Source: Methanothrix sp. (GTDB lineage: Archaea > Halobacteriota > Methanosarcinia > Methanotrichales > Methanotrichaceae). From it: DNA of 64,000 nt. The notes under the pieces were generated by a model. That model was not told the DNA's origin. It did no database searches and was given only the letters and a program-made list of their open reading frames with translations. The stretch lies in NCBI GenBank assembly GCA_963682135.1, contig OY821645.1:2656001-2720000 (forward strand). The letters are read 5' to 3'. A program made the translations under genes and the position numbers. This document shows, piece after piece, positions 1 through 64,000 of this stretch. Within the stretch, counting starts at the first letter, position 1, and every line of letters starts with the position of its first letter.

Positions 1-633
1 GCAGGGCAGATCATAAAAAAGTTGGATCAGGTTTTTGAGAGCAAAGAGATCGGATCGTTTCTGGACAGCTCTCTTCTGAGAAGAGCTAACAGAATGCTAA
101 ATGACTATACAGTCACCTATCGTGGGTTTAAGCCTACTTATTATGCAGACGATGTGGACCTAAATGCAATTATAAAAGCGGTCCTGGATTTTTCACTATC
201 TCGGCCTTATGAGGATGATGCTATCTTATGTGCAGGTTCATATGAAGACTACCTCCGGGCTCTCAGGGCGAGGATAGCTTATGTCAATTTGCTGGAGAGA
301 CTGACTCTGAAGTTCAAAGCTGACAAAAACTTGCCCTTAGTGCGCATGGATAAAGAGCGTTTCCGTGACGCTTTGATCGACTTATTGGAGCGGCTTGCAA
401 GTGCTGTAGCAACAGAGATACAAATAATTACTTCCAGCAATCTGGGCTGGGTCTCTGTATGTATAGCTGTCCCGAGAACTGATAGAGATTATCCTCTGGA
501 TGAACAAACCTGGAGATTCTTCGAAAGATCATTTGCCCTTTGTGGCGGGGTTATTCAGAGATATAAGACCTGCGAGGGCTCTGCAATGCAGATTGAATTC
601 TTGCCATGTGAGTCATTTCTCCTTATGTGCTGA
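1..633 (+). CDS. 3' part of a hypothetical protein (runs off the window start); C-terminus loosely resembles a degenerate HATPase_c domain
   Basis: Frame is open from base 1. LPLVRMDKERFRDALIDLL resembles the lead-in to a kinase N-box but lacks the Asn and G boxes. Confidence 0.5.
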   Translation, partial: AGQIIKKLDQVFESKEIGSFLDSSLLRRANRMLNDYTVTYRGFKPTYYADDVDLNAIIKAVLDFSLSRPYEDDAILCAGSYEDYLRALRARIAYVNLLERLTLKFKADKNLPLVRMDKERFRDALIDLLERLASAVATEIQIITSSNLGWVSVCIAVPRTDRDYPLDEQTWRFFERSFALCGGVIQRYKTCEGSAMQIEFLPCESFLLMC

Positions 634-700
634 GCCAGGACACACACCAAAAGGTTATTACCAATGAACGAGTAATAGTAACGTATAAAGGTGATGATTT

Positions 701-1711
701 TTGAAAACTATTACTCCAATTATTCTCATCGCTATGCTCGTCGTGGTTGTGCTTTTTTCCCTTGGATGCATTTCGTCTCCAGAGAATAAGACGGAAATGG
801 TCACCATTCTTCGCATAGGTTACCAGCCGACAACTCATCATGTGGCAGAAATGATCGCGCAGGTGAAGGGTTGGTGGCAGAAAGATCTATTGCCGTTTGG
901 GATCACAAATGTAAAGGAATTTGGATATCCATCTGGCGGTTCTGAGCTTGAGGCTATGAAGGCCGGAGACATAGACATGGCCTATATCTGTACTGCACCA
1001 TTTATTCGTCCTGTTTCCACAGGTCTGGATGCGAAAATTGTGGTTGCTGTAAATACCAATGGCTCAACCCTCATATTGAGGCCCGATTTTAATTATGATG
1101 GGCCCCAATCTCTACGAGGATCACATATCGGGACCTTCCCGGCAGGCACGGCCCAGGATACTCTGCTGAAGGTATGGCTGGAAAATAATGGGGTAGGCAC
1201 CTCTGAGGTCAATATCACATACATGGGGCCGGGCGATGCTGTAAGCGCCATGCTTGCCGGAAAAGTAGATGGGGTATTCCTCCCGGAACCAGGTCCTGCT
1301 ATGATTGAGTTGGAGAAAAAGGGCAAGTCCCGGGTGTACTCAGGCGAGATGAAACCCAATCATGCATGTTGTGCCATAATCGTCAGCGGCAAGCTGATTA
1401 GAGAGGAACCGGAGCTGGTAGAACAGATAATTCGTACCCATATGAACGCCACGGATTATGCCAATGCCCATCCCATGGAAGCTGCAGAGATTTACTCTAA
1501 TCGCACGGGACAGGATCTGGAGATGATCAAATACTCCATAAAAACCTGGGATGGTAAATGGATGAGTGACCCGCATCTACTTGTCAACGACACACTGGAA
1601 TATGCAAAAGCCCAATATGCGATGAATTATATACAGAAGATGATGGGCCAAAGTGACCTATTCGATAACAGCCTCTACGATAGTGTGATGCAATCCGAGA
1701 GAAGGGCATAG
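701..1711 (+). CDS. ABC transporter substrate-binding lipoprotein, NitT/TauT/SsuA family
   Basis: Signal peptide with lipobox SLGC; LRIGYQPTTHH, AMKAGDIDMAY, GKVDGVFLPEP and HACC motifs. Confidence 0.85.
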   Translation: MKTITPIILIAMLVVVVLFSLGCISSPENKTEMVTILRIGYQPTTHHVAEMIAQVKGWWQKDLLPFGITNVKEFGYPSGGSELEAMKAGDIDMAYICTAPFIRPVSTGLDAKIVVAVNTNGSTLILRPDFNYDGPQSLRGSHIGTFPAGTAQDTLLKVWLENNGVGTSEVNITYMGPGDAVSAMLAGKVDGVFLPEPGPAMIELEKKGKSRVYSGEMKPNHACCAIIVSGKLIREEPELVEQIIRTHMNATDYANAHPMEAAEIYSNRTGQDLEMIKYSIKTWDGKWMSDPHLLVNDTLEYAKAQYAMNYIQKMMGQSDLFDNSLYDSVMQSERRA

Positions 1712-1897
1712 ATCCACAATTTCACTCGCAAAATGTTGCGAAGATTCGAGGCAGCAGCAAATATCTGCGATGAGAGCCGCAAAAATATCTTGCTGTCTCC
1801 TTATTTGCTTCTTTTTGAATAAATTACAAAATACGAATGAAAAATAGAATAATATTTATTCAGATTGCAGTCGATTCTAATTCATGTCTTCTGAGAG

Positions 1898-2338
1898 CTA
1901 CGGATGGAGATTCTGCTTGCCTTTGGAGTGTGTCCCTTCGTGTGCATGGAATTTCTTGGTCGGATCAGTACCTGTTGCCGGGTCCACTTCCATCTTGGTA
2001 TTAATTGTTTCGATGATATTTTTTGCATAGGGACAGATATACTCGCCTGCGTTGTTCTTTCTCGTAATGCAAATGCCTATGAACACATGGGTCGGTAGGT
2101 CTCCCATGGGTGGTTGATTCCAAAATTTGAATTCATTAAGCCTTGGTACCATAGCGATGCCAGGGCAACCTCCGCAATCAAGCAATCCGACGAGTTCGGC
2201 ATTCGGGCCTAGACCCGCAAACTCATCACTTCTGTCATTGAATGCTTTTAAACAACGACTGCATGCTACGCATTTATCTATCATGTCGATTTTGCATCCA
2301 ACAATGAGAACTTTCTCCTTGCTTGTTCCTTTGTCCAT
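1898..2338 (-). CDS. CGGC domain-containing putative metal-binding protein
   Basis: IVGC..CVAC..C, DCGGCPG, CP and GTH motifs; SD-like GGAG upstream. Confidence 0.85.
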   Translation of the reverse strand: MDKGTSKEKVLIVGCKIDMIDKCVACSRCLKAFNDRSDEFAGLGPNAELVGLLDCGGCPGIAMVPRLNEFKFWNQPPMGDLPTHVFIGICITRKNNAGEYICPYAKNIIETINTKMEVDPATGTDPTKKFHAHEGTHSKGKQNLHP

Positions 2339-2540
2339 AATCTCACTCCAATTTTTTTTTGAAACATAATACTACTATTCTAACTATTTAAATGTTATGT
2401 TTCAAATTTTTTTAGAATGTTTTGGCATGGCCGAAAGGAATGCGGCCAATGTGGAATAAGATAATGGAATATCGCTATGAAGCTTAAGAAAATGCATTCA
2501 TTGGAAAGTCAGTCTCTATATAAGTCCAACATTCGGGACC

Positions 2541-2867
2541 CTACAGGTATATGTTTTCAGGAATATATCCACAATATCTATGCCACTTATACCAATATTC
2601 AGGATTTATATTTTTAAAATTATTGATATATGAATATCTTGGTGGCATATAGCGCCACAAGTCAAATATCCGGTATTCAGAGCTCCAATAGTTATCGTAG
2701 GTTCCCTGATTGGGATCGAAACAGGAACCCAAAACAATAGCACCTGTTTCATGAGGATTCAGGTTGCCGATAAGGCCATGGCCGATACGAATCGGCCCAG
2801 GATTTGCGACACCTTGCCCGATCAGCAGAACAAGGCAGAAGCATATGGCTGCAATATATCTTTTCAT
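2541..2867 (-). CDS. Small secreted hypothetical protein
   Basis: MKRY followed by a hydrophobic signal peptide; GAGGA upstream; aromatic-rich. Confidence 0.6.
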   Translation of the reverse strand: MKRYIAAICFCLVLLIGQGVANPGPIRIGHGLIGNLNPHETGAIVLGSCFDPNQGTYDNYWSSEYRIFDLWRYMPPRYSYINNFKNINPEYWYKWHRYCGYIPENIYL

Positions 2868-2996
2868 TGCGTATCCTCTTAGAATTTTGGGTATTTTGAA
2901 TCTACGGGAATAAATAACTTAGTCTTAACCTGGGTATATGTATCTACTATAGATTTTACTTCTTTATTGCACAGGCAGAAGGAAATGGTCAAGCAT

Positions 2997-3443
2997 TCAT
3001 CTCTCCTCCAGCCCTTCCACCAGCACCTCCCCTTCTTCCGTCACAAAGATTCTGGCATCTTTTTCCAGCGCCCTTTTCTTAAAGAGCCGGGGAGCTTTTC
3101 GTCGCAGTTGCACCACGATATCCAGAGATGTGATGGGCAGACGCATATGTTTTTCGTCCGCTGCGGCAAATATCATCTTGGGCAGCTCGAAGACATCCGT
3201 TCCCTCCTTCGCCTGCAAGGATATGGGAGCGCGCAGCATCATCCATTGCTGCAATGTTCGCTCCGCTCGGGCGATGTTCTGATGGGCTCTCTTCTCCAGT
3301 ATGCTGATGTTGGAGCGAGTGGTGCCCAAGCTGTCGGCTACCTCCTGTTGGGACTGGCCGGAAAGCCGCATCTGCAGCACCATGATCTGTCTTTTTGTAA
3401 GAAACGAATCCAGGGATTCTTCGTCAATTGATTCGGGCATCAT
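2997..3443 (-). CDS. tfx: Tfx family DNA-binding protein
   Basis: FLTKRQIMVLQMRLSGQSQQEVADSLGTTRSNISILEKRAHQNI HTH typical of Tfx. Confidence 0.9.
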   Translation of the reverse strand: MMPESIDEESLDSFLTKRQIMVLQMRLSGQSQQEVADSLGTTRSNISILEKRAHQNIARAERTLQQWMMLRAPISLQAKEGTDVFELPKMIFAAADEKHMRLPITSLDIVVQLRRKAPRLFKKRALEKDARIFVTEEGEVLVEGLEER

Positions 3444-3512
3444 TTAGTCGCAAGGTAAAAATGGTCTTACAAGATGATAAAAGCATCCTTCCGGCAGTCA
3501 CCATTCTACCTG

Positions 3513-4211
3513 TCACCAGGGCATGGTTATCTCTTCGCTTCTGCCCAGAGCCGCCAGCCTGCCGGCTTGTAGCAAGGCTACCCTGTCGGCCAGCTTGCGA
3601 CATTGCTCCATGTTATGGGTAGCTATAATTACCGCCGTCCTGCTCCCGGCCAGACTGTGCAAGAGGCTGTCGATGGATGCGGCGCTCCTGGGGTCCAGAT
3701 TGGCGGTCGGCTCGTCGAGCAGGAGAAGCTCCGGCTGGAGGATTAGAGCTCTGGCCAGGGCAATTCTCTGCATCTCACCTCCTGATAGGGTATTGGCATC
3801 GCGTCTCTCATGGCCCGACAATCCGACCATTGCCAGAGCTTCTTTTACCCTGGCACTCATACTTATTTTTCCATCTCTTCCTTGACTGCCTCGCATCCTC
3901 AAGCCGTAGGAGACATTCTCCTCCACGCCGGCCTTGAACATAACCGGCTTTTGAAAGACCATGGCCATCTTGCGCCGTACGGCAAGGCCCTCTTTCTCCG
4001 GCCTTCCCGAGACTTCTTTGCCGTCAAAGAGGATGCAACCCGCGGAGGGTTCATCGAGGAGATTAATAAGGCGCAGCAGTGTCGTTTTTCCCGAACCGGT
4101 GGGGCCGATCAGTCCCAGGATCTCGCCCCGCTCCACTGTCAGGTTGATTTCGTGGAGAATCTCTGTTGAGCCGATGCTTTTACTTAGAGAGCGTACCTCC
4201 AGGAAAGCCAT
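3513..4211 (-). CDS. tupC: Tungstate ABC transporter ATP-binding protein
   Basis: Walker A GPTGSGKT, LSGGE, LLLDEP; in operon with tupAB. Confidence 0.85.
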   Translation of the reverse strand: MAFLEVRSLSKSIGSTEILHEINLTVERGEILGLIGPTGSGKTTLLRLINLLDEPSAGCILFDGKEVSGRPEKEGLAVRRKMAMVFQKPVMFKAGVEENVSYGLRMRGSQGRDGKISMSARVKEALAMVGLSGHERRDANTLSGGEMQRIALARALILQPELLLLDEPTANLDPRSAASIDSLLHSLAGSRTAVIIATHNMEQCRKLADRVALLQAGRLAALGRSEEITMPW

Positions 4212-4213
4212 TC

Positions 4214-4900
4214 TTATTTCCCCTGAAATCTATTGAGCAAGAGGTTGATCGCCAGAGAGATGGATATGAGGATAATTCCCAGAGCCATGGAAAGCTCCAG
4301 ATTGCCCATAGAGGTCTCTAAGGCTATGGAAGTGGTTAGAACACGAGTATAGCCCCGGATATTCCCGCCGATCATCATAGCCACGCCTACTTCGGAGAGT
4401 GCCCGGCCAAATCCCAGGAGCACTGCCGCAATAACCGCCACTCGTGCTTCTTTTATAACAGTTATTATTATCTGTATCTCCGTCGCGCCTAGCGATTTAG
4501 CTGTATCCCTGATCTGGGGACCGACGCCCGCCAGCGCAGTGATGGTCAGCCCAATCATGATGGGGCAGACGAGAATGGCCTGGCCGAGAATCATGCCGCT
4601 CGGGCTGAAAAGCAGATTGAGAGAACCTAATGGCCCCGAGCGGGAGATTAGCAAAAAGACCAGCAGGCCAACGGTCACCGTCGGCAGGCTGTAGAAAGTC
4701 TGAATTAGATTTATCAGCGCTCTTTTGCCCCAAAACGCTCGAAACTGGATGATGCCGCCCAGAGGAATGCAGATGATACCTGCCAGGGCGGCGGAAGAGA
4801 GCGAGATAAATATGGACCTTATGGTGATCTCGACCACCTGGGGGTCTCTCGCTGCAATTAATTCAAGGGCCTGCAAGAGGCCTCTGTAGATCTCTTCCAA
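4214..4900 (-). CDS. tupB: Tungstate ABC transporter permease
   Basis: Hydrophobic; FGRALSEVGVAMMIGGNI..TRVLTT TupB signature. Confidence 0.9.
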   Translation of the reverse strand: MEEIYRGLLQALELIAARDPQVVEITIRSIFISLSSAALAGIICIPLGGIIQFRAFWGKRALINLIQTFYSLPTVTVGLLVFLLISRSGPLGSLNLLFSPSGMILGQAILVCPIMIGLTITALAGVGPQIRDTAKSLGATEIQIIITVIKEARVAVIAAVLLGFGRALSEVGVAMMIGGNIRGYTRVLTTSIALETSMGNLELSMALGIILISISLAINLLLNRFQGK

Positions 4901-4917
4901 CCCTCTTCACCCTAGCT

Positions 4918-5838
4918 TTATGCAGCAGCGCAGGAGGCGCTGGTGGGAACAGCGCACTCAGCGGCTGCGCAGCCGATCAGATCGCAGTTTCCTCTGGCCG
5001 CCGAGAAGAGTGGCTTGCCGAATTTCTCTGTGCCATAGGATGCAATCAGGTCCTGCCCTTCATCTGAGACCAGATAGTTGATGAATTCATTGGCCAACTC
5101 ACAGTTTACTCCCGAATGTTTCTTGGGATTTACGGCCATGGCCACATAGACATTGAGCAGGTCGCTTCCGCCTTCAATTAATGGGACCAGCGTCAAATTT
5201 CCCTGATATGCCATGAAAGTGGACATATCCGAGAGCGTGTAGGCCTGTTTTTCATTGGCCATATTTAGGGTTGCGCCCATACCCTGTCCGGCCTCAATGT
5301 ACCAGGGACCGGAAGAGTTTACGGCAGAGTAATTGTAGCCGGCCTTCTTCCAGAGCAGCTTCTCGCGAGCATGGGTGCCGGAGTTGTCGCCCCGAGAGAC
5401 AAACATTACCTTGGAGGGGTCGGCTAAGCCTTTCTCCTTGATGACGGCAAGAGCCTCAGAAGCGTTGATTCCCTTGATACCTGCCGGATCATCCTTCGGT
5501 CCGACCAGGAAGAAGTAGTTGTAGGCAATGCATCTTCTCTCCAGGCCCTGTTCGTCCTTGATAAATTTCAGTTCTCGTTCCTTGTCATGGACGATAAGGA
5601 CATCCACGTCGCCTCTCTCTCCATACTGGATGGCAATGCCGGTTCCGCCGGAGACCACGTCCAATGAAACATTATACTTCTCATCAAACTTGTCCTTGAT
5701 CACATCCAAGAGACCGGTATCCTGCAGGCTGGTAGTAGTAGCCAGCCTCAGCCTCTCTCCTTCGGCTGCCCCGATAGCGCTGCATAAAACGGATAGCGCC
5801 ATCAGCACAAGAGTCATTCTTAATAACTTTTCATCCAT
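4918..5838 (-). CDS. tupA: Tungstate ABC transporter substrate-binding protein
   Basis: ATTTS motif, SRGDNSGTH, GQGMG, signal peptide. Confidence 0.9.
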   Translation of the reverse strand: MDEKLLRMTLVLMALSVLCSAIGAAEGERLRLATTTSLQDTGLLDVIKDKFDEKYNVSLDVVSGGTGIAIQYGERGDVDVLIVHDKERELKFIKDEQGLERRCIAYNYFFLVGPKDDPAGIKGINASEALAVIKEKGLADPSKVMFVSRGDNSGTHAREKLLWKKAGYNYSAVNSSGPWYIEAGQGMGATLNMANEKQAYTLSDMSTFMAYQGNLTLVPLIEGGSDLLNVYVAMAVNPKKHSGVNCELANEFINYLVSDEGQDLIASYGTEKFGKPLFSAARGNCDLIGCAAAECAVPTSASCAAA

Positions 5839-5973
5839 TTCAATCCCTGATGAAAGGCATGTTGCTTACAATAAATAGGTTATGTCAGCTAATTGACTCA
5901 CGGGTCCAATGCAAGAGTGCGGCAAGGCCCAGGAAAATCTATATCATACAAAACTGCAAAAAAACATGAACTG

Positions 5974-6948
5974 ATGCCAAGAGACTTGTTAACGTTGAAA
6001 GAGAAATCGATTCTCATCACCGGCGGTGCCGGCTTCATCGGCAGCCATCTTCTAGAGGCTCTGCTGGCGGAAAATAGGATAACCGTTCTCGACAACTTCA
6101 GCTCGGGAAAGCGTGAGTTTCTTGCCTTGCACCACAATAATCCCAATTTCCGTCTTATTGAAGCCGACCTGCTTCGCCCCGGTGCTCTGGAAAAGGCCCT
6201 GAACGGAGTGGATCTGGTCTTTCACCTGGCTGCCAATCCGGATGTGAAGCTGGGCGCAGAAAACACCACTGTGCACCTGGAGCAAAATGTGCTGGCCACC
6301 TGCAACCTTCTAGAGGCCATGAGAAAGAGCGGCGTCAAAAGGATAGCCTTTACCTCCACCTCCACAGTTTACGGCGAAGCGACAGAGGTGCCCACACCAG
6401 AAGACTACGGACCGCTTCTGCCTATATCACTCTACGGTGCCTCAAAGCTTTCCTGCGAGGCGCTCATCTCCTCCTACTGCCATACCTTCGATATGCAGTC
6501 CTGGATCTATCGCTTTGCCAATATTGTGGGAGAACGAGGCACGCACGGCGTGCTGGTGGATTTCATCAGAAAGCTGCAGGAAAATCCACGAGAGCTGGAG
6601 ATCCTGGGGTCAGGCAAGCAGAAGAAGTCCTACCTGGAGGTCAGAGACTGCGTGCAGGCCATGCGTCGCTGCGTAGAGCACTCAAACGAGCAGGTCAATG
6701 TCTTCAACGTCGGCACCGAGGACGCGGTGGATGTAACGGAGATTGCAGATATCGTGGCCGGGCAGATGGGCCTCAGAGATGTTTTATATCGCTACACGGG
6801 CGGCGTGGATGGCCGGGGCTGGAAGGGTGATGTCAAGGTTATGCAGCTCTCCATTGAGAAGATCAAGAGACTGGGCTGGTCGCCCCAGGGCGGCTCTGCC
6901 CAGGCTGTCGAAATGGCGGTGAAGGCGTTGCTGAAAAGCATTGAGTGA
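5974..6948 (+). CDS. NAD-dependent epimerase/dehydratase (UDP-glucose 4-epimerase-like extended SDR)
   Basis: TGGAGFIG, HLAA, YGASK; start codon uncertain. Confidence 0.9.
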   Translation: MPRDLLTLKEKSILITGGAGFIGSHLLEALLAENRITVLDNFSSGKREFLALHHNNPNFRLIEADLLRPGALEKALNGVDLVFHLAANPDVKLGAENTTVHLEQNVLATCNLLEAMRKSGVKRIAFTSTSTVYGEATEVPTPEDYGPLLPISLYGASKLSCEALISSYCHTFDMQSWIYRFANIVGERGTHGVLVDFIRKLQENPRELEILGSGKQKKSYLEVRDCVQAMRRCVEHSNEQVNVFNVGTEDAVDVTEIADIVAGQMGLRDVLYRYTGGVDGRGWKGDVKVMQLSIEKIKRLGWSPQGGSAQAVEMAVKALLKSIE

Positions 6949-6993
6949 TAACTAATGGAAAAAGGTAAGAGACAAAAATAGTGAGAATGCCCC

Positions 6994-8046
6994 TTACCTT
7001 ATGTTGCTCACCGCCCATTTCGTCTTTTTCCACCAGTCGCCTTCCAGCAGTGTGGCATTGTAGCCCATGAGCCTCAGGCTGTAGAATAGAGAGTAGGCTT
7101 GCGGTGTGCCGTAGACGATGGCCGTCCCTGACTTCTCCAGGCGACGGTCGAAGAGATCTTCCAGCGTGCCGGCATCTTTGACTCGGGAATTTTCATAGAG
7201 CTTATCCTGACTAAGGCAGATCGACTCATTGCCCAGCCTGCTCTGGCCGTATTCGAAAAAGTCCCGTGCATCCAAGACCCGGGCATCAGATAGCTGTAGC
7301 ATGCTCTCCAGGTTGTCGGCGGTCACCAGAAGCCAGGGCTCGATGCGAGCGGTGTAGTTGGATGGCGGGGGAGAGGGCGCATTCATGGTGAAGGCGAGGC
7401 CCGCAGCCTGGGCTGCATCTGCGCCGCCGTCCACCAGGCTCACATTCTCATGCCCCAGGTAATTCAGAGCCCAGAAGACGAAATAAGCACCTTCGCCGGA
7501 GTCTCCGTAGATGAGCAGCCGGTCATTCTCGTTTACTCCGGCCCGCTCCAGCGCACCCTTGGCGAGAGCCGGATCAAGAACTCCGTTTTTCTGCATATCC
7601 TTCCAATACAGGCTTCTCGCCTGGGGAATATGCCCGGAGAGATAATCAGCTTCTGGCCTTACATCCAGAATAACCTGATCGCTTGCAACTTGATCGCTCT
7701 TGATTGATGAGGGGCTGGTGATGAGATCGGGCTGAGCATAGCTCTTCTGGGGAGGATCGGCCTTCGCATTGGCTGCGGTATTGCTTGTCTGCCCGTTTAT
7801 CTGGACAGCCGTCTGGCTGCCGCCCTGCTGGCTGCTCATTTGGGCCCGCTCATAGGCATCCTTTTTGGCCAGCCAGCCATCCAGATCGGTCCAATCCGGA
7901 CAGGTAGGACAGAACTCGCCGGTCTCTGTGCCGGCCATAGCCGATATTACCAGAAAGTTTTGGAAAAAGACGGCCAGCAGGGAGAATATCAATGCTGCGC
8001 TGCTTGCCTTTCTCAGTTGATTAAATCGGGATAAACTGCCGCCCAT
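6994..8046 (-). CDS. Secreted tandem rhodanese-domain protein
   Basis: ILDVR..Y.SGHIP.A, LDAR; N-terminal hydrophobic segment; start uncertain. Confidence 0.8.
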   Translation of the reverse strand: MGGSLSRFNQLRKASSAALIFSLLAVFFQNFLVISAMAGTETGEFCPTCPDWTDLDGWLAKKDAYERAQMSSQQGGSQTAVQINGQTSNTAANAKADPPQKSYAQPDLITSPSSIKSDQVASDQVILDVRPEADYLSGHIPQARSLYWKDMQKNGVLDPALAKGALERAGVNENDRLLIYGDSGEGAYFVFWALNYLGHENVSLVDGGADAAQAAGLAFTMNAPSPPPSNYTARIEPWLLVTADNLESMLQLSDARVLDARDFFEYGQSRLGNESICLSQDKLYENSRVKDAGTLEDLFDRRLEKSGTAIVYGTPQAYSLFYSLRLMGYNATLLEGDWWKKTKWAVSNIR

Positions 8047-8232
8047 AATTGAATTCACTCTCAGGATAGGGCACCTTGCCACTATTTCAGGCTTGCTGAG
8101 GAAGGCAAGCTATAAATACACCCACCATGTACATCATAGCATCAAAAAGTACTTTGATGTACTATACAATACATTGAAACTCAAGTGGGAAAGTCATACT
8201 CAAAACATACAGAAAAACGGAGATGGACAATT

Positions 8233-9090
8233 TTGAGAGGATCATCAATTCGCATGGAGAGGATATTCAATCGCAAGACAGGAAACGCAGTTATAATTCC
8301 CATGGACCACGGGGTGACCGTCGGTCCCATCAAGGGCATTAGAAGCGTCAAGGCCATCGCCGATGCCGTGGCCTCCGGCGGTGCGGACGCCGCCATAGTT
8401 CACAAAGGCGCAGCCGTATTCGGCCATCGCGGCTACGGCCGGGATTTGGGACTGATCATCCATATGTCCGCTTCCACGGCTCTGGGGCCCGACCCCAACA
8501 ACAAAGTGCTGGTGGCAACGGTTGAAGAGGCACTCAAGATCGGCGCAGACGGCGTAAGCATCCATGTCAATATCGGTGCAAAAGACGAGAGCCACATGCT
8601 CTCAACACTTGGCGAGGTATCCAGGAACTGTCAAGAATGGGGCATGCCGCTCCTGGCCATGATGTATCCGCGGGGAAAAAAGATCAAAGACGAATACTCA
8701 GAGGAGTACATCGCTCATGCAGCAAGGGTAGGAGCAGAACTTGGCGCGGATATTATCAAGACCAACTACACCGGAGACCAGGACAGCTTCGCTCGCGTGG
8801 TTGAATGCTGCCCCGTTCCGGTGGTCATTGCTGGCGGACCGAGGGTGGAGTCGGAGCTGGACTTGCTCAAAATGGTCGAAGGAGCAATAGCGGCTGGAGC
8901 GCGGGGTGTGGCCATCGGCAGGAACGTCTTCCAGCACGATAGTCCCGCTCTCATCACCCGCCGCATCTGCGGGGTGGTGCACGAGGGCCTTCATGCAAAC
9001 GAGGCTGCGCAAATCGCAGCGGCAGACTTAAAAGCAGTTGGGAGGTGCGCCCACGCCGGCAGGCTGGAAAATATTGCCTACAGACAATGA
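8233..9090 (+). CDS. 2-amino-3,7-dideoxy-D-threo-hept-6-ulosonate synthase (class I aldolase, archaeal AroA')
   Basis: [32 protein letters not shown]; start uncertain. Confidence 0.85.
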
Positions 9091-9150
9091 AATTTATGCC
9101 TTGTGTCTTCAGGCCAGCAGAGATAAAAAGGTACAGTTGCTCTATCTGGA

Positions 9151-10125
9151 TTGATGAAAGCCGCAAGGATCCTCTGCCGATTTATCCTTCTTCTCTTTCT
9201 GCTCCTTCTTTTTCTGCCGACCGGCTTTTCCAGTGGGGTAAGGACCGGCGCAGACGAGGGCCCTCGTCTGCAAATCTCATCGATCCGCGGCAATCTGGAG
9301 GATGGCCAGCCATCCAGCATTTTCGTTGTGCTGCAAAACAATGCTTCGCCCCCCAAAGATGCGGTTGAGCCTGGGTTCAATAAAGAGAGTGCCCGCAATA
9401 TTGTAGCCGAGCTTAAAAGCTCCGATGACAGAATCAGGATCTTCTCAGAGCAGCAGAATGCCGGCCTTCTGGCCGCCGGGGAGAATGTGACTGTGCAGTT
9501 CATGGCCCTGACTGAGGGTGCACCTTTGGGAATTTATCCTCTAAAATTATCTCTCAACTACTCCCGATTAATCCAGGTGACAGACTCGGGGGAGAAGAGC
9601 ATTCCCAATTTTGTCTTTGCTTATGAAAGAGCTTCACAAGAGTTGCCCTTGCAGGCGAAGCTGGTGGCGGGGCCGAAGATCGAGCTGGAAGAATCGGAGA
9701 GCGAGACGCTTCCGGGAATTGAATCGAGCTTGGAAATCTTTTTGGTCAACCGGGGCGACGAGCCTGCACGGGATATTCAGATGCTGGCCCGCCCCATCTC
9801 CCCGTTTCTCATGGTTGAAAACGGCCAGGAGAAAGCAAGCCTTGATCCGGGCGAGAGCGCTCAGTTGAGGCTGTCGGTATTCACGGACGGAAATGCAACC
9901 TCAGGTTACTATGCTTTGCCCTGCCGGATATCCTACCGAGACGCGCAGGATGCACAGACAAGGAACCAGGATCTCGCCTTACTGATTTACGTAGGCCAGG
10001 AATCGTCTTTTCCATGGCTGTACCTGGGGGCTGCGGGATTGATTCTGTTCCTTTTAGCCGGCGGCCTTTTTGGCCTGAGACGGTTCTTGAGCGGCCAAAG
10101 AAGAATCCGAATTGTCAAGAGTTGA
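9151..10125 (+). CDS. S-layer-like (COG1361-type) protein with C-terminal membrane anchor
   Basis: Signal peptide, two Ig-like segments (GIYPL.L, N.G.EPA, GYY.LP), C-terminal TM and basic tail. Confidence 0.7.
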   Translation: MMKAARILCRFILLLFLLLLFLPTGFSSGVRTGADEGPRLQISSIRGNLEDGQPSSIFVVLQNNASPPKDAVEPGFNKESARNIVAELKSSDDRIRIFSEQQNAGLLAAGENVTVQFMALTEGAPLGIYPLKLSLNYSRLIQVTDSGEKSIPNFVFAYERASQELPLQAKLVAGPKIELEESESETLPGIESSLEIFLVNRGDEPARDIQMLARPISPFLMVENGQEKASLDPGESAQLRLSVFTDGNATSGYYALPCRISYRDAQDAQTRNQDLALLIYVGQESSFPWLYLGAAGLILFLLAGGLFGLRRFLSGQRRIRIVKS

Positions 10126-10175
10126 ATGGTCTCGAAAGAATCAAATCCTTGTAGATCTTAAGCCGTCCAGAAGGA

Positions 10176-11759
10176 ATGCTCATGAAGGTTCTTGTCAGTG
10201 ATTCATTGGCCGAAGAAGGCGTAAAGAGGCTTTTATCGGGAGCAGACGTTGATGTCATCACCAATCTATCTCCAGAGGAGCTTATCGAGAAGATAAAGGA
10301 TTATGATGCTCTGGTCATCCGCAGCGGAACCAAGGTCACTGCTGATGTCATTAAAGCCGCAGACCGGCTCAAGGTCGTTGGCAGAGCAGGAGTAGGCATT
10401 GATAATGTGGATGTGGAGGCCGCTACAAAAAGGGGCATCATCGTGCTCAATACTCCGGGAGGAAACACCATCTCTGCCGCCGAGCACACCATCGCCATGA
10501 TGCTGGCCTTGGCTCGAAACATCCCCCAGGCTAATGCAGCGCTGCATAAGGGCGAATGGAACCGCAAGAAATACACCGGCGTTGAGTTCTTTAACAAGAC
10601 TCTAGGCGTGGTGGGCCTTGGCCGGGTAGGAGCGGAAGTGGCGACGCGCATGAAGTCTTTCGGCATGCAAATTCTGGCTTACGATCCCTTTGTTACAGAG
10701 GAGCGGGCCCGTGAGATGGGTATCACCCTGGGTGACTTGGAGACGGTTCTTCGCGGCGGCGACTTCATCACGGTGCATACGCCCCTCACCAACGAGACGA
10801 GAAACCTCATCGACGAGGAGGAGTTCAATATCATGAAACCCGGCGTGCGCATCGTCAACTGCGCTCGTGGCGGGATCATCAACGAAGCCGCTCTGGCCAA
10901 AGCCGTTGCTGACGGAAAGGTGGCAGGTGCCGCCGTAGATGTCTTCACCAAGGAGCCTCCTACCGGAAATCCCATGCTGGATCAAGAGAAGATCATCGTC
11001 ACTCCTCATCTGGGAGCCTCGACTGCCGAGGCGCAGGTCAATGTGGCCCTGGCTGTGGCGGATCAGATTCTGGCCATCGCCAGTGGGGGTCTACCCACCA
11101 ATGCCATCAACATGCCGGCTATATCTCCCGAGACTCTGGCCGTCATGGAGCCGTTCATGAAATTGGCAGAGAAGATGGGCGCATTGCTCGGTCAGCTTGT
11201 AGGAACCGGCTTTGAGGCTCTGGAGCTGATTTACAGCGGAACATTGGCCGAGAAGGACACCAGGCCGGTTACCATATCCGCTATCATCGGTCTGCTCGGC
11301 TGCCTCATGGGAGATGGCTCAGTCAACTTCGTCAATGCTCAGAGGACGCTTAAGGAGATGGGCGTCAAGCTCCTGGAGAGCAAGACTGAATCTGCTAACG
11401 GATACAGCAATTCCATCACCATGAAGCTGACCAAGAACGGTGCGGTGACGGTCGTGCAGGGCACGGTCTCCGGAAACAAGGAGAAGCGAATCGTTCAGCT
11501 CAACGAATACCATACCTACATCCCCACCGAGGGTGATATGGTGCTGGCCATCATCGAGGATCGGCCCAATATCATCGGCCCGTGCTGCGTGGTTCTGGGG
11601 GAGGGTGAGATCAACATCGGCGGAATGCATGTGGGCCGCATAGCTGCGGGCAAACCTCAGCTCATGGTGCTGAGTGTGGATCATCTGGCAACCGATGAGA
11701 TCATGAAGAAGCTATGTGCTGTGCCGGGAGTGACCAGCGCTAAGATGGTAGAGCTGTAG
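10176..11759 (+). CDS. serA: D-3-phosphoglycerate dehydrogenase with ASB/ACT domains
   Basis: GRAGVGIDN, GLGRVG, NCARGG, TPHLGAST; 527 aa. Confidence 0.95.
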   Translation: MLMKVLVSDSLAEEGVKRLLSGADVDVITNLSPEELIEKIKDYDALVIRSGTKVTADVIKAADRLKVVGRAGVGIDNVDVEAATKRGIIVLNTPGGNTISAAEHTIAMMLALARNIPQANAALHKGEWNRKKYTGVEFFNKTLGVVGLGRVGAEVATRMKSFGMQILAYDPFVTEERAREMGITLGDLETVLRGGDFITVHTPLTNETRNLIDEEEFNIMKPGVRIVNCARGGIINEAALAKAVADGKVAGAAVDVFTKEPPTGNPMLDQEKIIVTPHLGASTAEAQVNVALAVADQILAIASGGLPTNAINMPAISPETLAVMEPFMKLAEKMGALLGQLVGTGFEALELIYSGTLAEKDTRPVTISAIIGLLGCLMGDGSVNFVNAQRTLKEMGVKLLESKTESANGYSNSITMKLTKNGAVTVVQGTVSGNKEKRIVQLNEYHTYIPTEGDMVLAIIEDRPNIIGPCCVVLGEGEINIGGMHVGRIAAGKPQLMVLSVDHLATDEIMKKLCAVPGVTSAKMVEL

Positions 11760-12990
11760 GGCTTCGAAAAAACATTTTTTGGTTCAGGCGGCTAACGAAG
11801 TGACTTCCTCCCCACCCTAAAGGATGGGGCTTCCTGCTTCGACGAACCGGCGCTTGCTTTGGACATAGGCCAAAGCCGGAGGTCGGTTCTCCACAGGCTA
11901 TCCCCCTCAGTCCGAGGGTTCTGATTCCCATGCTTGCATTGAGATCTCTGCAAATTATTAAACCACACCGAGAGCAGATATGCACCCTATCTTTCAGCTT
12001 CTTGGGCACGATCTCACCACATGCGGAACATCTCTGGCTAGTGTTATAGGGATTAACCAATACCACGGTTTTGCCAGCTCTTTCAGCCTTGCTCACCGTG
12101 AAGCGTATTAGCTTTCCCCATGATACATCCTGAATATGCTTTGCCAGACAGTGGTTCTTAAGCATATTCTGGATGCTCAGATCTTCAAATAATATTATGT
12201 CTGCCGAGTTTACCAGTTTCCTTGATACCTGATGCAAAAACTCCTCGCGAAGGTTGGTTACTCTCTTTGCGATCCTGGCTAACTTTGTCTGGGCCTTCTT
12301 CCGGTTATTGGAACCCAACTTCTTGCGGTGCAACGATTTATTGGCAGCCCGATTTTTCTTCTCAGCTTGGACATAGTATTTTGGATAGTCGAAGTACTGA
12401 CCGTCCGAAGTTACGGCTGCATGAGTGATGCCAAGGTCTACACCGATCGCGGTCTTGGGCTTCAGCTTGGTTGGATCCTCAAGCTCGGATGTAAATATGA
12501 CATACCATGCATTTGTCTTATCTCGCTTGATGGAACAGGTTTTGATCCTGCCCACAATCGGTCTATGCACAAAGGTTCTAATGCCGCCGAAGATTTTTGA
12601 GAGTATCAGCCGAGAGCCGTTAAGCTTGAAGCCAGATTGAGGATAAGTAACCGAGCTATAACGGTTAATGGACTTGAACCTGGGGTAGCCTTTTTTTCGA
12701 GCCCCTTCACGAACTCTTCGAAAGAAGTTATCAAAGGATTTCTGAAGCCTCCTCAAGACATCCTGTTCGACCTGAGAATGGACGGCATTGAGGTATGGAT
12801 TAGACTGTTTCTCAAAGACCAGCAAAGCTGCCTGATCTTCGTAAGATCTGGTTACGCCTTCGCGTTCCCAGGCATTTTTGCGATCAGCAAGTGCTTTATT
12901 CCAAAGATGCCTGCAGGTATCCAGCGTTAAGGCCAATTGTGCTTCTTGTAGCCTGTTTGGATATAGCCGGAACTTGTAGGCCGTTTTCAT
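11740..12990 (-). CDS. tnpB: RNA-guided endonuclease TnpB (IS200/IS605 family)
   Basis: KTAYKFRLYP N-terminus; RuvC D (GVDLG), E (FEDL), D (RDLNA); Zn finger CSAC/CSRC. Confidence 0.95.
   Translation of the reverse strand: MKTAYKFRLYPNRLQEAQLALTLDTCRHLWNKALADRKNAWEREGVTRSYEDQAALLVFEKQSNPYLNAVHSQVEQDVLRRLQKSFDNFFRRVREGARKKGYPRFKSINRYSSVTYPQSGFKLNGSRLILSKIFGGIRTFVHRPIVGRIKTCSIKRDKTNAWYVIFTSELEDPTKLKPKTAIGVDLGITHAAVTSDGQYFDYPKYYVQAEKKNRAANKSLHRKKLGSNNRKKAQTKLARIAKRVTNLREEFLHQVSRKLVNSADIILFEDLSIQNMLKNHCLAKHIQDVSWGKLIRFTVSKAERAGKTVVLVNPYNTSQRCSACGEIVPKKLKDRVHICSRCGLIICRDLNASMGIRTLGLRGIACGEPTSGFGLCPKQAPVRRSRKPHPLGWGGSHFVSRLNQKMFFRSPTALPS
11780..11930 (-). ncRNA. Predicted TnpB omega/reRNA: right-end scaffold plus ~20-nt guide UUCGUUAGCCGCCUGAACCA
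   Basis: Position relative to the TCAC right end, by analogy with characterised TnpBs; 5' boundary approximate. Confidence 0.6.
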
Positions 12991-13118
12991 ATTAACTTAA
13001 TATGGTCGCACAATGCTATATTAAGTCAATTAGTGCAGAGCGAAAGTAATCATGACAGGGGTACGATTCATCTCCTGCCTGAAGTCTGGGGTCTTCTCTA
13101 CCCCTGTACCCCAACAAG
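11800..13118 (-). mobile_element. tnpB-only IS200/IS605 (IS1341-type) element
   Basis: Right-end hairpin CCCCATCC-TTTA-GGGTGGGG ending in TCAC at 11800; related left-end hairpin near 13067-13096; TTTAT immediately outside the left end; no tnpA. Confidence 0.85.
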
Positions 13119-13280
13119 ATAAAACCAGTCGCCTGTTTTCATACTGACGGCATTGCTGACCGCCTGGCAAGACATGCGATTGAACGTCAGTTCATTGTAG
13201 AGATATCTCTGCGGAAAAAAAAACCTATGCAAAAAACTATAAAGTGTAAGGACGAATAATAGCATTAAGGTGAACCAAGA

Positions 13281-13604
13281 ATGAAAGAAGAAGTTTTCTT
13301 TGGCGAAGGCATGGCCAGGACCAAGACCGAATATCCAGACCTCTACAAGGCTATTGTCGGACTGAATGAGGCCGCCTACACCGGCAAAGTCTTGGATTAC
13401 AAGGCCCAGAAGCTGATTGCCATCGGCATCAATGCCGCTGCCTCCGACGATCGGGCCACCAGGAAGCAGATGATAAGCGGCATGAAAGAGCTGGGCATCA
13501 CCAAAGACGAGATTGTGGACGTTCTGAGGGTGGTTCTGCTCACATCCGGAATGCCTCCTTTCACCAAGGGCATGAAGATATTGTATGAAATACTCGAGAA
13601 ATAG
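13281..13604 (+). CDS. Carboxymuconolactone decarboxylase (AhpD-like) family protein
   Basis: LDYKAQKLIAIGI...GITKDEIVDVL pattern. Confidence 0.75.
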   Translation: MKEEVFFGEGMARTKTEYPDLYKAIVGLNEAAYTGKVLDYKAQKLIAIGINAAASDDRATRKQMISGMKELGITKDEIVDVLRVVLLTSGMPPFTKGMKILYEILEK

Positions 13605-13729
13605 AAATTGGCAGAGAAATCAGGCATTTTCTCATTTTTTTAGGCCGGGCCACAGGCTTGAGGTGCCCTGGCAAAGATACTTGGGGGAGAAGATTTGATG
13701 GGATGTAAACGATAATCAGCATACTACCA

Positions 13730-13765
13730 CCTACTACTATTCCTACTACTATTCCTACTACAATT
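13730..13765. repeat. 12-bp tandem repeat CCTACTACTATT x3 (third copy has one mismatch)
   Basis: Read directly. Confidence 0.9.
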
Positions 13766-13851
13766 ACCTATATCGCAAAGCGCCTCTCTGGGCGAAAAAG
13801 CCATATCACATTGACTGCAAAGTCGATGACAATTCTCATGGAGGCCCAAGG

Positions 13852-14232
13852 ATGGTTACAGAAAACGAATTCGCCGGAAAGTGGAAAGTCATCGAGGCAG
13901 TGGATATGGATGAAGATTATCTCAATCTGTCTACTGATCCATATCTTCTGATACAGGTTAATGAAAGAGGCGAGGTAACGGGAAGCTATCAGTTTGGCAC
14001 CCAGGAAGGCTACATCGATGGCCGATTCGAGCGGGATGGTGAAAGCCAGAAGCTAATCTTCTCTTTTGAAGGCTGGGACGAGGCAGATCTGGTAAACGGA
14101 TCCGGCACTTTTTGCGTTGAATCTGGGGACACGTTCCTCTTTGCGATTAAATATGAAAATGGCGATACTTTCCGCTTGAGATGCCAAAAAACACTGGAGG
14201 ATCCTCTTACTGGTTCGGACGAACCGACATAA
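13852..14232 (+). CDS. Acidic beta-rich hypothetical protein
   Basis: GGAGG SD, clean ORF, co-oriented with the SNF2 gene. Confidence 0.75.
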   Translation: MVTENEFAGKWKVIEAVDMDEDYLNLSTDPYLLIQVNERGEVTGSYQFGTQEGYIDGRFERDGESQKLIFSFEGWDEADLVNGSGTFCVESGDTFLFAIKYENGDTFRLRCQKTLEDPLTGSDEPT

Positions 14233-14301
14233 AATATCTCCGCCGGATATAGCAAATCCTCGAGATTGATCTGATTAGATAGCTTTCAATGGCTCGAAAT
14301 C

Positions 14302-17300
14302 ATGCAGGTCTTACACACCCTTTGGGACACGGAAACTTTCCATATCTGGGCAGAATCCTCAGCTCTGCCTCTCTCATCTGCTCGTAAGTCAGGCAATCGT
14401 AAGAAGCAGCACCTACCACAGCTTCATCCTTTTGCACTTCCCTGCCTTGAGCTAAAAGACCTTCTCATGCACTCCTTCTCCTGGAGCGGCGAATGCGTTC
14501 GGGTGGAAGCGTTGTCTCTTCGCCTTCCCGCACTTATCTCCGGACCTCTTCCTTCTCCCTGGCTTTTGCGGGAAGACTACCAATCTGAAAAACCATCACT
14601 ATTGGGCACCTTCTCCGTCCCGGCCCTGGGTCTTGCACCAGGACCTGTCCTCGATCTCTTGTTGGAATTGCCCACCAATCCACCTCAGGGTACAGCTTAT
14701 GCCGATTCCCTGCTCTTCTGGTCACAGCTAGCCCTCTTTTCTCTGGAGCTTGTAGCCCGTGAGCAATTTCTGCCCGGCATCGAGAAAAGCAGAGCCATCT
14801 GGAAAGCGGTGATCGATGAGCCGGATCAAGAGCGCCTCAATATCTTCATCCGTTCCTTGTCGCCCAGTTGTCTTAGCCTGTCGCTCCCTGAGCAGGCCAC
14901 CTCCACTCAGCTAGTCCATAGCTTTGTGAATAGCTCTGTGAACACAATTGTGCACAGTGGCCTGGAGGGGGTTAACCTACTACCTGCAAAGCGAGGCCGC
15001 AGGCCAAAGATCGTACCTCTGCCGATTCAATTCCTCTCAGCCCTCACCGTCCAGGAGACTGACCTGTCTGCAACGGCACCGGATCTGGCCGTTTTTTCTT
15101 CAAAGATGGATTGCTGGGTCTCACAAGTCCATCCAAAAATTGAGGATATTCCATTTCGTACCTGCTTTCGCCTGGAAGCTCCTGACAGTGAAAAAGCCGC
15201 CTGGTCTCTTGCCTTCTTCCTCCAGGCCAATGATGACAGAAGCCTACTCGTCCCAGCAAAAGAGGTATGGCAGACCAAATCTCATGCTCTCACCTTCCTC
15301 AAGAAACGGCTTAAAAATCCCCAAGAGCGGCTCCTGGCCGACCTTGGCAAAGCATCCAGGATTGTTCCTCTGATGGAAAAGTGCCTGGAAAGCGCCCGCC
15401 CCACCTGCCTGGAGATGCATACACAAGAAGCCTATTCCTTTCTGCGAGAGTCGGCCCCTCTCCTCAACCAGAATGGCTTCGGGGTTTTGCTGCCCTCCTG
15501 GTGGGAGAAGCCCGGCTCTCGCCTGGGCTTAAAGCTGCAGCTCAAAGGTCCGGTTAAACAGGAAGGCAAGATCGGGTCGGCCTTCTTCGGGCTCGACTCT
15601 CTGGTAAGTTACGACTGGCAGCTCTCCCTGGGTGGCAACATACTCACGAAGGCCGAGTTCGCCGAGCTTTCCCGCCTCAAGATACCACTCATCCAGATAA
15701 GAGGCGAGTGGATGGAGCTTCGCCCCACTGAGATCGAGGCCGCCATTGCATTCTTCCAGAAGAACCAAGAAAGGGAGATGACCCTGGCTGAATCTTTGCG
15801 CCTGGGCAATGCTCTTTCCGGCCAAAAGCTTCCTGATGTTGATTCAACCCTGCCAATTCTAGACGTTCAGGCAGAGGGTCAGATCGAACAAATTCTTAAT
15901 TCTCTAGCCAATCCCGGCAGTCTGGAGGAGATCCAGCCTCCCCGTGAATTTCTGGGGACACTTCGCCCTTACCAGCTGCGGGGCGTCTCTTGGCTGGAAT
16001 ATCTGCAAGGCATAGGCCTGGGAGCCTGTCTGGCAGACGATATGGGTCTGGGAAAGACAGTGGAGCTGATAGCTTTTCTCTTGCGTGAACGAGAACATGA
16101 ATTGGATAAAGAGGGCACTTCCATTGTCCGCCTCCCACCGGCTCTTCTCATTTGCCCCATGTCTGTGGCCGGCAACTGGCAAAAAGAGCTGGAGCGTTTT
16201 GCCCCCAGCCTGCGGGTACTGGTGCATCACGGCCAAAATCGACGCACAGGTCCAGGTTTCCTGCAGGAGGCAGGAGAGAAAGACGTGGTCATCACCACCT
16301 ATGCACTCGCTCAGAGGGATGAGGAAGATCTTTCAGCCATCACCTGGAGTCATGTGATACTGGATGAGGCCCAGAATATAAAGAACCAGAACGCCCGGCA
16401 GACCCAGTCCATAAAACGGCTCTCGTCAGGCCAGAAGATTGCCCTCACCGGAACCCCTGTCGAGAACAGGCTCTCCGAGCTATGGTCCATCATGGACTTT
16501 CTCAATCCAGGCTACCTGGGTTCCTTTCAGTCCTTTTGCAAGAATTTCTCTCATCCAATTGAAAAATACAACAACAAGCGCAGCTCTGAGGCCCTGCGCA
16601 CCATAATTTCGCCTTTTGTACTGCGGCGGCTCAAGACCGATTCAACCATTATCCAGGATCTGCCCGAGAAGATGGAGATGCGGGTCAACTACAACCTAAC
16701 TGCTGAGCAGGCATCGCTTTATGCGGCAGTTGTCGAAGAGATGCTCAGCCGCATAGAATCGCTGGATGGCATAGAGCGAAGAGGTCAGATCCTGGCCGCT
16801 CTAACCAAGCTTAAGCAGATCTGCAATCATCCTGCTCTCTTCTTGCAGGATGGAAGCCTTCTGGCGGGCCGTTCCGGAAAGCTCTCCCGTCTGGAGGAGA
16901 TGCTTTATGAGGTTTTAGCTGGAGGTGATAGTGCCTTGATCTTCACCCAATATGCTGCAATGGGGGCTATGCTCAGACACCATCTTCAGGAGAAGCTGAG
17001 AGTCGAGGCCCTGTTCTTGCATGGAGGGACCTCCCGAAAGCAGAGGGATGATATGGTTTCCAGGTTCCAGGCGGGTGGATCGCCCATATTCATACTCTCT
17101 TTAAAGGCGGGCGGCTCCGGTCTCAACCTGACCGCAGCGAGCCACGTATTTCACTTTGATCGATGGTGGAATCCAGCCGTGGAAAATCAGGCTACCGATC
17201 GCGCCTTTCGTATCGGCCAGAAGAAGAGGGTCTTTGTCCACAAGTTCGTGTGTCTGGGTACTCTGGAAGAAAGAATAGACAAAATGATAGAGCAGAAGAA

Positions 17301-17424
17301 GGCCCTGGCGGAATCGGTAATAGGGACCGGTGAGTCCTGGCTGACTGAGCTTTCCAATGAGGCGCTGAGAGATATGCTCTCCTTGCGACGAGATGCTGTA
17401 AGCGGCGCGGATGATGATAAATGA
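14302..17424 (+). CDS. SNF2/Swi2-family ATPase (YwqA/HelZ-like)
   Basis: LRPYQ, LADDMGLGKT, DEAQ, LTGTPVEN, LRRLK, QATDRAFRIGQ. Confidence 0.95.
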   Translation: MQVLHTLWDTETFHIWAESSALPLSSARKSGNRKKQHLPQLHPFALPCLELKDLLMHSFSWSGECVRVEALSLRLPALISGPLPSPWLLREDYQSEKPSLLGTFSVPALGLAPGPVLDLLLELPTNPPQGTAYADSLLFWSQLALFSLELVAREQFLPGIEKSRAIWKAVIDEPDQERLNIFIRSLSPSCLSLSLPEQATSTQLVHSFVNSSVNTIVHSGLEGVNLLPAKRGRRPKIVPLPIQFLSALTVQETDLSATAPDLAVFSSKMDCWVSQVHPKIEDIPFRTCFRLEAPDSEKAAWSLAFFLQANDDRSLLVPAKEVWQTKSHALTFLKKRLKNPQERLLADLGKASRIVPLMEKCLESARPTCLEMHTQEAYSFLRESAPLLNQNGFGVLLPSWWEKPGSRLGLKLQLKGPVKQEGKIGSAFFGLDSLVSYDWQLSLGGNILTKAEFAELSRLKIPLIQIRGEWMELRPTEIEAAIAFFQKNQEREMTLAESLRLGNALSGQKLPDVDSTLPILDVQAEGQIEQILNSLANPGSLEEIQPPREFLGTLRPYQLRGVSWLEYLQGIGLGACLADDMGLGKTVELIAFLLREREHELDKEGTSIVRLPPALLICPMSVAGNWQKELERFAPSLRVLVHHGQNRRTGPGFLQEAGEKDVVITTYALAQRDEEDLSAITWSHVILDEAQNIKNQNARQTQSIKRLSSGQKIALTGTPVENRLSELWSIMDFLNPGYLGSFQSFCKNFSHPIEKYNNKRSSEALRTIISPFVLRRLKTDSTIIQDLPEKMEMRVNYNLTAEQASLYAAVVEEMLSRIESLDGIERRGQILAALTKLKQICNHPALFLQDGSLLAGRSGKLSRLEEMLYEVLAGGDSALIFTQYAAMGAMLRHHLQEKLRVEALFLHGGTSRKQRDDMVSRFQAGGSPIFILSLKAGGSGLNLTAASHVFHFDRWWNPAVENQATDRAFRIGQKKRVFVHKFVCLGTLEERIDKMIEQKKALAESVIGTGESWLTELSNEALRDMLSLRRDAVSGADDDK

Positions 17425-18314
17425 GCCCTTATTGGATGTACTACGAAAAGACTTCGCCAAAGGAGGTCAAGAACGGCCTGAAGGCCAAGAGCAAGCGTGG
17501 CTCTATCGGAGAGACCTGGTGGTCAAAACGCTTTGTAGGCGTTCTCGAGTCCTTCAATCTGGGGGCCAGGCTGACGCGCGGCAGAAGCTATGCCCGAAAA
17601 GGCCAGGTCATCTCCATCGATATTAAGCCCGGAATTGTGCGGGCTCAAGTGCAGGGCTCATTTGCAAAGCCCTATGACGTATCGATAAAACTGCTGCCGC
17701 TATCTTCCGAAGAATGGGAGAGAGCCATAGCTGCCATGGCCTCTAAAGCGGTATTCTCAGCTCGTCTGCTCTCCGGCGAGATGCCGCAAACAATCGAAGA
17801 AGCATTTTCCGATTGCGGCATATCTCTCTTTCCCAGGAAGGGAGCGGATCTGAAAACGGATTGCTCTTGCCCAGATTGGTCCAACCCCTGCAAGCACATA
17901 GCTGCGGTCTATTACCTCCTGGCGGAGCAGTTCGATCGTGATCCTTTTCTCATCTTTAAGCTGCGAGGCAAGTCCCAAGAGGAGATCGTCGAGGCGCTGC
18001 GCAGTTTCCGCTCTTCTCAGGCCGAAGGAGAATCCAAGTCTCCATCTAGCCCTGTTCCGATTTCCGTTTCTCCTGTCGAGAATAAGGTCAGACCTCTGGA
18101 AGAATGCCTGGATTGCTTCTGGCAAAAGGGAAGCGAGCTTGATTTGCTGGAGATCAATCCCAGGAGTCCGATGGTGGAGAGCGCCATCCTAAAAATACTT
18201 GGAGATGCTCCATTCTCAATTGGCCGGGATAATTTGGCTGCCCTGCTAAAACAAGCATATGAAATAGCAGGCAAGTCTGCACTTCAGAGGGCAGAGCGAG
18301 GAAGCGATGATTAA
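17421..18314 (+). CDS. SWIM zinc finger protein
   Basis: CSCPDWSNPCKH and RL.RGRSYAR; start overlaps the end of the SNF2 gene. Confidence 0.9.
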   Translation: MSPYWMYYEKTSPKEVKNGLKAKSKRGSIGETWWSKRFVGVLESFNLGARLTRGRSYARKGQVISIDIKPGIVRAQVQGSFAKPYDVSIKLLPLSSEEWERAIAAMASKAVFSARLLSGEMPQTIEEAFSDCGISLFPRKGADLKTDCSCPDWSNPCKHIAAVYYLLAEQFDRDPFLIFKLRGKSQEEIVEALRSFRSSQAEGESKSPSSPVPISVSPVENKVRPLEECLDCFWQKGSELDLLEINPRSPMVESAILKILGDAPFSIGRDNLAALLKQAYEIAGKSALQRAERGSDD

Positions 18315-18439
18315 TGAATTTATATTTTAGAGCAATAATGAACCATTTCACACAAAATCTCCGAGCAGATTATAAATAGTTTGGAGACATTCCTTCATGA
18401 TGCAAATTGCATATTATCGAACTTACAGGAGAGTATGAT

Positions 18440-19135
18440 ATGGGTTTCTTAGATCGTATGAGCACTGTTGTGCAGGCAAAGATGAATAAGATCATGGATA
18501 AGATCGAGGACCCCAGGGAGACCTTGGACGTGTCCTACGAAAAGCAGATTCAGCTCCTGCAGAATGTCAAAAGAGGCGTAGCGGAGGTCGCCACCTCCAA
18601 GAAGAGACTTGATCTGCAAAAGGCCAAGCTGCAGATGAGCCTTGACAAGCTGGACGGTCAGGCCAGGGAAGCATTGCAGGCTGGCCGCGAGGATCTGGCT
18701 CGCCGGGCTCTGGAGAATAAGGCTTCCCTCCAGGCGCAGTTGACAACCTTGGACCAGCAGATCGCCGACCTGCAAGAGCAGCAGCAGAAGCTCATGGATG
18801 CCGAGAGCCGCCTGGCTACCAAGGTAGAGTCCTTCCGCAGCAAGAAGGAGACCATTAAAGCTCAGTATTCTGCAGCAGATGCACAGGTAAAGATCACCGA
18901 GTCCGTGACAGGCATCAGCGAAGAGATGGCCGATGTGGGCATGGCTGTTCAGAGGGCAGAGGCGAAGACAGAGAACATGCACGCTCGCTCGGCTGCCTTA
19001 GACGAGCTTCTCGAGTCTGGAACTCTAACCGATTATTCCGGTGGCGATGATCTAACCCAGGAATTGGCCAAAGTAAAGGCACAGAGCAGCGTCAATGATA
19101 TGCTGGCCAAAATGAAGGAGGAGATGAAGAAATGA
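18440..19135 (+). CDS. pspA: PspA/IM30 family protein
   Basis: GFLDRMS..IEDP.., AREAL.AGREDLAR.AL, coiled coil. Confidence 0.9.
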   Translation: MGFLDRMSTVVQAKMNKIMDKIEDPRETLDVSYEKQIQLLQNVKRGVAEVATSKKRLDLQKAKLQMSLDKLDGQAREALQAGREDLARRALENKASLQAQLTTLDQQIADLQEQQQKLMDAESRLATKVESFRSKKETIKAQYSAADAQVKITESVTGISEEMADVGMAVQRAEAKTENMHARSAALDELLESGTLTDYSGGDDLTQELAKVKAQSSVNDMLAKMKEEMKK

Positions 19136-19410
19136 TCATCAGGATTTTAGGTGACGGGCAGTTTCGCCTGGACGACAATCTTGTAGAAAAGATAAACAAG
19201 ATCGACAACAGGATTGTAGATCATGTCTCCAGGGGCAACAAAGCGGAGTATGCCCGGGATCTGGCTAATTTGATATCCACTATCAAAGAACTAGCAGAGC
19301 CCGTTGATCCCGTGGAGATCCTCCCCTCGGATATCATCATCCCTCCTTCCGATCTCTCCTTTGAGGAGGCAAGGAAGGTGTTCTGCGACGAGGGGCTCAT
19401 CAAAGGCTGA
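19132..19410 (+). CDS. PspA-associated protein (PspAA family)
   Basis: MIIRILGDGQF...SDIIIPP.D.SFEEA; ATGA overlap with pspA. Confidence 0.8.
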   Translation: MIIRILGDGQFRLDDNLVEKINKIDNRIVDHVSRGNKAEYARDLANLISTIKELAEPVDPVEILPSDIIIPPSDLSFEEARKVFCDEGLIKG

Positions 19411-19466
19411 GCAGCAATGGTGGCAATATCGTCCCGCCATCTGACCCAAACCAGTGGCGGACGACA

Positions 19467-20948
19467 TCATCTGCATATGCTCACCAGTCGACTGACTCCG
19501 TCGCTTGTTATCATGCCTATTAACCTTTGATTGCCATCCACCACCGGAAGAGCCGAGATATTATGCTCATTCATGCGCTTGGCGGCTCGCTCGATTGGAT
19601 CTTCCTGAGCGGAGATGACCACCTTGCGGGTCATTATCTCCTCCAGCAGAGTGTACTTCAAGGCCACAGCCTTGGATACATCCCAGGCGGTGACAATCCC
19701 AACCAGCTTTCCTTCTGCGTTGATTACGGGCAGGTGAGTTACGCCCTCGTTCATCATGATTCCGGCTGCCTCCTCTACGCTGGAGCCCTGTTGGATGGTT
19801 ACTAGCTCTTTGATCATCACATCACCAACTGATCTGCGGGAGAGGAAATTTTGGATGGTATAATTCATCTGCCCGGATTCCAGGAGAAAAGCATCATGCC
19901 CGTAGTTTGATCGGATTGTGCAATGACGCACATCGATATCATTGGCACTGATAGCCTCAGCGATCTCTTTGCACTGGTAAGGCGGATAAAGCCAGTCTGA
20001 GCTAATGGATATGACCAGGAACTTTGTCTTGGCGCCCTTAAAGGCCTCAGCCAAAGAGAGAGTGCCATTCTTTGTCAGGTCGAAGTAGTCTATGGCCTTG
20101 GTGATGTAAAGATAGGAATTGGCATCGAAGCGCTTCACAAAGGCATCACCGTGGTAGCTCAGATAGCTCTCAACCTGAAAGTCCAGAGATGCGAGATCAA
20201 AGCCGAATTCTTTTTTGCCCTGCAAGCGCCGACCGAACTTCTGATGCATGGACTCGTCGCTGAGGTATGTGATATGCCCGATCATCCTGGCCAGAGAGAG
20301 ACCGCGAGCTGGAGGAGTTCGTCCGAAATAGTTGCCATTGTTCCAGTCCGGGTCTGAGGTTATGGCTCTGCGCCCCACCTCATTGAAAGCAATCTGCTGG
20401 GGTGAGGAGTAGGCGCTGGTGGCTATGGGCACGGCGAGACGCACCATCTCCGGGTAGGATATGCACCATTGCAAAACTTGCATTCCGCCAAAGGATCCGC
20501 CAATGACTGCAAATAGCTTATCTATACCTAGGTGATCCAGGAGCCTCTTTTGGACGTCCACCATATCTTTCAGCGTGATGAAGGGAAAGTCCAGGCTGTA
20601 AGGCTTTCCAGTCCTGGGATTAAGAGAGGAGGGACCTGTAGTCCCTTTGCATCCGCCCAGTACATTGGAGCATATGATAAAGAATTTATCGGTATCCAGA
20701 GCTTTACCTGGGCCGATGATAATGTCCCACCAGCCTGGTTTCTCTTCATTCTTATGCCAGCCACCAGCATGAGCGTCTCCGGAGAGAGCGTGGCAGATGA
20801 GGATGGCATTGCTCTTTTCTTTATTCAGAAGGCCATAGGTCTCGTAAGCAACTCTGGCCCCGTCGAGCCGGCCGCCATGCTCCAGGACTATCTCTTCTGG
20901 AATATGATAGCATTGAGTCTCAACTTGGCCCGCAGATTCGCGTTTCAT
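19467..20948 (-). CDS. metX: Homoserine O-acetyltransferase with C-terminal CBS pair
   Basis: HALSG, GGSFGG nucleophile elbow, GHDAFL; two CBS domains. Confidence 0.9.
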
Positions 20949-20963
20949 TTGAAATCTCTCTAA

Positions 20964-21605
20964 TTAAGGATAAACAATCATCTTCAAGGCGGTTTTATCT
21001 GCCGTAACTATGTTATTTTCATCCAGAGGAACCTCTTTAACTATTCCACCGGCAACCTCAACAGCCAGGAATTCTGTGTAATGCACCAGTGAAGAGACAA
21101 TCACGCTGTCACCCTTCTTAACAATGGACTGAGTTATAGCCTGAAATCCTCTACGGGCACCGGGGACGACCCGAGCCTGATCCATGTTCAGGAACTTGGC
21201 CAGATCCTGGTGGAACTCCTCAATTGGAGGACGGGTGATTTTATCGAGCCGGAAGGGCTTTCGGCAGTAGTCGCAGGTAGAGTAACCATCTCCATAAGAT
21301 ATGATGGCCTTGCGCGCCTCGGGCGTAAGCCTGCCCGCCGCCTGGATGGAGTGGATGTTTATGAACTCCTCTTCCCTGGTCCTTGGTTCGAGCTTTCCTA
21401 CCCTGTTGCAGGCTGGTTTGCCTTCACCTTTCTCCAAGTCGGAGATGATGCTCTTAATCCTCGTAATAGTATTGGAAAAGTCCTCTTGCTGCACCTCATC
21501 AAAACCTGCCGGTAGAGATTGCCTGAAGATCTCTCTGATATCCTCCAGGGCAAAGAGTGCCTCATATGTTTTCTGAATCTGTAGACTCTTTATGGATTCG
21601 CTCAC
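20964..21605 (-). pseudogene. pscS: Truncated Sep-tRNA:Cys-tRNA synthase with N-terminal SepCysE-like extension
   Basis: IQAAGRLTPEARKA, GDGYSTCDYC, PGARRGF, HYTE; stops at 213 aa, before the PLP-lysine region. Confidence 0.85.
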
Positions 21606-22016
21606 CTAATTTGGCCTCCAAAAACCATTATTCTGCATATCCAACAAATTTTCGTCAGTTTGACCCTTGTGAATCGACTTGTCAAAACTCGACGGCTAAC
21701 TTATTTAAGAACTGAGATTGAGGCAAAAATTACCTTGAGCAAGACTATTTCATCTTGCTCTGGGCTCAAGAAAGGTTTCTTCCGGTTATGACGATATTGG
21801 CACATTGCAGGAGTAACGGCGCAAAGAAAGGCATTGGCGGGCGGCTTTGGACTGAATGCCAGGGGCACATTTTTGTGGCTCTGGTGATCATGGCTTTGGC
21901 GACAACCATGATCTCAGGCCTGGCCCTTTCCTGGCACATGAAGACGAGGCCGCTGAGCTGAAAGGTTTGGGAGAGACAATACCTTTGCACAAGAAAATAG
22001 GATCTATTCTTGGCGG

Positions 22017-22244
22017 TTATAGCAGATCTTGCAGCTCTTCTCTGCTAATCCCCGCATCTTCCAGGATCTGAATAAGAGTCCCTCTGGCTACTTCTTGATT
22101 GCTATGGTAAGGAACTGTGACTCTTCTTTTCGTTTCCGGATGGGCAAAGATGTAATGGCTGCCAGTAACTCGCCTCAATACGAATCCATTCTTCTCAAGA
22201 ATCGCTATGATTTTTAGAGGAGAAAGAGATGGCAGCTTAGGCAT
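22017..22244 (-). CDS. hicA: HicA family toxin
   Basis: L.KNGF...GSH......VTVPYH....GTL..IL. Confidence 0.9.
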   Translation of the reverse strand: MPKLPSLSPLKIIAILEKNGFVLRRVTGSHYIFAHPETKRRVTVPYHSNQEVARGTLIQILEDAGISREELQDLL

Positions 22245-22470
22245 GGGCCTCCACGGTCAGCCTGCATTCGATGAGTTCCTCATCCGTAGGAACAGCCTCG
22301 CCATCTTCGATGAGGCTCTCGACATATCCTGTGATTGCATCCCTAGCCATTTCGATGGCCTCTTCCACGGTCTTCCCGTAAGTGACGCATCCGGGAAGTG
22401 CCGGGACCAGCACGGTATAGCCACCTTCGGGTTCCTTGCGCAGATTAATTCGATAGCTCAGAGTTCTCAT
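22237..22470 (-). CDS. hicB: HicB family antitoxin (short form, no DNA-binding domain)
   Basis: EGGYTV.VPALPGCVTYG.TVEEA; overlaps the hicA start. Confidence 0.9.
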   Translation of the reverse strand: MRTLSYRINLRKEPEGGYTVLVPALPGCVTYGKTVEEAIEMARDAITGYVESLIEDGEAVPTDEELIECRLTVEAHA

Positions 22471-22682
22471 GCCTAACATAAACTCTTGATAATGAAATAT
22501 ACCTTGCGGCTATCATGGCATACTCTTAAATGATGGTGGGGTTGGCAGAGGCTCCGCTCGCAAGCGCGGGCGCTTGGGGTCGGGCATGGAATAAAGCCGA
22601 GTAATAGAGCATCTCCATCTTTGCACTTGTTCACTCAGAAGATCGCAAAATTCATTACTTTGCATTGAGATCCCTCATTAAG

Positions 22683-23720
22683 ATGGACAAATTTGCATGT
22701 ATCAGCACGGCCTTTGCGGGAATCGGAACAGCCTATGCAATAAGAAACTATATAAAAACACTGAAGGACTATTTGGAACCGACACTAATTCGCACTAAAC
22801 GAAGGATTCAAAACAGATATTTTGAATACGATATGGATCAGGATGGTGATATTCTGTTATGGAGGGATCTACTGAAAAAAAAGTTCAGCAACCCAACTTC
22901 AAAAATATTAGTGGAACCTGATCGACCTTTGAGAGTTGGTGACATGGTTGAGCTTAATAACGCTAATATCACGAGGTGGGTTCCTCTTTTTCCTGGAAAA
23001 AAATATAGCAATGAAGGCGAAATAATTAGCAAGAAACATGAAACAGAATTTCCGAATTATCACGAATATGGCTTAGAGGAAGAATTGATATCAAGAAACA
23101 ATGCCCAAGTATTATCTGGGTGTGCTACTACCCGAATCTTGCCGTTTAATAAGGAAGTACTGCTATGTGCTTCTGGAGAATTATGTGAAACTGGTATTCC
23201 AATGATTTTAACTGAACGGATGTATTCAGATACACTTCAAAGTATGATTTCAAAGGATGGCGGTGCAAAGGGAAAAATAATAGGAACGTTAGTGGAGCTA
23301 CCTGGTGAATGGAAGGATCGTTTAGATAGAAATTCCACAAATAAATTAGATAAAAATATTTATGGTTTGCCACGTCTATCATTAATAGTAAATCAAATCA
23401 GCCAGCTTGGTACGCCAAGTTTGGTTTTTGCAGATGCTTGGACCCAATTTATCAATTCTGATCTTGGGTATTCATCAATGATAAATTCCCTCTTTAAACC
23501 AACTCTTCTTGATGATATCGATAATTCGATAAATATGCTCGTGAATTACGAAAAATTTCTTGAAAGTAGCTTGATTGGAGGAGATTGGGATATTGATGTA
23601 GAGTTTGATGAGACGAGAAATTGGTTTGCACCTGGTAATTATAAAATTTTTAATCTGAGTGAAGTAGATCTATTTAGGATATACTATATGAATCCGTGGG
23701 GCAGAATGAGAATTTCTTGA
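22683..23720 (+). CDS. AT-rich hypothetical protein
   Basis: 345-codon ORF in visibly AT-rich DNA; no family recognised. Confidence 0.7.
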   Translation: MDKFACISTAFAGIGTAYAIRNYIKTLKDYLEPTLIRTKRRIQNRYFEYDMDQDGDILLWRDLLKKKFSNPTSKILVEPDRPLRVGDMVELNNANITRWVPLFPGKKYSNEGEIISKKHETEFPNYHEYGLEEELISRNNAQVLSGCATTRILPFNKEVLLCASGELCETGIPMILTERMYSDTLQSMISKDGGAKGKIIGTLVELPGEWKDRLDRNSTNKLDKNIYGLPRLSLIVNQISQLGTPSLVFADAWTQFINSDLGYSSMINSLFKPTLLDDIDNSINMLVNYEKFLESSLIGGDWDIDVEFDETRNWFAPGNYKIFNLSEVDLFRIYYMNPWGRMRIS

Positions 23721-24024
23721 AAACTCATTATTAATTTTATCGTAATACCCGATGCTCGCATCGGTGATAAAGTGCATACGTATTCAACTTAGGCTTGGTA
23801 TCAATGCATCTTGGTTCCAGCTTCATGCGGCGGTGCCTCGGATGACTACCAGCTTACTGTGTGGGTGTACCGCAGCGGTTTCACTTGCGGATATATTTAA
23901 TATTTTTCCATCATTATTTCTTGAGCCTCTTAGTAGTATTATCATTTTGTCTCCCCCGTCCTTGCCGCAATCCAAACCTTCATTACCCCTTTCCCACCGT
24001 CCATCACAGTTTAGAGACCTCCAG

Positions 24025-24243
24025 ATGACCGCGCCTGCACCAAGCATCGACTACGCCGCCCTGAAGTCCGGCGGCATCATCATGCAAAAGGACGATGATT
24101 TATTCGCCCTACCCCTGCGCCTGCCCGGTGGCTGCATCGCTTCCAACCTTCTCCCAAAAATAGACGAGGTGGCCAAAAAATGCGGTCCGGTGGAAGTTCG
24201 CCTCACCACCAGGGCAGAGATGGAGATTCCCTGGATCAAATGA
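24025..24243 (+). pseudogene. N-terminal fragment of a nitrite/sulfite reductase-like (Dsr-LP) protein
   Basis: IDYAALKSGGII.QK..DLF...LRLPGG...V.LTTR..MEIPWI, then tandem TGA. Confidence 0.75.
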
Positions 24244-24557
24244 TGCAAACCTGATCGTGGGCAGAAATGAAAACAAGAACAATATGCTCAGCATGCCGGC
24301 GAAGGTTGGCGATTACCTGTTTGCTCTGGCTAGCATCATCGTTCCGAACGCTGTTGGCAAAGGCTCATTTTCTCCCCACCTCCTGCATCTCGCCTGCCGC
24401 ATTATGGCCCGCTACTCTGACCGATTGGGGGAAAAGAATGCTGATATTTCCTGCCGGAGACTTCCCAAGAGCGATGAGGAGACGATTTGTGAATGATCTG
24501 GTTGTGGCCGATTCGATATATAGAGACTGAGAATGCGGCAAGAAAAAATTATCAGCG

Positions 24558-24854
24558 TCAACTGCCAGCTTGTGCCTCAGACTTGATCCTGATCTCTGAT
24601 TTCATGCGCTCCAGCATGCCCTGTTCCATGTTGGCCTTCTCGCAATGCGACGCCACCTTGGGATTGCAGTTCATCAAGACATCCATGGCCATATTTGCCA
24701 GAGAATTGCATCCGCAATCTTCCAGATCGGACAAGAACAGAGACATGCGATTGGCAAATTCCCGGCATTTCTCATAGTTTGCGATGGCATCGCTATGCAA
24801 TTTGCATAATAATTCGATTTCTTCTTCCTTCTCCGCCCAATTTATATCGTCCAT
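24558..24854 (-). CDS. Small helical Cys-containing hypothetical protein
   Basis: GGAGGG SD and ATG; clean ORF. Confidence 0.65.
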   Translation of the reverse strand: MDDINWAEKEEEIELLCKLHSDAIANYEKCREFANRMSLFLSDLEDCGCNSLANMAMDVLMNCNPKVASHCEKANMEQGMLERMKSEIRIKSEAQAGS

Positions 24855-24949
24855 AGCCCTCCGGCAAGTGAAATAATGATGAACGTCAATTATCTTTGCC
24901 GCAATCTACAGTTATTTGTGCTTCCAGTGAAGATGAATGTATTGGACGT

Positions 24950-25020
24950 GCCGGGGTGACTGACCGGTTAAGTGCGCGGCTGCAGACCGCGAGAATTGGG
25001 TTCGACTCCCAACCCCGGCC
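24950..25020 (+). tRNA. Non-canonical tRNA-Cys(GCA) or tRNA-like element
   Basis: Stems GCCGGGG/CCCCGGC, ACT/AGT, CGCGG-CTGCAGA-CCGCG and TTGGG-TTCGACT-CCCAA; discriminator C. Confidence 0.85.
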
Positions 25021-25022
25021 TT

Positions 25023-26468
25023 ATGTTGATCAATAGCACCATGAGCGGCAAGAAGGAGCCTTTCTTGCCTATTCATGACAATCGCGTTAACCTCTTTGTA
25101 TGCGGTCCAACCGTTTATGACAATTCGCATATCGGCCATGCCAGAACCTATATCTTCTTTGATGTGGTGGCACGCTACCTCAAGCACATTGGTTTTAGCG
25201 TCTTTTATCTGCAAAATATCACCGATGTGGACGACAAGATAATTGACCGGGCAGCCCTGCAGGGCATCTCGCCCCGACTGCTGGCACGCACCTTCGAAGA
25301 GAAATACCGTGAGGACATGCAGGCATTGGGCGTGACCAGCATCAACTACTATGCCCGCGCCTCAGAGCATATTCCTGAGATCATCAGCCAAATTAGCAGG
25401 CTGATTGAGAAGGGTTTTGCCTATGAGACACAGACCGGTGTGTACTTTGACGAATCCCGTTTCAAGGACTTTGGAAAGCTCTCTCATCAGAGCCTGGAAG
25501 ACCTGGAAAAACACAGGATTGAGCCGGATCCGACCAAGAGAAATCCTGGGGACTTCTCGCTGTGGAAGAAGCGGCAGGACGGCCCGGAGGTCACCTGGGA
25601 CTCGCCCTGGGGAAAGGGCAGACCTGGTTGGCATATCGAGGACACGGCCATCACTGAGAGCTATTTCGGGGCGCAGTACGATATTCATGGCGGAGCCATG
25701 GACCTGATCTTTCCTCACCACGAGGCTGAGATCGCCCAGATGGAGGCGACATCCGGCAAAAAGCCGCTGGTGAGATTCTGGATGCACACCGGCTTTCTCA
25801 ACGTCAACGGCGAGAAGATGTCAAAATCGTTGGGCAACTTCACCACCATCCGGGAGATGCTGGCGAAGTTCGATGCCGATTCGTTCCGCTTCTTTGTGCT
25901 CTCCTCCCATTATCATAGCCCGATCGACTTCTCAGAGTCGGCTTTAGAGCAGTCGAGAAAGAGCCTGGAGCGCATTCGCCAGGCGGCAAAGGCCATCGAG
26001 GAGGAACTGGAAAGGACGCCACAGTCTGCGAACGAGGCATCCCTGAAAGACGAAGCAGATGATGCGGGAATGGCTGAATTCAAGGCCAAGTTTCTCGATT
26101 CGATGGACAACGACTTCAACACTCCCTATGCCCTGAAAGCCGTCTTCGAGCTGGTAAGAGAGGTCAACCGCCGCATAAACGAGAGGACCATCTCCAAAGA
26201 AAGCCTGAGCGAGGCAGGACGACTGCTGGATGATTTCGGGCGAATACTCGGCATCAGCTTTTCGCCTGCAAAGTGCGGGCACTCTGAAGGTTTCGGGAAT
26301 AACCAGGATCTTACTGGCAATCTAATTGAACTGTTGATTGATGTAAGGCAGAAACTGCGAGATAAAAAGGATTGGGCTCTGGCCGACGAGATCAGAAACC
26401 GGTTAAACGAGCACGGCATCGTCCTGGAAGACGCTAAGTCCGGCGGAGGAAGATACTCGATCAAATGA
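25023..26468 (+). CDS. cysS: Cysteinyl-tRNA synthetase (variant with WHIED)
   Basis: CGPTVY, HIGH, KMSKS, FPHHE, DDFNTP-like motif and anticodon-binding helices. Confidence 0.95.
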   Translation: MLINSTMSGKKEPFLPIHDNRVNLFVCGPTVYDNSHIGHARTYIFFDVVARYLKHIGFSVFYLQNITDVDDKIIDRAALQGISPRLLARTFEEKYREDMQALGVTSINYYARASEHIPEIISQISRLIEKGFAYETQTGVYFDESRFKDFGKLSHQSLEDLEKHRIEPDPTKRNPGDFSLWKKRQDGPEVTWDSPWGKGRPGWHIEDTAITESYFGAQYDIHGGAMDLIFPHHEAEIAQMEATSGKKPLVRFWMHTGFLNVNGEKMSKSLGNFTTIREMLAKFDADSFRFFVLSSHYHSPIDFSESALEQSRKSLERIRQAAKAIEEELERTPQSANEASLKDEADDAGMAEFKAKFLDSMDNDFNTPYALKAVFELVREVNRRINERTISKESLSEAGRLLDDFGRILGISFSPAKCGHSEGFGNNQDLTGNLIELLIDVRQKLRDKKDWALADEIRNRLNEHGIVLEDAKSGGGRYSIK

Positions 26469-26603
26469 TTATAATTGGGGTCAATATTGCCGCAATCGCA
26501 GACTTGATAATGGATCAGGTTGCAGGACAGATTGGTGAAATGAAAATGAGGGATCGACTTTGCAGAAACCAAAAATGAATCGACCAGCACGAAGATAGAG
26601 CAC

Positions 26604-26825
26604 TTGCCACCATCGGCAAAGCTTGTCTTTAAGGTGCTGGAATCAGGCAGCCTTCTCACGCAAAAAGATATCGTCGCCAAGACCTATCTTCCGCAAAGGA
26701 CCGTAAGGTATGCCCTGAACCGATTGAAGGAACAACATATCCTTCAAGAGCGCTTCTATTTCCAGGATGCGCGCCAGAGCCTCTATGGACTGAGTCCCGA
26801 AACCCAGGAGGTGGTGGCAGAGTAA
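26604..26825 (+). CDS. Small winged-helix DNA-binding protein
   Basis: LPPSAKLVFKVL..G.LTQKDI...LP.RTVRYAL.RL...DARQSLY. Confidence 0.85.
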   Translation: MPPSAKLVFKVLESGSLLTQKDIVAKTYLPQRTVRYALNRLKEQHILQERFYFQDARQSLYGLSPETQEVVAE

Positions 26826-27063
26826 ATGACAATGCAATTCACTCATGGTATTTATCAGAAGTTGCAGCTCCACCTTTCTAGCCTTATCATTTATGTCTTA
26901 GTATTCGTCTTCGCCTTCAAGAGCTCCATTTGCCAAGAAGCTTTCAGAGCATCTACGGTTAGTGATTCAGTCCTTCATCCGATCTCGTTCACCAAGGATA
27001 TGGCAATAAAAAATGACTGCCCAGATTTATACCCGGGCGAATGACAATATGCCGATAGCAGCT

Positions 27064-28563
<1,500 letters not shown>

Positions 28564-28582
28564 TTAAATGAGAGGTTTACTT

Positions 28583-29512
28583 ATGGGAAGGATCTATGAA
28601 GATCTAACCAAGACCATTGGCAATACGCCTCTGGTAAGATTGAACAGAATCACGAAGGGCCTGGATGCTACCGTGCTGGTAAAGCTGGAATCATTCAATC
28701 CCTTGAGCAGCGTCAAAGACCGAATCGGCGTCTCCATGATTGAGGCAGCAGAAAAGGCGGGCCATATCAAGGAGGATACCATTATCCTTGAGCCTACTAG
28801 CGGCAATACCGGAATCGCTCTGGCTTTTGTCAGCGCCGCCAAGGGCTACAAGCTGACCCTCGTCATGCCTGAAACCATGTCTATTGAGCGGCGAAAGCTG
28901 CTCAAGGCTCTGGGCGCTGATCTGGTCCTCACTCCAGGAAGCCAGGGAATGAAGGGAGCAGTGAGTACGGCAGAAGAAATGCTTGTTAAAGATCCTCGCT
29001 TCTACTACATCCCCCAGCAGTTTAGAAATCCGTCCAATCCCGAGGTCCACCGCAAGACCACGGCAGAGGAGATCTGGCGGGATACAGACGGAATGGTGGA
29101 CATTCTCGTAGCTGGTGTGGGCACCGGCGGAACCATAACCGGAATTGCTGATGTCATAAAGTCCAGGAAGCCTGGCTTCAAGGCAGTGGCAGTCGAGCCA
29201 TCTGCCTCCCCGGTTCTCTCCGGAGGCAAACCGGGACCGCACAAAATCCAGGGATTGGCGCCGGGATTCGTGCCCGACGTTCTCAAGCTCGACCTGGTGG
29301 ATGAGATAGTCAAAGTGGAGTACGAGGATGCAGTAAAAACTGCTCGCCGCCTGGCAAGAGAAGAAGGCATCTTGGTCGGCATCTCCTCAGGAGCCGCCGC
29401 CTGGGCTGGACTGGAGCTGGCAGCAAGACCGGAGAATAAAGGGAAGCAGATTGTGGTAATCCTCCCCGACACCGGAGAGCGCTACCTCAGCACCGAGCTA
29501 TTCGAATTCTAG
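28583..29512 (+). CDS. cysK: Cysteine synthase A
   Basis: [24 protein letters not shown]; GAGG SD. Confidence 0.95.
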
Positions 29513-29525
29513 GGGTGGGCAGGAG

Positions 29526-30482
29526 ATGAGCATCAGAGAGGATATCCGGACCATCTTTGCCAAGGACCCCGCTGCCAAGTCTACCCTAGAAGTAATCACC
29601 TGCTATCCGGGGCTGCATGCCATCTGGATGCACCGGATCTCTCACTTCCTCTGGGCTCATAAACTCTTTTTTCTAGCCAGATTCAGCTCCCATATCAGCC
29701 GATTCCTGACAGGCGTCGAGATCCACCCCGGAGCAAAAATCGGCAAGCGGTTCTTCATCGATCACGGCATGGGGGTGGTCATAGGCGAGACAGCCGAGGT
29801 AGGAGATGATGTGTTGATGTACATGGGAACGGTCCTGGGCGGAACCAGTCTCGACAAAGTCAAGCGCCATCCCACGGTCGAGGACCGGGTGGTCATCGGC
29901 GCTGGCTCCATCATACTTGGACCGATCACCATAGGAAACGGCGCCAAGATCGGAGCAGGTTCGGTGGTGGTTCGGTCTGTGCCTGCGGGAGCAACTGTGG
30001 TAGGTGTGCCTGGAAGAATCGCCGAACCGGAATGCCCGGCAACAGGAACGGATCTGAACTATGCCAATCTGCCCGATCCCATGCTGCGAGTGGTAAGCAG
30101 ACTGCTCGACCGGCAAAACCGACTGGAGGAGCGGCTGCGCTCTCTGCAAAAAGCTATGAGCGGGCCGGAGGCGGAGATGCTGGTGGCCCAAATGAAAAAA
30201 GAAGAGGAGATTCGAGAGGCTTTGCGGGATGTTCTCGACCCTGAGGTGGGCATAGATATCGTGGACCTGGGACTGATCAAAGATATAATCATTCGCAGCG
30301 AGGATACTGTGGAGGTGAACATGGTGCTGACCTCCCAGGTTTGCCCCATGGTCAGCCACCTCACAGAGCAGGTAAAAAGGCGCGTGAAAGGCCTCAACGG
30401 CATTCGACAGGTTGAGGTTAGGGTCTTAGATGAGCCCTGGAACTGGGAATACTTCGTCAAGCAGCAGAAATCGAGGGCTTAG
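29526..30482 (+). CDS. cysE: Serine O-acetyltransferase fused to a C-terminal DUF59/SufT-like domain
   Basis: DPAA, EIHPGA, FIDHG, KRHPT; C-terminal [14 protein letters not shown]...LTS..CP. Confidence 0.9.
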
Positions 30483-30541
30483 GTATGGCTGAATTTTAGA
30501 GCCCAAAACTTATTTACCCTCTCACAAAGCTTCTCCCTGCC

Positions 30542-31759
30542 ATGGAGATACTTGCCGATGTTGGTGGAAGACCTGGCCTGGATTGCAGAGGCTTTTGCAG
30601 CTACTGTTATTTCAAAGGAGTAAAAAGCGTCCCACCCTTCGGCTGCAAGCATTGCATGCCCTTCCAGAAGGGCTGCGATTACTGTTCCCGCGCCATTGCG
30701 GAGGGCTATCCGGGCTTCAAGCCCATGGACGGCGTCGTATTCGAGGTGGCGGGAAAGTGCATGGGCAGCATCCCCGATAAAGCCGTCATCAGCGGTGGCG
30801 GGGATCTGAGCTGCTATCCTGACCTTTTGGCTCTCACAAAGATGCTCTCTCAGGGCATGGTTCCTATAGCTTTAGGCTACACCTCAGGAAAGGGCTTCAA
30901 GAGTGCGAATGATGCAGCCGCTCTGGTGGAGGCGGGAGTCACCGAGGTCTCCTTTACCGTATTTTCCACAAACCCGGAGCTACGCCGCAAGTACATGAAC
31001 GATAAAAACGCTGAGATTGCGCTTGAGTGCCTAAAGATATTCTGCAAAAGCTGCGAGGTTTACGCAGCAGCCGTTCTCATTCCTGGCGTAAACGACGGAG
31101 CAGAGCTGGAGAAGACCTGCAGCGACCTGGAGGATATGGGAGCCAAAGGACTGATCCTGATGAGATTTGCCAATTCCCGCGAGCAGGGTCTGATCCTGGG
31201 AAATGCTCCTATCATCGAAGGCATAACGCCGCACTCTGTGGAGGAGTTTCAAAACATTGTCACCGAATTGGCAGCGAAGCATCGTTTGAGAGTAACAGGA
31301 ACTCCTCTCTGGGATCCGCTCACGGGGGCGCCTTTTGCCCTGGCCCGCCATCCGGAGATGGTCTCTGCTTTGCCGCCACTGCGCAGAGGCGCAACCATCA
31401 TAACCAGCCTCGTTGCCCGACCCTTGTTGACTGCCATTTTTTCTCAGATGGGCGAAAAAGTGAATGTGATGGCAGTAAACAAAGATGTAGGTTGCCTGAT
31501 AACCATAGAGGATTTCATGGATCTGGATCTTAGTGATGTCAAGGACACAGTCATCATTCCCGGTCGCACCCTGGCCCATGAAAAAGAGATAAAAAAGGCT
31601 CTGGGACGTGATGGTCGGGATAGGATTGTAGCTCGGGGCCCGGACAGGCTCACCGTTGATGGAGAGATGAGCATCTCCATGACTGAGGCGGAGGTTCTGG
31701 ATCTGGAGATGGAAGCCTTCGAGGAGCTGATTGAGGCCATCAACGCGCTGGGGGTCTAG
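30542..31759 (+). CDS. mmp10: Methanogenesis marker 10 radical SAM protein (MCR arginine methyltransferase family)
   Basis: GGRPGLDCRGFCSYCYF, GCKHC....GCDYC, LMRFAN, GPDRLTVDGEMS. Confidence 0.9.
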   Translation: MEILADVGGRPGLDCRGFCSYCYFKGVKSVPPFGCKHCMPFQKGCDYCSRAIAEGYPGFKPMDGVVFEVAGKCMGSIPDKAVISGGGDLSCYPDLLALTKMLSQGMVPIALGYTSGKGFKSANDAAALVEAGVTEVSFTVFSTNPELRRKYMNDKNAEIALECLKIFCKSCEVYAAAVLIPGVNDGAELEKTCSDLEDMGAKGLILMRFANSREQGLILGNAPIIEGITPHSVEEFQNIVTELAAKHRLRVTGTPLWDPLTGAPFALARHPEMVSALPPLRRGATIITSLVARPLLTAIFSQMGEKVNVMAVNKDVGCLITIEDFMDLDLSDVKDTVIIPGRTLAHEKEIKKALGRDGRDRIVARGPDRLTVDGEMSISMTEAEVLDLEMEAFEELIEAINALGV

Positions 31760-32015
31760 ATTGGGAAAGAGCGGCCACGAATGAAATGGCGCAAGAATGA
31801 AAAACGAATGCCGTCATGAGGAAGAAGCTCTGTGAGAGTGGGTCCGAAGAACCGATTTGAAGCTTTCATCCTCCATCCTCATAAGTCTTTTATATGAGGA
31901 GCGTATCAACACTTTGGTTCAATGGATTATTTCGCCCCATAACAACGGTGAGCGGGCGGCGTCGGGCTCTGACCCGGGGCTGATCCAGTGGATTTAAACT
32001 CCCTGGAGGACAAAC

Positions 32016-32567
32016 TTGGCTAAACCAACTACTGGAAAAGAGAAGCCTAAAAAGGTTGATGAAAAGCCTAAGAAGGCTGCCGTAGATGAAAATCTCAGGT
32101 ACATAGTTCGTATTCTAAATACAGACCTTGTCGGAAAGCAGCAGGTTCACATGGCCCTGACGGGCATTAAAGGTGTGGGCCGCAGATGCGCCAAGGTCTT
32201 TACCGATAAAGCAGGTGTGGACCCTTATGCCACATTGGGCCTGCTTCCCGATGCCGAGATCGATAAGCTGAAGAAGGTCATCGAGGAGGACGCCACCAAG
32301 ATCCTGCCGGTCTGGATGGTCAACCGGCGCGGTGATATCGAAACCGGCACTGATATCCACGTTATGGCCATGGACCTCAATATGACACTGCGTGAAGACC
32401 TTGACCTCATGAAGAAGATGAGAAGCTACAAGGGAATCAGGCACGAGAGGGGACTGCGTGTCAGAGGCCAGAGGACCAGATCTTCCGGACGCACGGGCGC
32501 CATCGTTGGTGTCAGCCGTAAGAAGGAAGGAGCACCAGCCGCAGCACCAGCTGCAACCAAGGAGTAG
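32016..32567 (+). CDS. rps13: 30S ribosomal protein S13
   Basis: ALTGIKGVG, YKGIRHERGLRVRGQRTR. Confidence 0.97.
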   Translation: MAKPTTGKEKPKKVDEKPKKAAVDENLRYIVRILNTDLVGKQQVHMALTGIKGVGRRCAKVFTDKAGVDPYATLGLLPDAEIDKLKKVIEEDATKILPVWMVNRRGDIETGTDIHVMAMDLNMTLREDLDLMKKMRSYKGIRHERGLRVRGQRTRSSGRTGAIVGVSRKKEGAPAAAPAATKE

Positions 32568-32577
32568 GTGGTAAACA

Positions 32578-33114
32578 ATGGGATATCCAGGCAAGAGCCG
32601 CAAGATGTTCGAACGGCCCCGCACTCCCTGGCAAGCGGAGCGCATCGCAGGGGAAGTAGAGGTCGTCAAGGCCTTTGGACTTAGAAACAAGAGGGAGCTT
32701 TGGAAGGCTCAGGCATTTCTTCGCAAGTATCGGCAGATCAGCAGAAAGATGCTCGCAGCCGTCTCCATCGGCCAGGCACCTCCTGAGGCAGGAGCCATTC
32801 TCGCTCGCTTAAAGCGGCTGGGGATGCTCAAAGAGGAAGGAGATCTCGACGCTGTACTTTCCATGAAGGTCGCCGATGTCTTGGAGAGGAGACTGCAAAC
32901 CCAGGTCTACCGCCAGGGGCTGGCCAATTCCTTGAAGCAGTCCCGGCAGTTCATAGTTCACGGCCATATCCAGGTATCCGGGCGCAGAGTTGACGTTCCG
33001 GGATTTCTGGTAAAGCGGGGCGAGGAAATGAGCATTGATTATTACATGGGTTCCCCAATGGCCAAGGAAGGCCATCCTGAGAGGGCATCCCGAACATCCA
33101 AGGTGGGTGCATAA
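32578..33114 (+). CDS. rps4: 30S ribosomal protein S4
   Basis: [25 protein letters not shown]. Confidence 0.97.
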
Positions 33115-33116
33115 AA

Positions 33117-33506
33117 ATGGCAGAAGGAAAATGGGGCATCGCCCATATCTACTCGTCCTTTAACAATACGCTCATCACCATTACCGACATAACCGGATCC
33201 GAGACATTGGCGAAGATCTCGGGCGGCATGGTGGTAAAGGCGGCCAGAGACGAGAGTAGTCCCTACACAGCCATGCAGATGGCCATGCAGGTCGCTGATG
33301 CTGTGAAAGACAAGGGGATTGTCGGGGTTCACGTCAAAGTGCGCGCTCCCGGCGGCAACAAGCAGAGGTCTCCGGGCCCTGGAGCTCAGGCAGCCATACG
33401 TGCTCTTGCTCGCGCAGGCCTGCGCATTGGCAGAATCGAGGATGCGACCCCCATACCCCACGACGGCACCAAGCCTGCCGGCGGAAAGAGGGGTCGAAGG
33501 GTGTAA
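33117..33506 (+). CDS. rps11: 30S ribosomal protein S11
   Basis: [31 protein letters not shown]. Confidence 0.97.
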
Positions 33507-33509
33507 AGT

Positions 33510-34304
33510 TTGAAGTTTGAATTGCTGCAGCTCGAGGAGGACCGCATCCGGTACCTCCTCAGCGGCGTTACAGCCGCATTTGCCAATGGCATTCGCCGCG
33601 CCTGCATGAGTGAAGTGCCTGTGCTGGCCATAGATGAGATTGGTATCTATGACAACACATCCGTGCTCTTCGATGAACAGATTGGACTGCGCTTAGGAGA
33701 GGTGCCCTTGCAGGCTGAGGATCTCAATATCTTCACCCAGCCGGAGGAGTGCCAGTGCGGCGGGACCGGCTGTCCAGGCTGCCGTGTGGAGTTCATGCTC
33801 TCCTCAGAAGGGCCGGGCACAGTCTACTCCAGCGAGATCCAGTTCACCGATCCCGGTGTCAAGCCTGCCTTCGATAAGATCCCCATAGTCATCTTGGGCG
33901 AGGGTGAGAAGCTGGTCATTGAAGGCTATGCCACAAAGCATGTGGGCAAGGAGCACAGCAAGTGGCAGGCCGGGACATTGTGCGGCTACAAGAATTTGCC
34001 CTGCTTAGAGGTGGCAGATTCCTGCGATGGATGTGGGAAGTGCGTTGAGGCCTGCCCCAGAAACATCCTGACGGTGGAAGCCGGCAGAGCGAAAGCTTCA
34101 AATATACTGGAATGCTCCCTGTGCAAGCTCTGTGTTGAGGCGTGCGAGCCGGGGGCCATTAAGCTCTCGCCCATTATGGACTCATTCGTGGTCTCCATTG
34201 AAAGCAGCGGCACTTTGCCCGTCAAGGATCTGGTGGCAAGAGCGGCTGAGGAGATCAAGAAGAGGGCAGAGGACTTAGACGCAAAGCTGGCAGAGCTAGC
34301 TTAA
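33510..34304 (+). CDS. rpoD: RNA polymerase subunit D (Rpo3) with ferredoxin-like domain
   Basis: ANGIRR, EVP.LAI, G.EHSKW; two CxxCxxCxxxC motifs. Confidence 0.95.
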   Translation: MKFELLQLEEDRIRYLLSGVTAAFANGIRRACMSEVPVLAIDEIGIYDNTSVLFDEQIGLRLGEVPLQAEDLNIFTQPEECQCGGTGCPGCRVEFMLSSEGPGTVYSSEIQFTDPGVKPAFDKIPIVILGEGEKLVIEGYATKHVGKEHSKWQAGTLCGYKNLPCLEVADSCDGCGKCVEACPRNILTVEAGRAKASNILECSLCKLCVEACEPGAIKLSPIMDSFVVSIESSGTLPVKDLVARAAEEIKKRAEDLDAKLAELA

Positions 34305-34354
34305 AATCATAAGGATCGGCTCGGCAGAAGGCCGATTCTCCAAACCCATTTCGA

Positions 34355-34439
34355 GCGGGGGTTTCCAAGCCAGGTCAAAGGAGCAGGGTTGAGGGCCCTG
34401 TCGCGCAGGCGTTCGCGGGTTCGAATCCCGTCTCCCGCA
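34355..34439 (+). tRNA. tRNA-Leu(GAG)
   Basis: Cloverleaf with CAGGG-TTGAGGG-CCCTG anticodon arm, long variable arm, GGTTCGAATCC and A73. Confidence 0.95.
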
Positions 34440-34780
34440 TAAAACCTTTTTTCTGATATCCATTTTCAGTGAGTCATCTTCAAGGCTCTCTGCCATAGGT
34501 GACTGGGTTGTGCTATTGTCTCCTGCTTCAGGAGATAAAAATGAGTATGAGGCAAGAAAGTTAATTGTTAATTCAGGCAATTTAGTCCTTTTAACGGGCA
34601 CAGATAATGCTACCCAACTGAGTGATATATATTTAAATGTTGAGAATTATAATCATGAAGCAAAGAGGACAAGAGATGCTAGTGAACGCTCTAATTCGCT
34701 AGCAGAACCTTATGGAGATATCTCAATATACCTTCGCATCTATTCGGGTCACTTGATTGGAAATAGGGGAGATAGAAAGC

Positions 34781-35104
34781 ATGACAGATGTTAGTACGCC
34801 TAAGGTAGAATGCCTCAGAGACCTTATTAACTACCAGGACGGCTCCGTCGTGAGCCGAGAGATAATCCGCAAGAGCACAGGAACCATTACACTCTTCGCC
34901 TTTGACAGGGATCAAGGACTGAGCGAACATACTGCTCCATTCGACGCTTTTGTCCAAATCCTAGATGGTGAAGCCGAGATAACAATATCAGGAAAAGCCT
35001 ACCATTTGGAGACAGGTCAGATGATAATCTTGCCAGTTAATGAGACTCATGCTGTAAAAGCGTTAAGCAAATTCAAAATGCTACTGGTTATGATTAGGTC
35101 TTAG
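34781..35104 (+). CDS. Cupin domain protein
   Basis: TLFAFD.DQGLSEHTAP...LDGEA...H. Confidence 0.88.
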   Translation: MTDVSTPKVECLRDLINYQDGSVVSREIIRKSTGTITLFAFDRDQGLSEHTAPFDAFVQILDGEAEITISGKAYHLETGQMIILPVNETHAVKALSKFKMLLVMIRS

Positions 35105-35192
35105 ATAATCGCCCCATATGACGGATGATTCCTTCATATCTCCTTTTTCGCCTCATTGCGAAGGATCTTGTGAACTTTCAAACCAATGCTTG

Positions 35193-36248
35193 TCAATTCC
35201 GAGCGAGTGTGCCTTGCTGTAGATTTGAGACTCTCACGCCAATCAACCTGATTTTCTTGCTTCTTCTCAGCAGAGGCGCAATTAACCGCTTGACATTGTT
35301 CTTAAGGATATCCAGATCATTTGTGGGAAACATCAAGGATTTGGAGCGAGTATGCGTGTCAAAGTGCTGATATCTGATCCTGACAGTGATTGTCTTGAAC
35401 TTGAAAACATTTGCAATCACATCTTCATATACTTCTTCCGCCAAACCATCCAGGACTCGAAGTATTTGCCCTTCATCATCTTCGTCCTTTTCAAAGGTGG
35501 TGTCCCTGCCGATTGATTTGGTTTCATACTCTTCGATTACCTCACGGTTATCAATGCCGTTGGCAAACTCGTGCAATCTGGCTCCCCATGCCCCGAAGAG
35601 TCTGGTCAGGATCTCAGGTTTGACGGCAGCAAGATCCTTAACAGTCTCGATTTTAAGATCCAACAATGCCTGTTCTGTTTTGGCACCCACACCAGGGATC
35701 TTCCTGACATCCAGCGGGAATAGAAAGTCCTTGACGTCTTCCGGCTTGACCACAGTTATACCATAAGGCTTCCTGAAGTCAGATGCTATTTTGGCAATCA
35801 TCTTGTTAGGAGCGACACCAATCGAACAGGTTAATTGGATCTTCTCCAGGACTTCTTCCATTAGGTGCTTTGCGAATTGCGCAGCCTCATCGAAGTCTTT
35901 CACGCGGTTCGATATGTCAATATAGGCTTCGTCTATGCCTCCCTGCTCAAATCGGTCCGCCTGGCTCCTAAGAATTCCCATTGTGCTATTCGATGCTGGA
36001 ATATAGAGGTCGAAATGCGGTCGAATGTATACGCCATCAGGGCATAACTTCCAGGCGCGAGATATTGGCGTGGCGGACTTAATGCCAAACTTCCTGGCTT
36101 CATAAGAGGCACTGCTAACCACACCTCGCCCTTTGCCTTCCTTTGGATCAGCTCCGACTATCACGGGCTTGCCCTTTAATTCCGGGTGCTCTCGAACTTC
36201 TACAGAAGGAAAGAAGGCATCCAGATCGACATGCAAAATTATTCGCAT
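35193..36248 (-). CDS. dinB: DNA polymerase IV (Y family)
   Basis: HVDLDAFF, SYEARKFG, IDEAY, AKIASD..KP.G. Confidence 0.95.
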   Translation of the reverse strand: MRIILHVDLDAFFPSVEVREHPELKGKPVIVGADPKEGKGRGVVSSASYEARKFGIKSATPISRAWKLCPDGVYIRPHFDLYIPASNSTMGILRSQADRFEQGGIDEAYIDISNRVKDFDEAAQFAKHLMEEVLEKIQLTCSIGVAPNKMIAKIASDFRKPYGITVVKPEDVKDFLFPLDVRKIPGVGAKTEQALLDLKIETVKDLAAVKPEILTRLFGAWGARLHEFANGIDNREVIEEYETKSIGRDTTFEKDEDDEGQILRVLDGLAEEVYEDVIANVFKFKTITVRIRYQHFDTHTRSKSLMFPTNDLDILKNNVKRLIAPLLRRSKKIRLIGVRVSNLQQGTLARN

Positions 36249-36305
36249 TCCAGTTCTCTACATAACTCCTGCTTTCTCTGCGTATTCTACCGGCTCAATA
36301 TTTAA

Positions 36306-37454
36306 TCACCTCCCAAAGTAGGCAGCAACCTTCTTTAGATGCTCTCGGATGGGGATGCCCTGGGGACACTTCTCTTCGCAATCCCCACACTCCTGACATT
36401 GGGATGCAAATCCAGGGCTACCGAACATGCCTCCCAGGAAGCCATAATTGTAGCGGGCAGCATCCGGGGCATCGAACATACAACCCTGGTTATACATTTC
36501 AAAGCATTCTGGAATGCTAACATTTGATGAACATGGCATGCAGTATCTACAACCTGTGCAAGGTATTTCGATGCGCTTCTTGTACTCGGCTTCAGCGTCC
36601 TTAAATAGGTCTAGTTCTTTTTGCGATAACGAGTTTGGAAGACCATCTTTTGCATAGGCAACGTTCTGCTGAACCTGTTCAAATGAAGACATGCCAGATA
36701 GAACGACGGTCGCTTCAGGATGATTCCAAACCCAGCGTAATGCCCATTCTGAAAGGCTTCTTTGGACGGGAGCTTTTTCCCATATTTTGTTGATGGAAGG
36801 AATATCTTTGGTAAGCATACCGCCCCGTAGAGGCTCCATGATCACAATTCCAAGCCCACGATCTGCCGCATACTTGAGTCCTTCTGTGCCAGCTTGATTC
36901 TGCTCGTCCATGAAGTTGTATTGGATTTGACAGAACGTCCAGTCGTGAGCGTCTACAATATCCTTGAACATGGTTAATTCATCATGAAAGGAGAAACCTG
37001 CGTACTTGATTTTACCATCGGCAATGGCATCATTCAGAAAGTCGGTAACACCCAATGAATGAAGGTTCTCCCAAAAAGGCTTCATGAGTCCATGAACCAA
37101 GTAAAAATCGATATAATCGGTCTGTAGCCGCTTTAGCTGCTCATCCAGGTAATGATCCATATCTGCGCGCGATTTGATGAGCCAGCTAGGAAGCTTGGTA
37201 GCCAGTTTAACCTTCTCACGATATCCACCCTTCAGAGCGCGACCTACAAACGGCTCGCTCTCCCCATTGTGATAAGGATAGGCGGTGTCAACATAATTCA
37301 CCCCGTGATCGATAGCATATCTGAGCATGTTGGTAGCCTGTTTTTCGTCAATCTTGCCATCTTTTTTAGTGGGCAGGCGCATGCATCCGAAACCAAGGAT
37401 GGAGAGATCTGACTCCACATTATTCATTTTTCTATAGAGCATAGTCTCATCCAA
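36306..37454 (-). CDS. Aldo/keto reductase with C-terminal 4Fe-4S dicluster
   Basis: LGFGCMRLP, DTAYPY, ATKLP, CTGCRYC, CQECGDCEEKCP. Confidence 0.9.
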   Translation of the reverse strand: MDETMLYRKMNNVESDLSILGFGCMRLPTKKDGKIDEKQATNMLRYAIDHGVNYVDTAYPYHNGESEPFVGRALKGGYREKVKLATKLPSWLIKSRADMDHYLDEQLKRLQTDYIDFYLVHGLMKPFWENLHSLGVTDFLNDAIADGKIKYAGFSFHDELTMFKDIVDAHDWTFCQIQYNFMDEQNQAGTEGLKYAADRGLGIVIMEPLRGGMLTKDIPSINKIWEKAPVQRSLSEWALRWVWNHPEATVVLSGMSSFEQVQQNVAYAKDGLPNSLSQKELDLFKDAEAEYKKRIEIPCTGCRYCMPCSSNVSIPECFEMYNQGCMFDAPDAARYNYGFLGGMFGSPGFASQCQECGDCEEKCPQGIPIREHLKKVAAYFGR

Positions 37455-37786
37455 GTGTTTCCTTACTCCTTATACATTTCCGATCCTCCTAAATGTGAAT
37501 CTGCCAGAACTTAGCTTCTAGATTTCACCAGCATCCAAATTTCATTAACATGCAATCGAATCAAAATCAGGATTATTTAAGAGTTTTAGATCTAAAAAAG
37601 CAAACCCTGTCACTAAGAAAAGGTGATATGGGGTTTATAACTTTATAAATTAATTATAATGTTACAGATTACTAATCATCGTGGAGCGAGAACCGGTAAT
37701 GAATGCAAAAGAAGATAAAAATCAAGGAATCCTGGCACAGGCCAGGATCTGGAAAGCAAGCTCCAATTCCATAGCATTTCTTCAGT

Positions 37787-40339
37787 CTATTCTTTTACCT
37801 CCAGTACAACTTTTCTAATGGTTCCCGAGAATGTGAACGGGCTCTTGTAGCTCTCTGTCACAGGCGTTAGACGATCTGTGCCAATCTCAAGTCCCTCCTC
37901 CCAGGAATAGATGTTGGGCACTGTTGGGGCGAGCGTGTCTTTGCCCACTTCCTTGCCGTTTATGTAGAGGGTTGCAATCCCGGTGGCTCCTGTATTATTG
38001 AGGAAATCAGCTTTTGCTGTTCTATCAAAGCGCAAGCCTAGAGTTGAATTGCCCGTGGGAACCTCTGCATCGGAGACAATGGTTGTGTGCTTAAGCCCCA
38101 GGTAATTGTAGTCAAAGACGAGCGTCTTGTTCTGAACATAAAGTGACAGTCCATTAAATCTTCCTCCAATGGAGAGGAGCACTCCCTCAGCTCCCTCCTC
38201 CGGAATATCGACATCTGCGTCGATAGTGTAGGAGCTGAATTTGGTGTCGGGAATTCCGGGCTCCAGGATGGGGGCCATACCAGGATAGTATGTGAACTTG
38301 CCCTTTATGCCATGTTCCATCAACATATGCATTCGATCATCAAGCGGCAGTACATTGTACTTTCCTGCCTCAGCCCACCAGCGTTCCACCATCTCCAAGA
38401 CTTTGTCGGGATTTTCCTGTGCTAAATTATGAGATTCGGAAACATCCTGGGTGAGATTGTATAGCTCCCAGACATCTTCGTTGAAATTTCCTCCGGAACC
38501 GCGCGGATGAGCGGTTACGGCCTTCCAGCCATCATACCAGATTCCCCGGCTTCCCAGCATTGAGAAGTACTGCACATTCTTTTGATTTGGTGCATCGGGC
38601 TGGTCGAAAGTATAGGCCATACTAACGCCTTCTATCGGTTTTTGGGGTATGCCGTTATATACCTCGGGCGCCGTTATGCCGACTACTTCCAGAACCGTTG
38701 GAACGATATCAATGGCGTGCGTGAACTGGGTTCGAACTCCTCCCTGATCTTTGATCTCTGCCGGGTAATAGACGATCAATGGATCATGGACGCCTCCTTC
38801 GTGGGTCCACTGCTTGTAGAGCTTGAATGGCGTGTTGCCGGCCATGGCCCATCCTCTGGGATAGTGAGAGAAGGTCATCGGCCCGCCCAGTTCATCTATC
38901 TTATTGAGCAGGAAACTGACGTTCTCTTCAGGCATGTTATTGAACGTCATATACTCACTAAATGAGCCGTTCGTACCGCCTTCCATGCTGGCGCCATTAT
39001 CTGAGACCAGTATGATCATGGTGTTGTTGATCTGATCCGTCTCTTCGAGATAATCGATCAGCCGGCCGATCTGGTAATCGGTATGATCCAGGAAACCTGC
39101 ATAAATCTCCATCATGCGAGCAAAAAGCTTCTTCTCGTCCGCTGATAGGCTATCCCATGCCTTTACATCGTCATTGCGGGGCGGAAGCTCTGTGTTTGCC
39201 GGCACGATGCCCATAGCCTTCTGCCGGGCAAGGGTTTCGTTCCTGACAGCATCCCAGCCCTGGTCGAACTTGCCTTTGTACTTGTCAATGTACTCTCGGG
39301 GAGCCTGGTGGGGAGAGTGGCAGGCACCGAAAGCCAGGTACATCAGGTAAGGCTTGCCCGGCTCTGCCGATTGCTGATCATTCACGTATTTTATGGCCTG
39401 GTCCACCAGATCTTTTGATAGGTGATAGCCCTCCTCGGGAGTGGCTGGCGGTTCTATCTGACGGGTATCATCGATAAGAGTAGGATACCATTGGTTGCTT
39501 TGGGCTTGCAGGAATCCATAGAAGTGATCGAATCCCCGGCCGGTAGGCCAGTTGTCGTATGGACCCTGTGCGTTGATATCTTTAGTCGAGACGAGGTGCC
39601 ATTTGCCCAGGGCAAAGGTATTGTAGCCTACTGCCTGAAGCATCTCGGCCAGTGTTGCCGTATTTTTGGAGAGGTTTCCGTTGTATCCGGGATAGCCTAC
39701 TGCCATATCCGTAAGCGCACCTATGCCTGCCGAATGATGATTTCTGCCTGTCATAAAGCAAGCTCTGGAGGGAGAGCACAGGGCGGTTGTATGGAAATTG
39801 CTGTAGCGCAGGCCTCCTTCAGCCAGACGATTGATATTTGGCGTCTCAATGGGACCGCCAAAGCTGCCAATATGACCAAATCCCACATCGTCAAGCACAA
39901 TGTAGACGACATTGGGTGCCCCTTTTGGCGGCTGGATCTTCTCGGGCCAGCATTCTGTGGAGTCTTTGTAGGTCAGGCCGATCTTCTGGTTATCGCAGTT
40001 TGAGCTATTCTGCACAGAAGCGGTGGCACTTGATTTGCCATTTGCCGCCTGTATGACCAGAACGGTATTCTGGGGTGCGGCAACGTCCTCGTTGACAATA
40101 TCATCAAGCGTTGAGTTCTCTGTCAATACCTTTCTTCTGTTCGTAACCATTTCCAGTGAAGACTTATCAAGCGAGCTGGCGGCGGATCGGCTCCGATCGT
40201 CGGCGGCCAGAGTCTGGCTGACCGACTGGCTGTCCGAATCTCCAAGATGGTCTGATACGTCCGCAGAATCGCTATTGGTTGCGGCGAAGCTGCCCGAAGT
40301 AATTTGGGCGAATAAAAAAACCAAAAATACTATTATCAC
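37787..40339 (-). CDS. Secreted arylsulfatase (AtsA-like, long form)
   Basis: PNVVYIVLDD, CSPSR..FMTGR, GKWHL, SDNG; signal peptide; true start may be slightly upstream. Confidence 0.92.
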   Translation of the reverse strand: MIIVFLVFLFAQITSGSFAATNSDSADVSDHLGDSDSQSVSQTLAADDRSRSAASSLDKSSLEMVTNRRKVLTENSTLDDIVNEDVAAPQNTVLVIQAANGKSSATASVQNSSNCDNQKIGLTYKDSTECWPEKIQPPKGAPNVVYIVLDDVGFGHIGSFGGPIETPNINRLAEGGLRYSNFHTTALCSPSRACFMTGRNHHSAGIGALTDMAVGYPGYNGNLSKNTATLAEMLQAVGYNTFALGKWHLVSTKDINAQGPYDNWPTGRGFDHFYGFLQAQSNQWYPTLIDDTRQIEPPATPEEGYHLSKDLVDQAIKYVNDQQSAEPGKPYLMYLAFGACHSPHQAPREYIDKYKGKFDQGWDAVRNETLARQKAMGIVPANTELPPRNDDVKAWDSLSADEKKLFARMMEIYAGFLDHTDYQIGRLIDYLEETDQINNTMIILVSDNGASMEGGTNGSFSEYMTFNNMPEENVSFLLNKIDELGGPMTFSHYPRGWAMAGNTPFKLYKQWTHEGGVHDPLIVYYPAEIKDQGGVRTQFTHAIDIVPTVLEVVGITAPEVYNGIPQKPIEGVSMAYTFDQPDAPNQKNVQYFSMLGSRGIWYDGWKAVTAHPRGSGGNFNEDVWELYNLTQDVSESHNLAQENPDKVLEMVERWWAEAGKYNVLPLDDRMHMLMEHGIKGKFTYYPGMAPILEPGIPDTKFSSYTIDADVDIPEEGAEGVLLSIGGRFNGLSLYVQNKTLVFDYNYLGLKHTTIVSDAEVPTGNSTLGLRFDRTAKADFLNNTGATGIATLYINGKEVGKDTLAPTVPNIYSWEEGLEIGTDRLTPVTESYKSPFTFSGTIRKVVLEVKE

Positions 40340-40571
40340 AGTTGCTCTTTTTAAGATATGAATACCTCCTCCAACCTATTACTATCATTATTCTATATTA
40401 ATCTTGCTCATTGATATAAAAACAGGGTTGAATGTAGTGTAATCGATATCTGGTCAATACCTTCGTTCTCATCCGCATAAATGGCAAAATCAATAAACAA
40501 AATTTTATAATAATAACGGATCGAATAGAAAAAAACATGGTCAATCTTGACAGGCTGCCCAACCTTCCATT

Positions 40572-41858
40572 TTATCCGGCCTTGCCATGGCACTTTTTGT
40601 ACTTCAGTCCGCTGCCGCATGGACAGGGATCGTTTCTGTCCGGTTTGGCGACCATATGCGATATCTGACCATTTTTCATATAGTTCATAATATTAGCAGG
40701 CGCCCGGCCCTGGCGAAGTTCATAGGCCATAAACCGCATAGCTCCGTCGATGTGTCTGAAGAAAATCCTGTAGCCCGCACACAGATAATTGAGACCGGTT
40801 TCACCTTCAGGCGTTTTGATGAACCGGTTCTTCGGGCATTCACCGTTGCAGACGAAGCAAACCTCGCATTGCCGGCAGTATGCTGGAAGGGTATCGAACT
40901 TGTCCCGGCCAAACTTGCGCTGCTTTTGCGAGCCGGCCAGCCGGGCCATATCCTTCTCGTTGATATTGCCCAGCAGGTGCCTGGGCTCCACAAAGTGATC
41001 GCATGAGTACATATCGCCATTGTGCTCCATGGCCATGGCGGTTCCGCAGGTCGGCGAGAAAGCGCAGATGCCAGTGGGTACGCCGGACCAGGCAGCCAGA
41101 GCCACATCGAAGATCTGCACAAAGGTCTTGCCCACGTCTCTACGCACCCATTCGTCGAATATGGTGATCAAGAAACGGCCATACTGCTCGGCCTTGACTG
41201 AACGATCTGTGACGGTGTCGCCCTCTTGAAAGCCGGTATCATTATCTCTCTCCACTATGGGTATGAACTGGATGAAACTGGTCTTGACCTCATCTCTGAG
41301 AAAACGGTAAACCTCCAAGGGATAATCGGCATTGGCGGCATGAACCGTGGTCAGGATATTGTATTCTACCTTGTGCTTTCGTAGTAGCCGGGCAGCTTTC
41401 ATCACCCGATCAAAGGTCGGTTTGCCGGCTTTATCCACCCGGTAGGCGTCATGAAGATCTCTCGGCCCGTCCAGGCTCAGGCCGATGAGGAAGTTGTTCT
41501 CATGGAAGAATTCGCACCATTCGTCATCAAGAAGGATGCCGTTGGTCTGCATGGTGTTCTGGATCAGCATTTTGGGGCGCCTGTACTTCTGCTCATATTG
41601 GATTGATCTCCGGAAAAAGTCCAGCCCCATGAGCGTCGGCTCGCCACCCTGCCAGGCAATGGTCGCCTGCGCAATCTTCTGGGCTTCAAGGTATTGGCGG
41701 ATGTAGGTCTCCAGAAGCTCATCCGACATTCTGAAACTGCTGCCCGGATAGAGATTTTTCTTGGATAGAAAGAAGCAGTACTTGCAGCCCAAATTGCACA
41801 GTGCGCCTGTGGGCTTGGCCAGAAGATGAAAAGCGGGAAGTGAGTGCGCCTTGCTCAT
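40572..41858 (-). CDS. Anaerobic sulfatase maturase (radical SAM/SPASM) with C-terminal SEC-C motif
   Basis: CNLGCKYC, WQGGEP, SPASM cysteines, RNDPCPCGSGLKYKKCH. Confidence 0.92.
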   Translation of the reverse strand: MSKAHSLPAFHLLAKPTGALCNLGCKYCFFLSKKNLYPGSSFRMSDELLETYIRQYLEAQKIAQATIAWQGGEPTLMGLDFFRRSIQYEQKYRRPKMLIQNTMQTNGILLDDEWCEFFHENNFLIGLSLDGPRDLHDAYRVDKAGKPTFDRVMKAARLLRKHKVEYNILTTVHAANADYPLEVYRFLRDEVKTSFIQFIPIVERDNDTGFQEGDTVTDRSVKAEQYGRFLITIFDEWVRRDVGKTFVQIFDVALAAWSGVPTGICAFSPTCGTAMAMEHNGDMYSCDHFVEPRHLLGNINEKDMARLAGSQKQRKFGRDKFDTLPAYCRQCEVCFVCNGECPKNRFIKTPEGETGLNYLCAGYRIFFRHIDGAMRFMAYELRQGRAPANIMNYMKNGQISHMVAKPDRNDPCPCGSGLKYKKCHGKAG

Positions 41859-42002
41859 TGATGGCTATTATCCATTAGTTGTTCTTTAATCTTTTTATCT
41901 TGCCGGCCCCTATCCAGGCTTGGATATGAATCGATAGGAATCATCTCTTGTGAAAATTAATCTGCTGCAAAAAAATAAAAATAGAAGACGTTGTCGTTTA
42001 AA

Positions 42003-43604
42003 TCAACTCGCACCTCCCACAATCGGATATGCCCTCGATGGAGTATTGGGATATTTTCTCATGCTGGCCACAAGTTCCCGATAGATCTTCTGGTATGCAG
42101 TTACTACGAAATCGTGCTCTCCTGCAATGTTATGCTCCTCTCCGGGATCTATTTCAATGTTGTAGACCGCCGGAATCTGGCCGTAATCGCTCATCGGTCC
42201 CTGGAATGAGTCGTAGGCAATGCGGTGAATCTTGAACTGATGCCAGCGTACTGCGGCGGGTTCCGTCTCAGGCGCACTATCAGTTCCCATGTACCACACA
42301 GCCCATTCCCGGTCGGAATTATTCTGTCTTCCCAGCAGGAAATTTGATTGATCTATGCCGTCAATTGGCCTATCCGTGGGGATCTTGCCGCCGCCAAGCG
42401 CCGTGAAGGTGCTGAAGAGGTCCATGAGACAGACAATCTCGTTGGATGTCCTTTCTGCCTGGATTTGGCCAGGCCACCGGAATATGCAGGGAATGCGCAC
42501 GCCGCCTTCATAGGCCGTGCCTATCCCTCCCCGGAATGGCGAGTAGCCGCAGTCCGGATACTGATCGAGTGTCGGTCCGTTATCGCTTGTGAAAACAACG
42601 ACTGTGTTATTGTCCTTTCCTGCATCACCGAGCGCATCGAGAACCTGGCCGATGTGATAATCGGTCTCCATTACCGCATCGCCATACGGACCCTTGCTGG
42701 ACTTTCCGGCAAACTTCGGATTGGGAACGCTGGGGAAATGCGTCCTGACCAGAGGGAGGTATATGAAGAAAGGCTTTGTGGAGTTGGTCTGGTTATTGAT
42801 ATATGCAACCGCTTTGTTCACGCATTGCTCATCAACAAATGCCAGAGAGGTCATGTTGAGTGGCTCTACCAGTTTGAGGTCTCCGCCTTTCTTGGCTTCC
42901 ACCAGTCCATAGAATGGATCCGGAGATTCCCAACTGGGATCGTAGCCGATGCGCTCCCTGAGACTATAGGTGTTTAAGTGATAAAGTATCCCAAAGAATT
43001 CATCGAATCCCAAATTTTGAGGCATGCTCTCATTGACATCTCCCAAATGCGACTTGCCAAACATGGCCGTCTTATAGCCGGCATCGGAGAGCACTTTCGC
43101 AAGCGTAATCTCCTCTGGAGAGATGCCTGCCTTGGAGCCTGCCGCCGAGGCCAGGGTCATACCCGATCTGATGGGAAGCCTTCCCGTCAGCATGGCAGCT
43201 CTCGTTGGTGTACATTGCGTCTCCGAGTAACAGGAGGTCAGCCTCAGGCCTTCCCTGGCCATCTGGTCCATCCTGGGAGTGGGCGCACCCAGTACCTCGC
43301 CACCACCATAGCAGCCCGGGTCCATGTATCCCATATTATCGGCCAATATGATTATGATATTTGGCCGTGGCGCAGGCATGATGTCCTCATGGAGAACCTG
43401 GGCCAGGCTCGAATTATTGGATAAAGCATTTTTTCGGTTCGTTAAGACTTCTGCACCTGGATTCTCGGGCGTTGTCTTGTCGGCACCATATCCTTTCAGA
43501 TCAAACGGTATGGGTGACAGACCGGTGTTGCCTGAATCGAGGCTGCAACTGGCAATTGAAATTAGAAAAAATCCGGCAATTGCCAATATAAAACCTTTTT
43601 TCAT
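42003..43604 (-). CDS. Secreted arylsulfatase (AslA-like)
   Basis: PNIIIILADN, CTPTRAAMLTGR, GKSHLG, SDNG; signal peptide. Confidence 0.92.
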   Translation of the reverse strand: MKKGFILAIAGFFLISIASCSLDSGNTGLSPIPFDLKGYGADKTTPENPGAEVLTNRKNALSNNSSLAQVLHEDIMPAPRPNIIIILADNMGYMDPGCYGGGEVLGAPTPRMDQMAREGLRLTSCYSETQCTPTRAAMLTGRLPIRSGMTLASAAGSKAGISPEEITLAKVLSDAGYKTAMFGKSHLGDVNESMPQNLGFDEFFGILYHLNTYSLRERIGYDPSWESPDPFYGLVEAKKGGDLKLVEPLNMTSLAFVDEQCVNKAVAYINNQTNSTKPFFIYLPLVRTHFPSVPNPKFAGKSSKGPYGDAVMETDYHIGQVLDALGDAGKDNNTVVVFTSDNGPTLDQYPDCGYSPFRGGIGTAYEGGVRIPCIFRWPGQIQAERTSNEIVCLMDLFSTFTALGGGKIPTDRPIDGIDQSNFLLGRQNNSDREWAVWYMGTDSAPETEPAAVRWHQFKIHRIAYDSFQGPMSDYGQIPAVYNIEIDPGEEHNIAGEHDFVVTAYQKIYRELVASMRKYPNTPSRAYPIVGGAS

Positions 43605-43944
43605 GATTGAATCCTCCAGAATATGGTAGACATGTTGTATATATTACGATTACTCTAATCTAAAAAGGGATCTAATCCTGTAAGATGACTTGCCTTTGAT
43701 TTTAAAACAATCTAATTCGAATAATTTAGCCGTAAATCTAACTTAAAAGACTATTAAGGATTAACCAGTTAGTTAGAAAATATGTAATCATAATTTGGTT
43801 AAGATAGATTTATATCTTTAGAATATGACAACATTTAGATGTCTAAAAGGCATTTGAATATCCATTATAATTTGAAATAAGAAAATAGTGATTAATATGG
43901 ATACAAATGTCTTTAAAGTTGCAAATATTGTAAGGCGATTTAAA
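43605..43944. promoter_or_regulatory. AT-rich divergent promoter region (sulfatase / acs)
   Basis: Intergenic and very AT-rich, with several TATA-like boxes (TTTATAT, TTATAA); exact sites not resolved. Confidence 0.5.
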
Positions 43945-45921
43945 ATGGATGATGTAAAATCGGAAAAATCGGTTCAGACCGCAAATCAAGGTCTGTATTA
44001 TCCACCCCGAGATCTTGTCGAGAACTCCAATGTCGTGGCCTGGATGAAGAAAAAGGGCCTGAAGTCGGAGAGCGAGCTACGGGCATGGTGCTCTGCCAAT
44101 TACGTATCGTTCTGGGACGAAATGGCCCAAACCTATGCAGACTGGTTCGTGCCCTACAAGCAGACATTGCAGTGGAAAGCCCCCTTTGCCAAGTGGTTTA
44201 TGGGTGGCAAGATCAATGTAGCTTATAATGCCGTAGACAGGCATGCCAAATCCTGGCGGCGCAACAAGCTGGCTTATATCTTTGTGGGAGAGCCCGTGGG
44301 CGATGTTCGCAAGATCACCTATTATGAGCTGTCTAGCCAGGTCAACAGATTCGCCAACGCACTCAAGGCCCAGGGAATCAAGAAGGGCGACCGCGTAGGA
44401 ATTTATCTGCCCATGGTCCCTGAGCTGCCTGTGGCCATGCTCGCCTGTGCGAAGCTGGGAGCCATTCATGTAGTAGTATTCTCCGGCTTTTCCGCGGTAG
44501 CCGTTCGTGACCGGCTGGAGGATTGCCAGCCCAGGATTCTGGTCACCTGCGACGGCTCCTACCGCCGGGGCAAGCCCATTGCTACCAAGCCCCAGGCAGA
44601 TGAGGCCATAGCCGGCTTAAAGTGCATCGAGAAGGTAGTAGTTGTAAAGAGAAACGGCCAGGAAACGCCGATGACAGAAGGGCGCGATGTCTGGTGGAAC
44701 GATTTTGTGGCAGGCCAGTCCGGCTCCTGTGAGACCTTGCCCATGGACGCCGCCGATCCTCTCTTCATCCTTTACACCGCCGGAGCAGGCGGAAAGCCGC
44801 GCGGCATTGTGCACACCCACGCCGGTATGAGCATCGGCCCGGCGTTTACCACCTCCTGGGTCTTCGATATCAAGGATACGGATGTCTACTGGTCAACCGC
44901 TGATATCGGATGGATCACAGGCCACAGCTACATCGCCTACGGGCCACTCTGCCTGGGTGCGACGAGCATCATGTACGAAGGATCGCCCGACTATCCCGAC
45001 TTCGGCCGGTGGTTTAAGATCATCGAAGACTACGGAGTCTCTGTGATTTACACCGCACCTACTGCTATCAGGATGTTCATGAACGAGGGAGCCTCCTGGC
45101 CTCAGAAGTACGACCTTTCCACCGTTCGGCTCATGGGCTCGGTAGGCGAGGCTATGAATCCCGATGCATTTGTCTGGTGGAGGCAGCACGTTGGCGGCGG
45201 GTTTGCGCCTATCATGGACACCTGGTTCCAGAGCGAGACTGGCTCACAGGTCATCGCTCCTCTGCCCATAACCCCGCTCAAGCCCGGATCACCCAGCTTT
45301 GCTCTGCCCGGCTACAACGTCGAGGTAGTGGATGATAATGGTTTAGCCGTGCCTGCGGGCAGTACGGGCAACATACTCATAACAGCGCCCTGGCCTTCCA
45401 TGCTCCGAGAGGTCTACCAGGACCCGGCCGGGTATAACGAGACCTACTGGGCTGCTTTTCCCGGCAAGTATTTCTCGGGAGACAAAGCTCGTGTGGATGA
45501 GGATGGATACGTCTGGGCTCTGGGAAGAGGGGACGATGTCCTCAAGGTGGCAGGCCACAGGATATCCAATGCCGAGGTCGAGGCATCGGCAGAGAAGCAC
45601 CCATCAGTTGCTGCTGCCGCAGTCGTGGGCAAGCCTGACAAGGTAAAGGGCGAGAGCATTGTGGTCTTCGCCGTCTTGAAGCCTGAGGCCAAGCCGGATG
45701 CCGCTTTGGAGAAAGATATCAAGAACTTTGTGCGAAAGACCCTGGGTCCCATCGCCATTCCCTCTGATGTCATATTCGTATCCGAGATCCCCAGAAATAA
45801 GGCAGGAAAGCCGGTCAGGCCGCTGATCAAGGCCAAAGCCTTGGGTGAAGCTCTGGGAGACACATCGGCAGTTGTCAATCCCAAGGCGCTTGAAGCAATC
45901 CCGCTCGTGCTCAAGAAATAG
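43945..45921 (+). CDS. acs: AMP-forming acetyl-CoA synthetase paralog with divergent motifs
   Basis: VVFSGFS, ADIGWITGHSY, YTAPTAIR, GSVGE, R.DDVLKVAGHRI. Confidence 0.88.
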   Translation: MDDVKSEKSVQTANQGLYYPPRDLVENSNVVAWMKKKGLKSESELRAWCSANYVSFWDEMAQTYADWFVPYKQTLQWKAPFAKWFMGGKINVAYNAVDRHAKSWRRNKLAYIFVGEPVGDVRKITYYELSSQVNRFANALKAQGIKKGDRVGIYLPMVPELPVAMLACAKLGAIHVVVFSGFSAVAVRDRLEDCQPRILVTCDGSYRRGKPIATKPQADEAIAGLKCIEKVVVVKRNGQETPMTEGRDVWWNDFVAGQSGSCETLPMDAADPLFILYTAGAGGKPRGIVHTHAGMSIGPAFTTSWVFDIKDTDVYWSTADIGWITGHSYIAYGPLCLGATSIMYEGSPDYPDFGRWFKIIEDYGVSVIYTAPTAIRMFMNEGASWPQKYDLSTVRLMGSVGEAMNPDAFVWWRQHVGGGFAPIMDTWFQSETGSQVIAPLPITPLKPGSPSFALPGYNVEVVDDNGLAVPAGSTGNILITAPWPSMLREVYQDPAGYNETYWAAFPGKYFSGDKARVDEDGYVWALGRGDDVLKVAGHRISNAEVEASAEKHPSVAAAAVVGKPDKVKGESIVVFAVLKPEAKPDAALEKDIKNFVRKTLGPIAIPSDVIFVSEIPRNKAGKPVRPLIKAKALGEALGDTSAVVNPKALEAIPLVLKK

Positions 45922-45940
45922 AGCGGAATCTCCATTTTTT

Positions 45941-46360
45941 TTATTTTGTATCGTCAAACCCTATCTTGATGTGAGTTCCATCACAAAAGGGCTTTTTCCC
46001 TGAGCCGCCACATCTGCATAGGGCATACGTTCCCTGCTCAGCTAATACAGTGCCCTCATTATTCCTCAAAGGGCATCCTCCTTCCACCAGCAAGGGGCCG
46101 TTTTTCAACACTTTAATATTTGCATCTGGCATATTATCACTCTCTTCTGTTGCTGACCGCACCTTCTTGTATGTCAATGCACCGGATGGACATCGATCCA
46201 CCACCGCCATGATCTCCTCTGAGCTTGCCCCTTGCATGTTAATCCAGGGCGTTTTATCCCGGTTAAACACCTGAGGCAGACCCTTTACGCACTCTCTGGC
46301 ATGGATGCACTTTTCCGGGTTCCACAGGACTACGATATCCTTATTGGAATACTCTTTCAT
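45941..46360 (-). CDS. Divergent 4Fe-4S (Fer4_19) plus CDGSH iron-sulfur protein
   Basis: CIHAREC, CPSGAL, LCRCGGS..KPFCDGTH. Confidence 0.88.
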   Translation of the reverse strand: MKEYSNKDIVVLWNPEKCIHARECVKGLPQVFNRDKTPWINMQGASSEEIMAVVDRCPSGALTYKKVRSATEESDNMPDANIKVLKNGPLLVEGGCPLRNNEGTVLAEQGTYALCRCGGSGKKPFCDGTHIKIGFDDTK

Positions 46361-46487
46361 TACGACGGAGAGTGCTTTCTTTCTACTAAATTCTTTCCTC
46401 TCCTCGCATAAACAATTTATAATTTGAGCGGTTAATATGAAATAGACTAGACATCAAGATTTGACATCAAGAATAGGGGTTAGGATT

Positions 46488-46925
46488 ATGGGATTTATTA
46501 GCGAGTTTAGGGATTTCGCCATGAAGGGCAACGTCCTGGACATGGCGGTAGGCATCATAATCGGCGCAGCCTTTGGCGGGATTATCAGTTCGCTGGTAAA
46601 AGATGTCATCATGCCTCCCATTGGCATGATCATGGGGGGCATAAACTTTGCCGATATGTTTGTAGCATTGGACGGAAAGACTTATGCCACCCTGGCAGCA
46701 GCCCAGGCAGCAGCCGCGCCCACCATCAATTATGGTCTGTTCATAAATGCCATCATCAACTTCATCATAGTGGCCCTGGCCATATTCGTGCTCATCAGCC
46801 GGGTAAATGCTGCCAGAAAAAAGCCGGCTCCACCTGAACCCAACAGCAAGGAATGTCCGTTCTGCAGGGAGATGATTCCCAAAGCGGCGGTAAAATGCTC
46901 ACATTGCACATCAGATTTGAAATAG
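46488..46925 (+). CDS. mscL: Large-conductance mechanosensitive channel with C-terminal Zn ribbon
   Basis: EFRDFAMKGNVLDMAVGIIIGAAF, YGLFINAIINF; CPFC/CSHC. Confidence 0.93.
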   Translation: MGFISEFRDFAMKGNVLDMAVGIIIGAAFGGIISSLVKDVIMPPIGMIMGGINFADMFVALDGKTYATLAAAQAAAAPTINYGLFINAIINFIIVALAIFVLISRVNAARKKPAPPEPNSKECPFCREMIPKAAVKCSHCTSDLK

Positions 46926-46945
46926 ATTGAAGTCAATGGATTGAG

Positions 46946-47347
46946 GTGAACGATATGAAGAGAATAGCAAGCGTATTTCTGGCATCTCTCGCAGCGGTAT
47001 TATTTGCACTGGCCATAGCTTCGGCGGGCAGCGTCTGCGACAATGCCCCCTGCGAAAAAGCTGTCAACGTCTCAGCTGGAGAGAATTTTACCATAGATCT
47101 AAAGTCCAATGCCGGTTCAACGGGATATGAATGGTGGACGCAGTTTGATACCGAGTACCTCAGCCTTGTGTCATCATCCGAGCAGTCCGGAGATGCAAAG
47201 CCGGGATGGGTTGGTGTGCCCGGTAAGAAGGTCTTTGTATTCAATGCTAAAAAATCCGGCAGCACTGATGTTATTATGCTCTTGATCCAGCCCTGGGAGA
47301 ACAGCACCGTTGCACAGAGATTGATATATCCTGTGAACATTTCCTAG
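46946..47347 (+). CDS. Secreted chagasin/I42 protease-inhibitor family protein
   Basis: L.SN..STGYEW, VGVPG, QPWE; signal peptide. Confidence 0.85.
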   Translation: MNDMKRIASVFLASLAAVLFALAIASAGSVCDNAPCEKAVNVSAGENFTIDLKSNAGSTGYEWWTQFDTEYLSLVSSSEQSGDAKPGWVGVPGKKVFVFNAKKSGSTDVIMLLIQPWENSTVAQRLIYPVNIS

Positions 47348-47351
47348 ATGC

Positions 47352-48128
47352 ATGAGACTATTATCCTGGAATGTGAACGGTCTGAGGGCCATTCTAAAAA
47401 AAGGATTCTTAGATTGGCTTAGAAAAGATATGCCGGATGTGCTCTGCCTGCAAGAGACTAAGGTGGCAGTCGATCAGGTTCCAGCCGAGCTGAAAAGCAT
47501 GCCTGGCTACTTTTCTTATTTCGGCTCCGGGGAGAGAAAAGGGCGGGACGGTGTTGCTCTTTTCTCTAAAACAGAGCCGCACAGCGTAGAGTACACACTG
47601 GGAATTGAGGGATTTGAGGACGAGCATAGAGCCATCGTTGCCGATTATGGTCAATTCTTGCTCTTTAATGTCTACTTTCCCAATGGCAAAGCCTCCCCGG
47701 AGCGGCTGGAATACAAGCTGAAGTTCTATGATGTTTTCTTAGAGCACATCTCCCGGCTCAAGGCCGAGGGCAGGAGGATTGTGGTCTGCGGGGACGTTAA
47801 TACTGCTCACAAAGAGATCGATCTGGCCCGGCCAAAAGCCAATGAAAAGATCTCAGGATTCTTGCCGGTGGAGAGGGCCTGGATAGACCGGCTGGTGGAA
47901 AGAGGCTTTTTGGACACATTTCGCGGCCTTCATGAAGAGGGCGAGAACTACTCCTGGTGGGATCTGAAGACACGGGCCCGTGAGAGAAACGTGGGCTGGA
48001 GGATCGACTACTTCTTTGTGAGCGAAGAATTGCGGGACTGTGTCTCGTCGGCATTTATCCTCGCCGAGGTATCAGGCGCAGATCACTGTCCGGTGGGAAT
48101 TGAGCTGGAGATCGAATCAGTTCAATGA
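47352..48128 (+). CDS. xth: Exodeoxyribonuclease III / AP endonuclease
   Basis: SWNVNGLRA, LQETK, GDVN, GWRIDY, DHCP. Confidence 0.95.
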   Translation: MRLLSWNVNGLRAILKKGFLDWLRKDMPDVLCLQETKVAVDQVPAELKSMPGYFSYFGSGERKGRDGVALFSKTEPHSVEYTLGIEGFEDEHRAIVADYGQFLLFNVYFPNGKASPERLEYKLKFYDVFLEHISRLKAEGRRIVVCGDVNTAHKEIDLARPKANEKISGFLPVERAWIDRLVERGFLDTFRGLHEEGENYSWWDLKTRARERNVGWRIDYFFVSEELRDCVSSAFILAEVSGADHCPVGIELEIESVQ

Positions 48129-48183
48129 GACAATTGTTTCGTAGGAAAAAGGTTTTATCAGTAATCGAGTAAGGATTCTTAAT

Positions 48184-50865
48184 ATGAGGTTGGCCTGGCC
48201 GCCGCCCCGGCATCTAATAGCATCCGTTTTGATCTCGGTGTCAGCATTGGCTCTGGTCAATCTTTCGCCGTCATCCCTGCAAGAGATTCTTTCGCCCCTT
48301 GCTCTTATTCTCGTATTCCTCATCCCTGGATATCTTGCCATGCTATCCATATTTCCCGGCAAGAGCGACCTTACTGGAAAAGGGCGTGCATTACTCTGCC
48401 TGGCCTCTTCCGCAGTTCTTGCCGGCTTATTCAGCCTCATTCTAATGGCTACTCCGCGCGGACTGCAGAGTGCGTCTCTAGCCACAATCCTCTCTCTTCT
48501 GGCCATATTCCTGGCGGCGGTGGCCTATGGCCGCTGGTCTAATCTGCCCCGCAAGAGAAGATTTCTGCTTATGCCAAAGAAAGGACTGGGAGCGACAAGG
48601 CCCATTCCCCGTGCTGCTCTGGCTATCCTCCTCTTGGCTGCCTGTTTTATAGCAGCCCTGGCTTTCGCCTACGGACCATATCAGTTTCCTTTATTGGAGC
48701 CATCCGCAAATCTCGGGGCCGCTACGTCAGGAGAAGCATTAACCACTCCATCTTCATCCTTTGAAGAAGAAAAGGAGCAAATAAAATCGTATCCCCCACA
48801 GGAAGAAGATATCCTTGTGGTCGATTTATCCCAAAATAATTCCAGCAATGCAAGCATTATAAATTTAAATTCTCCCGCAATTCTTGAAGATAATAGCGAG
48901 GCAGAAGTCTTCAGCATGGGCGGAGGCGGCGGTGGAGGCAGCAGCTCATCGAGCAGCAGTCAAGCCGTCGCAAAAAAGCCGGCTTCCAGTAAGGCTTTGC
49001 AGCCAGAAAAAAAGGTCAGTACCTCTCCTACCGCAGCCAGTGATGCTGTCAGCAATGTGCAGAGCAATACATCGATTGCCGCAGCAAATTTATCGAATAC
49101 CAGTCTCACCAGCCAGGATAATCAGACACAAAAGGGCAATCTGACGTTGACCGGTAATTTGACAGAGACTCCCAATTTGACGGAAAATCTGACACTTGAT
49201 CAGGTCGCTTCTCCAGAGACAGAGCCGGAGGCAAATCCGGAACTATTGCCACCATCAACCATAAATGATACCAATGAGATAAATGCAGCCCAGTCCGAGC
49301 AGTCGATCAAGCTTAATGAATTGCCTATAATTGCACCACAGAATAATAATAGTACCGATAAAAGCAGTGAACTGACCTCAGCTGAGACTGCCGCGTCTTC
49401 AGCTATCTCTTCTCAGGAAGCCCCATCCCCGGAAAGCCCATCCATCGAGACCGATCTCTCTCGCGCCATCCGGCAATCCGAGATCGTTCTTGACAGATCA
49501 GAGGGAGAAGAATCCGACAATTCCAATCGGCCTCCTGTCCTGAAGGCCCTGGTGCCGGACAGAGCCAGCCCCCAATTGCAGGGATCGGCCATCTTCTGGA
49601 AGGCAGAGGCCACGGATGAAGAGGGCGATAAGATCCTTTACAGGTTCTTCCTGGATGGCCGGGAAGTTCGCAAATGGTCCAAAATCAATAGCTGGAGCTG
49701 GCTAACCCAGGGTTTACCGGCAGGAGACTATCAGATCACCGTCCTGGCAATAGATGGCAATCATGCTGCTCAGGAGTCCTTTGATAGCATAATTAACGCA
49801 AGCTTTACCTTAAGTCTCCCCAATCAAGCTCCCGTTCTGCAGCAGCTAAAACCGGACAAGGCCAGCCCGCAGGGAAAGGGCAGTATTATTACCTGGACGG
49901 CCAGTGCCAGTGATCCGGATAACGACCAAATTAATTTCAGGTTCATGAAGAACGATGAGCCGGCAAGCGACTGGTCCACGTCCAGCACCTGGGTCTGGGA
50001 TACCTCCTCGGAAAAGCCGGGGGAATATAAGATCGCCGTGCAGGCCAAAGACGGATTGCACGCATCCAAGGATTCCTTCGACAGCTCTCTGGAGGACAAA
50101 TTTGTTCTGACGCAGCCCAATGGCATCCCGGAAGTAACAGAGCTAAAAGCTGACCGGCCCAGTCCCCAGACGGCAGGCAGCGCCATAACCTGGACTGCGA
50201 TAGCTGCAGATCCTGATGGTGACGAGATCTATTACAAGTTCCTGGTTAACGACAAAGAAGTTGGTCAATGGTCGCCGTCGAATTCTTGGGTCTGGGATAC
50301 ATCATCCGCATCCCCCGGTGAGTACCGGATCAAAGTTTTGGCTAGGGACGGCAGGCATTCATCAGAAGAATCATTTGACAGCTTCAAAGACGAGGTCATG
50401 ACGATTGCAGTCGCGGACTCAAATCAGCCGCCGGTCTTGAGTTCCCTGGTCTCAGACATCGCCAGCCCGGATGTTCAGGGCACAACTGTAGTCTGGAAGG
50501 CGGAGGCTTATGATCCCGAAGGCGACAAAATCTTCTACAAATTCCAGCTGGGCGGCCGGGATATGGGCAGATGGTCCGAGTCGGCCAGCTGGAAATGGTC
50601 CACCAGGGACCTGCCTCCCGGAGACTACAAAATCCGGGTCCTGGCCAGAGACGGCAAGCATGCCCCCGAGAGTTCCTTCGACAGCTCCAAGGATGCTGTC
50701 TTCTCACTTATCTCCGAGATTGATCAGCAGATAAACCAGCTGATGAATAAAAGGTCCAAGGATGCTTCTCAGCAGGAAAACTATCAATCTACGGACATTA
50801 GGGTAACTTCAGGAAACGGCACCAACTCCAATGTGGTTCTTGGGAAGAGCAATGGAACAATTTGA
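48184..50865 (+). CDS. Membrane-anchored surface protein: DUF1616-like TM region, low-complexity stalk and four ~100-aa Ig-like repeats
   Basis: FLIPGY.....FP TM region; four repeats of N..P.L..L..D..SP...G....W.A.A.D..GD.I.Y.F. Confidence 0.75.
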   Translation: MRLAWPPPRHLIASVLISVSALALVNLSPSSLQEILSPLALILVFLIPGYLAMLSIFPGKSDLTGKGRALLCLASSAVLAGLFSLILMATPRGLQSASLATILSLLAIFLAAVAYGRWSNLPRKRRFLLMPKKGLGATRPIPRAALAILLLAACFIAALAFAYGPYQFPLLEPSANLGAATSGEALTTPSSSFEEEKEQIKSYPPQEEDILVVDLSQNNSSNASIINLNSPAILEDNSEAEVFSMGGGGGGGSSSSSSSQAVAKKPASSKALQPEKKVSTSPTAASDAVSNVQSNTSIAAANLSNTSLTSQDNQTQKGNLTLTGNLTETPNLTENLTLDQVASPETEPEANPELLPPSTINDTNEINAAQSEQSIKLNELPIIAPQNNNSTDKSSELTSAETAASSAISSQEAPSPESPSIETDLSRAIRQSEIVLDRSEGEESDNSNRPPVLKALVPDRASPQLQGSAIFWKAEATDEEGDKILYRFFLDGREVRKWSKINSWSWLTQGLPAGDYQITVLAIDGNHAAQESFDSIINASFTLSLPNQAPVLQQLKPDKASPQGKGSIITWTASASDPDNDQINFRFMKNDEPASDWSTSSTWVWDTSSEKPGEYKIAVQAKDGLHASKDSFDSSLEDKFVLTQPNGIPEVTELKADRPSPQTAGSAITWTAIAADPDGDEIYYKFLVNDKEVGQWSPSNSWVWDTSSASPGEYRIKVLARDGRHSSEESFDSFKDEVMTIAVADSNQPPVLSSLVSDIASPDVQGTTVVWKAEAYDPEGDKIFYKFQLGGRDMGRWSESASWKWSTRDLPPGDYKIRVLARDGKHAPESSFDSSKDAVFSLISEIDQQINQLMNKRSKDASQQENYQSTDIRVTSGNGTNSNVVLGKSNGTI

Positions 50866-50869
50866 TGAT

Positions 50870-52177
50870 ATGAGATACTTTGTGTTAATCTTTTCCATAT
50901 TGCTTCTGTCTCTGGCATGTAATCATGCCTCAGGATTCAGACCTAACTGCGATTGTGCTGATATGGATGGTCAATGGACAACGGAAAGACAACTCTTTGA
51001 GAACGGCGAGCTCACGGACCATATTGACATGATGAATATGTCGATCCAGATGAATGAGTGCGGCGCGGAAGGCACTTTAGAAAAAGGCGGAAAAATTTTT
51101 AATTCATATTTTGCAGGAAACGTCGCAAATAACTTAATTGGGAAATGGTCCCTAGATGGAGAAGAAGGCACATTTAATATTCAACTGCAAAATAACGAAA
51201 ATGAATGCTCTAATTTTACTGGAAAGATGTATTCCGGATGGAATTATTCCGGTAAATATTGGCAGTGGATGGGCCACAAAGAGGCAATTAGCCCACCTGA
51301 TAATGCACCACCCTTACCTTTTGGATCGGCATCAACACCAATATCCGCAGGTAAGGTAGAGATCGAGATTACCAGCTCTCAAAGTGTATCTACATTAAAA
51401 GCCGGTGGACAAACTACATTTGAGCTAGGGAAGAGCGATGAGGCAATTATTAATGCGATCTGTGAGAAGACCCTATATAAAGTAGGATTGATACAACTGA
51501 TTTACGGAGATACTAAATTTGCTGATTGGCCAGCGATTCTAAAATATAATCTTATCAATTATGTTTCAATATTGGGCGTATTTTGTCAAGTGAAGACGCC
51601 GACCTACACCTCTTCTCTTGATGTCTCTCAATCTAATTTTACATCAGGCTCACGTGGGGCTATTAAATTGGAGCTTATGCAAGGCCCCATTCGGATCGAG
51701 GTAATCAATGATCAGGTAGCCCTGGATATCGAAACTCCTACGGTTATTCTATCTTCACAGGGCAAGAACGCCTTTGGCGTAGCCTACGATCCGACGAGCG
51801 GAATGAGCCATGTGGCCGCTTACCAATACCCTATACAGGTCCAACCCACTGATGGCAATCATGCTTCCTTCATACTCGAATCCGGCCAGCAGGTTGAGGT
51901 AGGTAACGGTCAGGTAGTTGCATCCTCTTCCTCCGGCAAGACATCTGGAGAGGGGAATGATCAGAAGTCGAATCCAGGTCCCATTTCTGAAGGATCGGAA
52001 GGCGGATGCTATGCAGATCCAATAACAGGGGAGATCGTCTGCATAGACTCTTCTGGAAAGCCCTCACAATCCAATGGTGGAATGGAAGCAAAAGGATCAC
52101 AAAGTCCGGGAACACAGGATTTGTGTTTTGAAGATCCTGAGTCTGGTGAAATTATTTGCACCGAATCAGGCGGATAG
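50870..52177 (+). CDS. Secreted hypothetical protein with a FecR-like beta domain
   Basis: Signal peptide; LEL.QG.I...IETP.......FGV pattern. Confidence 0.6.
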   Translation: MRYFVLIFSILLLSLACNHASGFRPNCDCADMDGQWTTERQLFENGELTDHIDMMNMSIQMNECGAEGTLEKGGKIFNSYFAGNVANNLIGKWSLDGEEGTFNIQLQNNENECSNFTGKMYSGWNYSGKYWQWMGHKEAISPPDNAPPLPFGSASTPISAGKVEIEITSSQSVSTLKAGGQTTFELGKSDEAIINAICEKTLYKVGLIQLIYGDTKFADWPAILKYNLINYVSILGVFCQVKTPTYTSSLDVSQSNFTSGSRGAIKLELMQGPIRIEVINDQVALDIETPTVILSSQGKNAFGVAYDPTSGMSHVAAYQYPIQVQPTDGNHASFILESGQQVEVGNGQVVASSSSGKTSGEGNDQKSNPGPISEGSEGGCYADPITGEIVCIDSSGKPSQSNGGMEAKGSQSPGTQDLCFEDPESGEIICTESGG

Positions 52178-52338
52178 AGATGATGCCGCCAAGCCTAAGA
52201 ATCTGCCTCAACTGGGAAAGCAATATATACTTCCTCGAATACATACTTAAGTTAAAGTAAAGCAGGAAATGGAGCGAAACTTTCAACACCCATAAGACGG
52301 CAGATTGCGAAGAAAAATGATACAAACGGAGGTAACCT

Positions 52339-55300
52339 TTGCATATTAAAGAGGTCGAACTCAAGAACTTCAAGTCATTCGGCAAGAGCGTCCGGGTTCC
52401 TCTGAAGAACGATTTTGTGACCGTTACCGGGCCTAACGGTAGCGGCAAGTCCAATATCGTTGATGCTCTGCTCTTTGCTCTCTGCCTTTCCAGCTCGCGA
52501 GCCATGCGGGCGGAAAGGCTGCCCGATCTCATCTACCGGGGCGATAACGGCAAGAATCCGGACTTTGCTCAGGTTACCGTCAAGCTGGACAATACCAGCC
52601 GCCTCTTTCCCCTGGACCAAGATCTGATTGAAGTGTCCAGGAAGATAAAGGTCAAAGGCGACAAATATGCATCTTCTTATTATTTTAATGGAAAGACCTG
52701 CGGTCAGGCTGAATTACTGGATCTGCTGGCCAAGGCAGGCATAACTCCGGAGAGCTACAACATAGTCATGCAGGGTGATGTGACGCGCATCATTGAGATG
52801 ACACCGGTAGAACGCCGAAAGATCATAGATGAGATTGCCGGCGTCGCTGAGTTTGATGAAAAAAAGAAGAAGGCTATGGAAGAGCTGGATGTGGTGCGAG
52901 AGCGCATCGGTCGCGTCGATGTGATCCTGGAAGAGGTTGCCGCCCAACTTGCCAAGCTCAAGGCAGAGCGGGACCGTGCCCACTCCTACCAGGCGCATCG
53001 GGAGGAGCTTTCCAGACAGGAGGCTTTTCTGCTCCTGGCCAGGCTCAAAGAGGCATCAATGGAGCTGGCCGGCCTGGATGATGAGATCAATTCACTTGAC
53101 GACAAGAATCAGACGCTTCTGGAGCGGTCGGAGAGCAAGAAAACAGAACTCCTGGCACTTGATGAGAAGCTGCAGTCCATAAGCTCGGAGATCACCCACA
53201 AAGGAGAGGATGAGCAGATCTCTGTTAAACGCAGGATCGAGGAGCTGAAAGGAGAGATCTCCCGTGAGGACGCCCGCATCGAGATGACGGAAAAGGCCAT
53301 CTCGGAGATGGATGATCAGCAAAAGAGCTGCTTTATTCAGATGAGCAGCCTCACCGCCGAGCTGGAATCGTTAGCCGAAAAGATAGGAGATGCAGCGCTG
53401 CGCGCCGCCAGCCTGCGAGGAGAACAGGATGATCAGATGGAGAAACAGAGAGCCGCAATGGCCAGTCTCTCCCAGGCGGATGCAAAATTCGCCATTCTCC
53501 GGGATGAGCTCTCCCGAGTTCGGCTGATTCGTGAGGAGTCCAAATCAAAGCTTGGCGACCTCGTTAGGGAGAGGGACAGGCTGCTGGATGCCACCAGGCG
53601 AGGCGGCCTGGAAAGGGAAGAGCTTTCCTCGGGCATCAAAGAGGCACTTGATAAGCTTGCAGGTCTCGATCATGAGACGGAAAAGCTGAAAGCGGAGCTG
53701 GCTGTCTTTAACAGCAAGGCCATGGAGATGGAGCGGGACCGGGATGACCTGGAGAGCGGGCGCCTGCGACTTCGTCGGGAAATCACCGAGGCGGAAAGAG
53801 ATCTGCAAAGACTGCAGGGAGAGTTTGCCAAGAGCGACGGGCGCATGAGGGCCGCCGAGGACAAAGCGGGATACAGCCGGGCGGTGGAAGCAATTCGATC
53901 GGCAATCAAGAGGCAGATGCTGCAAGGTCTTCACGGAACCATAGCAGAGCTAGGTAATGTGGCAACGCGCTACTCTTCGGCTCTCGAGGTGGCGGCGGGA
54001 GCGCGCCTGCAAAGCATCGTGGCCGACAATGATCTGGATGCCTCTGCTGCCATTGAGTATCTGAAGAGGTCACAGATCGGGCGGGCCACTTTTTTGCCTT
54101 TGAATAAGCTGGACAAAGGCAGCCTCTCCGTCCGGCCCAATCATGCAGGAGTAGTAGATTATGCTCTCAACCTGGTGGACTTCGACCCCAAGTTCCTGGC
54201 CGCTTTCTGGTATGTCTTCCGGGATACTCTGGTGGTAGAGAGCCTCGTTTTTGCCCGGCCGCTCATGGGTCGGTATCGTATGGTCACGCTGGAAGGGGAC
54301 CTGGTGGAGAAGTCAGGTGCCATGACCGGCGGCCACTATCGCTCCAAGATGAAGTTTGCGGCAGAAGAGAAGACGAAGCTCTTGGAGCTGTCCGAGAAGA
54401 TCGCCAATGCCGAAAGCGAGCGCAGCACAAGGCTCGATAAGCTGGATAAAATCGAAGAGCAGATATCTCGCCTCTCTCGTGAGGTGGAGGAACTCAACCG
54501 GGTCATATCCAAGAAGACCTTCCAGATAGATGAGATTGTATCGTCCCGGCCACGCCTGGATAAGTCGATTTCGGAAAAGCGGGAGCGTCTGCTGGCCATG
54601 GAGGGCGAGTCTATCAGCTTCAAGGAGGAGCTTGGCCTTTTGGAGAGCGAGATTCGGATCTCGGAAGAGACATTGGCCGATGTGCAGCAGAAGATCGACA
54701 GATTGGATGGCGAGCTGAAGGGCTCGGAAATTCCCGGACTGAACAAAAAGGCAGATGCAGCCAACCTGGAGATAAAGCGTCTGCAAGATAGGCTGACCGG
54801 CATTGATGCCGAGATTCTCAAGGACAAAATCCGGGAGGAGAGCGGCAAAGAGAAGCTGGCGGAACTGGCGGCAAGAAGAGAATCCCTGGACGGCCAGAAA
54901 GCGGAGGCGCAGGCCCGAAAGGATGCAGCAGCCGCGCTGATTGTGGAGCTCTCTGAGAAGCTTTCACTCTCCCAGGGGCGAGAGGCGGAGATTGAAGGAG
55001 AGCTGCACGGCTTGAAGGGAGTACGTGGAGAGCTCCTGGAAAAGACCCTGGCCCTGCAAAGAGAGATTGACTTGGCAGAGAGGGAGAGGGACAGAATTGA
55101 GGCCCGCAAGAATGCTACGAGCTATGCCAGAGATGCCATCCTTTCCAAAGTCAATGATCTGCGAAACCAAATTGAGAGCCGCGGAGTCGATTCTTCCCAG
55201 GAGCCGCCCAACAGCATGGCTGTGGTCGAGAAGATCAAAGCTCTGGAGCAGGCCATGCGTGACCTGGAGCCGGTGAACATGATGGCCATCCAGGAATATG

Positions 55301-55854
55301 ATCATGTCAAGACGCGTTACGACTTCCTGGCAGAGAGAAGGACCACACTCTCTGAGGAGCGCGAGGCGATCATCGATAAGCTGGAAAAGTACGATCAGAT
55401 GAAGAGGGAGGCATTCCTGGCCAGCTTCACCGAGATCAACAAGAACTTCAAGCAGATATTCCAGGAGCTTTCCAAGGGCGAGGGTGATCTGGTCCTGGAA
55501 AATCCAGAAGATCCCCTGGCGGCGGGCATGACCATCAAGGCCCGGCCTGCCGGCAAGTCTCTGCACCGCTTGGAGGCCATGTCCGGGGGGGAGAAGAGCC
55601 TGACTGCTCTCTCATTTATATTCTCCATTCAGATGTACCGACCTGCTCCCTTCTATGCCATGGATGAGATCGATATGTTCCTGGATGGGGCAAATGTAGA
55701 ACGAGTAGCCAAACTAATCAAGAAAATCTCTTCCAAGGCCCAGTTCATAGTAGTATCCTTGCGAAAACCCATGATACTGCAGTCCAAATACACCCTGGGC
55801 GTGACCATGCAGGAGAACAACATCACCACGGTGACCGGCATCTGCACAAGCTGA
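52339..55854 (+). CDS. smc: Chromosome segregation protein SMC
   Basis: NFKSF, GPNGSGKSN, hinge GRATFLPL, MSGGEKS, MDEID. Confidence 0.97.
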   Translation: MHIKEVELKNFKSFGKSVRVPLKNDFVTVTGPNGSGKSNIVDALLFALCLSSSRAMRAERLPDLIYRGDNGKNPDFAQVTVKLDNTSRLFPLDQDLIEVSRKIKVKGDKYASSYYFNGKTCGQAELLDLLAKAGITPESYNIVMQGDVTRIIEMTPVERRKIIDEIAGVAEFDEKKKKAMEELDVVRERIGRVDVILEEVAAQLAKLKAERDRAHSYQAHREELSRQEAFLLLARLKEASMELAGLDDEINSLDDKNQTLLERSESKKTELLALDEKLQSISSEITHKGEDEQISVKRRIEELKGEISREDARIEMTEKAISEMDDQQKSCFIQMSSLTAELESLAEKIGDAALRAASLRGEQDDQMEKQRAAMASLSQADAKFAILRDELSRVRLIREESKSKLGDLVRERDRLLDATRRGGLEREELSSGIKEALDKLAGLDHETEKLKAELAVFNSKAMEMERDRDDLESGRLRLRREITEAERDLQRLQGEFAKSDGRMRAAEDKAGYSRAVEAIRSAIKRQMLQGLHGTIAELGNVATRYSSALEVAAGARLQSIVADNDLDASAAIEYLKRSQIGRATFLPLNKLDKGSLSVRPNHAGVVDYALNLVDFDPKFLAAFWYVFRDTLVVESLVFARPLMGRYRMVTLEGDLVEKSGAMTGGHYRSKMKFAAEEKTKLLELSEKIANAESERSTRLDKLDKIEEQISRLSREVEELNRVISKKTFQIDEIVSSRPRLDKSISEKRERLLAMEGESISFKEELGLLESEIRISEETLADVQQKIDRLDGELKGSEIPGLNKKADAANLEIKRLQDRLTGIDAEILKDKIREESGKEKLAELAARRESLDGQKAEAQARKDAAAALIVELSEKLSLSQGREAEIEGELHGLKGVRGELLEKTLALQREIDLAERERDRIEARKNATSYARDAILSKVNDLRNQIESRGVDSSQEPPNSMAVVEKIKALEQAMRDLEPVNMMAIQEYDHVKTRYDFLAERRTTLSEEREAIIDKLEKYDQMKREAFLASFTEINKNFKQIFQELSKGEGDLVLENPEDPLAAGMTIKARPAGKSLHRLEAMSGGEKSLTALSFIFSIQMYRPAPFYAMDEIDMFLDGANVERVAKLIKKISSKAQFIVVSLRKPMILQSKYTLGVTMQENNITTVTGICTS

Positions 55855-55861
55855 GGCGAAA

Positions 55862-56599
55862 ATGAGCGACGATCCATCTATTCAGGATTCACAGGAAACA
55901 CCCCAAGCCAGTTCCACCTCCGATTCGAAAACGGAAAATATCCCTGAGTTCGAATTCGGAGAGCCGGCTGAGGTTTTGGTGGAGCTGGCCAAGAGTGGAG
56001 AGATCGATCCCTGGGATATCGATATCGCCATGGCTACCGAGAAGTTCTTGCAGTACATAGACTCTCTGGAGAAGAGAGACCTGCGTATTCCCGCCCGAAC
56101 TCTGCTTTACGCCAGCATCCTTTTGCGCATGAAGTCCGACTCCATGGAAGAGCAAAAGGAGGAAGAGCCCGAGCCGGAGATCGAAGAGATTTTGGATAGT
56201 CTGGAAGAGGAGATTGAAGAGAGCCTGCCCCGCCCTCCGGTCCGCCGGCACACCAAGCGACCTGTAACGCTGGACGAGCTAATCTCGGAGCTGAAAAAGG
56301 CGGAGATGGTAGGCAGAAGGAAGGCCATGCGGGAGAGGTGGCCCAGTACCGAGGAAAAAACCCTGGATGTGTCCCACGATGAGGGGATCGAGGATCGAAT
56401 CAAAGCGCTCGGCCCTATCTTAGACGACATGTTCATGGAGAGCAAGACCGTCACCTTCCAGGAAATAAACAGCAAAAACAGCAAGACTGAGGATGGGGTT
56501 ACCAACTACGTCTCTTTGCTCTTCATGGCCCAGAGAAAGCAGGTATGGCTGGAGCAAGAGGAGATCTTCGGAGACCTGTTTGTGAGCAGGCCTGCTTAA
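55862..56599 (+). CDS. scpA: Segregation and condensation protein A (kleisin)
   Basis: GEIDPWDIDI, ASILLRMKS, RPVTLDELI, LEQEEIFGDL; follows smc. Confidence 0.92.
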   Translation: MSDDPSIQDSQETPQASSTSDSKTENIPEFEFGEPAEVLVELAKSGEIDPWDIDIAMATEKFLQYIDSLEKRDLRIPARTLLYASILLRMKSDSMEEQKEEEPEPEIEEILDSLEEEIEESLPRPPVRRHTKRPVTLDELISELKKAEMVGRRKAMRERWPSTEEKTLDVSHDEGIEDRIKALGPILDDMFMESKTVTFQEINSKNSKTEDGVTNYVSLLFMAQRKQVWLEQEEIFGDLFVSRPA

Positions 56600-56675
56600 G
56601 TGGAGGGACTCCCTGCCAGGTGCTATCTGCAACAACAATTGGGTCGTTCTTCGCCGACTACCACGGGAATTTACT

Positions 56676-56810
56676 GGAACTACCGCGTCCTGAAGGGTGC
56701 GGCTTGCGACTACGCAAAAAGTCGTGTCGCGTCTGGCGGGCTGACATTACTGCCCTGAGACTCCAGGATATATGGGTTTCGTAACCGCATTTTTCGCATC
56801 GGAAGGCTAC
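56676..56810 (-). mobile_element. Remnant of an IS200/IS605 element: tnpB 3' fragment plus right-end/omega-RNA scaffold
   Basis: Minus strand encodes FRCEKCGYETH, followed by CAAGCCGCACCCTTCAGGACGCGGTAGTT. Confidence 0.7.
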
Positions 56811-57091
56811 ACCGCAATCTAGGTGATCCATCCATTCCCAGGAAAACGTTGGTTGCAGCCTAAAACCTTAATGATTCAGAGGGCAGGGCTGAATAGTTGC
56901 ATTAAAATTATCACCTCGAAGAAATTCTAACTCTTGAAAACAAATTCTGCGCCTAAAGTCCCACGCCTGCACCTAAAGTCGAATCAAAAGGGCACTTTAG
57001 GTGCAAAGCCAGCTGCATAGAAATATATACGAACATATGCCTATATAAAAAAAAGAAAGGAGAACGATTTCTCATCTTGAATTGGTGGATT

Positions 57092-58189
57092 ATGACGATG
57101 ATCTGGACCCGCGTATTCTGTCTCATCTTTCTAACTCTGATCGTGCAGCCTGCCCACTCAGCAGACTGGCCAGACTGCAAATTCCAGTGCCAGGCCAATG
57201 ATGTGATTGTATCACGACTGTGGCTGGGAGATGATAGGGGAAGCGAAATGTCTTCTACAGTCGCGGGTGAAAAACGATCCTGCTATCTCTGGGTTACATT
57301 TCGTAATAACGCCAATGCGCCCCGCTATGCCGCCATCCTGCTGGCTGATCTGTACCTGGGTGGCACATTGAGCCGATCCTTTTATGACGATGGCATTTGC
57401 GTCCTCGACGAAATAGAAGCAAAGTCAACTGTGGACTATCCCATCTACAATATCATCTGGACGGGCGGGGAAGAGGTTATGCTTAAGAGGCTTGTGCTGA
57501 GCTGGGAGACGGCCAAAGGTACCAGTTGCAGCGAGGCAAATCGCAAGTGCAGCAATCGCAATACAAAGTGCTATGGTGGACAGGAAGCGGAGTTATTGGC
57601 ACAGACACCTCTCTCAGCCTCTTTCACAGAGAACCCACAGACCTGCTCTGGTTTTGTCAAATTCGTTGACCTGACGTCAGGCGGAAATGGGCCGTACACC
57701 TATGATTGGGATTTTGGAGATGCACTGCATAGCAATGAGAAGAATCCGGATCATACCTATGATCGTCCAGGAAACTACACCGTGAGATTGCAGGCGAGAG
57801 ATCAATCAGGCAAGGTGGCATCTATCAGCAGGCAGCTCACCATCAATGGCTGTCCTTGCACTATTATTGGCCCGGACCATTCCTGTCTGAGCAAGACCGA
57901 GACCTACGGAGTCAGTCTGACCGGCTCGATTCGTGGCACAATTCAATGGTATTTGGACGGAAGAGAGATCGACAAGGTTGAGTCGCAAGGAGGATTGGAT
58001 GAGTCGCATGAGTCCCGCGAAGAAGGGAGCATAGATATTGATTGGGATAAATATGGAGCAGGTCAGCATTATCTAATGGTCTATGTAAATGACGTTAGCT
58101 CCATGAACGGCCCAAAGCTGTGGGCGGCGTGCAATATGACCATAACCGTTACACCTGAGCCCATAGCGGTAATTGGCTGGGTAGTGTGA
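57092..58189 (+). CDS. Secreted PKD-domain protein
   Basis: F.DLTSGG..PYTYDWDFGD....EKNP.HTY..PGNYTV.L; signal peptide. Confidence 0.85.
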   Translation: MTMIWTRVFCLIFLTLIVQPAHSADWPDCKFQCQANDVIVSRLWLGDDRGSEMSSTVAGEKRSCYLWVTFRNNANAPRYAAILLADLYLGGTLSRSFYDDGICVLDEIEAKSTVDYPIYNIIWTGGEEVMLKRLVLSWETAKGTSCSEANRKCSNRNTKCYGGQEAELLAQTPLSASFTENPQTCSGFVKFVDLTSGGNGPYTYDWDFGDALHSNEKNPDHTYDRPGNYTVRLQARDQSGKVASISRQLTINGCPCTIIGPDHSCLSKTETYGVSLTGSIRGTIQWYLDGREIDKVESQGGLDESHESREEGSIDIDWDKYGAGQHYLMVYVNDVSSMNGPKLWAACNMTITVTPEPIAVIGWVV

Positions 58190-58195
58190 GACTGA

Positions 58196-61100
58196 TTGGA
58201 CAAGCGCACTTATTCCTCGAGGCATTTTGTGCAGTCATGCCATCGGAAGGCTTTATCAGCAATCTTAGCGTATGCTTTGATTCTGTCATTCTTGAGCCTT
58301 GCATCCGGTCAGGTCACCAATGAAAGAGAGGTGCAGTCAGGGAGCGTCTGCAACTTTGTAGCCCAGAACATATCTCAAGAGGATGCGTCAATCGAATGGA
58401 GTGCATCTGATGGAAGCCCTATGAGCTACATCGGAAGATCTATGCGGTGGAAGGCACCTGTTGTCGATTCTCCTAAGAACGTAGTCATATCGCTAAATTT
58501 AACCAACACCTATGGTTGCTGTAAATATTATAATAACTTATATAATATTCGTGTAATTCCTAGATTGGTCGCCAAAATCGTTTTGAAAAAGGATTGCCTA
58601 TTCACAGCGCCCGTCAAAATAGGAGACCATGTATTATACACTTATAATGTAACCAACCAGGGGACTAAGCCTCTCATAGACCTGAATCTCACCGACCTGC
58701 AGAACTGGGGACCGGACTCTCAGCCGATTTATAAATCAGGAGATGATGGAAATGGGTTGCTTGATCCGGGAGAATCATGGTGGTATGAATGCGATTATCG
58801 GGTTATGGACCCTGCCGATTATCCAATATTGCGCATCATGCAGAGTGATAAAGGCCCCACACAATTGTCCGAAACCATACAAAGGCTGATGGAAAAAAAG
58901 GTTCGCCTGGAGATTGTAATGGATAACTTGCGTCGATCTGCAAGCCAATTCGATCTGCAAGCCGCCAGGCAGATCACAACAGAGCAGATGCAAGAAGGAT
59001 TAAACTATACATATTACAATTACAGTAATGAAGTAACAGGCGAATCATTCAGCAAGATAGTTGATTTTAAGGGCAATTTGAATAGGACCATCTACCAGGA
59101 CCCCATATCTGGTGCAGTACTAACAGTGCATTATACGACATATAGCAGGATATTCTCCGAAGAGCTCTACTATCCACCCCCTGGAATTAATGAGTACTTC
59201 AAAATAGAGTACGATTTGCCGGCCAAGGGATATAATACGATTACAGTAACTGATTACAAATCAGGAGATACACTGATAATGATGGTGGACAGCCGAGGAA
59301 ATATTTTGAGCAAGGAGTATAGAAGAACGCCGGGATATCAGCTTTACGTCGAGAAATTTTTGCTTAAGAATAAGGCCACTGTTACGGCTAAAACGAGGGA
59401 TGGAAGTGATGTGTCCGATTGGGATTCATTCACATTGGAGGTCTTCCGGCTTCTGCCCGATTTGCTTGTGACAAAGACCGCTCAGACTGAGTTGGCAATT
59501 TCAGGCGGTCTATTGAATTATACCATTCTTTACAAAAACGCTGGTGGCTCAGATGCCCACGATGTTGTGATCACGGAGACCTACGACAAGAACCTCACAT
59601 TCCTTAGGTCAGACCCTCCGCCCGATAGAGGTAGTGTGAATCGATGGAGCCTGGGAGTCCTCAGTATCGGTGAGTCTGGAAGCATACAAATCCAGACCAA
59701 GGTCAGTGCCCTTGCGCTGTTCGGATCAAAAATTGTCAATAAGGTAGAGCTGACTGCCCGGGAAAACTCTTCCGCAATCTGTATCATCAATACCACCGTG
59801 GGAAGCAACGATTTGAATATTACCAAGATTGCTTCCACAAATTTAGTGCAGCCCGGCAAGAACCTGACTTATAGTATAATTTACCGAAATAATGGTTCCA
59901 TAAAACAGACCAATGTGACGATTCATGATTGGCTGGACCCATATGTGTATCTGGCAAACCTAAGCACCCAAAGAGATCTCATATGGCGCCTGGGAGATTT
60001 GAATCCGGGTGAGGGCGGCATAAAAGCCGTAAATGTATTGGTAAAGAATGCGATTTTCGGGAACACTTCGAGAATCACCAATAGATATAGAATAGATTCT
60101 TACCAGTTTGCCGGAATGACAAAGGAATTGGTGACTCGTGTGATGAATGGCGGGTTGAATATTACCAAGACTGCTTCATCAGATTTTGTGCCACCCGGCA
60201 GTGAACTGACCTATACCATAACTTATCGAAATGAGGGATCCGAAAACCAGACCGGTGTGATGATTCATGATTGGCTGGACAGATACGTTGATTTGGTTGA
60301 TGTTATGGCCAATCCACCTCTGGTCAGCAGCGGATCCGGGAATTATCTCCGGTGGTATCGTGATTATTTGAAACCTGGCGTTGAGGGCACAATAACCATA
60401 AGAGTAAGAACAAATGCAACTATTCCTGATCATGTTTCTCAAATCATCAACACATACAGAATAAATTCCACTCAGTTTGAAGCAAAGAATTCGACCCTTA
60501 AGACGGATGTGGTTCATTCTCTCTGGATTCGAAAGAAGGCGGATAAGAGCATCTATAAAAGGGAAGATAACATAACTTATACTATTGATTATGGAAATTC
60601 TGGAATCACACCGGCCTATTTAGTGAATGTCACCGACCTTCTTCCAGAGGTGATCCTAATCAGTGTGTACCCTATTCCCAGTACCATAAGCGGCAATAAT
60701 CTGACCTGGAGAGTTGGAACATTAGGCGAAAATGAATCGAGAACCATCCGAATAGTCGCTCAGATCCCCAAAAAAGCGAAAGCCAATTATTATGAGACAT
60801 CTCAGGTGCAGGGCGATGGCTATGCTTATGTTCGGAAAGGATTTTCCACCGAGGAAAAGAAGGAAGGTCTCACAAATCGAGCGATGATATCAGGGTACTA
60901 TGGAGAATACCCATTTAGAGTTAGTGCCAATTCATCGGTGACAGTTCTCGGCTCCCCCGGTACGAGCATTTCCAGTCTGGAGCATGGAAGCGGTTACTAC
61001 AAAGAAGAGTCAAAGAGCAGCCTGCATCAAGAAAATAAGAGCATCCGCCTGGAAAAGAATCTGTTTGCCAAATACAAGAAGACTGCATTTCTCCTGCCCG

Positions 61101-62440
61101 GGAATCGAAGCCTTAATTATGATTCATTGTGGTCGGATATGACCCGCGTAGAGAACAGGATAATGGGTGACAGCCTTCGCGAAAAGTATCTATACGCCGA
61201 TACCCTGGACCAGAACAGCACTTATGTAGCGGATATGAATCAGACAGTTTACAGTTCTGAGGCAGATTTTAGTTCTGGCATGGCTCAGATAGACTATAAG
61301 AAACATGTCCCCGAAGAGAGAGATGTCGTCCAGGAAATAGATGAATACTACCATGGCAGCTTCCGGATAGAAGAGTCCGTGGACTCATACGGCGAGAGCG
61401 TCAAGTTCAGCAAATCGGGATTGGGCAAAGGATTTGTCTCCTCGGATAAATGGGTAAAAGGTGAGCAAAAATCCTACGAATCGGGCAGCGGCTACTACTC
61501 TTCTCAGGAGAAATCGGAACTTGGATCAGTTGACAAATACATAAAGATGCAATATGCACCGGTTCAACTCCGTGGCGGATCTCAAAACCTAAGCTATGCC
61601 AACTTATGGGACGAGGGATTGTTGACCAAAGATGAGGAGAAAGGCGTGCTAATTAGTAAGGATATCCGTTATGCAACATCTGTCGATATGGAGGCTATGA
61701 TGGAGAAATCCTCACTCTCCATTCTCGGCAAGTTCAATGGAACTCTCGATATAAATATGGAAAACGGGCCGCGCATCGGTGTGGATCAGAGGCTCATCGG
61801 AAGCTTCCAGGTAGATACGGCGATCGGCATCCATGACATGCCCCGGCACCTTTACCCGCATGTTAATATCAGCAAGACGGCAGCTATGCTGGACGAAGAG
61901 ACCGTCCTCTTTTTGATCAACGTCAGCAACGATGGCAATAAGCTGCTCAAACCACTGAATATAACCGATTACCTTCCCGAAGGCTGCAGCTTCATCAACT
62001 CCAGCATCCGAGCGAAGACAAACGGCAGTATGGTCAATTGGACGATTCCTTCCCTTGATATCGGCAGAACGCTGACCATAAAGATGAGAGCCAAGGTAGA
62101 CGGAGAACGCGCATATTATACGAATACGGTAAGAGTCAGGGCGGTCTGCAAAGAGAGCATAGTTGAGGCCAGGAACGCCACCACCTTTGAGGCCTACTAT
62201 CAGCCTCTGCCCTGCTGTCTGGGAATAAATGACAGCGCGGATGCCGACAACAAGATCAATACAACCAGTCTATTTAACACCACTCCGACGGTTGGGTATT
62301 GGGGTTCATGGAAGCCGGCCCCGTGTTTTGATATCTCCGGCAACATGACGGAATGCTCTGCTCAGTCGGAGGCCTATTATGATGAGATGGAAAAGGATGC
62401 GAGCCTGTGCAGCTGCGCATCCAATTATGAGGTGCCGTAA
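58196..62440 (+). CDS. Large secreted protein with multiple DUF11 (Ig-like) repeats
   Basis: Repeated L.ITK.A.....PG..LTY.I.Y.N.G.....V.I.D.L; signal peptide. Confidence 0.85.
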   Translation: MDKRTYSSRHFVQSCHRKALSAILAYALILSFLSLASGQVTNEREVQSGSVCNFVAQNISQEDASIEWSASDGSPMSYIGRSMRWKAPVVDSPKNVVISLNLTNTYGCCKYYNNLYNIRVIPRLVAKIVLKKDCLFTAPVKIGDHVLYTYNVTNQGTKPLIDLNLTDLQNWGPDSQPIYKSGDDGNGLLDPGESWWYECDYRVMDPADYPILRIMQSDKGPTQLSETIQRLMEKKVRLEIVMDNLRRSASQFDLQAARQITTEQMQEGLNYTYYNYSNEVTGESFSKIVDFKGNLNRTIYQDPISGAVLTVHYTTYSRIFSEELYYPPPGINEYFKIEYDLPAKGYNTITVTDYKSGDTLIMMVDSRGNILSKEYRRTPGYQLYVEKFLLKNKATVTAKTRDGSDVSDWDSFTLEVFRLLPDLLVTKTAQTELAISGGLLNYTILYKNAGGSDAHDVVITETYDKNLTFLRSDPPPDRGSVNRWSLGVLSIGESGSIQIQTKVSALALFGSKIVNKVELTARENSSAICIINTTVGSNDLNITKIASTNLVQPGKNLTYSIIYRNNGSIKQTNVTIHDWLDPYVYLANLSTQRDLIWRLGDLNPGEGGIKAVNVLVKNAIFGNTSRITNRYRIDSYQFAGMTKELVTRVMNGGLNITKTASSDFVPPGSELTYTITYRNEGSENQTGVMIHDWLDRYVDLVDVMANPPLVSSGSGNYLRWYRDYLKPGVEGTITIRVRTNATIPDHVSQIINTYRINSTQFEAKNSTLKTDVVHSLWIRKKADKSIYKREDNITYTIDYGNSGITPAYLVNVTDLLPEVILISVYPIPSTISGNNLTWRVGTLGENESRTIRIVAQIPKKAKANYYETSQVQGDGYAYVRKGFSTEEKKEGLTNRAMISGYYGEYPFRVSANSSVTVLGSPGTSISSLEHGSGYYKEESKSSLHQENKSIRLEKNLFAKYKKTAFLLPGNRSLNYDSLWSDMTRVENRIMGDSLREKYLYADTLDQNSTYVADMNQTVYSSEADFSSGMAQIDYKKHVPEERDVVQEIDEYYHGSFRIEESVDSYGESVKFSKSGLGKGFVSSDKWVKGEQKSYESGSGYYSSQEKSELGSVDKYIKMQYAPVQLRGGSQNLSYANLWDEGLLTKDEEKGVLISKDIRYATSVDMEAMMEKSSLSILGKFNGTLDINMENGPRIGVDQRLIGSFQVDTAIGIHDMPRHLYPHVNISKTAAMLDEETVLFLINVSNDGNKLLKPLNITDYLPEGCSFINSSIRAKTNGSMVNWTIPSLDIGRTLTIKMRAKVDGERAYYTNTVRVRAVCKESIVEARNATTFEAYYQPLPCCLGINDSADADNKINTTSLFNTTPTVGYWGSWKPAPCFDISGNMTECSAQSEAYYDEMEKDASLCSCASNYEVP

Positions 62441-62450
62441 GCAGTCCTTT

Positions 62451-62478
62451 GTCCAGGAAATTTACTTATTTCCCGGAC
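62451..62478. terminator. Hairpin between convergent genes
   Basis: GTCCAGGAAAT-TTACTT-ATTTCCCGGAC, 11-bp stem with one mismatch. Confidence 0.45.
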
Positions 62479-62505
62479 AAGGGGGCCTGCCGGAATTTTT
62501 GGTTT

Positions 62506-64000
62506 TTACTCCAAAGACCTCTGCTTGCTGACCCTCAGATGGTGGCGGTACATGATGCCCAGGGCGTCGGCAACCTGTTCGGGCGTGCCGAAGACGGGAA
62601 TGCCGGCATTTTCCAGCTTGATAACATCGGTTTGCGCAAATTCCTTTCCGGCCACGCAGGCGATGATGGGCTTGCCCTTGTAATCGATCTTCTGGAGAGC
62701 ATCCACGTAGCTGCCCAAAATCTCCGCCTGCAATACAACGATAAAGCTGCCCACGTCCTGGCTGTCTACACCGATCTCAATGGTTCTCTTTACCGTCTCT
62801 GCATCCTGGCTGAATGTGTAGTCTACTGGATTTGTGCCGCAGACATAATCGGGCAGCAGGCCCTTCAGCCGCTGCAATAAGTGCGGCTCCAATTCGGAGA
62901 GACGCATGCCGTTGTCGGTGATGGCATCGGCGGCAATGACTCCCAGCGAGCCGGCGTAGGTTATTATGAATACACCTTCCCTTGTGGGCAGCGGCTGCTT
63001 GGAAATAGCGCGAGCCAGGTTGAACATGTGCTCATAATCGCGGGCTCGTATTATCCCGGACTGGCGAAAGACGGAGCTGAAAATCTGGTCGTTGCCGGCC
63101 AGGGATGCGGTGTGGGATGCCACCGCTTTCTTTCCGGCGGCGGTTCGACCGGACTTGAGAACGACAACGGGCTTTTCCGAAGTGATGCGCCGGGCCACAT
63201 CAATGAAACGCCGCCCGCCTTTCACAGACTCAAGATACATGCAGATGACATTGATGTTCTCGTCCTTGCTCACTGCCTCCATAATATCGGTCTCGTTGAT
63301 GTCCAGCTTATTGCCGATGGTAGCGATTATGCCAAAATCCATAATATGGCGCAGCCCCCAGAGCATACCGGCTGCGCACACTCCCGCCTGCGAGACCAGG
63401 CCGATATTGCCCATGGATAATGCATCCACAATGCCGATGGATTGGACCATGCTGCAATGCGTGTTGATGATGCCGGAACAGTTGGGTCCAAGAAGCCGGA
63501 CGCCATACCTGTCGGCAATATCCTTCATCAGCAGCTCAATCTTCTTGCCTTCCTCGCCCAATTCCGCAAAGCCGGCTGACTCAACTACGATGTAGCGCAC
63601 ACCGCACTTGCAGCACTCCTCAACTACATCCGGGGTTATGCCGGCTGAGACGAGGATGATAGCCACGTCAACCGGTTCCGGCACGGCGCTGATGCAGGGA
63701 TAAGCTTTGCAGCCGTGAATCTCATCTGCTTTGGGATTGATGGGATAGAGCTTCCCCTTGAAATTATGGCCGACAAGATTGGTGAAGACGTTCCAGCCAA
63801 GCTTTCCCGGCGTGCCGGAGGCTCCGATGACGGCAATGCTCCTGGGATAGAACAGGTCGTGTAGGTCCTGTTTTACGGCAACCTGCGGTGCAGGGCGCGG
63901 CTCGCCCAGAATTATGCGGGCGTCAACCACCAGATAGCCATCCGGATAGAGGAATACGGGATTGAGATCCATCTCTGAGATGTCGGGATTCTTGATGACA
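62506..64000 (-). CDS. ADP-forming acyl-CoA synthetase, beta-alpha fusion (5' end outside the window)
   Basis: DLNP..VVDARI ATP-grasp end, then PRSIAVIGAS, LGPNC, SQAG, SHTASLAG (phospho-His), NPVD. Confidence 0.88.
   Translation of the reverse strand, partial: VIKNPDISEMDLNPVFLYPDGYLVVDARIILGEPRPAPQVAVKQDLHDLFYPRSIAVIGASGTPGKLGWNVFTNLVGHNFKGKLYPINPKADEIHGCKAYPCISAVPEPVDVAIILVSAGITPDVVEECCKCGVRYIVVESAGFAELGEEGKKIELLMKDIADRYGVRLLGPNCSGIINTHCSMVQSIGIVDALSMGNIGLVSQAGVCAAGMLWGLRHIMDFGIIATIGNKLDINETDIMEAVSKDENINVICMYLESVKGGRRFIDVARRITSEKPVVVLKSGRTAAGKKAVASHTASLAGNDQIFSSVFRQSGIIRARDYEHMFNLARAISKQPLPTREGVFIITYAGSLGVIAADAITDNGMRLSELEPHLLQRLKGLLPDYVCGTNPVDYTFSQDAETVKRTIEIGVDSQDVGSFIVVLQAEILGSYVDALQKIDYKGKPIIACVAGKEFAQTDVIKLENAGIPVFGTPEQVADALGIMYRHHLRVSKQRSLE

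Follow-up and report, generated by a model that had tools for sequence, protein, structure and literature searches.

The window analysed here, a stretch of 64,000 nucleotides from a Methanothrix genome, holds a tRNA-Cys(GCA) gene directly followed by cysS, the gene for cysteinyl-tRNA synthetase (CysRS), with metX, metY, cysK, cysE and a broken SepCysS as neighbours. An earlier note on this DNA had described both the neighbours, which profile matches confirm, and the pair itself, a C73 tRNA-Cys(GCA) 2 nt before a cysS with Asp in its zinc site, which ARAGORN, Rfam, TIGR00435 and alignment with PDB structures bear out. The features are listed below in the coordinates of the window.

19467-20948, minus strand: metX, with a C-terminal CBS pair
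20964-21605, minus strand: truncated SepCysS, N-terminal fragment (model positions 2-122 of 370)
24896-24920, plus strand: promoter-like block (TTGCCGCAATC ... TTATTTGTG), 30-54 nt 5' of the tRNA
24950-25020, plus strand: tRNA-Cys(GCA), 71 nt, discriminator C73, G37 (ARAGORN, Rfam RF00005)
25021-25022, plus strand: spacer TT, 2 nt, from discriminator base to cysS start codon
25023-26468, plus strand: cysS, cysteinyl-tRNA synthetase, 481 aa (TIGR00435, PF01406)
25452-25454, plus strand: GAA codon of Glu144 (YFD-E-S), which co-varies with C73
25641-25643, plus strand: GAC codon of Asp207, at a zinc-ligand Cys position of other CysRS (alignment with PDB 8qhp and 3tqo)
27064-28554, minus strand: O-acetylhomoserine sulfhydrylase, metY type (TIGR01326, 657 bits)
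28568-29512, plus strand: cysK, free-cysteine synthesis (TIGR01139, 463.6 bits)
29526-30482, plus strand: cysE fused to a SufT-like domain, free-cysteine synthesis (TIGR01172, 236.5 bits; SUF_assoc, 70.1 bits)

The linked tRNA is called by ARAGORN as tRNA-Cys(gca) at 24950-25020 on the plus strand and matches Rfam RF00005 over model positions 1-71 with 53.4 bits (gathering score 29, E 5.3e-10). The acceptor stem has 7 bp (GCCGGGG/CCCCGGC). The next letters are C, TT and ATG in that order; hence the discriminator is C and the CCA end is not encoded. Position 73, where U is the major element of cysteine identity (PMC9976931), is C in this tRNA. Among 25 distinct relatives (alignment A2) the GCA anticodon is invariant (25/25) and the discriminator is C in 23 and T in two. 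Standard pairs fill 99.8% of the cloverleaf cells, compensatory changes are seen in 8 of 20 pairs and across all four helices, and the covariation score was reached by none of 500 shuffles. Copies in relatives are identical or compensated. The linked tRNA is a genuine second tRNA-Cys(GCA), and its cloverleaf is not a product of chance. A check of the genome for a second, canonical tRNA-Cys, which the earlier note had suggested, was positive: the genome has two tRNA-Cys(GCA) genes in total, the other being a canonical U73 (T73) copy, together with SepRS (751 bits) and an intact SepCysS (556 bits).

The cysS product matches TIGR00435 with 504.3 bits (cut-off 340) over residues 3-474 and PF01406 with 394 bits. 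It has DALR_2 and CysS_C domains, and the class I motifs HIGH (residues 36-39) and KMSKS align with those of solved CysRS. It is the only CysRS encoded in the genome. MshC, the mycothiol cysteine ligase paralogous to CysRS, was considered and rejected, as the TIGR03447 match of 273.2 bits stays below the cut-off of 485.1 and covers residues 20-329 only. Because alignments with the family model and with solved CysRS start at residue 3-5, and Met7 shows no conservation among relatives, we place the cysS start at the first ATG, 25023, 2 nt past the tRNA. Across 25 related Methanotrichaceae loci, 22 have a 2-nt spacer and two a 1-nt spacer, the remaining locus being a decayed copy with ACG where ATG is expected. 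That 24 of 25 loci place the start codon 1-2 nt past the tRNA argues for a single transcript, and such spacing leaves cysS no space for a promoter or ribosome-binding site of its own. In a metatranscriptome run that contained only 0.07 of the sampled words, short contig pieces, 90-95% alike, fell inside cysS and none spanned the tRNA junction, a result that speaks neither for nor against transcription.

Upstream of the tRNA, a TTGCCGCWAYCC..CARNTATTWGTG block is found at a constant distance in most distinct Methanotrichaceae loci, and the block at 24896-24920 is a putative archaeal TATA/BRE-type promoter. The string TTGCCGCAATC occurs at 23962, 24896 and 26487, and in 26 copies across the genome. 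These direct repeats were considered as module ends or attachment sites and set aside, the 24896 copy falling within the conserved promoter-like block.

Among 61 Methanotrichaceae genomes, CysRS is present in 23 and the C73 tRNA in 22; the odd genome, G010, still has the tRNA's 3' half, including C73, then the 2 nt and the ATG. The C73 tRNA is absent from all 38 Methanotrichaceae genomes without cysS. The canonical tRNA-Cys lineage is found in every genome with the C73 tRNA (22/22), and SepRS in all 61. Within Methanotrichaceae, the tRNA and cysS form an optional, accessory module. The earlier note had allowed that C73 might be a private mutation or read error, which is ruled out by its presence at all 25 tRNA-cysS loci of the family and in Methanobacteriaceae.

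The CysRS of Methanotrichaceae and Methanobacteriaceae form sister clades (support 1.00) and have in common an upstream 71-nt C73 tRNA, which together point to shared descent. In Methanobacteriaceae the tRNA lies roughly 35-330 nt 5' of cysS, with variable, AT-rich spacers. The tRNA-Cys genes of that family were found with a covariance model, since a fixed pattern picked up the tRNAs linked to cysS but none of the canonical copies. When 6 kb of the locus was compared with same-genus genomes that have no cysS, in search of an empty site, the only matches were short repeated elements, and no insertion boundary emerged.

In the enzyme, the residue that follows the discriminator is 144, which we take to lie in the CP domain. 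Of 143 aligned CysRS, 52 have Glu here, every one of them in the Methanotrichaceae-Methanobacteriaceae clade, and none of the 84 from other lineages has it; elsewhere the residue is Ile, Val or Thr. An upstream tRNA was called for 47 of the 52 Glu144 enzymes and carries C73 in all 47, while in the other five the locus is truncated, interrupted by an N gap or, in G010, reduced to a remnant. Methanotrichaceae copies have Glu144 and C73 throughout. A wider Methanobacteriaceae sample of 111 genomes and 103 CysRS fragments gave 73 cysS genes with an upstream tRNA-Cys, comprising 45 pairs of Glu with C73, 28 of Ile or Val with T73, and neither Glu with T73 nor non-Glu with C73. On the best tree residue 144 and the discriminator change together five times. 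Independent Glu/non-Glu contrasts number five on this tree as a whole and only two on its well supported branches, however, and as kin are not independent and contrasts are few, a sign test for the Glu144/C73 association is not significant. With residue 144 placed as above, Glu144/C73 pairs a CysRS change in the acceptor-end-binding region with the discriminator, and Glu144 may contact C73 directly. Positions 150, 164 and 288 were tried as signature columns and rejected; they differ from most CysRS, yet do not follow the discriminator. The motif 'KHRIEPD' is present in Ile144 enzymes too.

SepRS is present in the genomes of 44 of the 45 Glu/C73 genes of Methanobacteriaceae, against 11 of 58 non-Glu genes; after correction for kinship the link to SepRS is weak. 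In one Glu/C73 genome, G107, SepRS was not found. The SepRS genomes otherwise comprise four with Ile or Val and a linked T73 tRNA and seven with CysRS without a linked tRNA, and hence C73/Glu144 is not required for the two cysteine routes to coexist. According to the accounts in PMC9976931 and PMC8762117, U73 is a major determinant for both CysRS and SepRS, and the passage on SepCysS in PMC5688128 has that enzyme making room 'exclusively for U73'. According to the same source, SepRS is less sensitive than CysRS to a change of base 73, so exclusion of the C73 tRNA from SepRS is less sure than from SepCysS.

Taken together, the anatomy seen here, the co-inheritance and covariation of tRNA and enzyme and the presence of SepRS alongside them lead us to favour, with a probability of about 0.6, an accessory cassette for direct cysteine charging, in which a C73 tRNA and a CysRS adapted through Glu144 would be inherited and transcribed together and work apart from SepRS/SepCysS. 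A tRNA-cysS precursor would arise from one promoter about 30 nt 5' of the tRNA. Processing of the tRNA end would release the tRNA, to which CCA would then be added, and the same cut would give the cysS mRNA a leader of 1-2 nt, so that, as we propose, cysS would necessarily be translated as a leaderless message. Free cysteine from the neighbouring cysE and cysK would be loaded by CysRS onto the C73 tRNA. C73 instead of U73 would bar the linked tRNA from SepRS/SepCysS, and the housekeeping U73 tRNA-Cys would be served by that route.

A bolder proposal, to which we give somewhat less than even odds, is that CysRS(Glu144)/tRNA-Cys(C73) is a naturally orthogonal second pair for cysteine coding, in which one residue and one base would provide two-way insulation from SepRS/SepCysS and the U73 tRNA, with a self-processing transcript in Methanotrichaceae, whose tRNA maturation would yield the leaderless cysS message, and the portability of a 'plug-in' decoding unit. 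The pattern of Glu144/C73 versus Ile-Val/U73 makes a candidate single residue-base switch and, if confirmed, a natural model on which orthogonal CysRS/tRNA pairs could be based. Insulation could instead run one way, the CysRS charging C73 and U73 tRNAs alike, with C73 serving only to evade SepRS/SepCysS and Glu144 broadening tolerance. Close relatives inside the same CysRS clade pair with U73 after one change at residue 144, which suggests a small and easily crossed specificity switch, and some methanogens, in the account given in PMC8762117, use one common tRNA for SepRS and CysRS. Tolerance of U73 nevertheless predicts some pairs of Glu with T73, which are missing among the 73, and every loss of C73 is accompanied by loss of Glu; we consider one-way insulation rather unlikely.

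The rigid spacing in 24 of 25 Methanotrichaceae loci, together with the want of space for a ribosome-binding site, would suit a tRNA acting mainly in cis, as a processing handle that forms and stabilises the cysS mRNA 5' end or as a site at which CysRS would bind its own message for feedback, with decoding secondary. The variable spacing in Methanobacteriaceae indicates, however, that abutment is not required. Compensatory change preserves each of the four stems as well as the T loop and GCA anticodon, and the discriminator co-varies with an enzyme residue, as expected of a charged substrate; a mainly cis-acting role appears improbable. We think it more improbable again that C73/Glu144 is a frozen accident, which arose once in a donor and rides with the cassette without functional relation to SepRS. 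The weakness of the SepRS association once phylogeny is corrected and the existence of U73-type CysRS in SepRS genomes would fit such an origin, but SepRS accompanies all except one of the 45 Glu/C73 genes, and the SepRS-free lineages sampled have Ile or Val with T73 or no linked tRNA. The G73 and A73 variants published for further genera of methanogens, where SepRS and CysRS 'may be orthogonal' in the words of the PMC8762117 account, also count against an accident.

The earlier note had proposed that C73 and the zinc-site Asp were co-evolved deviations. The CysRS does co-vary with the discriminator, although through Glu144 and not through Asp207. The stretch 'PGWHIEDTAIT' matches 'PGWHIECS' of PDB 8qhp and 3tqo residue by residue, with Asp207 opposite Cys. 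We take the zinc site of E. coli CysRS to be C28, C209, H234 and E238, the second ligand Cys thus presumably being C209. On that numbering Cys27, His232 and Glu236, the presumed ligands, are kept and the second Cys of the Cys/Cys/His/Glu site is Asp207. A literature search for 'Cys209' together with CysRS gave no paper. Of 150 representatives of CysRS clusters, 37 have Asp at position 207, and so do the 120 closest homologues without exception; the Cys/Cys/His/Glu site is thus no strict definition of the CysRS family. Asp-type CysRS also adjoins U73 and G73 tRNAs, and Asp does not follow C73. In Methanobrevibacter-like genomes with Asp we found exactly one CysRS, only U73 tRNA-Cys and no SepRS. 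Asp207 is most likely a ligand variant normal to the whole clade, and the enzyme most likely an ordinary cysteine-specific CysRS; the zinc-site Asp, a common natural variant, is a false lead for altered substrate choice. That Asp207 reshapes the thiol-selecting zinc site, so that homocysteine or another thiol is loaded or the tRNA acts as a non-translational sulfur carrier, as the earlier note had speculated, is scarcely credible: its support is the metX, metY, cysK and cysE context and the Cys-to-Asp change only, HIGH and KMSKS are intact along with the presumed remaining zinc ligands, and Asp being widespread and independent of C73, nothing indicates either role.

Non-canonical CysRS/tRNA-Cys pairs are already in print, as the earlier note had cautioned, including C73 in some Methanobacterium, G73 in Methanospirillum and Methanoregula and A73 in Methanolobus and Methanocella (Perona et al. 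2018, as recounted in PMC8762117). The CysRS of those methanogens is described as altered in the acceptor-binding region, and the authors suggest SepRS orthogonality (PMC8762117, Front Genet 2022). At the loci examined we reproduced C73 in Methanobacteriaceae and G73 in Methanospirillum and Methanoregula; SepRS beside G73 was confirmed in these two genera only. The Methanothrix pair is like the pairs recounted there in providing a second cysteine route beside SepRS/SepCysS with a changed discriminator and a changed CysRS, and here too a non-U73 tRNA-Cys stands beside a U73 one in a genome with SepRS and SepCysS. Unlike those pairs as recounted, its tRNA abuts cysS by 1-2 nt and the module is optional within the family. 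The PMC8762117 account of non-U73 pairs does not name Methanothrix or Methanotrichaceae, and a literature search found none naming Methanosaeta or Methanothrix with a C73 tRNA-Cys. Methanotrichaceae, major acetate-using methanogens, are thus added to the archaea with two Cys-tRNA routes, the direct route probably taking the form of an optional, co-inherited cassette of tRNA and synthetase that adjoins cysteine-synthesis genes.

A system described in 2022 (PMC9499178) likewise keeps two tRNAs of shared amino-acid specificity apart in a single cell, by means of the discriminator and a small synthetase change. As described there, the two synthetases are paralogues of one family and the split was experimentally shown, whereas Methanothrix sets a class I CysRS against an unrelated class II SepRS with SepCysS, and is known from sequence alone. 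The selC* tRNA-Cys/CysRS* of Desulfobacterales (Mukai et al., NAR 2017, PMC5389517) also ties an extra cysS to an unusual tRNA-Cys. In that account a CP1 motif of CysRS reads the first acceptor base pair, and changes in the CP1 domain fit a changed acceptor end. CysRS* is described there as without an anticodon-binding domain and as serving an 8/4 tRNA with A1:U72 and often a UCA anticodon. The Methanothrix enzyme, in contrast, is a full-length CysRS with DALR_2 and CysS_C, and its tRNA is a 7/5 cloverleaf with GCA.

Co-transcripts of tRNA and mRNA occur in E. coli tRNA-tufB and in mitochondrial 'tRNA punctuation', in which tRNA processing sets the mRNA end. As in these, the Methanothrix tRNA lies directly 5' of a coding region; unlike them, it is coupled, in an archaeon, to the gene for the synthetase that would charge it, and the case comes from sequence analysis only. 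With 1-2 nt between tRNA and ORF, this is a compact example from the archaea, in which tRNA processing should set the mRNA 5' end.

The module consists of a tRNA-Cys(GCA) with cysS directly downstream, and it lies among genes of sulfur metabolism. The features that concern us are:

19467-20948, minus strand: metX, homoserine acyltransferase with a C-terminal CBS domain pair
20964-21605, minus strand: 213-aa ORF, the N-terminal third of SepCysS only
24950-25020, plus strand: tRNA-Cys(gca), called by ARAGORN, one of two tRNAs in the window
25023-26468, plus strand: cysS, a 481-aa frame encoding a full-length CysRS
29526-30482, plus strand: cysE, serine acetyltransferase with a SufT/SUF-associated Fe-S assembly domain fused at its C-terminus

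The tRNA scores 53.4 bits end to end against the Rfam tRNA model (gathering score 29). After the acceptor stem, GCCGGGG/CCCCGGC, comes the discriminator base, C (C73); no CCA is encoded, and TT then leads to the ATG at 25023, so that the earlier note was right in describing a tRNA without U73 and a cysS that begins 2 nt later. The cysS product matches TIGR00435 at 504.3 bits (cut-off 340) and PF01406 at 394 bits, and also has the DALR_2 and CysS anticodon-binding domains. Matches of the CysRS family model and of solved CysRS structures begin at residues 3-5, and Met7 is present in some relatives only; we therefore place the start at the first ATG, 2 nt past the tRNA. One database entry for this protein has 467 aa, that is, a later start was called. 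Its GWHIED aligns to GWHIEC of PDB 8qhp and 3tqo, which confirms an Asp (Asp207) at the Cys position of other CysRS, a position that we take to be zinc ligand C209 of E. coli CysRS. The reported neighbours, metX, a SepCysS fragment, a metY-type sulfhydrylase, cysK and cysE, were all found. The SepCysS fragment ends 16 nt before metX, spans model positions 2-122 of 370 (7-149 of 397 in PRK09331) and may be a gene remnant or an independent N-terminal piece.

The assembly is a single contig (C1) of 3.04 Mb with 44 tRNA genes predicted by ARAGORN, and these include the second, canonical tRNA-Cys that the earlier note had proposed looking for (GCA, C1:2030175-2030246, 72 nt, T at position 73). There is one CysRS, other matches being weak (23-27 bits) and in long open frames. 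SepRS is intact (751 bits) and a full SepCysS lies at C1:2979364-2980452 (556 bits). The genome thus has the full indirect route, served by a canonical tRNA, and in addition the C73 tRNA/CysRS pair. ARAGORN also made three odd calls of 80-92 nt, one tRNA of undetermined type whose anticodon has two bases, a tRNA-Ile(aat) and a tRNA-Phe(aaa) (C1:2601380-2601471, 513077-513163 and 2062393-2062472); these may be tRNAs with introns, misread because the intron option was off, or spurious predictions.

Across 61 Methanotrichaceae genomes, SepRS is present in all, CysRS in 23 and the C73 tRNA in 22, while BLAST finds the canonical tRNA-Cys lineage in 46, including all 22 with the C73 tRNA. The 38 genomes that lack cysS all lack the C73 tRNA as well. 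The genome with cysS and no tRNA match (G010) keeps the tRNA 3' half with C73, 2 nt and ATG; in another (G018) an NN assembly gap interrupts the tRNA upstream of cysS. A tRNA lies just upstream of cysS in 25 of 30 fetched loci (one of the 25 is the window itself, and two overlap one place), with C73 in every case and a spacing to the start codon of 2 nt in 22 and 1 nt in two; one decayed copy reads ACG. Some cysS copies carry frameshifts or stops (loci L029, L031 and L038), a start codon is lost in one decayed copy, and some genomes hold two or three modules whose copies have diverged (G019 with L017 and L032; G004 with L020 and L033). These broken and multiple copies fit a dispensable, duplicating cassette. 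Across the family, CysRS proteins are as little as about 62% identical. In an alignment of 25 distinct related tRNA-Cys sequences, 99.8% of cells are paired, 8 of 20 pairs show changes of both partners, with each of the four helices represented, and the covariation score was matched by none of 500 shuffles. As judged from these alignments, the cloverleaf is kept by compensatory changes despite CysRS divergence.

The zinc-site Asp had been read as a possible sign of homocysteine use or of a sulfur-carrier role, a reading that its distribution speaks against. GWHIED occurs in all 120 closest database homologues, and the best 150 representatives of 50%-identity clusters comprise 37 with Asp (35 GWHIED, 2 GWHVED), 110 with Cys and 3 in which the motif was unmatched. 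Asp-type CysRS on named contigs come from Methanobacterium, Methanobrevibacter, Methanospirillum, Methanoregula, Methanophagales and Thermoplasmataceae, and also from Nitrososphaerota, Bathyarchaeia, DPANN archaea and many Patescibacteria. Asp-type enzymes also adjoin tRNA-Cys with U73 (loci L090, L094 and L078) or G73 (L114 and L116). Furthermore, four Methanobrevibacter-like genomes yielded exactly one CysRS, of Asp type, and only U73 tRNA-Cys; SepRS was not found in these four. As their only detectable Cys-tRNA route, the Asp-type enzyme must be a working CysRS, and the homocysteine and sulfur-carrier ideas lose their basis. By these comparisons the Asp is an ordinary variant.

Co-evolution of CysRS with the discriminator, also proposed earlier, survives at another residue: Asp207 does not vary with base 73 but residue 144 does. 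In a midpoint-rooted FastTree phylogeny, Methanotrichaceae CysRS is sister to that of Methanobacteriaceae (support 1.00), in which the same 71-nt tRNA lies about 35-330 nt upstream of cysS. A scan for columns fixed in C73-linked CysRS and rare elsewhere gave 144, 150, 164 and 288, of which 144 alone was exclusive. Glu144 occurs in 52 of 143 CysRS, all within the Methanotrichaceae-Methanobacteriaceae clade, and in none of 84 from other lineages. All 47 Glu144 CysRS with a called upstream tRNA are linked to C73; the other five have truncated flanks, an N gap or the G010 remnant. Both Methanobacteriaceae CysRS of this set with a T73 linked tRNA have Ile144, and Methanobrevibacter-like CysRS have Val144. 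A wider sample of 111 mostly draft Methanobacteriaceae genomes (CysRS in 103, SepRS in 62) gave 103 readable fragments of the cysS 5' part plus 450 nt upstream, one gene being unreadable and one genome having two.

Residue 144 of CysRS and base 73 of the linked tRNA-Cys in Methanobacteriaceae (genes; of these, in SepRS genomes)
Glu144 with C73: 45; 44
Ile/Val144 with T73: 28; 4
Val/Thr144, no linked tRNA-Cys within about 450 nt: 30; 7
Glu144 with T73: 0
Non-Glu144 with C73: 0

In a rapid tree that left out column 144, residue and base each change five times, always together; only two contrasts fall on well supported branches, and a sign test is not significant. In these sequences the Glu144/C73 pattern is perfect and the independent events are few.

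SepRS accompanies 44 of 45 Glu/C73 genes versus 11 of 58 non-Glu genes in these genomes, which are mostly drafts in which a gene may have been missed, and in G067, where neither SepRS nor a canonical tRNA-Cys was found, the cysS-linked tRNA has T73 and the CysRS Ile144. The link is weak once corrected for relatedness, with exceptions both ways (genomes G107; G075, G130, G133 and G144). These data fit, with limited support, a model in which genomes retain C73/Glu144 when they have the indirect route. Six of the 12 distinct Methanobacteriaceae linked tRNAs in the alignment (L051, L054, L055, L062, L065 and L069) have A37 instead of G37, and would thus lack m1G37, a SepRS determinant according to tRNA-Cys identity papers (PMC9976931, PMC8762117, PMC5688128). 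In every SepRS genome examined, the canonical tRNA-Cys, which neighbours tRNA-Trp, carries G37.

We propose that the pair is a direct-charging unit whose tRNA would be withheld from SepRS/SepCysS. The Glu carboxylate could, on chemical grounds, accept a hydrogen bond from the cytosine N4 amino group and not from uracil O4. Residue 144 presumably lies inside the same insertion domain as the CP1 motif. In published work, a CP1 motif reads the first acceptor base pair in CysRS (PMC5389517), CysRS and SepRS both have U73 and the anticodon as their major determinants (PMC9976931, PMC8762117), SepRS is less sensitive than CysRS at position 73, and the SepCysS pocket is 'exclusively for U73', with U73G weakening binding (PMC5688128).

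The 1-2 nt gap leaves no room for a second promoter or ribosome-binding site, so that cysS would have to be transcribed through the tRNA. Cleavage at tRNA 3' ends falls after the discriminator; processing would then yield a cysS message starting at tRNA position 74, and leaderless mRNAs are translatable in archaea. Most Methanotrichaceae loci share a conserved block, TTGCCGCWAYCC ... TATTWGTG, 28-52 nt before the tRNA (24896-24920 in the window).

This kind of system, a non-U73 tRNA-Cys with a matching CysRS, is already known. Perona et al. 2018, as relayed in a 2022 review (PMC8762117), describe G73 in Methanospirillum and Methanoregula, C73 in some Methanobacterium, and A73 in Methanolobus and Methanocella; the Methanobacterium C73 and Methanospirillum/Methanoregula G73 cases are reproduced in our loci. 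Among the papers covered by our literature search, none names Methanosaeta/Methanothrix for non-U73 tRNA-Cys. As far as can be told, what is new is that Methanotrichaceae have such a system, that tRNA and ORF strictly abut in it, how the cassette comes and goes among genomes of the family, and the explicit Glu144/C73 rule with natural revertants.

Several repeats surround the module. About 160 nt at 23727-23890, inside ORF 23752-24243, have many copies in same-genus genomes and two further places in this one (C1:1040446 and C1:2844602); the C-terminal part of the ORF corresponds to one half of a nitrite/sulfite-reductase ferredoxin-like domain, and the stretch resembles a repeated element or a piece of a gene. 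Just 3' of cysS, the stretch 26530-26816 is matched at 72-73% identity by C1:2952523-2953071 and by copies in several relatives, many of which lie close to the cysS of those genomes. The sequence TTGCCGCAATC occurs at 23962, 24896 and 26487 (plus strand), three copies in 2.6 kb, and a looser pattern has 26 matches across the 3.04-Mb genome. The middle copy belongs to the conserved block that precedes the tRNA, and a similar GTCAAT precedes the copy downstream of cysS; this sequence could be a regulator site or the trace of an insertion. Finally, in two public sequencing runs (X2 and X4), contigs break inside the tRNA, and another short contig agrees with the window at 24769-24806 and 24927-24983 but has different letters between, so a variant upstream region coexists in those samples.

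What the first reader, a model, noticed from the sequence alone, without database searches (positions are those of the whole stretch)
24950..25020. tRNA-Cys with perfect stems but several non-canonical single positions
Seen: all four stems pair perfectly and G37 is kept. However the discriminator is C, position 10-25 is A-U, position 15 is C opposite A48, and position 21 appears to be U (manual numbering). Known: archaeal tRNAs normally have G15:C48 and A21, and tRNA-Cys has U73. Inference: intact stems with altered tertiary and identity bases look like selection for a different function rather than random decay.
Basis: partly seen in the sequence, partly recalled or inferred. Interest (0 to 1): 0.7.

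Follow-up and report, generated by a model that had tools for sequence, protein, structure and literature searches.

The report
Private cysteine tRNA fused to cysS
This is a real, strongly conserved second cysteine tRNA with an unusual C at its identity position, sitting two bases in front of the cysteinyl-tRNA synthetase gene of a methanogen; it is most likely that enzyme's own partner tRNA, a kind of pairing already noted in related methanogens.

Summary
The tRNA-Cys(GCA) at 24950-25020 (+) is real (ARAGORN; Rfam 53.4 bits). The D stem has only three Watson-Crick pairs plus G13.A22, and 'U21' depends on numbering.

It is not decaying. Across 23 distinct homologues 99.6% of stem cells pair, and 9 of 20 pairs change on both sides.

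The cysS start codon lies 2 nt after the discriminator. In 59 genomes of the genus, tRNA and cysS occur together in 25 and are both missing in 32. SepRS (55 of 59) and a canonical U73 tRNA-Cys (53 of 59) are core.

Related CysRS clades carry their own linked tRNA-Cys with C73, A73, G73 or U73.

Best reading: a dedicated partner tRNA co-transcribed with its CysRS, running beside the SepRS route. Charging specificity is inferred, not shown.

Non-U73 tRNA-Cys with co-evolved CysRS in SepRS methanogens is already in print (PMC8762117, passages). This is therefore a new member of a known kind. The 1-3 nt tRNA-to-start junction and the cassette's joint gain, loss and decay may be new.

The parts
24896..24906 (+). 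Conserved upstream element TTGCCGCAATC (arms TTGC/GCAA around one base), 44 nt before the tRNA. Candidate operator or promoter-proximal site.
   Evidence: There are 4 matches to TTGCCGCWAYC in the window against 0.19 expected; 3 lie within 2.6 kb on the + strand. A TTGCCGC-like word stands at the same distance in 13 of 13 genus loci read, with one-base variants in L001, L006 and L024.
24912..24919 (+). AT-rich TTATTTGT, a candidate archaeal TATA box about 35 nt before the tRNA 5' end. This would give a short 5' leader (inferred).
   Evidence: Read. GTATTWGTG-like words stand at the same place in the 13 loci. No promoter tool for archaea was available.
24950..25020 (+). tRNA-Cys(GCA), 71 nt, with C73, A10:U25, G13.A22, C15, a 4-nt variable loop (A48) and G37. 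No CCA is encoded; TTA follows.
   Evidence: ARAGORN; Rfam 53.4 bits; covariation; 31 places in 26 of 59 genomes of the genus.
25023..26468 (+). cysS, a full-length cysteinyl-tRNA synthetase (481 aa). Its ATG is 2 nt after the discriminator.
   Evidence: Translation. TIGR00435 at 504.5 bits against a cut-off of 340; it is the only copy in the genome. Pfam finds tRNA-synt_1e, DALR_2 and CysS_C. The first ATG is kept where the second in-frame ATG is not (L001, L005, L006). An ATG stands at +3 in 29 of 31 genus places; the other two are L041 (ACG) and L035 (cysS deleted).
26487..26497 (+). Second copy of TTGCCGCAATC, 19 nt after the cysS stop codon.
26604..26825 (+). Small winged-helix (MarR-like) ORF downstream of cysS. 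Candidate regulator of the locus (inferred).
   Evidence: ORF. The Pfam MarR_2 match is weak (E 9.6e-4, 19.7 bits, below the cut-off of 27). Homologous DNA lies beside cassettes in L035, L042 and L001.
23962..23972 (+). Third copy of TTGCCGCAATC, upstream of a 72-aa ORF (24025-24243) with a sulfite/nitrite-reductase ferredoxin-like half domain.
   Evidence: Pfam NIR_SIR_ferr, E 7.3e-10
28568..30482 (+). cysK (28568-29512) and cysE (29526-30482), which make free cysteine, 2-4 kb downstream of cysS.
   Evidence: TIGR01139 at 463.6 bits and TIGR01172 at 236.5 bits

Best explanation
The gene encodes a working second tRNA-Cys isoacceptor that forms a unit with the cysS gene fused to its 3' end.

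Proposed steps:
1. One promoter upstream of the tRNA drives a tRNA-cysS precursor.
2. RNase P and tRNase Z cut the tRNA out, and CCA is added afterwards because none is encoded.
3. This leaves a cysS mRNA with a 2-nt leader.
4. The CysRS of this clade charges the C73 tRNA with free cysteine made by the neighbouring cysK and cysE.
5. The core SepRS/SepCysS route serves the canonical U73 tRNA-Cys.
6. C73 keeps the private tRNA out of the U73-gated SepCysS step.
7. Both tRNAs read UGU and UGC.

Shown here:
- the gene and its selection;
- the physical fusion to cysS;
- joint presence, absence and decay of the two genes;
- a match between discriminator base and CysRS clade.

Inferred: co-transcription (nearly forced by the 1-3 nt spacing), processing, and who charges what.
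For: (1) It is a real tRNA under constraint.
- Rfam gives 53.4 bits.
- In 15 distinct family sequences 99.7% of 300 stem cells pair, with a two-sided change in each of the four helices and 0 of 500 shuffles reaching the covariation score.
- With the A73 clade added (23 sequences), 99.6% of 460 cells pair and 9 of 20 pairs change on both sides.

(2) Fusion to cysS.
- An ATG stands 2 nt after C73 in 29 of 31 places in the genus.
- The spacing is 1-3 nt in the other Methanotrichaceae genera and in G306 and G204.

(3) It behaves as an accessory cassette.
- Of 59 genus genomes, 25 have both the tRNA and CysRS, and 32 have neither.
- G062 has only a C-terminal piece of CysRS. G071 has only the tRNA.
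- The U73 tRNA-Cys is in 53 of 59 genomes (30 of 30 high-quality) and SepRS in 55 of 59.
- The own genome has SepRS (751 bits), a full SepCysS (556 bits) and one CysRS.

(4) Joint decay.
- Changes at universally conserved tRNA positions occur only beside broken cysS genes: A58 to C in L023, and anticodon GCA to GTA plus G53 to T in L024.
- They occur in 0 of 25 intact cassettes.
- L067 keeps only the 3' half of the tRNA beside a cysS with a stop codon. L110 lacks the tRNA 3' end and the first 55 codons of cysS.

(5) Discriminator follows CysRS clade.
- C73, A73, G73 and the linked-U73 group each form one clade with SH-aLRT support of 99-100.
- Methanobacteriaceae-titled loci with a linked tRNA (16 C73, 2 U73) join the C73 clade at support 99.
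- Methanosarcina-type CysRS (at most 39% identity) has no tRNA within 450 nt in 21 of 21 loci.

(6) Literature.
- U73 is a major determinant for CysRS and SepRS.
- SepCysS makes room 'exclusively for U73' (PMC5688128, passages).
- Orthogonality of CysRS and SepRS systems with non-U73 tRNA-Cys has been proposed (PMC8762117, Discussion passage).
Against: - No charging, maturation or expression data exist for this tRNA. The only RNA libraries that hold it were available as contigs.
- Two of 18 Methanobacteriaceae-type linked tRNAs (L222, L235) have U73 while nested among C73 relatives. The clade's CysRS may therefore accept either pyrimidine, and specificity may be relaxed or one-way.
- Chen et al. 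write that SepRS is relatively insensitive to changes at position 73 compared with CysRS. SepRS might therefore still load Sep onto the C73 tRNA.
- I found no CysRS residues that track the discriminator in an interpretable way.
- In G071 cysS is deleted but the tRNA is intact.
- In family f13 the A73 tRNA is not linked to cysS. Linkage is therefore not required for the pairing.
Confidence: 0.65

Rival explanations
1. It is a plain redundant tRNA-Cys gene. C73 is tolerated by every enzyme of the cell, and the position beside cysS is a historical accident of a transferred gene pair with no partitioning between the two charging routes.
For: Both tRNAs carry the same GCA anticodon. U73 reappears twice inside the C73 CysRS clade. 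SepRS is reported to be less sensitive at position 73. No specificity residues were found in CysRS.
Against: C73 is invariant in 31 of 31 genus places and in all 15 distinct family sequences, although U73 is the strongest known CysRS determinant. Each non-U discriminator maps to one CysRS clade. The tRNA is never found in the 32 genus genomes without cysS.
Confidence: 0.15
2. It is mainly a cis-acting tRNA-shaped leader of cysS. It would serve as a processing signal that creates the mRNA 5' end, or as a decoy that CysRS binds to regulate its own synthesis, and would not be used on the ribosome.
For: The spacing to the start codon is 1-3 nt across Methanotrichaceae-type loci. The tRNA and cysS decay together. 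The tRNA is strictly absent where cysS is absent.
Against: In the sister groups the homologous tRNA stands 13-54 nt (A73 clade) or 38-218 nt (Methanobacteriaceae type) upstream. In f13 it is unlinked to cysS yet intact. Features needed for translation rather than for cleavage are kept in all intact copies: U33, G37, the GCA anticodon, G18G19 and the TUC-type T loop. G071 keeps the tRNA after losing cysS.
Confidence: 0.1
3. It is a charged tRNA used outside translation, for example as a cysteine donor for another pathway.
For: The core positions are unusual (C15/A48, 4-nt variable loop, G13.A22). The gene has an accessory distribution.
Against: No candidate transferase is linked; the neighbours are cysK, cysE, metX and a sulfhydrylase. 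G13.A22 is shared with the canonical tRNA-Cys. The 15/48 pair varies freely within the family.
Confidence: 0.05
4. It is a decaying pseudogene.
For: Some second copies do decay (L023, L024, L041, L067, L110).
Against: The window copy is identical to that of 9 other genus loci. It scores 103.5 bits on the family model. It sits before an intact 481-aa cysS. Stems are kept by compensatory changes.
Confidence: 0.02

Closest known systems
Non-U73 tRNA-Cys with co-evolved CysRS in SepRS-using methanogens (Perona et al. 2018, as reported in Mukai et al. 2022, PMC8762117; I saw passages of the Discussion only; the 2018 chapter was not available)
   Same: A methanogen with SepRS/SepCysS, a canonical U73 tRNA-Cys, and a second tRNA-Cys whose discriminator is not U, matched to a particular CysRS lineage. 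My data recover the listed cases: G73 in loci titled Methanospirillum and Methanoregula, and C73 in Methanobacterium-titled loci.
   Different: Methanothrix and Methanotrichaceae are not named in the passages I saw. I did not find in print the 1-3 nt fusion to the cysS start codon, the invariant A10:U25, the joint presence, absence and decay within a genus, or the placing of Methanotrichaceae and Methanobacteriaceae pairs in one clade. The chapter and the supplements were not visible to me.
Methanosarcina mazei tRNA-Cys isoacceptors preferred by SepRS or by CysRS (Hauenstein and Perona 2008; seen only as cited in PMC9976931 and PMC8762117; the paper itself is not held)
   Same: Two charging routes in one cell, with each enzyme preferring a different tRNA-Cys isoacceptor.
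   Different: There the preference is said to rest on core nucleotides. In the one Methanosarcina-type genome I looked at (G142), all tRNA-Cys genes found have U73, and none lies next to cysS.
selC* tRNA-Cys with a dedicated CysRS* in Desulfobacterales (Mukai et al. 2017, PMC5389517, passages)
   Same: A special tRNA-Cys is encoded beside a CysRS that is adapted to its acceptor end.
   Different: That system is bacterial. It has an 8/4 tRNA shape, keeps U73, uses an A1:U72 pair and a UCA anticodon, and its CysRS* lacks the anticodon-binding domain. Here the tRNA is a 7/5 cloverleaf with GCA, and the CysRS is full length.
Two PylRS/tRNA-Pyl pairs in one archaeon kept apart by the discriminator, G73 against A73 (Zhang et al. 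2022, PMC9071458; seen in a search listing and as described in PMC9499178)
   Same: The discriminator base alone separates two synthetase-tRNA pairs for the same amino acid in one cell.
   Different: It is a different synthetase family, and there orthogonality was measured. Here it is inferred.
tRNA punctuation of mitochondrial transcripts (recalled, from no call)
   Same: Excision of a tRNA would create the end of the neighbouring mRNA.
   Different: This is an archaeal chromosome and a single junction, and it is not shown experimentally.

Membership tests
tRNA (Rfam RF00005) | Cloverleaf that scores above the family's gathering score over the whole model | tested here: met
   53.4 bits against 29, model positions 1-71; ARAGORN also calls it.
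tRNA (Rfam RF00005) | Base pairs maintained by compensatory change among homologues | tested here: met
   99.6% of 460 cells pair, and 9 of 20 pairs change on both sides. The slid controls give 35-47% paired.
Canonical tRNA-Cys identity set | GCA anticodon | tested here: met
   GCA is kept in all intact cassettes.
Canonical tRNA-Cys identity set | U73 discriminator | tested here: not met
   The discriminator is C at 25020, and C in 31 of 31 genus places.
Canonical tRNA-Cys identity set | Charged with cysteine in the cell | not testable with these tools
   Only contigs of public runs were on offer.
Non-U73 tRNA-Cys / co-evolved CysRS pairs of SepRS methanogens | The genome encodes SepRS and SepCysS | tested here: met
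   TIGR00470 at 751.3 bits; TIGR02539 at 556.3 bits.
Non-U73 tRNA-Cys / co-evolved CysRS pairs of SepRS methanogens | A canonical U73 tRNA-Cys coexists with the non-U73 one | tested here: met
   G000:C1:2030175-2030246 has U73 and G10:C25. The same coexistence holds in G039, G203 and G184.
Non-U73 tRNA-Cys / co-evolved CysRS pairs of SepRS methanogens | The discriminator identity tracks the CysRS lineage | tested here: met
   Each of C73, A73 and G73 forms one clade at support 99-100. There are two U73 reversions inside the C73 clade.
Non-U73 tRNA-Cys / co-evolved CysRS pairs of SepRS methanogens | Matching substitutions in the acceptor-binding region of CysRS (claimed in PMC8762117) | tested here: inconclusive
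   Group-specific columns exist. I had no list of residues that contact position 73, so none could be assigned.
Non-U73 tRNA-Cys / co-evolved CysRS pairs of SepRS methanogens | Mutual or one-way orthogonality in aminoacylation | not testable with these tools
   This needs enzyme assays.
tRNA pseudogene | Stem-breaking or conserved-position changes accumulating among copies | tested here: not met
   Not met for this copy or for the 25 intact cassettes. Such changes are seen only beside broken cysS genes.

The most novel reading that the evidence does not exclude
The tRNA and its synthetase are made from one transcript in which excision of the tRNA itself creates a leaderless cysS mRNA. The cell therefore produces a private tRNA and its enzyme in fixed proportion, under a local sulfur-responsive operator (TTGCCGCAATC) and a small winged-helix regulator. 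The same CysRS super-clade has switched its partner's discriminator to C, A, G or U in different lineages, and the C73 pair has crossed between Methanotrichaceae and Methanobacteriaceae. That would give a natural panel of CysRS/tRNA-Cys pairs, each insulated from the SepRS route.
Probability: 0.3. Interest if true: 0.65.

Novelty: new member of a known kind. Interest (0 to 1): 0.45.

Why it matters
U73 is treated as the near-universal mark of tRNA-Cys. A lineage that keeps two cysteine-charging routes in one cell, each apparently with its own tRNA, is a natural experiment in how a synthetase-tRNA pair can be added to a genome without disturbing the resident one.

The cassette is compact: promoter, tRNA, a 2-nt gap, then the synthetase. 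It is gained, lost and degraded as a unit and comes in four discriminator versions. This makes the question testable with a few transcripts and purified enzymes, and it offers candidate orthogonal pairs for code engineering.

It also warns annotators that a low isotype score or an odd discriminator does not by itself mean a pseudogene.

Tried and rejected
RNA evidence. The look-up of sequencing runs listed 7 runs. Two were labelled RNA (one of these a guess), each with a share of 0.07. Read laying on X1, X2, X3 and X5 gave contigs only.
- X3 and X5 behave like genomic DNA, with contigs up to 146-164 kb.
- X2 does not cover the tRNA.
- X1 (RNA is a guess) has one 246-nt contig at depth 4.3. It runs from 21 nt before a relative's tRNA, through it, into cysS.
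- A contig across two genes does not show one transcript, and DNA carry-over is possible. I draw no conclusion on expression, ends or CCA.

CysRS specificity residues. I aligned 52 CysRS sequences by partner discriminator.
- 11 columns depart from a conserved background, and 18 columns differ among the four linked groups.
- I could not say which of them touch position 73. The paper on the solved complex is not held, and the passages I read name only the contacts with the first base pair and the anticodon.
- The result is inconclusive.

Alignment. The plain MAFFT alignment A1 misplaced the D and variable regions of the A73 clade. I replaced it with a model-based alignment, A3. That alignment leans towards the model's structure, so I also give the ungapped family alignment A2.

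Papers. PMC2494925 and PMC1838712 are not held. The Perona 2018 chapter could not be searched. Supplements are closed. Any of these may already list the Methanothrix case or the gene linkage. My statement that I did not find them in print rests on searches and on passages.

Tools not available or not used.
- No tRNAscan-SE isotype score was available.
- I did not run the promoter scan because it models bacterial sigma-70 sites.

Genome-wide look at TTGCCGCWAYC. There are 26 matches, most of them inside genes. It therefore shows no wide regulon, only the local cluster of three.

Rows left out.
- The covariation alignments exclude L023, L024 and L041 (cassettes with broken cysS) and L110 (truncated tRNA).
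- The tree leaves out L240 (no N-terminus).
- From the 80 loci I chose 29 for the tree.

Full report
**What is there**

ARAGORN places a tRNA-Cys(GCA) at 24950-25020 on the + strand. Rfam's tRNA model matches it end to end at 53.4 bits, against a gathering score of 29.

Reading the sequence gives the following:
- an acceptor stem of 7 Watson-Crick pairs, an anticodon stem of 5 and a T stem of 5;
- a D stem of three pairs (A10-U25, C11-G24, U12-A23) followed by G13 opposite A22;
- a D loop reading A-C-C-G-G-U-U;
- the anticodon loop CUGCAGA, so position 37 is G;
- a four-base variable loop AGAA;
- the T loop UUCGACU;
- discriminator C.

No CCA is encoded; TTA follows the gene.

'All four stems perfect' does not hold for the D stem. 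'U21' depends on whether the single A after UU is numbered 21 or 22.

**A second, ordinary tRNA-Cys in the same genome**

The window is G000:C1:2656001-2720000 of a 3.04-Mb single-contig genome. ARAGORN finds 44 tRNAs there and Rfam finds 46.

Two of these are tRNA-Cys(GCA): the one in the window, and one at 2030175-2030246 with U73, G10:C25 and G15. The ordinary copy shares the G13-opposite-A arrangement and the same D-loop length. Those two 'oddities' are thus family traits of tRNA-Cys here and not marks of this gene.

**What follows it**

An ATG at 25023, two bases after the discriminator, opens a 481-residue cysteinyl-tRNA synthetase.
- It scores 504.5 bits on TIGR00435 and is the only copy in the genome.
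- It has the catalytic, DALR and anticodon-binding domains.
- The ATG at +3 is the conserved start. The next in-frame ATG is TTG or ATC in L001, L005 and L006.

The genome also has SepRS (751 bits) and a full SepCysS (556 bits). Both routes to Cys-tRNA are therefore present.

The neighbours are sulfur amino-acid genes:
- metX (19467-20948, minus strand);
- an O-acetylhomoserine sulfhydrylase (27064-28554, minus strand);
- cysK (28568-29512);
- cysE (29526-30482).

Methanogenesis marker Mmp10 lies at 30542-31759. Records whose CysRS is 89-95% identical are titled Methanothrix sp.. I therefore call the organism a Methanothrix-like member of the Methanotrichaceae.

**Distribution within the genus**

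I searched 59 genomes of the genus, the window's own included.
- The C73 tRNA is in 26 and CysRS is in 26.
- 25 genomes have both and 32 have neither.
- G062 has only residues 393-480 of a CysRS, in a 78%-complete assembly.
- G071 has the tRNA only.
- The U73 tRNA-Cys is in 53 of 59 genomes (30 of 30 high-quality ones), mostly 100% identical.
- SepRS is in 55 of 59.

The SepRS route and its tRNA are therefore core. The tRNA(C73)-cysS pair is an accessory unit.

**Selection**

The 31 full-length places in the genus give 12 distinct sequences.
- All 31 have C73, A10 and U25.
- The 25 places followed by an open cysS frame (23 ending in a stop codon at 464-484 residues, two running off the fetched DNA) carry tRNAs that are at least 96% identical, while their CysRS proteins fall to 69% identity.
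- G7:C66 becomes A7:U66 in eight places. L010 shows the G:U intermediate.

Adding the other genera of the family gives 15 distinct ungapped sequences.
- 99.7% of 300 stem cells pair.
- There is one pair with two-sided change in each of the four helices.
- 0 of 500 shuffles reach the observed covariation score.
- Sliding the partners gives 29-49% paired.

With the A73 clade added through a covariance model (23 sequences), 99.6% of 460 cells pair and 9 of 20 pairs change on both sides. That alignment is fitted to the model, which favours the structure. The ungapped alignment does not have this bias.

**Joint decay**

Five of the 31 genus places have a broken cysS: L023, L024, L031, L041 and L042. 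One has no cysS at all: L035.
- Changes at universally conserved tRNA positions occur only in the broken set. L023 has A58 to C. L024 has anticodon GCA to GTA, G53 to T and two G:U pairs. L041 has lost the ATG and has one C:G to U:G change.
- Outside the genus, L067 keeps only the 3' half of the tRNA before a cysS with a stop codon. L110 lacks the tRNA 3' end together with the first 55 codons of cysS. L059 is interrupted by an assembly gap.

One case runs against simple coupling. In G071 (L035) cysS has been cut out, the tRNA is intact, and it now lies next to the DNA that normally follows cysS.

**Beyond the family**

I looked upstream of cysS in other genomes of the class and phylum and in named records.
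- **C73, close fusion.** Methanotrichaceae-type CysRS (58-100% identity) has the C73 tRNA 1-3 nt before the ATG. This includes G306 (family f14) and G204 (family f21).
- **C73, with spacer.** Eighteen loci, mostly titled Methanobacterium or Methanobacteriaceae (CysRS 53-68% identical), have a homologous 71-nt tRNA with A10:U25 lying 38-218 nt upstream. Sixteen have C73 and two (L222, L235) have U73.
- **A73.** Twelve of 12 loci of genera g9 and g3 (41-47% identity) have an A73 tRNA with A10:U25 lying 13-54 nt upstream.
- **G73.** Ten loci of family f16 and its named kin (titles Methanospirillum, Methanoregula) have a G73 tRNA with G10:C25.
- **U73, linked.** Family f14 (one title says Methanophagales) has a linked U73 tRNA.
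- **Unlinked.** Twenty-one of 21 Methanosarcina-type loci (at most 39% identity) have no tRNA within 450 nt. Family f13 has an A73 tRNA elsewhere in the genome.
- G039, G203 and G184 also carry the canonical U73 tRNA-Cys.

**Trees**

In a quick maximum-likelihood tree of 52 CysRS sequences, each of the C73, A73, G73 and linked-U73 groups is one clade at SH-aLRT support 99-100.

With 29 named records added:
- The Methanotrichaceae and Methanobacteriaceae C73 groups form one clade of 25 at support 99.
- That clade also holds the two U73 reversions and two Methanobrevibacter rows without a tRNA within 600 nt.

These are quick searches with a simple model. The program warned about long branches, and deep relations between the clades are open.

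**Mechanism**

One to three bases leave no room for a promoter between the tRNA and cysS, and the tRNA is 68% G+C. cysS must therefore be transcribed from upstream of the tRNA.

A conserved TTGCCGCAATC (24896-24906) and an AT-rich TTATTTGT (24912-24919) stand where an operator and a TATA box would be.

I infer one precursor. RNase P and tRNase Z would release the tRNA, CCA would be added, and the cysS mRNA would begin two bases before its AUG.

Whether CysRS prefers C73, and whether SepRS/SepCysS reject it, is inferred from three things:
- the clade-by-clade match between discriminator and CysRS;
- the published U73 gate of SepCysS (PMC5688128);
- the conservation of the glycine and aromatic residues of that gate in this genome's SepCysS, by alignment to the solved M. 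jannaschii chain.

Three results stand against a strict reading:
- the same paper calls SepRS relatively insensitive at position 73;
- U73 reappears twice within the C73 clade;
- I could not tie any CysRS residue to the discriminator.

**What is known**

Mukai et al. 2022 (PMC8762117, Discussion passage) state, citing Perona et al. 2018, that:
- some Methanospirillum and Methanoregula have G73;
- some Methanobacterium have C73;
- Methanolobus and Methanocella have A73 tRNA-Cys;
- these come with changes in the acceptor-binding region of CysRS;
- the CysRS and SepRS systems may be orthogonal.

My survey reproduces these cases and adds the Methanotrichaceae.

I found no mention of Methanothrix or Methanosaeta in this context, nor of the linkage to cysS, in searches or in the passages read. 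The 2018 chapter, two key papers and all supplements were out of reach. I therefore file this as a new member of a known kind.

**Verdict**

- The inference of selection is right.
- The 'different function' is most likely a private supply line for the adjacent CysRS, not a role outside translation.
- Confidence in the core reading is 0.65.
- Interest is 0.45.

Noticed in passing
window 20964-21605 (-): A 213-aa ORF matches only the first third of SepCysS (TIGR02539 positions 2-122 of 370, 134.5 bits, below the cut-off). The full SepCysS lies elsewhere at G000:C1:2979364-2980452. It is either a truncated paralogue or a remnant, 3.3 kb upstream of the tRNA-cysS unit.
   Followed up: partly
window 23962-23972, 24896-24906, 26487-26497 (+): TTGCCGCAATC occurs three times within 2.6 kb, each time in front of a gene: a 72-aa NIR_SIR ferredoxin-like ORF, the tRNA-cysS unit, and a small winged-helix ORF. 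There are 4 matches in the window against 0.19 expected. Genome-wide there are 26 matches to the degenerate form, mostly inside genes. It may be a local operator.
   Followed up: partly
window 26604-26825 (+); L035:169-455: A small MarR-like ORF follows cysS. The Pfam match is weak, at 19.7 bits. Related DNA lies beside cassettes in other genomes and at G000:C1:2952786-2953071. In G071 the tRNA abuts this gene because cysS is deleted.
   Followed up: partly
G000:C1:875556-875629 (-), compared with window 24950-25020: The genome's tRNA-His has acceptor stem GCCGGGA/UCCCGGC followed by C. The A7:U66 variants of the C73 tRNA-Cys have the same stem and discriminator, and the window copy differs at one pair. 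The base before both genes is T, so no G-1 is encoded for either.
   Followed up: no
window 25641-25643 (CysRS residue 207): In the alignment, 80% of the unlinked CysRS sequences and the A73 clade have Cys at this column. The C73, G73 and linked-U73 clades all have Asp. From memory, this column is a zinc ligand in E. coli CysRS; I did not check that here.
   Followed up: no
G306:C96:17441-18835 and G306:C133:9-1094: One genome of family f14 holds a Methanotrichaceae-type C73 cassette (CysRS 66% identical, nested in that clade) as well as a second CysRS at 55% identity. This looks like transfer of the whole cassette between families. Several genomes (G012, G020, G053, G054, G074, G128, G147) carry two or more copies, some of them broken.
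   Followed up: partly
window 34355-34439 (+): The window's other tRNA, Leu(GAG), scores only 42.6 bits on Rfam, the lowest of the genome's 46 matches. I did not examine it.
   Followed up: no
L071, L083, L085; L152-L156, L181, L182: Several linked tRNA-Cys of the A73 and G73 clades have A37 instead of G37 (loop CUGCAAA). Yet m1G37 is reported as a determinant for archaeal SepRS and CysRS.
   Followed up: no
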